Origin: a virus
Taxonomy: Duplodnaviria > Caudoviricetes
DNA: 34,178 nucleotides
Direction: 5' to 3' (one strand)
Virus record (IMG/VR): IMGVR_UViG_3300040985_000787
Coordinates: 1 to 34,178 of that record
Under the pieces are notes generated by a model, which worked only from the letters and a program-made list of their open reading frames with translations, ran no database searches and was not told the DNA's origin. Position numbers and translations under genes: made by a program. Positions 1 through 34,178 of this stretch are shown here, piece after piece (the stretch's first letter is position 1; each line of letters opens with the position of its first letter).

Positions 1-93
1 GAAGGCAAGGAAAAGGAACGGGCGGCTATCGAGCGTTGGAAGGAGCAGGCCCGCGCCGAGTTGGCAGGGGGCGAGGAAGGCCCTTGCAAATGA
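1..93 (+). CDS. 3' end of a CDS truncated by the window edge (EGKEKERAAIERWKEQARAELAGGEEGPCK*)
   Basis: Frame 1 is open from base 1 to TGA 91-93; helical, charged protein-like composition. Confidence 0.55.
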   Translation, partial: EGKEKERAAIERWKEQARAELAGGEEGPCK

Positions 94-112
94 TTTCCCA
101 ATGTGCCATAGT
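84..112 (+). promoter_or_regulatory. Sigma70-like promoter for the HNH gene
   Basis: TTGCAA (84-89), 17 nt, CATAGT (107-112), with extended -10 TG at 104-105. Confidence 0.6.
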
Positions 113-118
113 AGTTAG

Positions 119-206
119 GCCAAGGAATGATCCCCTTGGCGAGCGATATGCTCATGCCGCGGCCGGAGTCCAAGGCCGGTCGCGGTATCTAGCCTTGGAG
201 GGCACA
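119..206 (+). promoter_or_regulatory. Structured 5' leader with predicted RBS-occluding pseudoknot
   Basis: Hairpins 119-140 and 141-153; 13-bp stem 154-166/176-188; loop TCCAAGG (169-175) complementary to CCTTGGA (193-199), which overlaps SD GGAGG (197-201). Confidence 0.55.
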
Positions 207-662
207 ATGAAAGATCAAGAAATCCACGGACAGTATCGGCAGTGTACGCAGTGTAAAGAATGGAAACTCTCCAGAGACTGTTTCCACAGTCGAGGCGATG
301 GTGGCCTTACTTCACATTGCAAAGAATGCAGGAACGAGCGGAATAGGGAATATCAGCAAATCCCGGACGTTGCCAAACGAAAGGCTGCTAGGGACAAGGC
401 GTGGGCCACTGCGAACAAAGAGAGGCGCAATGCGCAAACGAGGCGTTACTACCAACAAAACCGGGACAAAGGGAGAGCAAGGAAGCAGTTTGAGTTAGCC
501 GTCAGGTATGGCAGGATTGTTCGTGCAACGTCGTGCGAAAGTTGCGGCACTGAATGCAACCCTGATGCACACCACGAAGACTACGGCAAGCCCCTTGACG
601 TTGTTTGGCTCTGCCGCAGATGTCACCACGGCAGACACAAGGAGATCCGCAATGCCAAATAG
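207..662 (+). CDS. HNH endonuclease with N-terminal Zn finger
   Basis: CxxC...CxxC N-terminal module; C-terminal CESCG...AHHEDYGKPLDVVWLCRRCH HNH-type motif; SD GGAGG before ATG 207 (preferred over ORF start 36). Confidence 0.85.
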   Translation: MKDQEIHGQYRQCTQCKEWKLSRDCFHSRGDGGLTSHCKECRNERNREYQQIPDVAKRKAARDKAWATANKERRNAQTRRYYQQNRDKGRARKQFELAVRYGRIVRATSCESCGTECNPDAHHEDYGKPLDVVWLCRRCHHGRHKEIRNAK

Positions 663-1485
663 ACCCGTACACCTTGAGAGCATATCCGCCGTCATGGCCG
701 AATCATTCACCGCCCGTGGCGTTGACAAGGCGCACGCAGCAATCATGTCTATCATGGTCGCAAGGTCCAGCCAGCAGGTTGACCACTGGACGCAGAAGCA
801 CGCAACGGATGATTGCATGGCCACGCAGATAGACCCGAAAGATCCCGCACTTGCCGGGATGATTGCCAGCGGTCACGCTTACCCGTTGTTTGCGAGGTGT
901 GACTACTACCACTTTGACCCGGCGAACGGTTGGCCTGTGGTAGAGCGGTTGTGGCTAGAGGTGCAGGCATGCCTTGACCGTGGGGAGTTGCCTAGCGATG
1001 CGTTGCTGATGGCTCTGGGGGTGGCATTACATAATGCCTTCGACACGAGCGGCCCCCACGCAGGCTATACTGGTAGACCGTCGAAGGCCAACTACATTCT
1101 AGCCCGCAAGCGATTGCGTGAAAGGGGCGAAGATCTGCCGGTGTGGTCACGCCTGCTAGGCAAGAAGGTCTTCATCGGTCACATGGCCGATCCTGAAGCC
1201 GACCGTATAGAGCATTGCCGGGACGGGGCACAACGTAGCGCAAACAGACTGTTTTGCCTCGTGAGCGGCGGCAGTGTTGACAGTCACGAATACGCCACAG
1301 TGGACGGCACAGGCAAGGGCGAAGTGCAATCCATCATAGCCGTACAGAAAGCCCACAACGATCACGATCTAGCCCTACGCCAGCGCCGGATATTCGCAGA
1401 CGTGACGGGGCAGGAATTGCCGGAGTGGGTGCCATTCTCGGGGCTTGAGCTTGCGACGTGGAAGGGTTGCGTGGGGGGTGCGTGA
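652..1485 (+). CDS. DUF6765-like protein, probable Zn-dependent phospholipase C/P1-nuclease fold
   Basis: N-terminal His, SSQQVD, YYHFDP, LGVALHNAFDT..PHAGYTG and IGH motifs; SD AAGGAG before ATG 652. Confidence 0.55.
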   Translation: MPNRPVHLESISAVMAESFTARGVDKAHAAIMSIMVARSSQQVDHWTQKHATDDCMATQIDPKDPALAGMIASGHAYPLFARCDYYHFDPANGWPVVERLWLEVQACLDRGELPSDALLMALGVALHNAFDTSGPHAGYTGRPSKANYILARKRLRERGEDLPVWSRLLGKKVFIGHMADPEADRIEHCRDGAQRSANRLFCLVSGGSVDSHEYATVDGTGKGEVQSIIAVQKAHNDHDLALRQRRIFADVTGQELPEWVPFSGLELATWKGCVGGA

Positions 1486-1679
1486 TGGATATCAGAAAGT
1501 CACTAGCCACATGCAGCGAGTGCGGGAGACTGCCAGAAGTTACCTACGCCAAAGCACATGGCGGGGCGGGAGCGTGCGACCTAATACAGGCGTCATGCTG
1601 CGACAGGCAGACTAGCCGGACTCCATACGAGTGCGTCACGATCAGGGATTGGAACAAGATGCAGGAGGCAGCCAAATGA
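1485..1679 (+). CDS. Small Lar-like (restriction-alleviation type) Zn-ribbon protein
   Basis: CSECG...CC...WN pattern; TGATG overlap with upstream stop. Confidence 0.5.
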   Translation: MDIRKSLATCSECGRLPEVTYAKAHGGAGACDLIQASCCDRQTSRTPYECVTIRDWNKMQEAAK

Positions 1680-1807
1680 GAACACCAAAACACGATGAAA
1701 ACAGTTACCCGGAGTCGATAGCATGGCAGACCGCCGTACTCGTGCTGATGGTATTCGGGGCGGTGTATACGTGGGTTGAGCGTAAGGTAAGGAGGGGGGA
1801 TGAGTGA
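1676..1807 (+). CDS. 43-aa single-pass membrane protein (not in ORF track)
   Basis: ATGA overlap, upstream AGGAGG; MRTPKHDENSYPESIAWQTAVLVLMVFGAVYTWVERKVRRGDE has one hydrophobic stretch followed by basic residues. Confidence 0.55.
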   Translation: MRTPKHDENSYPESIAWQTAVLVLMVFGAVYTWVERKVRRGDE

Positions 1808-2204
1808 ATACATAATGTGTGCTGAGTGCGGCAAAACGTGCCCGGCTGAAGACATGCTAGGAAGTACCGACTGTTGCGTTGGTTGCGCTCACGATTGGGT
1901 GGTCGACAATGTGCCGAGCAAGCCCGACGAAATAGAAGTATCATTCAATCAGTGGGCACCGATGCAGGCGAAGATTGAGCGGAGGGACGCCGAGAATGCA
2001 AGACGCATGGGACAGAGCAGAAGAAATACTGGAGGCCAAATGACCCCACAAGAAATCATCAAAGCCATCCTCGCAGCGTTGACGGCGGGGGTAGACGTTA
2101 GTTTGCAGTTCGACGGTATCACCATTGGCGAGATTGAAGTCAAGGCGCTTGTGGTGACTGTGCGGGCCGGGAAGGGCAATGATGCCCAACAAGGAGGGAA
2201 GTGA
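1800..2204 (+). CDS. Hypothetical protein with N-terminal Zn finger; possible internal start at 2040
   Basis: CAECG...CCVGC; SD AGGAGG before ATG 1800; second GGAGG before in-frame ATG 2040. Confidence 0.6.
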   Translation: MSEYIMCAECGKTCPAEDMLGSTDCCVGCAHDWVVDNVPSKPDEIEVSFNQWAPMQAKIERRDAENARRMGQSRRNTGGQMTPQEIIKAILAALTAGVDVSLQFDGITIGEIEVKALVVTVRAGKGNDAQQGGK

Positions 2205-2575
2205 TGAGCGAGCAGTGCAAGACGGTAGAGATCAACGGGACGAAGTACGTGCGGGCAGACCTTGCCGACATGAAGCCAGCCGCGGTTGACGGGCTGAATT
2301 ACGTGATCGTGCGCGGGGATCGTAGCGGCGTGTTTGCGGGATACCTGAAGCAGCGCACGGGGCGTGAAGTGGAGTTGCTGAATAGTCGGCGGATTTGGTA
2401 CTGGCAGGGAGCAGCAAGTATCAGCCAACTAGCCGCCGATGGAACCAGCAAGCCGGAAGGGTGCAAAATTCCAGCGGCAGAGCCACGCAAAACCGTGCTG
2501 GACGCAATTGAGATAATCGACTGCACCGAGAAGGCGCGCAAGAGTATTGAGGGGGTGCAGGCATGGGCGCAATAG
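2204..2575 (+). CDS. DUF6948-like phage protein
   Basis: YVIVRGDRSGVFAG...RRIWYWQGAASISQLAADG...IEII signature; SD AAGGAGG. Confidence 0.75.
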   Translation: MSEQCKTVEINGTKYVRADLADMKPAAVDGLNYVIVRGDRSGVFAGYLKQRTGREVELLNSRRIWYWQGAASISQLAADGTSKPEGCKIPAAEPRKTVLDAIEIIDCTEKARKSIEGVQAWAQ

Positions 2576-2790
2576 GCTCTGGCTCTGGCGATGGCTATGG
2601 CTCTGGCTCTGGCTATGGCTCTGGCGATGGCTCTGGCTCTGGCGATGGCTCTGGCTCTGGCGATGGCTATGGCTCTGGCTCTGGCTCTGGCTCTGGCGAT
2701 GGCTCTGGCTCTGGCTCTGGCTCTGGCTATGGCGATGGCTCTGGCGATGGCTATGGCTCTGGCTCTGGCTATGGCTCTGGCGATGGCTAA
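2563..2790 (+). CDS. 75-aa Gly-X (X=S/D/Y) repeat peptide
   Basis: ATG 2563 overlapping the end of the DUF6948-like gene, G-rich SD-like GAGGGG upstream, TAA immediately after the repeat. Confidence 0.55.
   Translation: MGAIGSGSGDGYGSGSGYGSGDGSGSGDGSGSGDGYGSGSGSGSGDGSGSGSGSGYGDGSGDGYGSGSGYGSGDG
2575..2787 (+). repeat. Hexanucleotide microsatellite GGC(TCT/GAT/TAT), about 35 units
   Basis: 213 nt built only from GGCTCT, GGCGAT and GGCTAT units. Confidence 0.98.
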
Positions 2791-2876
2791 CAAACACAGG
2801 AGGGCGATGGACTGAAACTAGCAACGTTTGATGCCCCCGAAATGTAGCATACTTGAGCGTCAAGATTCTAGGGGGC

Positions 2877-2921
2877 GGCGGTGACGAGGCCAACGCAGGT
2901 GCGACTCCTGCACACCGCCCA
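2877..2921 (+). ncRNA. tRNA-like fragment (acceptor-like stem + T-arm, no D or anticodon arm)
   Basis: GCAGG-TGCGACT-CCTGC (2895-2911); GGCGGTG (2877-2883) pairs with CACCGCC (2913-2919); CCA at 2919-2921. Confidence 0.3.
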
Positions 2922-2929
2922 CGTAGTTG

Positions 2930-2958
2930 TAGACTTTGGTTTTTGAGTGTAGTAACAT
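2930..2958 (+). promoter_or_regulatory. Sigma70-like promoter for the helicase-MTase gene
   Basis: TAGACT (2930-2935), 17 nt, TAACAT (2953-2958) in an AT-rich patch. Confidence 0.5.
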
Positions 2959-2969
2959 CGTTTTTGCAT

Positions 2970-3056
2970 GAGGGACTTGCAGCCCTCGATAACCTGCTGG
3001 AAAGGGGGGCGGACCCTTAGCTGCCCCCCGGACCAGCGACTAAGGGAGGTATTTCT
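2970..3056 (+). promoter_or_regulatory. Structured 5' leader with predicted RBS-occluding pseudoknot
   Basis: Hairpin 2970-2987; stems 2996-3000/3033-3037 and 3004-3012/3021-3029; loop CCCTTAG (3014-3020) complementary to CTAAGGG (3040-3046), which overlaps SD GGAGG (3045-3049). Confidence 0.55.
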
Positions 3057-5306
3057 GTGGTAGACTATCAAGAATTCCTAGCCAAAAAGAGTTTTTCAGT
3101 AGAGCCATCCGGGTTCGATGTTGACGATTCAGAAATCAATCAGATGTTGTTTGACTGGCAGCGCCGCATTGTATCGTGGGCATGCCGCCGTGGCCGCTCT
3201 GCATTGTTTGCTGATTGCGGCTTAGGCAAGACCCCGATGCAACTTGAGTGGGCACGCCTTGCCAATATCGAGACAGGTATGCCTGTGCTTATTTTTGCCC
3301 CGCTTGCTGTGTCAGCTCAGACCGTGCGTGAGGGTGTCAAGTTTGGCGTCAAGGTGACGGCAGTACGCAATCAGAGCCAATGCACGGATGGGATCAATAT
3401 CACCAACTACGAGATGCTGGAGAAGTTCGATGCCGATGCTTTTGGGGCTGTGGTATTGGATGAGAGCAGTATCTTGAAATCATTTGACGGGGTTTACAGG
3501 CAACTTCTAACTAACTTCGGCAAGTTGGTGCCGCTGCGACTAGCCTGCACCGCAACTCCTGCACCGAATGACATCATCGAAATCTGCAACCACGCTGACT
3601 TCCTCGACATTATGAGCGGTAAGGAAATCCTGGCGCTGTTCTTTCGGCAGGACGGCAACACTACGCACAAGTGGCGACTGAAGAATCATGCAACAAAGGA
3701 CTTCTGGAAGTGGATGGCTTCATGGTGCGTGGCGATGCGTAAGCCGTCCGACATTGGCGGCGACGATGGCAAGTTCATCCTGCCACCGCTGAACGTCAAA
3801 CAGGTAGTTGTGCAGTGCGGCAAACCGCAGGCAGGTTTTCTTTTCTCAGTGGAAGCGCAGACATTACAGGAACGCAGAAGTGCACGCAAGGTCAGTATAG
3901 AAGAGAGAATAGTTGAGGCCGCACGCATCGTTGCGGAGAATCCGGATGAGTCGTGGCTAGTATGGTGTGACCTGAACGTGGAAAGTGATGCGCTCAGGAA
4001 GGCAATTCCTGGAGCGGTTGAAGTCAAGGGCAGCGATTCAAACGAGCACAAAGAGAGTTCGATGTTAGGGTTTTCGTCTGGCGAAGTGCGGACCCTTGTA
4101 ACCAAAGCATCGATCGCGGGATTCGGGATGAACTGGCAGCACTGTTCTAACGTGGTGTTCTTCGGTCTGTCTGATTCATTTGAGCGGTACTATCAGGCAA
4201 TCCGTAGGTGCTGGAGATTCGGGCAGGAGCGCACCGTCAACGTCCACATCGTGACCAGTGACGCCGAGGGTGCGGTAGTCAAGAACATCGAGCGCAAGGA
4301 GCGGGAAGCTAACGAGATGTTTGATAACATAATTGCCAACATGGGGGATATGCAAATGGAGAGTTTGCAACGGTCGGAGATGACGTACAAGGCAGACGTG
4401 GCAGAAGGGAAGGGCTGGAAGTTGATGCTGGGCGATTGCGTGGAACGTATCGCAGAAGTACCGGATGAGAGCGTTGGATTGTCCGTATTCTCACCGCCAT
4501 TCCCTGGTATGTACGCATACACCAACAGCGTGCGAGACATGGGCAACGTGAGGGATCAGAGTGAGATGATAGAGCAGTACGCTTTCCTCGCAGGTGAGTT
4601 ACTACGGGTAGTCAAACCGGGCCGCTCTTGCTGTGTCCATTTGACGCAAGGAGTGGCATTCAAGGGCACCGATGGATATATCGGAGTCAAGGACTTCCGG
4701 GGGGCAATCATCGAGTGCATGCAGACTGCCGGGTGGATTTACTACGGCGAAGTGTGCATTGACAAGAACCCGCAGATCAAGGCAATCCGCACCAAAGATG
4801 CCGGGCTCCTGTTCAAGTCGCTGGCTACTGACTCAAGCCGGATGCACATGGCCCTTGCTGACTACCTGCTGCAATTCCGCAAGCCGGGCGACAACAAAGA
4901 GCCTATCAGGGCTGGGCAGTCTGAGCGGTACAACAACATGAACGGGTGGATTACCGCAGATGAGTGGATTCGATGGGCACGTCCGGTATGGTACGGATAC
5001 GATGCAGACATGAGCGACGGAATCAACGAGACAGACGTACTAAAGAACTTCCGCCATGCCCGTGATGATGACGACGAAAAGCACATTTGCCCGTTGCAGT
5101 TGGGCGTAATAGAGCGTGCTATCAAGTTGTGGAGCAACCCTGGCGATACCATATTCAGTCCGTTCACTGGAATCGGCAGCGAGGGTTACAAGGCGATCCA
5201 GTTGGGGCGTAAGTTTGTCGGGTGCGAGTTGAAAGAGAGCTACTACAACGTAGCACGTGGCAACCTTGAGATTGCCCGGTCAAGCATCAAGGGGGAGTTG
5301 CTGTGA
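3057..5306 (+). CDS. SF2 (SNF2-like) helicase fused to a beta-class amino (N4-C/N6-A) DNA methyltransferase
   Basis: Helicase motifs DCGLGKT, DESS, TAT, QAIRRCWRFGQ; MTase catalytic SPPF precedes SAM-binding SPFTGIGS; GTG start with strong SD. Confidence 0.9.
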   Translation: MVDYQEFLAKKSFSVEPSGFDVDDSEINQMLFDWQRRIVSWACRRGRSALFADCGLGKTPMQLEWARLANIETGMPVLIFAPLAVSAQTVREGVKFGVKVTAVRNQSQCTDGINITNYEMLEKFDADAFGAVVLDESSILKSFDGVYRQLLTNFGKLVPLRLACTATPAPNDIIEICNHADFLDIMSGKEILALFFRQDGNTTHKWRLKNHATKDFWKWMASWCVAMRKPSDIGGDDGKFILPPLNVKQVVVQCGKPQAGFLFSVEAQTLQERRSARKVSIEERIVEAARIVAENPDESWLVWCDLNVESDALRKAIPGAVEVKGSDSNEHKESSMLGFSSGEVRTLVTKASIAGFGMNWQHCSNVVFFGLSDSFERYYQAIRRCWRFGQERTVNVHIVTSDAEGAVVKNIERKEREANEMFDNIIANMGDMQMESLQRSEMTYKADVAEGKGWKLMLGDCVERIAEVPDESVGLSVFSPPFPGMYAYTNSVRDMGNVRDQSEMIEQYAFLAGELLRVVKPGRSCCVHLTQGVAFKGTDGYIGVKDFRGAIIECMQTAGWIYYGEVCIDKNPQIKAIRTKDAGLLFKSLATDSSRMHMALADYLLQFRKPGDNKEPIRAGQSERYNNMNGWITADEWIRWARPVWYGYDADMSDGINETDVLKNFRHARDDDDEKHICPLQLGVIERAIKLWSNPGDTIFSPFTGIGSEGYKAIQLGRKFVGCELKESYYNVARGNLEIARSSIKGELL

Positions 5307-5308
5307 AA

Positions 5309-5337
5309 TTGACCCCCACCCCCAAACCTGCTACAGT
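5309..5337 (+). promoter_or_regulatory. Sigma70-like promoter
   Basis: TTGACC (5309-5314), 17 nt, TACAGT (5332-5337), extended -10 TG. Confidence 0.7.
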
Positions 5338-5364
5338 GCCACTTTCAACTAACGAGGTAGAACC

Positions 5365-5619
5365 ATGAAATTCCGAACCGCAGCAATCCTGATCATGCTC
5401 GCCCTGTCCGTGTGTGGATGCAAGGCCAGTGATGCACCGATGCCAGCACCCGACGCAATGCAGGAAGTCAAACTCGACGTGGCACCGCTTGACGTTCCCG
5501 CAGTCGCAGAAGTCAAGGCCGAGTTGCCGCAGTTGGTTGACGTGCCGGTGCAGGAAGTGAAGCTGGACGTGCCTAAGATTGATGAAGTGAAACCAGCGCT
5601 GGAGGTTTTGGCGCAATAG
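5365..5619 (+). CDS. Small lipoprotein with acidic EVK repeats
   Basis: Signal peptide MKFRTAAILIMLALSVCGC with lipobox-like end; QEVKLDV occurs twice; SD GAGG. Confidence 0.7.
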   Translation: MKFRTAAILIMLALSVCGCKASDAPMPAPDAMQEVKLDVAPLDVPAVAEVKAELPQLVDVPVQEVKLDVPKIDEVKPALEVLAQ

Positions 5620-5999
5620 TGGGGATGGCAATGGGCCTGAGTTACGAACTGTACCGCATAAAGTACGCATTCAAGATCGGGGAAGGGTTCAGTCACCTTG
5701 ACCGCCGCCTAAAGAGCGCAATCTTCCGTGCTAAAGTCAACCTTGTGCGCCACTTCATGCGTGGGCATACCTGCATCATTGGGGCGTCATTTCCGCAAGG
5801 CATTTCAATCAGCGGGAAAGGGTTTGACATTTCTGAGGCCATGAGCCTTCGCCCGGTGGTTGCCCTGATTGACTGCGAGGTTGACAAGAACCGCAGCAAC
5901 GGGGCGTGCGTATCTGTGCATGGCGGTGCCGAAGTCTATGTGTCTGACACCAGAATAGATTTCAATGGTCCGGGAATGGTAGTGAGGGCTTACCCATAA
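5619..5999 (+). CDS. Hypothetical protein
   Basis: TAGTG overlap, fills the gap in the operon; start uncertain (5619/5625/5631). Confidence 0.55.
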   Translation: MGMAMGLSYELYRIKYAFKIGEGFSHLDRRLKSAIFRAKVNLVRHFMRGHTCIIGASFPQGISISGKGFDISEAMSLRPVVALIDCEVDKNRSNGACVSVHGGAEVYVSDTRIDFNGPGMVVRAYP

Positions 6000-6011
6000 A
6001 CAGGAGCAACA

Positions 6012-6380
6012 ATGGACAACACAACCGAAATGGCATCACTAGCCGCGGCACTCAAAGCCATCGGCGCAAACACCGAAACCTGCCAGCATTGCGGGGCACC
6101 TGAAGCCGGTGCACTCCGCTACAAATGCGGATCGTACTGGCGCCATGAAGATGGGGAGCCGGGAATCGCATCAACCCCACTCTGTCAAGCCCGCGCATTG
6201 CAGAACAATTCCTGCGAGGCAATCATCAAAACACTGAAGCATCAGGGCCAATATAAGTTCGTGCGGCGAGTGCGTGTTCCTGCCACCGAAACTAGCGGCA
6301 CCGAGGAATGGAAGATCACGGTTGAACTGGTTGACGTAGGCGACGACCGCAAGAGTGCCTTGAATCTTGTGGACCCTTAG
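6012..6380 (+). CDS. Zn-finger hypothetical protein (paralog of 7159-7494)
   Basis: TCQHCGAPEAG...YKCGS...C; SD AGGAG. Confidence 0.7.
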   Translation: MDNTTEMASLAAALKAIGANTETCQHCGAPEAGALRYKCGSYWRHEDGEPGIASTPLCQARALQNNSCEAIIKTLKHQGQYKFVRRVRVPATETSGTEEWKITVELVDVGDDRKSALNLVDP

Positions 6381-6393
6381 CGGATAATGCCGC

Positions 6394-6540
6394 ATGGCCA
6401 TATGCAACAAGTGCGGTGAGAAGGCGGCAGCATGGGAGAATGTGTGCTTTGCGTGTAGGAGCGAGGAAGCACAAGAGAAGTTTACTGAGGAAGAGGAGAT
6501 GGATGATGGACAAGACGAAGATTTGGGGCGTGAGGAATGA
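6394..6540 (+). CDS. 48-aa Zn-ribbon protein with acidic tail (not in ORF track)
   Basis: MAICNKCGEKAAAWENVCFACRSEEAQEKFTEEEEMDDGQDEDLGREE; two CxxC motifs; no clear SD. Confidence 0.6.
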   Translation: MAICNKCGEKAAAWENVCFACRSEEAQEKFTEEEEMDDGQDEDLGREE

Positions 6541-7000
6541 GGATGGTGGTTGGGTAGAGGATGATGGCGAGGGGTATTCCTATTCCGAAAAACTCTACCC
6601 TCGCTTTATGTATTGGCAGGAAAGCGACGCCGACAATGTGGCGAAGTTCAAGGGCACAAAGATAGAATTCACCCCCACGTCATACATGCGACAAGGCCCG
6701 GTGCCAGAAGGTGCCCCTGACGAGTGCCCGCTATGTGACCGCCCAATGGTATGGGATTCCGCCAAAGAGAAGGCCCCTGAGTACCTGTGCCCGCATTGCC
6801 TGAGCATCACCGAGGGGATTACAAGGGTTGCACTCAAGATGACGCTGGCGGCCCAGATACGGAAGAACATTCCGAATATCACCGAGCAGGCACTCTTGCA
6901 GATGGTTGCGGTGGCGTTTGAGGCTGCGCTGGTGTTGGCTGAAGGGCAGGCGGGGGTGAAGCGGCCTTCGATGGGAGGTTGTGATGGCAACGACGCTTGA
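6506..7000 (+). CDS. Hypothetical protein with Zn finger
   Basis: CPLC...CPHC; SD GAGGAG 6493-6498 supports start at 6506 rather than 6416. Confidence 0.65.
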   Translation: MDKTKIWGVRNEDGGWVEDDGEGYSYSEKLYPRFMYWQESDADNVAKFKGTKIEFTPTSYMRQGPVPEGAPDECPLCDRPMVWDSAKEKAPEYLCPHCLSITEGITRVALKMTLAAQIRKNIPNITEQALLQMVAVAFEAALVLAEGQAGVKRPSMGGCDGNDA

Positions 7001-7172
7001 GCAGCGGAAAGAGTTGGTTGGCTTATGGGCAGATATAGCGGAGACAGCAGCACGAAAGCACCCGCACCCATGGCCAACCGTGATGGAGAAAACGGCCAAC
7101 ACTATCCGCGAACTGTGTACTGAGATTGACGAACTGCAACGAGAAAAGGAGCAAGACAATGGACAGGACTAG
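6984..7172 (+). CDS. Small helical hypothetical protein
   Basis: SD GGAGG, overlaps both neighbours, coiled-coil-like C-terminus. Confidence 0.55.
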   Translation: MATTLEQRKELVGLWADIAETAARKHPHPWPTVMEKTANTIRELCTEIDELQREKEQDNGQD

Positions 7173-7494
7173 CACATGCCCCAAATGCGGAGCCCCAGAA
7201 ACCGGCCCCGGAATCTTCGAGTGCGGTACCACCCTGAGTCGCAAGTGGTACGGTGTCAAGCGGTACAAGTACCACCACGATTGCAACCAGAACAAGGCTT
7301 GCGGTGATGCCTGCATGGCGCTGGTACTCGACTGCATCAACCGCAAAGCGCAATCGCTGAATTGGCCCCTTCAAGATGTGGTCCACGAGGGCGGCAGGAA
7401 CTTCGGTGACTTCGTTGTCACGGTGACGAGTAAGGCGAAGCGACGGAAGCCGAGCAATGAGCGTAAGCGGGCGCGGAAGAGGGGGGAGGGATGA
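7159..7494 (+). CDS. Zn-finger hypothetical protein (paralog of 6012-6380)
   Basis: TCPKCGAPETG...FECGT; SD AAGGAG before ATG 7159. Confidence 0.65.
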   Translation: MDRTSTCPKCGAPETGPGIFECGTTLSRKWYGVKRYKYHHDCNQNKACGDACMALVLDCINRKAQSLNWPLQDVVHEGGRNFGDFVVTVTSKAKRRKPSNERKRARKRGEG

Positions 7495-8066
7495 GTGATA
7501 GGAAACTACCAAAGTTTGAAGCAGTAGCCGGTAATTGGATAGCCGTTCGCAACGTCAGTATAGACATGAAGACCCTGATGCACCACCCAGTCAGCGAGGA
7601 AGTAACCGGCGTTATGATGATTGATCCAGACGGCACGATGATATTTCATAACCCTGATGTTGACTCACTGCCGGCAACGGAAGGCCCACCGAAGTACATG
7701 GAGCGCCCAAAGTGCGGGACGTGTGATCAGTGGGGGCTGATGACGAGAGCCATAGGCGATACACCCCAAGGCCCTCGTGATGGTGTGAAGTGTGAGCATT
7801 TGGGCGGTAGGTTCTGCGGTCTTGATAGCGAAGCCTGCATGCACCATCAAGACTTCCCGGCGTGGCGTGAGAAGGGGAAGTCAGCAAATCAGGAATTACC
7901 TGAAGGCGTGATCGGTTGGAACATGCCGATCAAGTTTGAGACTATGCCATCAGGACAGCAAGGCGTAGTCAGGACTGACACCGGGCAATACCTCACGAGG
8001 ATTGAGGCGAAGGCCCTAGCTGCAACGTCGAAGGTTTCGGCGGCGATGGATGGGCATTACGAATAG
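7491..8066 (+). CDS. Hypothetical mosaic protein with Cys/His cluster
   Basis: ATGA overlap, SD GGAGG; RPKCGTC...C...C...C..H motif. Confidence 0.65.
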   Translation: MSDRKLPKFEAVAGNWIAVRNVSIDMKTLMHHPVSEEVTGVMMIDPDGTMIFHNPDVDSLPATEGPPKYMERPKCGTCDQWGLMTRAIGDTPQGPRDGVKCEHLGGRFCGLDSEACMHHQDFPAWREKGKSANQELPEGVIGWNMPIKFETMPSGQQGVVRTDTGQYLTRIEAKALAATSKVSAAMDGHYE

Positions 8067-8096
8067 CCCCCCACGCACGTAAAGAAGAGAGCGCTG

Positions 8097-8125
8097 TTGC
8101 TGTAAGTAGTGAGAAGTGGTATTGT
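8097..8125 (+). promoter_or_regulatory. Sigma70-like promoter upstream of the packaging operon
   Basis: TTGCTG (8097-8102), 17 nt, TATTGT (8120-8125), extended -10 TG. Confidence 0.55.
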
Positions 8126-8147
8126 AGTATGTAGTAAGGGGGTGACG

Positions 8148-8576
8148 ATGGGACGATCGGAAGACATCCAGGAACTTGGGGATTACCTAACCAGCCAAAT
8201 GTCTGAGAGCATAGCGAAGCCATTGAGCGAACCGCAGAAGTACGATCCTTCCAAAGTCAAGATGACCATTGGCGGCAAAGAGTGCGTACCCGTAACTGTG
8301 GAAATGGAAGAGGTTACCGTGTATGCCGTCAAGTGTGTTGTTAGGGGCATGGATTGCTACGTTGTCGGTTTGGGTGAGGATAGGCCAGATGAAACGGAAG
8401 TTATCTTCACCCGATACAGTGAGGATGCGTGGTATACTGAGAGCGAGGCTTGCGCTGAGTTGACAGCAAAGGCTCTTGCAGGACATTCACCGGAAGTCGT
8501 GAAGGGAACCGTTCGCAGGCCGCACCCTGATTCTTTTTTTGGTATTGGCTTGAGGGGGAAGAATGACACCGCCTAA
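8148..8576 (+). CDS. Hypothetical protein
   Basis: SD-like AAGGGGGTG before ATG 8148; overlaps terS. Confidence 0.6.
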   Translation: MGRSEDIQELGDYLTSQMSESIAKPLSEPQKYDPSKVKMTIGGKECVPVTVEMEEVTVYAVKCVVRGMDCYVVGLGEDRPDETEVIFTRYSEDAWYTESEACAELTAKALAGHSPEVVKGTVRRPHPDSFFGIGLRGKNDTA

Positions 8577-9120
8577 GAAGAGGAAGCCTAAGAAGCCGGG
8601 ACCAAAGCAGCCCGACAAACACCCGATCCTGTTGCTGCCGGATGAAGCGTTTGAACATGCATCCAATGGGGCGACTGATAGCACTATCCGCAAAATCTAT
8701 GGGTTGAATAGGCGGGATTGGTACAACGGGCTAGAGCAACACGCAGAGATTCGTGAACGTCTACTGCGCGCCCGCAATCAGATGTTTGCCAATGTCGAAA
8801 GCTCCTTGTACCGCAGAGCAATGGGCGTACTAGTCGAGCGGGAAACAAAGGACGGCGGCACCAATATCTATGAAGTCGCCCCGGACGTTGCCGCTATCAA
8901 GTACCTGCTGTCAACGCAGAAGGCTAGGGACTGGCAGGCAGAGAGCAAGTTGAACGTGAACCACTCAGGCAGCGTTGACAAGAAAGCCCCCGCCCTAGAG
9001 GACATGACGCCGGAAGAGATTGATCTGCAAGTGCAGGCCATCCTCAACGAGAAGGCGAAGCGGGCGGCTAAGGAGAGCGGCGGCGTTGCTGTTGAGGGTG
9101 TTGGTGGTGAGGCTAACTGA
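8563..9120 (+). CDS. terS: Terminase small subunit
   Basis: HTH-like N-part, SLYRRAMG...PDVAAIKYLL...DWQ pattern, position upstream of terL. Confidence 0.75.
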   Translation: MTPPKKRKPKKPGPKQPDKHPILLLPDEAFEHASNGATDSTIRKIYGLNRRDWYNGLEQHAEIRERLLRARNQMFANVESSLYRRAMGVLVERETKDGGTNIYEVAPDVAAIKYLLSTQKARDWQAESKLNVNHSGSVDKKAPALEDMTPEEIDLQVQAILNEKAKRAAKESGGVAVEGVGGEAN

Positions 9121-9350
9121 TGCAGGGGGATACAATGGAATACGAAGATCGAAAGTACTGGTTTGTATGCGTACCTGAGCCACAGGAAGACGACGGGCTT
9201 TACATTGGGCCGCTATTGTGGACAGGGCAGCGAGAAAAGAAAGCATCTATCGACAGGTGGATCGCAAAGAGCGAAATAACATGGGAGCATTTTTTGACTC
9301 TCGGCTACACGTGCCGCAGACTCACGGTAACCTTGACCCCCACTAAATGA
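9120..9350 (+). CDS. Small hypothetical protein inserted between terS and terL
   Basis: TGATG and ATGA overlaps on both sides; alternative start 9135. Confidence 0.55.
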   Translation: MQGDTMEYEDRKYWFVCVPEPQEDDGLYIGPLLWTGQREKKASIDRWIAKSEITWEHFLTLGYTCRRLTVTLTPTK

Positions 9351-10885
9351 CCCCCGAAGCCAACCGCGCCCTACTCACCGAGTACCTGCTACGGGAAGCC
9401 CGCAAAGACCCCGCCGTGTTCAATCGGTTGGTTCATAGAGATGACAGAACGGGAGAGCCGTGGGATACGCAGCCCTTCCATAGAGAGTGGCTAGACGCAA
9501 TCGAAGCCGACGACTGGGAATTTGACCCCGATGGCAACCCTATTGTGCGCCTCGTCATATTCGCACCAGCCGGTCACGGTAAGTCGCAACAGATAGCCCG
9601 GTCATGGATTGAACGCAAGTTAGGCAGTGCCACCCTTGAAGATAGGCCGATCCCCCGCACTGCTATCTTGAGTAACGTAGTTGGGCAAGCAGAGAAGCGA
9701 GTAACCCTGATCCGCAAGGATATCGAGAGCAACAAGCGGATGCATGCTGTCTATCCGAAGTTGCGCCGATCCGCCGCTGGCACATGGACCACAACCGAGT
9801 TGATGCTAGACGCTGAGAACCCCACCATGGACCCGCACATTCAAGCGGTGGGCTTGCATGGGGCTATCCTCGGGGCACGTCTTGACGTTGGGGTGGTTGA
9901 CGATCCTTGCGACTTTGAGAACACATGGACGGACGCACAGCGAAAGAAGGCCCTAGCGTGGTACCGCTCTAGTTTCGAGAGTCGGTTTGACGGGCGTGGC
10001 ATCATCGTTGTGATCATGACTTCGTGGAACGAGGGCGACCTGGGGCACGCACTTGTCAGGGATCACGGTTACAAGGGGATTACCTACTCGGCTTGTGATG
10101 AGAACTTCGAGAACATCCTTTGGGAGAGCCGCTACCCTGAGAACGTACTGCGTGGAATCATGGCACGCATGGGGCCTATCGAGTTCGCCAGAACAATGCG
10201 CAACAAAATCATGGACGATTCATTCCGCCGTATCCAAATGTCATGGATTCAGAAGTGCCTTGACCGCGGGCTAGGTGTACCGCCTGACGTGAAACCCGAG
10301 GGCGCAACCATGACCATCTGCGGCGTTGACCCGTCCGGGAAGAAGAAGAAGAGCAGCGACCTGTGGGCGTTTACTCCATTCTCTGTGATGCCAAACGGGG
10401 ATAGGCACCTGATCAACTGCTTCACTGACCGCATGACTTCACCAGAGGGCCGCGAAGAGGTGGGCCGAATCTGGCGACTATGTAACCCGGTGTTCTACGT
10501 TGAAGACAATGGGGTGCAAGTTTGGTTCAAGCAGGAGATTGTGCACTCGACGGCTATCCCGGTGAAGGGGTTGACTACCACCGTAGCGAAATGGGATCCG
10601 GCAACGGGGGTTGAGAGTATCGGAATCGAGCTGTTCAACGCCAAATGGATAATCCCATCCGTGTGGGACGAGAACATGAAGAAATCGGTAGCCGCAACCC
10701 GTGGATTGCAGATGCTAGTAGACCAAATGTCATCATTTGAGCATGGTGCACACACTGGCGACGGGCTTATGTCTCTGTACGTTGGGCGCTGCGGCGTCTT
10801 AGAAGAGGAGGCTTGCAAAGTCAACGATTATTCTGATATAGGTATCAGTGCAGGCAACACGCAAAGCAATATATGGAGCCCGTAA
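9347..10885 (+). CDS. terL: Terminase large subunit
   Basis: Walker A APAGHGKS, Walker B VGVVDD, RNase H-like nuclease CGVDPS...D; immediately before portal. Confidence 0.93.
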   Translation: MTPEANRALLTEYLLREARKDPAVFNRLVHRDDRTGEPWDTQPFHREWLDAIEADDWEFDPDGNPIVRLVIFAPAGHGKSQQIARSWIERKLGSATLEDRPIPRTAILSNVVGQAEKRVTLIRKDIESNKRMHAVYPKLRRSAAGTWTTTELMLDAENPTMDPHIQAVGLHGAILGARLDVGVVDDPCDFENTWTDAQRKKALAWYRSSFESRFDGRGIIVVIMTSWNEGDLGHALVRDHGYKGITYSACDENFENILWESRYPENVLRGIMARMGPIEFARTMRNKIMDDSFRRIQMSWIQKCLDRGLGVPPDVKPEGATMTICGVDPSGKKKKSSDLWAFTPFSVMPNGDRHLINCFTDRMTSPEGREEVGRIWRLCNPVFYVEDNGVQVWFKQEIVHSTAIPVKGLTTTVAKWDPATGVESIGIELFNAKWIIPSVWDENMKKSVAATRGLQMLVDQMSSFEHGAHTGDGLMSLYVGRCGVLEEEACKVNDYSDIGISAGNTQSNIWSP

Positions 10886-12195
10886 TGGCAGACACCCCCA
10901 CCGTCAACGATGCCCCACGTGCAGCGCAAGAGGTAGTGATCACCGACCAGCCAACCGTGCGAGCGGAGGGCGGCGTATTGCCTGATCAGCAGATAGGGCG
11001 CACCGGGCTAAATCAGAGCATGGGGTACATTTACGAAGATGTGCTCACTAAGTTGCAGGGGGCCAGCGGGCGCAAGATCTATGATGAAATGGGCAGCAAT
11101 GATCCCATGGTTGGGGCGCTGCTATTCGCCATTGACAAGATGGTGCGGAACGTCGAGTACACGCTGAGGCCTGCGGATCATGCGAAGGGCGAGGAAGCTG
11201 CGGAGTTGACCGAATCGGCGATGGGTGACATGGAGCATCCGTGGTCAGAGTTTATCAGCGAAGTACTTTCGATGCTTCAGTTTGGATTCGCCCCGTTTGA
11301 ACCCGTTTACAAGATGCGTGATGATGGTCGCATAGGCTGGAAGAAGTTGCCTATCAGGGCGCAACGCACCCTTGACCGTTGGCAGTTTGACGAGGACGGT
11401 GAGTTAGAGGGCATGTGGCAGAACGCACCGCCGCATTACCGCTTGACGATGATTCCCATTGAGCGGCTAGTGAACTTCCGCACCACGTCAATCAAGGATA
11501 ACCCGGAAGGCGAGAGCGTTATCCGCAACGCCTACTGGCCCTGGCTAGTGAAACACAACATTGAGAAGATTGAGGCCATTGGGATAGAGCGCGAGTTGAA
11601 CGGCATACCGTTTTTCTACCACCCGGCAGCATGGAGCAGCGCAAGTGCCACCGCAAACCAGATCGCGGCCCTGAGCGCATTGAAAGAGATGGGCGAGCGG
11701 TTACGGGGCAACGAGCAATCGTGCGTGCTACTGCCTCGGATACTTGACGAGAACGGGAAGGATTTACTGGAGTTCAAACTAATCAAGAATGAAGGGAAGC
11801 GAAGTATAGACGTGAACACAACCATCACCCGCAAGAATGGCGAAATCCTAATGACGGTGCTTGCTGACTTCATCATCCTGGGGCATGAGAATAGTGGTTC
11901 ATGGGCACTGGCAGACAGCAAGACAAGCGTGTTTGCCGTGGCTCTCGGTGCATGGCTGAAGACCATCGCCGGAACCATCAACCGCCACCTATTCCCCCGC
12001 CTGATGGAAGCCAATGCCCTACCCGTTGAAGCCGCACCCACCATCGTACCCGGTGACATCGAGACGCCCGACCTTGGCAAGCTCGGTGACTTCCTCGCAA
12101 AGGTCTATCCCGGTGGCTTCATCATGCCCGACATCGACCTAGAGAACGAATTGCGCCGCATGGCTGGCCTCCCTCAGTCAATCAGCGAGGAATAA
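10885..12195 (+). CDS. Portal protein (DUF935/Mu gp29-like)
   Basis: Follows terL with TAATG overlap; IYDEM..ND, FGFAPFEPVY, DNPEGESVIRNAY, IEAIGIEREL, GSWALA motifs. Confidence 0.9.
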   Translation: MADTPTVNDAPRAAQEVVITDQPTVRAEGGVLPDQQIGRTGLNQSMGYIYEDVLTKLQGASGRKIYDEMGSNDPMVGALLFAIDKMVRNVEYTLRPADHAKGEEAAELTESAMGDMEHPWSEFISEVLSMLQFGFAPFEPVYKMRDDGRIGWKKLPIRAQRTLDRWQFDEDGELEGMWQNAPPHYRLTMIPIERLVNFRTTSIKDNPEGESVIRNAYWPWLVKHNIEKIEAIGIERELNGIPFFYHPAAWSSASATANQIAALSALKEMGERLRGNEQSCVLLPRILDENGKDLLEFKLIKNEGKRSIDVNTTITRKNGEILMTVLADFIILGHENSGSWALADSKTSVFAVALGAWLKTIAGTINRHLFPRLMEANALPVEAAPTIVPGDIETPDLGKLGDFLAKVYPGGFIMPDIDLENELRRMAGLPQSISEE

Positions 12196-13101
12196 GTGAT
12201 CCCAGCGGTGAACAGTCAGGGCGGTGAAGTTTTCCGTGAGGTTGCCAAAAGCCCGGAGTACATAGCACTGGAAGCGAAGTCAGAAACGCAGATGAAGAAA
12301 ACCACCCGTGCCGCCTATGCCGAGATGCAAGCGGGCGTTGACGTTGAGCAAGTCCGTGTCGGGTTGGAAGTCGGGGATGAACTGTACGCATTTGAAGCCA
12401 CCAACGTCAACGTAACCGTCAAGTCATTCGATGCGCTGGCCGATGATGTTGAGTCGGCAATGGTGAAGGCCGCAGACATCACGCTCGACGCTGTGGAGGT
12501 GCAAGGCGGCTTCGTGTTCAACCCGCAGTCGGCTGGCTTGCGTGGTGCACTCAACACCGTAGTCAATCAGCACATCGTTGGCATAAAGAACAGCACCAGC
12601 ACGGCCATTCGTGAGACTATACGGGATGCTATCTCGACAGGTAGGCACCCCCTGAACGCTGCGAAGGATATCCAGAAGCAGATAGGGTTGACTTCCCGAC
12701 AGACGAACGCCATTGAGAACCTGCGAGCGAAGTTGATTGAGGACGGTGTAAAGCCCGACGTGATAACGAAGCGGCTGGCCCGGCAAACTAAGAAGTTCAA
12801 GGCGCAAAGGGCTGAAGCCATCGCCAGAACCGAGACAAGCAATGCTATCAACGCAGGGCGGCAAGATCTGTGGGAGCAGTTGCAGCGGTCTGGTGCGTTG
12901 CCGATGGAGCAGGAGATCAAGTGGATTACGGCTTTGGATGAGAGAGTATGTCAAATTTGTGGGCCAATGTCGAATCAGACGGTGGGCCTGCGAAGTAACT
13001 TTCAAGTGACGTTCCCAAAAGCTGGCGGACAGGAAGAGGTGCAGTTGAAACCTCACCCCCCAGCTCATCCGCAATGAAGATGCAGTACTGTCCTCGTGTA
13101 G
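12196..13101 (+). CDS. MuF/SPP1 gp7-like head morphogenesis protein; in-frame TGA at 13075-13077 (293 aa if stop, 301 aa if recoded)
   Basis: RAEAIARTET, KWITALDERVCQICG, PPAHPQ*RCSTVLV-TAG versus family motif HPxCRC. Confidence 0.88.
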
Positions 13102-13108
13102 GAGAGAA

Positions 13109-13879
13109 ATGACGCAGACAAACACCTTCCGGGGCCGCATAACCGCCGTCAACGATGACCTGTGCGTGATCTCTGCCCGTTCAAGCGAAGGTGACGTTGC
13201 CGAGATGGTGCCAATAGTGCAGGCGTCCGGCAATGCCCCGCTAGGTTCGCTGGTGCTAGTGTCTCTTTCTGATACAGGGGCCACCATCGTAGGCCGCAGC
13301 ATAGGCGGTGATTGCGATACCGCTGCAACCGTGCGTGAGGTAATGGCTGGTGCAGGATGCGCACAGGCCACCCGCACAGCTCCAATCATCGGGCACCGTG
13401 TCACCCGTGAAGAGGAAGGGTCACCAGAGAGACAGTTGATTACCGTTGTGGTCTACGAGCCTGGACGCATTGATAGCGGCTACGGAACCACCGCCAGCGA
13501 AGAGACTGTTGAGGGTTGGGCGCATACGTTTATGATTTCCCAAATTGCCATGCGTGGGCAAGTTATCACTGACGAGCATTGGCTGCGTGACAATGACGGC
13601 AAGTGGCTACTCGCAGACCCAATCAAGGGTGATACGTTCGACACGCAGACAGGCGCACCCACCAACCGACTGCCAGCGCCCCCGGTTGATGCCTACGTGG
13701 TAGAGAACTGGGTGAAGCGGTGCGATTGCCCCATTGGTGACACCCCCGTAAGCGCAGGGGCATGGATGCAAGAGATTTGGATTAGAGATGCAACGGCTTG
13801 GGAGCGGGTGCTGTCAGGCGAATACACTGGCGTAAGTATTGAAGGCTGGCGGTTTAGCGCCCCAGACAAGGAGGAGTGA
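13109..13879 (+). CDS. XkdF-like prohead protease
   Basis: VVYEPGRID, WAHTFM, TDEH, VVENW, GAW, VLSGEYTGVSIEG; SD AGGAGAG. Confidence 0.75.
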   Translation: MTQTNTFRGRITAVNDDLCVISARSSEGDVAEMVPIVQASGNAPLGSLVLVSLSDTGATIVGRSIGGDCDTAATVREVMAGAGCAQATRTAPIIGHRVTREEEGSPERQLITVVVYEPGRIDSGYGTTASEETVEGWAHTFMISQIAMRGQVITDEHWLRDNDGKWLLADPIKGDTFDTQTGAPTNRLPAPPVDAYVVENWVKRCDCPIGDTPVSAGAWMQEIWIRDATAWERVLSGEYTGVSIEGWRFSAPDKEE

Positions 13880-13881
13880 AC

Positions 13882-14484
13882 ATGGCTGCAAAAAGAAAGG
13901 GCCGTCGCAAGATGACAGACGAAGAGAAGGCAGCGGCCAAACTGAAGCGTGAAGAGAAGAAGGCTGAAGCCAAACCAGAGTCAGAGGAAAACCTGCTCAC
14001 GCTGCTTGATTCTGATGGCGGTGAGAATCTGCCAGCGGTAGATGCACCCCCGGAGTTGCCAAAGGCTGAAGGCCCGCCACCGCCCGAACCCCCAGAACCA
14101 GAACCCGAAGATAACCCTGAAGACCGTGGATGGATGACACTCAAGGAAGTTTGCGGCCTGTTTGGCGTGAGCCGTCCCTTTGTCAGTGGCTTCGTTGCTC
14201 GTGGTCGAATTCCCGGATTGGAGTCAAGCGTACAAGGCGTCAAAATGCGCTGGTATCCGGTTCAAGTGGAAGTGTTGCGGCGTGCATTGGATATCATCGA
14301 CACGCTGGACCATATGCGCAAGCAAGAGGAGCATATTTTCGCATGCGCCACCGTCACCCCGGATCGTACTGAGGGCCGGTTGCTGCTTCAGACTGACCGC
14401 GGAATGCGCCTATCCGATGGCATTGGCACCATGAGAATGATGAGCCTGAAGCCGATCTTGTATATCCCCCGCCCCCACAAGTAA
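13882..14484 (+). CDS. HTH (excisionase/MerR-like) DNA-binding protein with basic N-terminus and Pro-rich linker
   Basis: WMTLKEVCGLFGVSRPFVSGFVARGRIP; SD AAGGAGG. Confidence 0.7.
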   Translation: MAAKRKGRRKMTDEEKAAAKLKREEKKAEAKPESEENLLTLLDSDGGENLPAVDAPPELPKAEGPPPPEPPEPEPEDNPEDRGWMTLKEVCGLFGVSRPFVSGFVARGRIPGLESSVQGVKMRWYPVQVEVLRRALDIIDTLDHMRKQEEHIFACATVTPDRTEGRLLLQTDRGMRLSDGIGTMRMMSLKPILYIPRPHK

Positions 14485-14502
14485 AAACCACCCCCGCAAA
14501 AC

Positions 14503-14571
14503 TGTGTCTAAAAGACACACCTAAGTAGTCGCCGTTTCATTTTGACACAATCGCCCCCCTGAACTTACCCT
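14503..14571 (+). promoter_or_regulatory. Inverted repeat (candidate operator) and sigma70-like promoter of the scaffold/capsid operon
   Basis: TGTGTCT-AAA-AGACACA (14503-14519); TTGACA (14542-14547), 18 nt, TACCCT (14566-14571). Confidence 0.55.
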
Positions 14572-14577
14572 AGCAGC

Positions 14578-15612
14578 GTGAGTGATATTGAAACCAGCGA
14601 AGATCTTCAGGGCCTCCACGTACCACGAATTGCGCTAACCAAGTATCCGGCGAACTTCGGTGGAATCCCTCAGGTCCGTTCCGATGGAGACGACATGGCC
14701 GAGAAAACCACGATTGAGGTAGATGCAAGCCTCGTACCTATGTTTGAAACGATTGCCAACGACTTTGAAGCACGGGTTGAAAGCGTGCGTGCCGCTGAAG
14801 TGGTGCGGGGCGAAGAAGCTGACGCCGCTGCCGGTGCAATTGCCGCTGCATTGCAGATCCTTGAGCCACTCAAGGCCGAAATTAACCGGGATGCTTTTAT
14901 CTGGTTGGGCGATCTGGTTGGCCACAGCATCAAAGAACTGACATGGATCGAGCGTGCTGACGCTTCCATCGCCCGGTGCGATGAATTGGAAGCAGAAGCC
15001 GCCCGAGCCGATGAAGAGAAAGCCGCCGCAGAGCGTGCCGAAAATCCGTTTATGCTGAACGATGACGGCACCCTCAATGAGGAAGGCTACCCGGAAGAGC
15101 AGCGATCCGTCATGCGGTCGCAGTTCGACCTCTATCAGGGCGTGATTGCACGCAACGCCGATCTTGAGGCTGAACTTGCCGAGAACAAGGCCGAAGCCAC
15201 CCGTGCCGCAGACGAGAAGTTGGTTGAGGAAGTCACCCGAGCATGTGGTCAGTTCGACGATCTACCCGGTGACAAGGACAAGCGGCTTGACTTGATGCTG
15301 CGTGCAAAGCGTGCTGACTCCGATCTGTACGATGCCATGACCGAGTTGTGGGAGCAGGCGATGGCCGGTGCCCGTGCTTTGGCACAGGGTGAGGTTGGCA
15401 GTTCTGCCGGTGCCAATGGCAACGACGCCAGTACTTCCGAGGGCCTGTATGCGCAGATTCGCAGCGCAACTGATACGAAGGTCAAGGAAGCCGCCGACGC
15501 TGGCCGCCAGATGGATTACGCCACCGCCCGCAGCGCAGTGTTGCGAGAGAATCCCGGCATGTACGACCGTTACCTTGAAGCGAATTTGGCAGAGAAGGCC
15601 GCAAGCAAATAG
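14578..15612 (+). CDS. Capsid scaffolding protein (possible second in-frame start at 14695)
   Basis: Acidic Ala-rich coiled coil, C-terminal VLRENPGMYDRY capsid-binding-type motif, position between protease and capsid genes. Confidence 0.75.
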   Translation: MSDIETSEDLQGLHVPRIALTKYPANFGGIPQVRSDGDDMAEKTTIEVDASLVPMFETIANDFEARVESVRAAEVVRGEEADAAAGAIAAALQILEPLKAEINRDAFIWLGDLVGHSIKELTWIERADASIARCDELEAEAARADEEKAAAERAENPFMLNDDGTLNEEGYPEEQRSVMRSQFDLYQGVIARNADLEAELAENKAEATRAADEKLVEEVTRACGQFDDLPGDKDKRLDLMLRAKRADSDLYDAMTELWEQAMAGARALAQGEVGSSAGANGNDASTSEGLYAQIRSATDTKVKEAADAGRQMDYATARSAVLRENPGMYDRYLEANLAEKAASK

Positions 15613-15650
15613 ACACCGTGCCGCGAGGCCGATGATAGGAGGATTTACGA

Positions 15651-17042
15651 ATGAGCACCTATGAGAATCAGAAGACTCTGAGCTTCGTCGCCGCGGCAGA
15701 CCTTTCGGCCAAGCGGTACTATGCAGTGCAGGTCACCGCAGCCAACGAAGTCAACGTTGGTTCGTTGGGCGGGCAGTGCGTGGGTATTCTCCAGAACCAG
15801 CCGACTGCCGATCAAGCCGCTGTTGTGGCTATCAATGGGCGGGCGATTGGACTGGCAAGCGGAACCATTACCGCTGGCGATGATGTTGAATCCACCGCAA
15901 CTGGCCTGCTTCAGACCATGACTGGCGGCGGGTACAAGATTGGTACCGCCATTACTTCCGCTGCTAGCGGTGCCACCTTCGAATTGATGGTTGGAGCCGG
16001 GCAGCAGGATGAAGGCGTTGCACGGTTTACCGATGATGGCGGGATCACCGCTGGCCTTATCGTGCAGACTGGAACCGCAGCCGGTGACGTTGCCGTTGCT
16101 GATGCCAACGCAAAGCCGTTCGGTGTAGCCGCCGCAACTTCCATCAACAACGCCCCTGCATACATTTATGTGGATGGTTCTGTTGAAGTTACCAGCGGAG
16201 CAGCATTTGCCAAGGGCGCAAGCCTCACTTCTGACGCAGCAGGTAAGGCCGTAGCCGCTGGCACGTTGGGTAACCGCCACTGTATCGGGTATGCACTAGA
16301 CGCAGCCACGGGCGCAGACGAATCAATCACCATGATTATCTCGCAGCACCTGTTTTCCCCCGTCAACACTTCGTCTGACCTCGTTGCTGGTGAAGACCTC
16401 AGTTCCTCACAGTACTTCGCTGTCAAGGTTGACCCCGCAGACGACAAGATGATCCTCGGTACCGCTGGCGACCTTTGCGTCGGGCTGGTACAGAACGCAC
16501 CCATACTGGACGCAGAAGCCATCGTTGCCACCTCAGGCGTTGCAACTGGTATCGCTGGTGCCGTGGGCGTTACGTCCGGCGCTGAAGTTGAATCTGACGC
16601 ATTCGGTACCCTGATTAATGCTTCCGGTACTGCCGGTTATAATACCATTGGTGTTGCTCTGAATGACGCCGCTGGTGCCGCCGAAGTTACCGTACTACTG
16701 ACCACCCGCAAGCAGGTTGCAGCCGAAGTTATTGGCGTTGCCGCTGGCTATGCAGTGGCCCGTGGACAGCATACGGTGCTCTCTGCCGTTGATACCATTG
16801 CGACTGGCCTGACCGGTGGCGTAGTGGCTGCGTTTGGTACGCTGGAGACTGACCCGAGCGTGACCATCACGTTTGCCAATGCTGCCATTGGCGATCAGGT
16901 TGCGGCACCAGTAGCCGGTAGCATATACATCAAAACGTGGAAACACACGACCGCTGGCGCTGCTGGCAACCCAGACCTCACCGCGTCGACCGCATGGGCT
17001 GGCGAACTTGTGAACTGGTACGCAATCGGAACCATCGTTTAG
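15651..17042 (+). CDS. Capsid cement/decoration protein with three tandem DUF2190-like domains plus C-terminal domain
   Basis: Three ~110-aa repeats (e.g. AAADLSAKRYYAVQV / AGEDLSSSQYFAVKV; IGTAI, IGYAL, IGVAL); directly upstream of MCP; SD AGGAGG. Confidence 0.75.
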   Translation: MSTYENQKTLSFVAAADLSAKRYYAVQVTAANEVNVGSLGGQCVGILQNQPTADQAAVVAINGRAIGLASGTITAGDDVESTATGLLQTMTGGGYKIGTAITSAASGATFELMVGAGQQDEGVARFTDDGGITAGLIVQTGTAAGDVAVADANAKPFGVAAATSINNAPAYIYVDGSVEVTSGAAFAKGASLTSDAAGKAVAAGTLGNRHCIGYALDAATGADESITMIISQHLFSPVNTSSDLVAGEDLSSSQYFAVKVDPADDKMILGTAGDLCVGLVQNAPILDAEAIVATSGVATGIAGAVGVTSGAEVESDAFGTLINASGTAGYNTIGVALNDAAGAAEVTVLLTTRKQVAAEVIGVAAGYAVARGQHTVLSAVDTIATGLTGGVVAAFGTLETDPSVTITFANAAIGDQVAAPVAGSIYIKTWKHTTAGAAGNPDLTASTAWAGELVNWYAIGTIV

Positions 17043-17052
17043 TAGCGAAACC

Positions 17053-17083
17053 GGGGGAGCGGCAGCCAATGCCAACCCCCTTT
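17053..17083 (+). other. Intergenic hairpin before the major capsid gene (weak terminator or mRNA stabiliser)
   Basis: GGGGG...GGCA-GCCAA-TGCC...CCCCC followed by TTT. Confidence 0.35.
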
Positions 17084-17110
17084 ATGACTTTGATATAAAG
17101 GAGGCTCACA

Positions 17111-18109
17111 ATGCCACTCTCCAGCGCAGTACATGCCGATAGGCCACTTACCGATCTTTCGGTTGCATCGATTCAGAGCGATGAAGCATTTATCGCAACC
17201 AAAGTATTCCCCGCAGTACCGGTAGCCAAAGAATCCGATACCTATTACGTCTATGGTACCGAGTTCTTCATGCGTGATGATGCCAAACTCCGCGGTGAGA
17301 ATACGCAGAGTGCAGGCGGCGATTACGGGATCACCGAAGATAACTACGTCGCCAAAGAGTGGTCCTTCCACAAGGATATCAGCAAGCGTGAGCGTCGGAA
17401 TTCTGACAAAGCATTGCGCCCGTTGGAAGATGCTACCCGCTACGTGTCAAAGATTCTCGGCACCCGGCGTGAACGACTGTGGGCCGCTACCTTCTTCGCC
17501 GCTGGTATCTGGACGAGCAACTACACTGGCGTTGCAGGTGCCCCCGGTGCCACGCAGTTCCGTCAGTGGAACGACCAGACCAACGCCACCCCGGTTACTG
17601 ATGTTGAGGATTGGAAGCAGGTTATCCTTCTGCTCACGGGCTACGAGCCTGACACCCTCGTGGTTACCCCGGACGTGTGGAAGAAACTGAAGGAACACCC
17701 GCAGATCATCGGGCGTCTTCAGTACAACAACCCCGGCTTCGCTGCTTCCGGTGGCAAGGTCACAATGGGTATGGTTGCTGCGATGATGGACTTGCGTCAG
17801 TTGTTCGTGGCCAAAGCCGTCTACAATACTAGCCAGATTGATGGTACCCCTAGCAACGCATTCGTTTGCGGCACGAAGGGTGCCCTGCTTTGCTACAGCG
17901 CCCCGAATCCTGGCAAGATGGAGCCGAGTGCAGGCTACCACTTTACGTGGAGTGATGAAGACGAAGTGGTTTCCTCGGAAGCTACCCGAATCATCACCGA
18001 GCCCGTGCCCAATACCAACACGTGGATGCGAGTTGACGGGTCCATTTTCATGGCTCCGAAAGTCGTTTCCGCTGACCTCGGACTCTTCGCAGCTTCCGTG
18101 ATTGCGTAG
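17111..18109 (+). CDS. Major capsid protein (lambda gpE-like family, HK97 fold)
   Basis: LTDLSV...FIATKVFPAVPV, LKEHPQII, PSAGYHFTW; strong SD; canonical position. Confidence 0.9.
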   Translation: MPLSSAVHADRPLTDLSVASIQSDEAFIATKVFPAVPVAKESDTYYVYGTEFFMRDDAKLRGENTQSAGGDYGITEDNYVAKEWSFHKDISKRERRNSDKALRPLEDATRYVSKILGTRRERLWAATFFAAGIWTSNYTGVAGAPGATQFRQWNDQTNATPVTDVEDWKQVILLLTGYEPDTLVVTPDVWKKLKEHPQIIGRLQYNNPGFAASGGKVTMGMVAAMMDLRQLFVAKAVYNTSQIDGTPSNAFVCGTKGALLCYSAPNPGKMEPSAGYHFTWSDEDEVVSSEATRIITEPVPNTNTWMRVDGSIFMAPKVVSADLGLFAASVIA

Positions 18110-18139
18110 TAGGAGAAGGCCGCATGGCCCGGAGGACAC

Positions 18140-18532
18140 ATGCCCTACGGTGGAGATCCAGCCGCCAGCTTTGCCGATGCTGTACGATTCGAGATCGGGG
18201 ATACCGATCCGGCAAATGAACTGGTGACTGATGCGGAGATTGCATATCTCCGCTCCACCTACGGGGATGACGTTCTAACGGTAGCGGCTGAAGCAGCACT
18301 TCGTCTCGCCAATAACTATGCATCCCTGATAGATCAGAAAGTCGGCAAGGTACAAGTCTGGTACTCACAGCGGGCCGCACAGTTCCGCAAGGTATACGAC
18401 GACCTACGCCGACGCATGGCCCTTGACGCAACCCCCTATGCGGGCGGTATCAGCAAGACAACTATCGAGCAGGAAGAGGAAGACGAGGATCGGCCTGAGC
18501 CGTTCTTTTCCACGGAGATGCTCGATGGCTAA
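18140..18532 (+). CDS. Head-tail adaptor/connector
   Basis: VRFEIGDTD...TDAEIAY, KVG, YSQRA, PYAGGIS; follows MCP. Confidence 0.75.
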   Translation: MPYGGDPAASFADAVRFEIGDTDPANELVTDAEIAYLRSTYGDDVLTVAAEAALRLANNYASLIDQKVGKVQVWYSQRAAQFRKVYDDLRRRMALDATPYAGGISKTTIEQEEEDEDRPEPFFSTEMLDG

Positions 18533-19049
18533 GCGCAACGATACCATTGTCCGTGACAAGGGAGCCAACAAGATTCTGAGGGATTTGAAGTTGGCTGATA
18601 AGGGTTGGGGTGATGCTGGATACTGGGGCGCAAAGAAGCACGCAGACGGCACCGCAACTATCCCCTACATTGCCAGTATCCACGAGTATGGCACCATCAA
18701 TCAAGACCCGACTAAAGGCACCGCCATTCCTGAACGCTCATTTATGCGCACAACGGTAGATGAGAATAAGAGTGAGTACCGTGACGCCATGAAGAAGGTG
18801 GGCACGCAGGTGCTTGACGGGGTATCGTTCAAGGATGCTATGAGCGCCTTTCTTGAGAAAGTACTCGGGGATATCCGCCAGAAGTTGACGAGGGGAGATC
18901 CTTCATGGGAGCCGCTTGCCGACAGTACGAAGGCTAACCGCAAGCATGGTGGCGATCAACCACTATTCGATACCGGCGCACTGGCCAACTCAGGCGGCAC
19001 CCGTGTCTTCATCCGTGGCAGCAAGGTAGCAGAGTCGGGGGAAAACTAA
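18525..19049 (+). CDS. Neck/virion morphogenesis protein (HK97 gp10/Mu gpG-like)
   Basis: IASIHEYG, IPERSFMR, PLADST, PLFDTGALANS; start MAKRN at 18525. Confidence 0.8.
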   Translation: MAKRNDTIVRDKGANKILRDLKLADKGWGDAGYWGAKKHADGTATIPYIASIHEYGTINQDPTKGTAIPERSFMRTTVDENKSEYRDAMKKVGTQVLDGVSFKDAMSAFLEKVLGDIRQKLTRGDPSWEPLADSTKANRKHGGDQPLFDTGALANSGGTRVFIRGSKVAESGEN

Positions 19050-19417
19050 TGTTTCAGCCTCCCGAAATATACAAGACCATCACGGCCACTCGCTTTGCTG
19101 CGGGGGCACGTGTAGGCGGGCGGTGGGTGGAGGGTGCGTCCAGCACCATCACTTTCACGGGTTATATTGAGTCCATCAGTGAGCAGACCGCCCGCAACAA
19201 GTTTATCACGCTCGACGCTGGCCACCGCTGGCAGGGCGGGATTTTGATAATCACCGACGAAGATTTGCAGTTGATGGAGTCGGGCAACAGCGGGCGCAAT
19301 GCTGACAGGATTCAATACCTGGGCACGCTCTGGGAAGTGCAGGGCAATGACGATTTCGAGTTCACGACGCTGGCAGAAGCGCATCACGAGTACCTAGGTA
19401 TAAGGGTGACACAGTGA
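19049..19417 (+). CDS. Head-closure protein
   Basis: GGRWVEG, ADRIQYLGTLWEV; position in neck module. Confidence 0.65.
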   Translation: MFQPPEIYKTITATRFAAGARVGGRWVEGASSTITFTGYIESISEQTARNKFITLDAGHRWQGGILIITDEDLQLMESGNSGRNADRIQYLGTLWEVQGNDDFEFTTLAEAHHEYLGIRVTQ

Positions 19418-19992
19418 GCCTGACTACCTACGAAGCAGCCGCCTATGCGTGGCTCGTGGCTGCCGTGAACGATGCTAGCAAAGAGGTCGTGTTCGGGCAA
19501 GATTCAGGCACCGGAACCAGCCGGGTAACCGGGCCGGAACCGGACGATCCTCACGTCATCTTGCGTACTACGTCATTGACCGAAGTTGGCACCAGTGAGA
19601 CTGACCCCAAGGTTACCGTCACGGGCGTAGCACCCAACGAAGTGGGAAGCCGTGTCATCTACGACCGATACGAAGCCGCTGTTGGTTGTCAGTTTGTCGG
19701 GCAAGGTGGCCGTGAGTTGGGCATTGCGTGCCGCAGGGCGTTGCAGCGCAGTGATGTACTACAGACGTTCGCTGCCGCAGACATGGGGCACTTGCGATCC
19801 TCTGAGTTGATTAGTGTGCCAGACAACAGCGACGGCAACTGGCGTCAACGGTGGGCCTTCGATGCATTCTTTGACATACCAGATTCGCAAACCGAAACGC
19901 TCAGTTGGATTGAGCATGTTGAAATCGAAATGACAGTGCAGAACGCTGGCGGTGTAGTCACCGTCAACGAGAACTTCACTGTAGACATCTAG
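19414..19992 (+). CDS. Tail terminator/neck protein
   Basis: Immediately upstream of sheath; GTGA overlap; size and beta-rich pattern. Confidence 0.65.
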   Translation: MSLTTYEAAAYAWLVAAVNDASKEVVFGQDSGTGTSRVTGPEPDDPHVILRTTSLTEVGTSETDPKVTVTGVAPNEVGSRVIYDRYEAAVGCQFVGQGGRELGIACRRALQRSDVLQTFAAADMGHLRSSELISVPDNSDGNWRQRWAFDAFFDIPDSQTETLSWIEHVEIEMTVQNAGGVVTVNENFTVDI

Positions 19993-20002
19993 GAGGCTCA
20001 CC

Positions 20003-21097
20003 ATGGCCGGAACAATTGGCGAAGTTGTTAGCATTTCAATCACTCGGGAAACCGTTGTTGTACCGCAAGCCGGGTTTGGCGTGCCTCTGATTATGGGCGA
20101 TTTGGCCGAGTCATTCAACGAAGGCTATCCTGCCGCATGGTCTACCCGCTACGTGGAATACAATAGCCTTGCAGAGGTTGTTGCAGCCACATTCGACGTT
20201 ACCAAAGCAATCTACAGGGCAGCGCAGGAATTGTTTGCACAGAACCCACGGCCCGCAACTATCGCAATCGGCTACTATGACAGCGGTGCAGCGGAAACAA
20301 TGACGAGCGGTCTAGCTCTTGTGGTTGCCCAGTCTAATGCATGGTGGGGCCTTCTGGTCACTGACCGGACAGACGCCAATGCCGGGGATGCGTGGGAAGC
20401 TGCGCAGTGGGTGCAGAGCAATAAGAAGTTCCTCCTGAATGCCAACGACGACACCAACATCAAAGACAGCGCAGTCGAGGCTACCAGCCTAGCAGCACTG
20501 GCACGGGCGAACAGTTACGACCGCACTTCCATCCTGTACCATTCAGGGGCCGCAGCCACCACCACCGCTGCCGGTTGGCCGGATGCTGCATGGTTCGGGC
20601 GAGTGCTTCCAACCGATCCCGGCTCTGCAACATGGGCCATGATGCCGCTTGTGGGTATTTCCGCAGATGACGGGTTGACCAGCGGTGAGCGCACCATTAT
20701 CGATAACAAGGGTGCCAACTTCTACAACACCATTCTGGGCACCGCCGTTACCCGTAACGGACGTACTGCCCTGGCAAATTCATATATCGACCTGATCCGC
20801 TTCAGCGATTGGCTGGAGTCTGACATGGGCGGGCGCATCTTCACTAAGATGGTTGCTCTTGACAAGATTCCGTTCACTGATGCCGGGGTGGGGATTGTTA
20901 CCGGAGCCATGGAAGACAGTCTCAAGGAAGCCGTTAGGCGTGGGGCAATCACCGACGACTACACGATCAGTGCACCCAAAGTAAAGGACGTGAGCGACGC
21001 CAACAAGGCTCTGCGCAACCTTCCTGATGTTTCATTTGTGGCTACCGGAGCCGGGGCCATTCACGGCGTATCAATCACTGGCGTTATTCAGGTCTAA
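20003..21097 (+). CDS. Tail sheath protein (DUF3383-like, compact 364 aa)
   Basis: AGFGVPLI, FAQNPRP, PGSATW, YIDLIRFSDWL, KIPFTDAG, GAIH. Confidence 0.9.
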   Translation: MAGTIGEVVSISITRETVVVPQAGFGVPLIMGDLAESFNEGYPAAWSTRYVEYNSLAEVVAATFDVTKAIYRAAQELFAQNPRPATIAIGYYDSGAAETMTSGLALVVAQSNAWWGLLVTDRTDANAGDAWEAAQWVQSNKKFLLNANDDTNIKDSAVEATSLAALARANSYDRTSILYHSGAAATTTAAGWPDAAWFGRVLPTDPGSATWAMMPLVGISADDGLTSGERTIIDNKGANFYNTILGTAVTRNGRTALANSYIDLIRFSDWLESDMGGRIFTKMVALDKIPFTDAGVGIVTGAMEDSLKEAVRRGAITDDYTISAPKVKDVSDANKALRNLPDVSFVATGAGAIHGVSITGVIQV

Positions 21098-21110
21098 GAG
21101 GAGGATTATC

Positions 21111-21584
21111 ATGGCAGTAAAAACGTTTAGCCCGAAAGAAGTGGGTATCCTCTTTGGCGGCATTGACCTTCAAGGATGGAACACAGTTACCGTGCGGAGA
21201 AGCGAGGCCCTATTTACGAAGGTATCCAGCGCAGACGGGCGGGAAATTGCACGGGCTCGTAATGACGACAAGAGCGGGCAGGTGGAGATTGAATTCCAAC
21301 AGTTTTCTGACTCCAACGCCATCCTTGATGCTGTGCGCCGTCAGGACGAAGCCAGCGCCACTGGGGTGGCCACGTTCAAACTCGTGAATAAGTTGTCCGG
21401 GGAAGAATCATTCAGTAGCGAGGCATGGATTTCTGACGTGGGCGAAATTGCCTACACCAACGAAGTCGGCACCCGCACATGGATGCTTGACCTTGCATCT
21501 GTAGAGTACGACTTGACGCCGCAGAGCAACGTGGTTCTTTCGGTTATCAGCAATATAGCCAACTTCTTCAGCGACCTCTTTTAG
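21111..21584 (+). CDS. Tail tube protein (DUF3277-like)
   Basis: TFSPKEV..FGG, SADG, DKSG, Q.SDSN, AWI, RTW; follows sheath; SD GAGGAGG. Confidence 0.85.
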   Translation: MAVKTFSPKEVGILFGGIDLQGWNTVTVRRSEALFTKVSSADGREIARARNDDKSGQVEIEFQQFSDSNAILDAVRRQDEASATGVATFKLVNKLSGEESFSSEAWISDVGEIAYTNEVGTRTWMLDLASVEYDLTPQSNVVLSVISNIANFFSDLF

Positions 21585-21616
21585 GAAGCGGGAGACACTA
21601 GTATGGGAGCGGAGCC

Positions 21617-22111
21617 ATGCGTAAACAGTCAGAGAAAGAGATCGGGGGCATCAAGTGGAGAACCACGATGCTACCCGCCACCAAAGGCCTGAACGTCTTC
21701 ACTATATGCACTCGATTACTGGCACATGCTATCCAGAGCGGCACTGCTGCTATCAGTGAAGGCGGTAGTGCCATCGGTGACGTTCAACTAGGTTCAATCG
21801 GTGCGGCAATAGGTGCCCTGTTTGAGAAAATCGAACCGGGCCAGATGGCAGGTCTTGCGAAGGATCTATTGCAGAGCACTGAGATATCTATTGGCGACGG
21901 TGAATGGGAGTCCCTCAAGGAAGGGTTTGATGACCACTTCGCAGGAAAATACAAGACCCTCTATCAAGTAGCGGGGTGGGTTTTCGAGGTGAACTTTCAG
22001 GAAGTTTTTACATTCTCCAGCATCGCAAGCAAACTGAAGGCGGTGCTGGCGGATCAAAAGTCCAAAGGGTCAACTTCAGAGCCTTCCTCGGCATCCCATG
22101 CGGAGAAATAA
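21617..22111 (+). CDS. Tail assembly chaperone
   Basis: FDDHFAGKY...FEVNF; between tube and tape measure. Confidence 0.8.
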   Translation: MRKQSEKEIGGIKWRTTMLPATKGLNVFTICTRLLAHAIQSGTAAISEGGSAIGDVQLGSIGAAIGALFEKIEPGQMAGLAKDLLQSTEISIGDGEWESLKEGFDDHFAGKYKTLYQVAGWVFEVNFQEVFTFSSIASKLKAVLADQKSKGSTSEPSSASHAEK

Positions 22112-22266
22112 TGGAAGGCCAATGGACAGTATGGCGACCTGTACTGGCTAAAGTGGCAACGCTGCATGAGATCGAATGTTACTGGTCACTCGGGGATCTG
22201 ATGCGTGCGAACATGGCGCTAGATATTCAAGTAGAGCAGGACCGGCTGATAAACAAGGGAACATAA
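22111..22266 (+). CDS. Second tail assembly chaperone segment (-1 frame; frameshift extension or coupled start)
   Basis: WRPVLAKVATLHEIECYWSLGDLMRANMALD; -1 frame open from 21934; TAATG overlap at 22109-22113. Confidence 0.7.
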   Translation: MEGQWTVWRPVLAKVATLHEIECYWSLGDLMRANMALDIQVEQDRLINKGT

Positions 22267-23946
22267 ATGGCCACAACTGTCAGAGAGCTAATCACCCGCT
22301 GGGGGGTCGAAGTAGACGACAAGCAATTGAAGTCGCTAGACGCCGGGATACAGAAGGTGAAGATGGCAGCAAACATAGCCGGGGCTGCACTTGTGGCGAT
22401 GTTTGGATTAGCCGTCAAGGGTGCTGCTGACTTTGATACGGCCATGGGCGAGGTGTCTACTCTGCTAGATGCGTCTGCGCACGAAATGGGGACGCTCAAC
22501 GAAGAAATCCTTGCCATGTCTGCCGAGTTCGGGCGACTCCCGACTGACACAGCAAAGGCATTTTATCAGACCGTGTCTGCCGGTTTCGGGGATTCCGCAC
22601 AGGCTGCCATTGTGATGGAAGGGGCCATGAAGTTGGCCCGTGGTGGTGTTACTCAGGTTGATACCGCTGTGGACGGGTTGACCACACTACTCAACGGGTA
22701 CGGACTCAGTGCCGATCAGGTAACCAACGTATCAGACAAGATGTTTGTCGCCATGAAGGCGGGTAAGACCACCATTGGTGAACTGTCGAAGTCAATAGGT
22801 AAGGTAACTCCCTTCGCTGCGGACGCCGGGGCATCCATTGACGAACTACTTGCCGCTACCGCAACCCTTACACTGGGGGGGCTCAAGACCAGCGAAGCTG
22901 TATCATCCCTCAAGCAGGTGTTTGCGGCGGTAGCAAAGCCCACAAAGGAAGCTGCCGAAGAAGCTAAGCGCCTAGGCATTGACTTCACGAAGGCGGGACT
23001 AAGGTCAAAGGGGCTCGCTGGGTTCCTCAAGGACTTGAAGAAGCGCACTAAGGGTGAAGATGATGCAATGGCGAAGCTCTTTGGTTCTGTTGAGGGGCTA
23101 GGGTCAGTGTTGGCCCTGACCGGTGAGCAGGCTGATACATTCAATGAGACATTGGGCAACATGGAAAATGCCAGCGGGCAAACTGAGACGGCATTCCAGA
23201 AGATGGAGAAGAGAGCAGGCGCTACGTTCGATAAAATGAAGGCGAAGGCTGCCGTGTTCCTCGTGAAGTTAGGCGACAAACTGTTACCCATGGTGAACAA
23301 GATAGCAGGCAGGATAGAGCACTGGGTTGCGAAGCAGGGCGGAATCAACAAGGTGGTCGATAAGTTCGTTGGGATAGTCAAAATCCTCGTGGCTCTAAAG
23401 TTGGCGTTTTGGCTTCAGGGGGTTGCTACTGCTGTCACAGCGGTGTTCACAGCGGCAAATGCAGCCGGTGGATTCGGCGCTATGGCACTAGCAATGAACC
23501 CCGTACTTCTAGTAACGCTGGCCATAGCGGTAGCCTTTGCTTTGATTCTGCTGAATCTTGAACTTGTGCAGGATGCAATGCTTGAGACTATCGAATCGTT
23601 TTCTGAACTAGAGATTACGGCTTCAGCAATAAGCCCTATACTTGCCCCACTATTTGAAGATCTGATCCCGAAAGTAAACAGGAATAAGGGCCGAATAAGC
23701 TCGGCAAACGCCCAGGGGTTTCTAGGGACTGAGCATGATCCTACGCTGGGAGGTGCCCCCGTACCCACTAGCACGGGCGGCACGAACATAGATAACCGCA
23801 CCAATGTGGCCATAGAGATAGACGCCACCGGTGCAAGCCCGGAAGACATCGCCGGAATCGGCCCAGACGTAAAGAAGGAACTAAATGCCATGTTTGATGA
23901 GAGGTTGTCGCAGGTTCAGGCAGGGTTAGTGGGGGTAAAGAAATAA
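22267..23946 (+). CDS. Tail tape measure protein (TP901-family core)
   Basis: AADFDTAMGEV, FYQTVSAG, GKTTIGEL, LFGSVEG; hydrophobic segments in the C-terminal half. Confidence 0.92.
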   Translation: MATTVRELITRWGVEVDDKQLKSLDAGIQKVKMAANIAGAALVAMFGLAVKGAADFDTAMGEVSTLLDASAHEMGTLNEEILAMSAEFGRLPTDTAKAFYQTVSAGFGDSAQAAIVMEGAMKLARGGVTQVDTAVDGLTTLLNGYGLSADQVTNVSDKMFVAMKAGKTTIGELSKSIGKVTPFAADAGASIDELLAATATLTLGGLKTSEAVSSLKQVFAAVAKPTKEAAEEAKRLGIDFTKAGLRSKGLAGFLKDLKKRTKGEDDAMAKLFGSVEGLGSVLALTGEQADTFNETLGNMENASGQTETAFQKMEKRAGATFDKMKAKAAVFLVKLGDKLLPMVNKIAGRIEHWVAKQGGINKVVDKFVGIVKILVALKLAFWLQGVATAVTAVFTAANAAGGFGAMALAMNPVLLVTLAIAVAFALILLNLELVQDAMLETIESFSELEITASAISPILAPLFEDLIPKVNRNKGRISSANAQGFLGTEHDPTLGGAPVPTSTGGTNIDNRTNVAIEIDATGASPEDIAGIGPDVKKELNAMFDERLSQVQAGLVGVKK

Positions 23947-24638
23947 TGGCCGTATGGTTTTCATACACGCTGCCCGGTGACGATACGTTGACCTTCTATC
24001 AGTCGGATCTGACAGTTAGGGAGTCAGTCAAGCGTCCGGCGTCTGCCACTCAGTGGCCTATTGAAGATGGGGCCAGCATATCCGACCACGTCAAGATAGA
24101 CTCGGTGAACCTTATGCTTGAGGGGTTCATTAGCGACACCCCGATCCGCAAGGAGACATCATACCCGGTTGTAAGTTCTGGCCTGACACGCAGCCAGCAA
24201 GCGCACGATAAGATTGTCGAGTTGCAGAAGGCTAAGGTTATCGTTGAAGTATTCACTGACGCCGCCATTTACGAGACAATGCTTGTCGAAACTGTGACCC
24301 ATGACAAGAATAAGAGCAAGCGGGGCGGGTTGTGGTTGGTGGTGCAGTTGCGGGAAGCCCGCCTGGTGTCGGCGCAGGATGTGCGGATCAAGGATTCACC
24401 AGCGCCTATCAAGGTGCCCCCTGTTGGTGATTTGTCAATTGCCACAGTTAGAGCAAACTTGTACGTGGTATCACGTGAGCAGAAGATAAACGCTGGCAAG
24501 GCTATACAAAAGAACATAGAGGATACAGCCAGAACTGCTGAACGCACAGCCGAATACAGAAAAACAAAAACAATGATTCAGATTGAGAATCTTGATGCAA
24601 AGTTCCTCGCTGAAGACCTTGCAGAAGGGCGGCTATAA
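23946..24638 (+). CDS. Dit-like tail tube initiator/baseplate protein
   Basis: TQWPIEDGASISDHV...LEGFISDTP; follows tape measure. Confidence 0.75.
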   Translation: MAVWFSYTLPGDDTLTFYQSDLTVRESVKRPASATQWPIEDGASISDHVKIDSVNLMLEGFISDTPIRKETSYPVVSSGLTRSQQAHDKIVELQKAKVIVEVFTDAAIYETMLVETVTHDKNKSKRGGLWLVVQLREARLVSAQDVRIKDSPAPIKVPPVGDLSIATVRANLYVVSREQKINAGKAIQKNIEDTARTAERTAEYRKTKTMIQIENLDAKFLAEDLAEGRL

Positions 24639-24982
24639 TGGCAACTCAGGAAGTATATTTCGAGTTGGAACTGCCAGACGGCACACCGTTTCTTGAAGTG
24701 ACTGCGACCTTTGCCGGAATCGTGTATAACCTCCAATTCCAATACAACACTCGTGGGGGTTTCTATGCCCTTACCTTGTCGGACGCTGACGGTACTGTGC
24801 GCATTGCCGGGCGTAAGATTGTAGCAGATACCCCTATCATGGCAAAAATCCCACAGGCATCCCCCACAGACGGCGTATTTCTTGCCGTTAGCGTGGATGG
24901 TGCGGTTGACGTGCCGTACGACTACAACGTATTCACGCTAGGCGACCTATCATTTCAATTTCTGACCCTTGAGCGGATCTAG
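24638..24982 (+). CDS. Small baseplate protein (plug-like)
   Basis: YNLQFQYNTRGGFYALTLSDADG; position between Dit-like and hub genes. Confidence 0.65.
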   Translation: MATQEVYFELELPDGTPFLEVTATFAGIVYNLQFQYNTRGGFYALTLSDADGTVRIAGRKIVADTPIMAKIPQASPTDGVFLAVSVDGAVDVPYDYNVFTLGDLSFQFLTLERI

Positions 24983-24984
24983 TT

Positions 24985-25803
24985 ATGCCCAATGAACTAT
25001 TCAACCGCCGGGCCTCAATAGTAATCGGCCAGTACGGAGGCACTGGAGTGCGCCTAGATGACTTGCGCATTTCCTTCAGCATCACCAAGAGCATGAAGTC
25101 AAGCGCCAACGAAGCCAGCATTACGGTTTACAACATGGCGAAGCAATCACGGGATCTGCTAAATGCTAAAAGCGTGGCAGTACAACTGGCGGCTGGCTAT
25201 GGTGACAACGTTAGCGTGATATTCGACGGGCAAGTAATCAAGAGCAGCGTACGTCGAGAACGCCCTATGTGGGTGACAAACATAGACGGCGGTGACGGTA
25301 TCGTGCCGCTATCCACAGGCAGACTGTCGCGTACATTCGTGGAAGGTGAAAGCCGCACCAGCGTTGTCAACGCACTTGTAAACTCTATGGGAACCGTGGC
25401 GCTAGGCGTCAATGAAAGCACCGCACTGCGTCGGTCGCTATCCGCTCCGCTGACTTTTGCCGGTAGTGCCCGGCGCAGTCTTGATACCCTGGCTAGGCAA
25501 TGGGGGTTTTCATGGTCAGTGCAGGATGGTGCAGCCGAGTTTGTAGATAAGGGAAAGAAGGGGAGAAACACGAGCGCAGCACCATTACTAAATCAATCTA
25601 CTGGCCTTATAGGTACCCCCGAGTGGACCGAAGATGGATTAGTTGTGCAGAGCCTATTGAACGTGCGGATACGCCCCGGACGCCCCGTAAAACTAGAGTC
25701 GCAGACAGCCTCCGGCATTTTTCAGGTTGAACGGGTAGTATTTTCGGGGGATACTCACGGTGATGACTGGACTTCAACCGCCACCATGCAGGAGGCTTCT
25801 TGA
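24985..25803 (+). CDS. Baseplate hub protein
   Basis: LRISFSITK, ITVYN, LAAGY, WSVQDG, TGLIGTP, GDTHGDDW. Confidence 0.82.
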   Translation: MPNELFNRRASIVIGQYGGTGVRLDDLRISFSITKSMKSSANEASITVYNMAKQSRDLLNAKSVAVQLAAGYGDNVSVIFDGQVIKSSVRRERPMWVTNIDGGDGIVPLSTGRLSRTFVEGESRTSVVNALVNSMGTVALGVNESTALRRSLSAPLTFAGSARRSLDTLARQWGFSWSVQDGAAEFVDKGKKGRNTSAAPLLNQSTGLIGTPEWTEDGLVVQSLLNVRIRPGRPVKLESQTASGIFQVERVVFSGDTHGDDWTSTATMQEAS

Positions 25804-26351
25804 GCGTAGAAACACAACGATCTCCAGACCTGCGTGATCTGTTTAGGCAGTCAAGCGGAAACATCAGTGCCGCCATTCGTGCTTGCGCCCCTGGCACCGT
25901 TATCAAAGTGTGGCCCGGTGATCTGGTGGACGTGAAATTGACGGTGAATGAGCTGGACGCAGACGACAACCCGGAAGCCCTGCCAACGCTGCGCAAGGTG
26001 CCCCTGTTCAACTTCGGCAATGCACGCATTTACACCCGCTATCCCGTGTTGTTAGGTGATCCCGTGCTTTGCATGTTTGGAGATGTTGACCTTGACTCAT
26101 GGAAGGGCACCCGTGGATTGAAGGTGGTTGACGCAGGTAGCGACCGTCGCCATGATTTGAGTGACTGCATGGCGATGCCCATAGGGTGGGGGCAGACACC
26201 ACCGGGGCTTGAGGTGTTGGGTTTCCTGCTTGAGTACATTGGGGTTGTCAAAGGGCTTGTTACCGTCCATCCATCAGGCACGCTTGACCCGGCAACCATC
26301 ACCTTACTCACCGCACTTGAAGCACGCCTGAACGCAGCGGGGGTGAAGTAA
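25800..26351 (+). CDS. Baseplate spike (gpV/gp138-like N-domain)
   Basis: PG.VI, VP, GD.VL..FGD.DLDSW, RRHDLSD; short C-terminus. Confidence 0.8.
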   Translation: MSVETQRSPDLRDLFRQSSGNISAAIRACAPGTVIKVWPGDLVDVKLTVNELDADDNPEALPTLRKVPLFNFGNARIYTRYPVLLGDPVLCMFGDVDLDSWKGTRGLKVVDAGSDRRHDLSDCMAMPIGWGQTPPGLEVLGFLLEYIGVVKGLVTVHPSGTLDPATITLLTALEARLNAAGVK

Positions 26352-26740
26352 TGCCAACCGATCTAAGATTTGAATATCAGGTTCTTCTAGGCCGATATGA
26401 TATCTATCTAACCGACTCAGCAACCGTGCAAGTAACCGACGCCACATTGCAGACGGGCACCGCCGAGATTGACCAGAAGATCCGGGCAGTGTTGCAGACG
26501 CAGCGGGGCGAGTGGTACCTTGACACAACGCAGGGCGTGCCATACTTTACCGACGTATTCAAAAAGAACGCCAGCACGCAGGTAGTCGGCTCGGCAATTA
26601 CCGCCGCACTCAAGCGGATACCTGAAGTGATTGAGATCACCGAAATGTCAGTTACCATAGACGCATCGGCCCGGACTTCAGCCGTATCATTCAAGGCCCG
26701 CACCACTGATGGCACGTTCCTAGTACAAGAGGAGTTCTAG
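26351..26740 (+). CDS. Baseplate wedge/sheath initiator (gp25-like)
   Basis: QKIRAVLQTQRGEWYLDTTQGVPY. Confidence 0.82.
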   Translation: MPTDLRFEYQVLLGRYDIYLTDSATVQVTDATLQTGTAEIDQKIRAVLQTQRGEWYLDTTQGVPYFTDVFKKNASTQVVGSAITAALKRIPEVIEITEMSVTIDASARTSAVSFKARTTDGTFLVQEEF

Positions 26741-28251
26741 TGGCAACCTACGGAATCACCGCAACCGGGTTTGTGCGCAAGCCTCTATCGGTTATCAAGT
26801 CAGATCTTGAGGCTAACTTCATCGCTCAGTTTGGGGCAGACACAGACGTTTCCTCGAATTCAGTATTCGGTAAAATCATCGGCATCATGGCGCAAGAGCT
26901 TGATGCAGTATGGGAACTTGAAGAGGACAACTACAACTCATTCTCCCCCGACACCGCCAGCGGAACATCACTTGATAACGCTGTGGCCCTTACCGCCATT
27001 GCCCGCAAAGCAGCCACCGCATCCACTGTTTGGGCGATCCTGCGACTGCAACCAGCGACCACCGTAGCAGCTCTAAAGCGGGTAGGTATCCTAGGCAGTG
27101 ACCCCGCAGTTATTTACACCCTGAACGCAGCGGTTACGGATACCGTGGCAGCGACTACCTATGGCGCATGGGTGACGATTGGCCTACTTATTGTTGGTGA
27201 CACGTACGACGTGCTAATCAATGGCACGAACCACACGAGCGCCGCCGTTATAGCCAGTGACACTAAGGTGGATATACTGACTGACATAATGGGCAAAATC
27301 AACGCAGGCGCACAGGCTGGCGTTGTGACAGCCTATCTCGACGTTGCCAGCGAGACGCTCTATGTCTACGGCGATCCCGTGGGCAATGATATTCCCGCTG
27401 CAACATTCAGCGTATCAACCGCTGTAGTCGGTGGTGGTGGTGGAACCATGGCCATTCCGGGGCTAGGCTCCATCGGGTACTTCACCAACACAGCAACAGG
27501 CGCACAGGCTACGCTGGCAAACACGCTCACGGATATCCTTGACGGGGTTGTGGGGTGGGATGGCGTGGACAATATCGTTGATGCTACGCTAGGCGAGGAA
27601 CTAGAGACAGACGCAGACCTGCGGATTAGGCGAGAGCAATCGCTGCATGTTGCCAACGGGGGCACCGTCGAGGCTATCCGCACCGCATTGCTTGCGGTTG
27701 ATGATGTGGACGAAGCCCTTGTGCGTGAGAACATCACGGACCTGATAGACGTGGACCTTCTGCCGCCGCACTCAATCCATTGTATCATTGACGTTCCTGT
27801 GGACCCGACACTTGAGAAGGACGAAGAACTAGCGCAACTGATCTGGGAAACGAAGTGCGCTGGCATAGCGACATACGGATCTGGCTTTATCGAGATCATT
27901 GACTCCATGGGGTTCCCGCACGACATCTACTTCTCTCGGCCTGCATCCATCGGCATACTTGTGCAGGTATCTTACCGCCTCTACGACGAAGAGATATTCC
28001 CCGCCGGAGGACAGGCTGAAATGCAATCAATCGTTGCAGCATGGGCAGCGGCCAACCAGAACATCGGCATGGACGCAATCGGCGGGCGCTACGTTGGTCC
28101 GATCTTTGACGGTGTGCCGGGCATGGATATCGTTGAAGTGCTGGTTGACTTCAAGGTTGGCCCGCTAGGATTTACCGACGTTCGCTCAATCGAGTGGGCA
28201 GAGCGGGCAAGCATTATTTCCGCCGATGTTTCATTCGTGGTGATTCCATGA
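26740..28251 (+). CDS. Baseplate J-like protein with inserted domain
   Basis: YGITATGF, PDTASGTSLD, ETDADLRIRR, LPPHSI, AGIATYG; TAGTG overlap. Confidence 0.9.
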   Translation: MATYGITATGFVRKPLSVIKSDLEANFIAQFGADTDVSSNSVFGKIIGIMAQELDAVWELEEDNYNSFSPDTASGTSLDNAVALTAIARKAATASTVWAILRLQPATTVAALKRVGILGSDPAVIYTLNAAVTDTVAATTYGAWVTIGLLIVGDTYDVLINGTNHTSAAVIASDTKVDILTDIMGKINAGAQAGVVTAYLDVASETLYVYGDPVGNDIPAATFSVSTAVVGGGGGTMAIPGLGSIGYFTNTATGAQATLANTLTDILDGVVGWDGVDNIVDATLGEELETDADLRIRREQSLHVANGGTVEAIRTALLAVDDVDEALVRENITDLIDVDLLPPHSIHCIIDVPVDPTLEKDEELAQLIWETKCAGIATYGSGFIEIIDSMGFPHDIYFSRPASIGILVQVSYRLYDEEIFPAGGQAEMQSIVAAWAAANQNIGMDAIGGRYVGPIFDGVPGMDIVEVLVDFKVGPLGFTDVRSIEWAERASIISADVSFVVIP

Positions 28252-28523
28252 CCGTGAAACTCAAAAAGGGCGAGCGCCTCATGTCCATCTGCTATATCTC
28301 GGGGCCACCGTGGCGCAAAGATATCGGCATATTGATCGGCATGGGTCCAGTGGGCCACCCATGGGGCACAGGGGAAACAGGAGAGGTACATGCAGCCACG
28401 GGCCTACGCCTGAAGGTGGCAACCGTTGCGGTGCCTAAGAAGTGTGCCCATGAGGGCATCGCAGAGCGGGAGTGGCGTATCACGAAGAACGGGCAGCGAG
28501 TAAAGAGGGTCAAAAATGGCTGA
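28248..28523 (+). CDS. Small basic hypothetical protein inserted in the baseplate module
   Basis: ATGA overlap with baseplate J stop; overlaps next gene. Confidence 0.55.
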   Translation: MTVKLKKGERLMSICYISGPPWRKDIGILIGMGPVGHPWGTGETGEVHAATGLRLKVATVAVPKKCAHEGIAEREWRITKNGQRVKRVKNG

Positions 28524-30357
28524 TATACATTTCGGAAACGGCCAACCCATTACCAGTCTGAGCGCTGCACTAACCGCGGCCAGCAATGGCGACAGGATTA
28601 TAAGCCACGGCCCGCACCTTGACACCGTCAACACGGTTACATGGACAAAGAATGATATCGTATGGAATCACCGGGGAGGAACATATCGCTTCGACGGTGG
28701 GCTAGCCACTCTGGATTGCTTGAAGATTACGGGCACAGGCAACACGCTGAACTTATCCAATGCAGTCGGGCGTGTAACTATGGCTGGGTATGGGCGTTAC
28801 GTGTTTTGGGTGACTGGGGCCGGTAATACTATCAACGACCCTTACCTGTTGGCCAACGGGTACATTGCAGCGGGCCACTGCTACCACTACCGAATACAGT
28901 CAGATTGCACTTTCAACCGACCAGTCATTGCCAGCGGGCTAGACAATAACAATCGACACTACGGGATCAGGTTCGATGTTTCGGGCGGTGGTACCGTGAA
29001 TGATGCGGTGGTTACCAATCTAGTCACGACGGCGGGCGGCCAGATTTACCCCGTGATTACCAACGGGGCTTCAGGTGCGTCGGTATTGGATGGGATAACG
29101 ATTGAGAACATGTCAGCCAGCAATGGTGTTTTCGGGATATTCTGGAATGGCACCGGGGCAGGAGATGTTCTGGCCGTGCGCCGGGCACACATATCAAACA
29201 TAAACGTAGGCGTCGGAACCGCCTACGCAGGGTATGGCCTCACCGGAAAAGGGATCAATATTGAAGATTTCGTTTGCATCGGCCCAGGTACTTCCGGGAT
29301 TCGAGTTTCTTCTGCGGCGGCATTTGTCGGGAACGAGAACCGGATCGTCAACGGAGTGCTTTACGGCTGGACGTCTCACGGGATAGAGGCGGTTTGCAAT
29401 TTTGCGGGCAGTGCACCAACCGTCGAGAACGTAATCGCCAGAGATGGCACTGCAAACGGGTTCACGTCCACCGGAGCATTTGACCCCGATTCGGATAACA
29501 ACCTAGCGTATGGCAATGGCACCGATTATAACGGGTGGACAAAGGGTGCTTCTGACCTTGAGAACGTTAGGCCGATGCACACCGACGCAGCCGGTGGCGA
29601 CTTCACGTTGCTCGCCGGTTCACCGTGCATCGACGCAGGCGCTACCATTGTAGGCAGATCAACAGACTTCGCCGGTGACCCCATAAGTGGCAGCGGTACA
29701 GACATCGGCCCCTACGAATACCAGTGGGATTTTCCCCGGTACGACGAAGGGTATGCACTCCTGCCATCGCTCTACAAGGAAGCCACTTACTTTGTGCATA
29801 TGATTCAAGCCCTGTCGGGTAAGATAACCCCGAAGAATTCCGTCGAGGAACTAGAAGTTGTCGGGCAAGCACTCGCCGCCGATCTTTGGATTGCCAACGC
29901 TACGGGGATACAGTTGGACGTTCTGGGCCGCATACTCGGGCGTCTGCGTGGCGGCATGGCCGATGAAGAATACCGGCACTGGCTATACTTGCAAGCGGCA
30001 ATCAACACGAGCCAGGGACTAGCAGAGCAAGTGATCCAGATTATGGTGCAATGGTTTGCGCCTGACTGGGTGCAGATTCTTGAGCAGTACCCGCAGACTG
30101 GTGGCGCTGAACAAACAGCAAAATTCTATGCCTGCGTCAAGACTGCGGGCACCATCCCGCCAAACATCACCGATTTGATTCAACAGATAGCAGCGGGTGG
30201 CGTAAGCATGTGGTTCACGAGCCCCACGAGCCTAACCCCGTTTGGATTCTCTGATGACTCGCTAGCAGACGGCTTTGACGAAGTAGACCTGTTCCATGTG
30301 CCAGAAGGAAACGGCGGCGCATATACTGAACTTTACCCGCATGATGGGGAGACATAA
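28516..30357 (+). CDS. Right-handed beta-helix domain fused to DUF2612/gpI-like baseplate wedge domain
   Basis: Beta-helix repeats ending in DFTLLAGSPCIDAG...DIGPYEY; then ATGIQLDVLGRILG...DEEYR...INTSQG. Confidence 0.8.
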   Translation: MADIHFGNGQPITSLSAALTAASNGDRIISHGPHLDTVNTVTWTKNDIVWNHRGGTYRFDGGLATLDCLKITGTGNTLNLSNAVGRVTMAGYGRYVFWVTGAGNTINDPYLLANGYIAAGHCYHYRIQSDCTFNRPVIASGLDNNNRHYGIRFDVSGGGTVNDAVVTNLVTTAGGQIYPVITNGASGASVLDGITIENMSASNGVFGIFWNGTGAGDVLAVRRAHISNINVGVGTAYAGYGLTGKGINIEDFVCIGPGTSGIRVSSAAAFVGNENRIVNGVLYGWTSHGIEAVCNFAGSAPTVENVIARDGTANGFTSTGAFDPDSDNNLAYGNGTDYNGWTKGASDLENVRPMHTDAAGGDFTLLAGSPCIDAGATIVGRSTDFAGDPISGSGTDIGPYEYQWDFPRYDEGYALLPSLYKEATYFVHMIQALSGKITPKNSVEELEVVGQALAADLWIANATGIQLDVLGRILGRLRGGMADEEYRHWLYLQAAINTSQGLAEQVIQIMVQWFAPDWVQILEQYPQTGGAEQTAKFYACVKTAGTIPPNITDLIQQIAAGGVSMWFTSPTSLTPFGFSDDSLADGFDEVDLFHVPEGNGGAYTELYPHDGET

Positions 30358-32237
30358 TGGCACCTATTACGAAACCAAATGACAAGCCGCTTTGGGCTAC
30401 CACGATTCAACTCACTGGCGGGCGCTGGAATGTCATCGCCCCGGCTCCCGGTCGTGAACCTGAAGGATGGCTTTACCTTGAAAAGCCACCCCGCAACTAT
30501 GATAACTTCCTGTGGCATTACACGGGCGAGTGGATCGAATACCTCGAAGCCCACACGGATGCAGCGCAGAAGTGTGCGACGTTCGTGATTGCTGCTGAAG
30601 ACGCGGTTGACGGGTGGAAGCAGACTGCTGATTATGTTGTGGGGGTTGGGGCGGATGCTACGTTAGTGATTGAAACCGCAATCGCTGCACTGCCCGCACA
30701 AGGGGGCCGGATTCTGCTGTCCGATGGTACGTTTACCTGCCAAACCACCGTCAACCTCGGGGCTGCTGTAGTGCGCCTTGAGGGGCAAGGAAGATCGTCA
30801 ACTTTCCTCACGTGGGGTAACGTGGCTGCCGGTGGTGCTGACATTGTAGACGCTAGCGCATCCCCTGATTTCTCCATTGCCAACTTGACAATTGACACTG
30901 CGACAGTTGCCCCTGCCTATCTGAATGGGTTGAAGGTTACCGGCTGCGTTGGCACCATTGAAAACCTCGGCTTCATCGGGATTTACGGTGACGGTACGGC
31001 CACGCTACCCGGCACACCGAAGGGCTCCTGCTTGTGGGCAACGGGATCATCACTACAAGTCAACAACATCAACATCGCAATGGATTCCACGGGGCCGGAC
31101 GTTACCGATGCCGCAATGGCTTTCGTGGCAAGCAGCGTTGTGCAGGGTGGCAACTTCAGAATACTCGCTCCCGGCTTTGGTGGCACGAACCCCACTGAGG
31201 CAGCGGTATATCTGCACACGTCAAACGTTCAACTGCACAACATCTTTGCCGCATTCTCAACGCACGCATTACACGCCATATCATGCGACAACTCATCGGT
31301 TTCCGGGGTGTATGGCGTATCTACTGGCGTCGGAGTGCATTTGGATACTTGTTCTAAGTTCAATGTTGCTGGGGTAATTGAGTCTGCAACCGGGCATGGG
31401 TTTTTTCTAGACACATGCACCGCTTGTGAAGTCGATGCTACCGTATTGACCCCCACTGCCGCTGGCGTCTCATTGGATACATGCGAGCGAGTGAAGGTTC
31501 ACGCACGAGTTGACACACCGGGCACGCAGGGCGTCGAGATGGCCACGTGTGAGCGATGTTCTGCCAATGCCTGTGAGATTGAAGCACCGGGCGGCAGCGG
31601 GCTTTACATTGACACAAACAGCGCACGGTGTGAGATTGTCGGTGGTTCAGTCAACGGGTCCACCGGCAATGGGTTCTCTGTGCTAGGTGACAACTGCATC
31701 GCCAATGGCGTCAATGTGCTGACACCGGCAACAATCGGGGCCACAATGGACGGCATTTACAACCAGATTACCAACTGCCGATTTGATAACATCGGTACTG
31801 ACGGGGTACATATTCTCAGTACTTGCGAAGACTCCATTCTAGCGGAGTGCATTATCAGTGACGTATCGGGGGTCAATCGAGGGATTTACTGCGAAGGCCA
31901 GCGGTGCGACGTAAATGACAACAAACTGGCAGACATCGTGGACACTGCCATCACCATCGGAAATGCCGCCAACGACTGCAACATCATCGACAACAAGATC
32001 GATGTGGGATTAGGGGCGGTTGCGCCTGCATACGGGATACACCACATCCCAGCCCCCGGACAAGGAAACTACATTCAAGGCAACCGTTGCCTAGTGGCAA
32101 CTACGGCAGACTTGAGGATTATCGGAGCATACCTAAACGCCAGAAGTACGCCAGAAACGGCTGGCGGCGCAGGCGGGGGTGCAGATGGGCATGACTGCCG
32201 AGACAATAATCTAACCCTTACTGCTGCACTAGCATAA
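30357..32237 (+). CDS. Tail fibre/tailspike with Cys-rich right-handed beta-helix
   Basis: N-terminal anchor WAT...GW...EKPP...NFLW...EWIEYL; AIAALPAQGGRILLSDGTF cap; ~21-23-aa repeats. Confidence 0.85.
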   Translation: MAPITKPNDKPLWATTIQLTGGRWNVIAPAPGREPEGWLYLEKPPRNYDNFLWHYTGEWIEYLEAHTDAAQKCATFVIAAEDAVDGWKQTADYVVGVGADATLVIETAIAALPAQGGRILLSDGTFTCQTTVNLGAAVVRLEGQGRSSTFLTWGNVAAGGADIVDASASPDFSIANLTIDTATVAPAYLNGLKVTGCVGTIENLGFIGIYGDGTATLPGTPKGSCLWATGSSLQVNNINIAMDSTGPDVTDAAMAFVASSVVQGGNFRILAPGFGGTNPTEAAVYLHTSNVQLHNIFAAFSTHALHAISCDNSSVSGVYGVSTGVGVHLDTCSKFNVAGVIESATGHGFFLDTCTACEVDATVLTPTAAGVSLDTCERVKVHARVDTPGTQGVEMATCERCSANACEIEAPGGSGLYIDTNSARCEIVGGSVNGSTGNGFSVLGDNCIANGVNVLTPATIGATMDGIYNQITNCRFDNIGTDGVHILSTCEDSILAECIISDVSGVNRGIYCEGQRCDVNDNKLADIVDTAITIGNAANDCNIIDNKIDVGLGAVAPAYGIHHIPAPGQGNYIQGNRCLVATTADLRIIGAYLNARSTPETAGGAGGGADGHDCRDNNLTLTAALA

Positions 32238-32245
32238 GGAACCAC

Positions 32246-32713
32246 ATGACCGACGAATTCAATCAGGGAGCATGCGACGCCACCCACACGGCTATATCCG
32301 AGTCACTAAGTCGAATCGAGGCAGGCATAGGCAAACAAACGGAGCGAGTTGATAAGTTGTCTGTAAACGTGGGGAAACTGCGGGGCACAGTTGAGACATC
32401 GGACTGGGGGCGCAACCCATACCCCGCACCCGGCGAGCCGTCGCCCAAACCCGGTGATACTGAGGAGCTTGTGCGCAACGTGTCGGGAATCGTTCGGTTC
32501 GGGGCCAAGTATCGCAAGGCGTTACTCTACATTGCAGCCATCACAGGCATCATGGGAAGTGCAAGCATCAGCAGCGCCGTGAGCGACTTCTTGGGTGGAA
32601 GTGATACGCAGGCGTCAGTCAGTCAGGAAGATCTAGATGAAGCGGCAGCAGCGATTGCAGAGAAGGCACTTGCGGAGATTATAAAGGAACTTCCACCCCG
32701 CCAACACAAGTAA
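32246..32713 (+). CDS. Membrane protein with coiled coil, possible holin-like
   Basis: SD AAGGA; coiled coil followed by one hydrophobic segment; end of late operon. Confidence 0.45.
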   Translation: MTDEFNQGACDATHTAISESLSRIEAGIGKQTERVDKLSVNVGKLRGTVETSDWGRNPYPAPGEPSPKPGDTEELVRNVSGIVRFGAKYRKALLYIAAITGIMGSASISSAVSDFLGGSDTQASVSQEDLDEAAAAIAEKALAEIIKELPPRQHK

Positions 32714-33095
32714 AGCCCTGACCGCTCCACCCATCAAGCCCAGCATCAGACCACAGCAAAGGATCAATGTCAGGCAGGCATCTGGCGCAGAAGTTATCCG
32801 GTTCCTCTTTACCTTCAGGCACACAAACCCCACCGATAGCGCAGAAGTACGGGGCAACTTCATAGAAGCAGCCGCCTTCAGTACACCCTGAGGACGTGCA
32901 GAACAGGCCATCAGCGCATTCTTCGTCTGAATAGCACCCAGCGTCTACGTGGCCCCCATCTGTTGCGGGCAGTAACCGCTCAGACTCTTCCGAGCATCCG
33001 CTAGACAGCGACACGCCAACAGCCACCAACCCCGCAAGCGCAAGCCAGAATAGCAGGTCAACACGTTTCGCCCAGTTATGGAGTTTGGTTAGCAT
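32679..33095 (-). CDS. Cys-rich lipoprotein/secreted protein
   Basis: Hydrophobic signal ending SSGC; CYSDEECADGLFCT...C...FCAIGGVC...P.NFCARC.P...WS. Confidence 0.7.
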   Translation of the reverse strand: MLTKLHNWAKRVDLLFWLALAGLVAVGVSLSSGCSEESERLLPATDGGHVDAGCYSDEECADGLFCTSSGCTEGGCFYEVAPYFCAIGGVCVPEGKEEPDNFCARCLPDIDPLLWSDAGLDGWSGQGFTCVGGVEVPL

Positions 33096-33538
33096 TTGGG
33101 CTCCTTTGCCGCCACTTCCTTTAGGTGGCTGTCATACCTCCATTCAAGCCATGGCGTTGCCAGCGGGTGAAGCGAACACCACCCGTCTTTATTCTTCGGT
33201 GACCCCTCGCCATCGCCGCCGATTGCGTGACACAGCACGTTCGGATATTCTACCGCCTCACCTCGCCAGTAGCATGTTTGGCATCGTGGCGGTTCTGGTT
33301 CAGTTGGTTCTGGCGGTAGTTCCTTTGGCACATCACCCAACAGCCGCCGCTTGTCCTCTTCATACAGGGCTTCCCGGCTATCATTGACGACTTTGCGCCA
33401 TTCACCCTCAAGGGCATGCTTGTCTATCCGTGGTGGCGTCACTAGGCCGCACGGTAAGCACTCAGCAATCAGGGCACCGAAAGCAATCTTCACTTCTGCT
33501 TCTTTGCCGCAGTCGCATGGGAATTCGTATTGGCTCAT
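33089..33538 (-). CDS. Two-module Zn-finger protein (Lar-like N-part, Cys/His C-part)
   Basis: PCDCG...CLPCG...EW; PPRCQTC...LCH...WCSLH; start MSQYE after GGGGGGTG. Confidence 0.65.
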   Translation of the reverse strand: MSQYEFPCDCGKEAEVKIAFGALIAECLPCGLVTPPRIDKHALEGEWRKVVNDSREALYEEDKRRLLGDVPKELPPEPTEPEPPRCQTCYWRGEAVEYPNVLCHAIGGDGEGSPKNKDGWCSLHPLATPWLEWRYDSHLKEVAAKEPKC

Positions 33539-33539
33539 T

Positions 33540-33827
33540 TCACCCCCCCAATAAAACCTTCTCAACACTCCCGTCAACCCAATCGCACGGACGCCACAAG
33601 TAGACCTCCGCACTAGTACCACGCAGCGCCGCCAGCCATTCCTTTTGTTCCGGTGACGGTTTACCCTTTGCCGACTTCAACTCTGCGAATATCAACCGGG
33701 AACCCTTGACTAGCGTTAGATCTGGGAAGCCGGGTTGGCTTCTACGGCTATCCCAAGTATGGTACCCGAGGAAGCCGAGAGCCTCAGCCAGATCCAGCAC
33801 GTAGCCTTGCAACTTCTTCTCTGTCAT
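33540..33827 (-). CDS. VRR-NUC (PD-(D/E)xK) nuclease / Holliday junction resolvase-like
   Basis: TEKKLQ, GFPDL, FAELKS.KG...EQKEW, LWRP; ATGA overlap (alternative GTG start 33839). Confidence 0.88.
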   Translation of the reverse strand: MTEKKLQGYVLDLAEALGFLGYHTWDSRRSQPGFPDLTLVKGSRLIFAELKSAKGKPSPEQKEWLAALRGTSAEVYLWRPCDWVDGSVEKVLLGG

Positions 33828-34132
33828 GAGGTTGTCCACTGTCCCTCCATTGTCAAACCGATCGTAGCAAGGTGGCGGGGAGATTGCAAGAGTTGCTGCA
33901 AGGTAGCTGCAAGGGTTGCTGCAACATCATTTCTCTTGACAAACCAACCCCGCCCGCCCCGCATTCTCCAAACTCTTAGCCACCCTACCCGGAAGCATTG
34001 CCACCGGCCAGACCTTCCCCGCTTCGTCGGTGCACTCGATAATTTCAAGATCAGCGTCCAGCCACTTCGCCATTCTCCCGATCCGACCTTCAACCTTGCG
34101 TTGAAAACCACGGTGCCGCTCTTCGCACTCAA
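33824..34132 (-). CDS. Hypothetical basic protein
   Basis: TTG start overlapping the TGA of a probable truncated upstream ORF; overlaps VRR-NUC start. Confidence 0.45.
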   Translation of the reverse strand: MSAKSGTVVFNARLKVGSGEWRSGWTLILKLSSAPTKRGRSGRWQCFRVGWLRVWRMRGGRGWFVKRNDVAATLAATLQQLLQSPRHLATIGLTMEGQWTTS

Positions 34133-34178
34133 AGTAACCTTCCGGCTTCGTGTGTTTCCGCTTCTTGATATACCAACC

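Follow-up and report, generated by a model that had tools for sequence, protein, structure and literature searches.

The DNA analyzed here (34,178 bases, referred to throughout as the window) is part of a tailed phage genome, with a completeness of 33% by CheckV, and its matches lie in marine and seawater metagenome runs. It carries the gene for a MuF (SPP1 gp7/Mu F-like) minor head protein in head-module surroundings that are intact, with a portal gene directly upstream and an XkdF-type prohead protease gene downstream (Table 1). The open reading frame (ORF) from 12196 to 13077 matches Pfam family PF04233 (Phage_Mu_F) above its cutoff (E value of 5.8e-11; 43.6 bits against 29.6) and TIGR01641 just below its cutoff (E value of 2.4e-9; 37.5 against 39.65). 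The segment from 9347 to 10885 was taken as the large terminase by eye, and Pfam gives no match there. For SPP1, the accessible part of PMC6316719 describes gp7 as a protein that binds both the portal and DNA and is packaged inside the head. Elsewhere in the window, a single 749-amino-acid ORF (3057 to 5306, plus strand) joins a helicase C-terminal domain to an N6/N4 DNA methylase, and right after the DUF6948 gene lies a Gly-Ser-Asp/Tyr-Gly tandem-repeat ORF (2547 to 2831, plus strand), in whose repeat region all three plus-strand frames are open. In a host search for the window phage, the best capsid match was 38% and no host was assigned; the sequence runs listed with window matches include no RNA run.

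Table 1. Features of the MuF locus, with positions numbered along the window
Feature	Position	Strand	Basis
Portal gene, directly 5' of MuF	10873..12195	+	PF06074, E 1.3e-31
MuF (SPP1 gp7/Mu F-like) minor head protein gene	12196..13101	+	PF04233, TIGR01641, translation
CxxC (C252, C255), first half of Cys/His cluster	12949..12960	+	Alignment A3
H291-P-Q-U294-R-C296 motif (HxxUxC)	13066..13083	+	HxxCxC in 138/150 best cluster representatives
In-frame TGA at conserved Cys294, likely Sec codon	13075..13077	+	TGA at this codon in ten further MuF genes
Candidate bacterial SECIS hairpin, two registers; 3' arm AGGAG forms the ribosome-binding site for the protease gene	13091..13107	+	Folding
TAG, likely true gene end	13099..13101	+	Same stop position in Cys relatives L277, L280, and L281 and in TGA relative L043
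XkdF-type prohead protease gene, 3' of MuF; its ribosome-binding site overlaps the hairpin	13109..13879	+	PF14550, E 3.9e-14

From 13075 to 13101 the window reads TGA AGA TGC AGT ACT GTC CTC GTG TAG, in frame with the preceding ORF, and by translation the product is 293 amino acids long if the UGA is not decoded and 301 if it is, since readthrough would add R-C-S-T-V-L-V up to the TAG. An initial annotation of this DNA had reported a TGA at the conserved MuF cysteine followed by RC and a TAG; both the coordinates and the motif are correct, the upstream CQIC that it described as intact is indeed so, and the TAG that it took for the natural end of the gene is where three Cys-encoding relatives also stop. 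The TGA is genuine DNA and not an assembly error, because the site is identical in L001, an independent viral contig, because contigs from runs X3 and X5, which belong to two studies and of which X5 carries no flag as a possible source, span it with no differences (contigs only, at a depth of about 5; of the four runs compared, X3 and X5 cover the codon and X4 and X6 do not reach it), and because the truncated 293-amino-acid protein is found on 6 plus 7 contigs. Elsewhere in this phage TGA is an ordinary stop, as the initial annotation had also maintained in arguing against a genome-wide code change: 15 of the 43 listed ORFs end in TGA, and among the 14 besides MuF there are 7 whose end overlaps the start codon of the next gene. 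A separate count of NTGA overlaps, a pattern that chance alone gives for three quarters of all TGAs, is uninformative and plays no part in this argument. ARAGORN found no tRNA gene in the window and therefore no UCA tRNA, so that neither sign of a reassigned stop codon (TGA as a sense codon throughout, as in codes 4 and 25, or a UCA suppressor tRNA) is present.

The codon in question falls within a conserved Cys/His cluster. Among the 150 best representatives of clusters at 50%, 138 carry HxxCxC, 11 carry something else (6 of these resemble inteins by eye), and the remaining one, which comes from this phage, stops before the Cys. In alignment A3, C255, H291, C294, and C296 are invariant and C252 is conserved in at least 90% of the 97 rows, which were picked by length with the 11 deviant rows left out, so that the unfiltered figure is 138 of 150. 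At the Cys294 site, the 73 scorable loci among 80 viral homologue loci have 71 Cys codons, 2 TGA codons, and no Trp codon, in a scoring that accepted only Cys or stop and with both TGA genes already in the query alignment. Together, C252, C255, H291, residue 294, and C296 may form a metal or redox site. An AlphaFold2 model of MuF (mean pLDDT of 93.4) has a confident beta-strand at residues 297 to 300, past the UGA; Foldseek and VIA-align returned generic helical matches only, and structure searches found no solved MuF structure, with one weak sequence match to the portal protein 8qqn (E value of 0.039). By eye, intein-like inserts occur in other MuF genes at the TGA-equivalent Cys or at the upstream CxxC (loci L285, L305, L349, L350, L322, L521, L528, L529, L530, and L532; proteins P0026, P0109, P0118, P0140, and P0157). 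Inteins prefer functionally critical sites, and inserts of this kind at the Cys cluster fit an active cluster.

Including the window, we found TGA at the same codon in 11 distinct MuF genes, ranging from SPP1-type to Mu-type, and in each it is followed by R or K and then C. Seven of these genes (L012, L043, L140, L154, L360, L417, and L440) came from pattern scans, and three more, G051:C24 (PPNGYR*RC), G286:C20 (IPVHTF*RC), and G885:C134 (PPNGWR*KC), came from a Pfam search of genomes in which a TGA was not required. The pattern scans yield no TGA frequency because the patterns themselves require TGA at this site, and their matches were mostly chance: MuF genes made up 3 of 65 loci, 3 of 46 (all repeats), 2 of 39, 1 of 1 (a repeat), and, in a scan covering 55 of the 64 database parts, 1 of 6 and 4 of 120, and a scan of genome contigs gave no MuF gene among 120 matches from the 20 of 64 parts covered. 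One pattern match, L036, was dropped, as it falls in an alternative frame of another gene. In the four phylum samples that it covered, the Pfam search matched MuF 269 times; 8 of these matches have internal stops, and in 3 of these 8 the stop is a TGA at this codon. Of the other five stops, one is a TGA away from this site in a gene that has decayed (G381), three are TAGs (G445 and also G182 and G365, both of which were set aside as off-site and apparently at Trp positions), and one is a TAA (G1085). Ten further MuF matches end early in the profile, several of them being inteins or contig ends, and where the site is readable they have no TGA there.

The 90% clusters P0006/P0011, P0014, P0015, and P0018, which we have as proteins and not as codons, end exactly before the Cys, and their sisters P0013, P0016, and P0017 continue with CxC. 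A quick IQ-TREE tree covers 87 rows, 15 of which have TGA or are truncated; placing these 15 takes 10 changes, and strong branches force no fewer than 7 of them. The window, L043, and P0006 share a clade (98% support in this quick tree) with six Cys rows. TGA alternates with Cys across the MuF tree, and this repeated exchange is the pattern shown by selenoprotein families, in which Cys homologues are far more abundant (PMC13188914).

Selection past the codon could be measured where the ORF continues for longer. In L154, L417, and L440, the TGA is followed by 95 to 105 open codons, and over 90 codons past it the proteins are 74 to 86% identical, with dN/dS ratios of 0.062 and 0.069 in two of the three pairs; the third pair is saturated at synonymous sites (pN of 0.15 and pS of 0.82). 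The region upstream of the TGA is under similar constraint, and purifying selection over the 90 downstream codons indicates that the TGA of the L154 family is read through. In G051 and G885, about 230 in-frame codons follow the TGA, and past it G051 has clear homology to the Cys sister G328 for about 50 residues. In these two Mu-type genes (at L517:6464 and on L535, respectively), any C-terminal domain would be made only on readthrough; Mu MuF itself carries a C-terminal PBECR domain, according to the available portion of PMC5512222. The window offers no selection test on its own lineage because only seven codons follow its UGA. Compared with the Cys relative L277, five of these codons differ synonymously, one is identical, and one alters the residue, and all seven still match the family consensus, RCSTVLV agreeing with the relatives.

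The hairpin that the initial annotation had placed just past the UGA, TCCT-CGTGT-AGGA at 13091 to 13103 with its loop starting 17 nt past the UGA, is present as described and is one of two registers, the other of which has the minimum free energy (MFE). Their loops are CGUGU at +17 (13091 to 13103) and GUGUAG at +18 (13091 to 13107, the MFE register), both with G-U near the 5' side, and combined they account for 0.82 to 0.94 of the ensemble when 45 to 60 nt are folded and for 0.45 when 70 nt are folded. The local fold has -6.0 kcal/mol in the window against -0.2 kcal/mol in L277, the nearest Cys relative, which has the same 3' arm, and two third-position differences between the two supply the added pairing. 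Bacterial SECIS elements have a loop of 3 to 9 nt with a G in its first two positions, a stem of at least 4 bp, and a distance of 16 to 37 nt from the UGA (PMC13188914), and our filter added to these limits a minimum pairing probability of 0.3 and set no separate MFE limit; the 0.3 threshold was set before the three genome-bin genes were added. Of the 11 TGA genes, 8 have a hairpin of this type, whereas of the 69 Cys genes 14 do (Fisher P = 0.001); the rows are not fully independent, as L154, L417, and L440 are one family. Over nine settings of folding length and threshold the contrast has P values from 0.0001 to 0.0095. Five of the TGA-gene loops begin 17 to 21 nt past the UGA, and a narrower spacing of 16 to 24 nt gives 7 of 11 against 3 of 69; this range was picked after seeing the data, and it is not our main test.

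The hairpin of the window is the weakest passing element, with 4 bp and a probability of 0.33 in the strict register; it is no better than its shuffles (z = 0.01), none of the window and four relatives shuffled one at a time was significant (z from 0.01 to -1.2), and the same filter also passes 22% of TGA triplets picked at random in the window (54 of 250). Only the contrast between TGA and Cys genes is informative. A search of the window against Rfam gave no match. Among the TGA genes, which have separate origins and differing loop lengths, G286 lies just under the threshold (probability of 0.28), and L417 and L440, the genes with the best-supported readthrough, fail the filter because their loops have no G at the required position. 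Across L154, L417 (at 1653), and L440 (at 3016), the hairpin is kept with compensatory changes (UGUU/AACA versus UGUC/GACA), with the loop G in L154 only; it may be a noncanonical SECIS element or another readthrough signal. In the window and in L043, two of the 11 genes, we noted that the 3' arm of the hairpin serves the next gene as its ribosome-binding site and that the true stop lies in the loop. Recurrence of the TGA with the following RC and a hairpin was what the initial annotation had proposed to look for in support of recoding, and it is what we see in 11 MuF genes, with R/K-C retained in all of them and hairpins enriched; the alternatives that it raised, a singleton nonsense mutation or a sequencing error, are rejected by the ten other genes and the independent contigs.

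ARAGORN detected no UCA tRNA in 13 stretches of TGA-bearing records, and no tRNA-Sec was found in five TGA-bearing viral records, all of which are fragments. Three TGA genes come from genome bins: the bins of G051, G286, and G885 all carry selA (3 of 3), and both bins tested for selB and tRNA-Sec, those of G051 and G286, have them as well. The contigs of G051 and G286 look phage-only, and their tie to selA and selB therefore rests on binning; the G885 contig was viewed over 8 kb. selA is common in the group to which these bins belong (4 of 5 tested), and TGA MuF genes are not significantly enriched in Desulfobacterota (3 of 113 versus 0 of 156; P = 0.073), a comparison in which the 156 come from Chloroflexota, Bacteroidota, and Bacillota samples, the phyla are inferred, and thresholds differ among the searches. 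The prophage contig that bears the TGA MuF gene of G286:C20 (L518) also has ORFs of 418 and 134 amino acids (6223 to 7885, minus strand), which by eye resemble two components of a diversity-generating retroelement, its reverse transcriptase and its accessory protein.

We consider it likely that the host's SelB and tRNA-Sec insert selenocysteine (Sec) at the UGA of this MuF gene. A complex of SelB and Sec-tRNA would bind the hairpin and decode the UGA, giving a 301-residue MuF that ends in U-R-C-S-T-V-L-V and carries an HxxUxC motif. The initial annotation had suggested that Sec or Cys is inserted; that the codon is decoded is supported, and from the sequence evidence we infer Sec over Cys. Its further suggestion was that virion assembly may in this way depend on the selenium of the host. 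There being no tRNA gene in the window, the phage would borrow the host's Sec machinery. Judging from the motif, U294 would join C252, C255, H291, and C296 in a putative metal- or redox-active cluster. Under selenium shortage, translation would end at the UGA and yield the 293-residue form, which would lack U294 and C296, both likely ligands, along with the last predicted beta-strand. A further idea, which we regard as doubtful, is that the hairpin acts as a selenium-sensing switch for head assembly: the hairpin would be opened, and the protease gene's ribosome-binding site exposed, only by ribosomes that insert Sec and continue as far as the TAG, so that MuF completion and protease translation would both track the selenium and SelB status of the host.

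The case for readthrough is stronger than the case for any particular inserted residue, and some anaerobes have UGA-reading tRNAs that carry cysteine. The UGA might accordingly be read by a host tRNA of that kind or by leaky insertion of tryptophan, possibly aided by the hairpin, and L417 and L440, whose hairpin loops have no G where the SECIS model requires one, would sit comfortably with such decoding. We nevertheless consider this improbable: G-loop hairpins are enriched at SECIS spacing, Cys alone alternates with TGA in the scored close relatives (with no Trp among them, in a scoring limited to Cys or stop), neither the window nor the 13 stretches of TGA-bearing records encode a phage UCA tRNA, and the TGA genes from bins sit in bins that carry selA.

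It is likewise unlikely that the UGA is a real stop and the protein 293 amino acids long, whether because a nonsense allele became fixed in a gene that the phage can do without or because the codon is a relic of a Sec-using ancestor. In the part of PMC6316719 available, SPP1 is reported to assemble without gp7, so that a null allele could persist, but only about 25% of the gp7-less virions are infectious. A change from TGY to TGA takes a single substitution, the hairpin of the window is weak, and a 12-codon mini-ORF (13074 to 13112, in the -1 frame of the plus strand), which overlaps both the MuF UGA and the protease start through ATGA, could keep the downstream gene coupled after termination at the UGA. 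The ATG of this mini-ORF is missing in L277 and L043, however, and it is probably there by chance. Against a real stop also stand the same codon in ten other genes, the selection past the TGA in one family, the match of the seven post-UGA codons to the family consensus, the third-position differences from L277 that strengthen the hairpin, and the otherwise intact head module. A sequencing or assembly error, or genome-wide reassignment of TGA under code 4 or 25, is scarcely credible, as the contig-level data, shallow though they are, agree in L001 and across two studies, the truncated protein recurs on 13 contigs, and seven other TGA stops overlap the start of the next gene.

If selenocysteine is indeed inserted here, a widespread phage structural family has repeatedly adopted the 21st amino acid, a viral and nonenzymatic family would join the prokaryotic selenoproteome, and selenium would enter virus particles. 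The Cys/His cluster of MuF would be marked as a chemically active site, and the TGA codon would offer a marker by which the sequences of uncultured phages could reveal Sec-using hosts. Databases would also be truncating these genes, with annotations of the L154 type and of G051 and G885 losing a C-terminal region of 95 to 234 amino acids.

Bacterial selenoproteins made through SelB and an in-ORF SECIS element resemble MuF in that the UGA stands at an otherwise conserved Cys, with Cys homologues far commoner, and in that a G-loop hairpin lies 16 to 37 nt downstream; UxC motifs such as that proposed for MuF are already listed for other families in Table 1 of the same catalogue (PMC13188914). Those proteins are cellular redox or metal enzymes, whereas the MuF gene is viral, encodes a virion protein, and lies on a contig without a tRNA gene. 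SaoC, as presented in the accessible text of bioRxiv 10.1101/2022.07.06.499078, likewise has Sec near the C terminus at an invariant Cys motif and a short hairpin that leads into a run of purines, but it is a chromosomal operon gene ending in Cys-Sec, whereas MuF has seven more residues and belongs to a phage head module. With known MuF and SPP1 gp7 proteins (PF04233; the short MuF1 class of PMC5576092), the present protein shares the domain, the position between portal and protease, the CxxC...HxxCxC pattern, and the lack of a C-terminal extension; the difference is that here a TGA replaces the first Cys of CxC.

The 2026 catalogue of 119 prokaryotic selenoprotein families includes no phage or MuF family in its Table 1, and the words phage, capsid, and virus are absent from its text (PMC13188914). 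In the passages covered of the BSepDB paper and in one of its supplements, there is no phage, capsid, gp7, or PF04233 (PMC13326102), and PMC12013277 and PMC9312934 make no mention of phage. Among viral sequences, the available part of PMC9402790 reports selenoprotein families from GOS with few or no viral members, and that of PMC6145125 reports a tRNA-Sec call in Bacillus phages. A literature search at the level of listings, with most subscription papers outside its reach, turned up no publication on a selenoprotein from a phage or from the MuF family. We think it likely that a known form of recoding, by SelB and SECIS, is at work here in a viral structural family for which the literature searched holds no such report. 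Viral selenoproteins do exist in eukaryotic viruses: poxvirus glutathione peroxidase is a host-derived enzyme of an animal virus, with its SECIS element in the 3' untranslated region. As proposed for MuF, such selenoproteins have the virus borrow the Sec machinery of its host; unlike them, MuF is a native phage structural gene with its hairpin inside the ORF and several independent switches between Cys and TGA.
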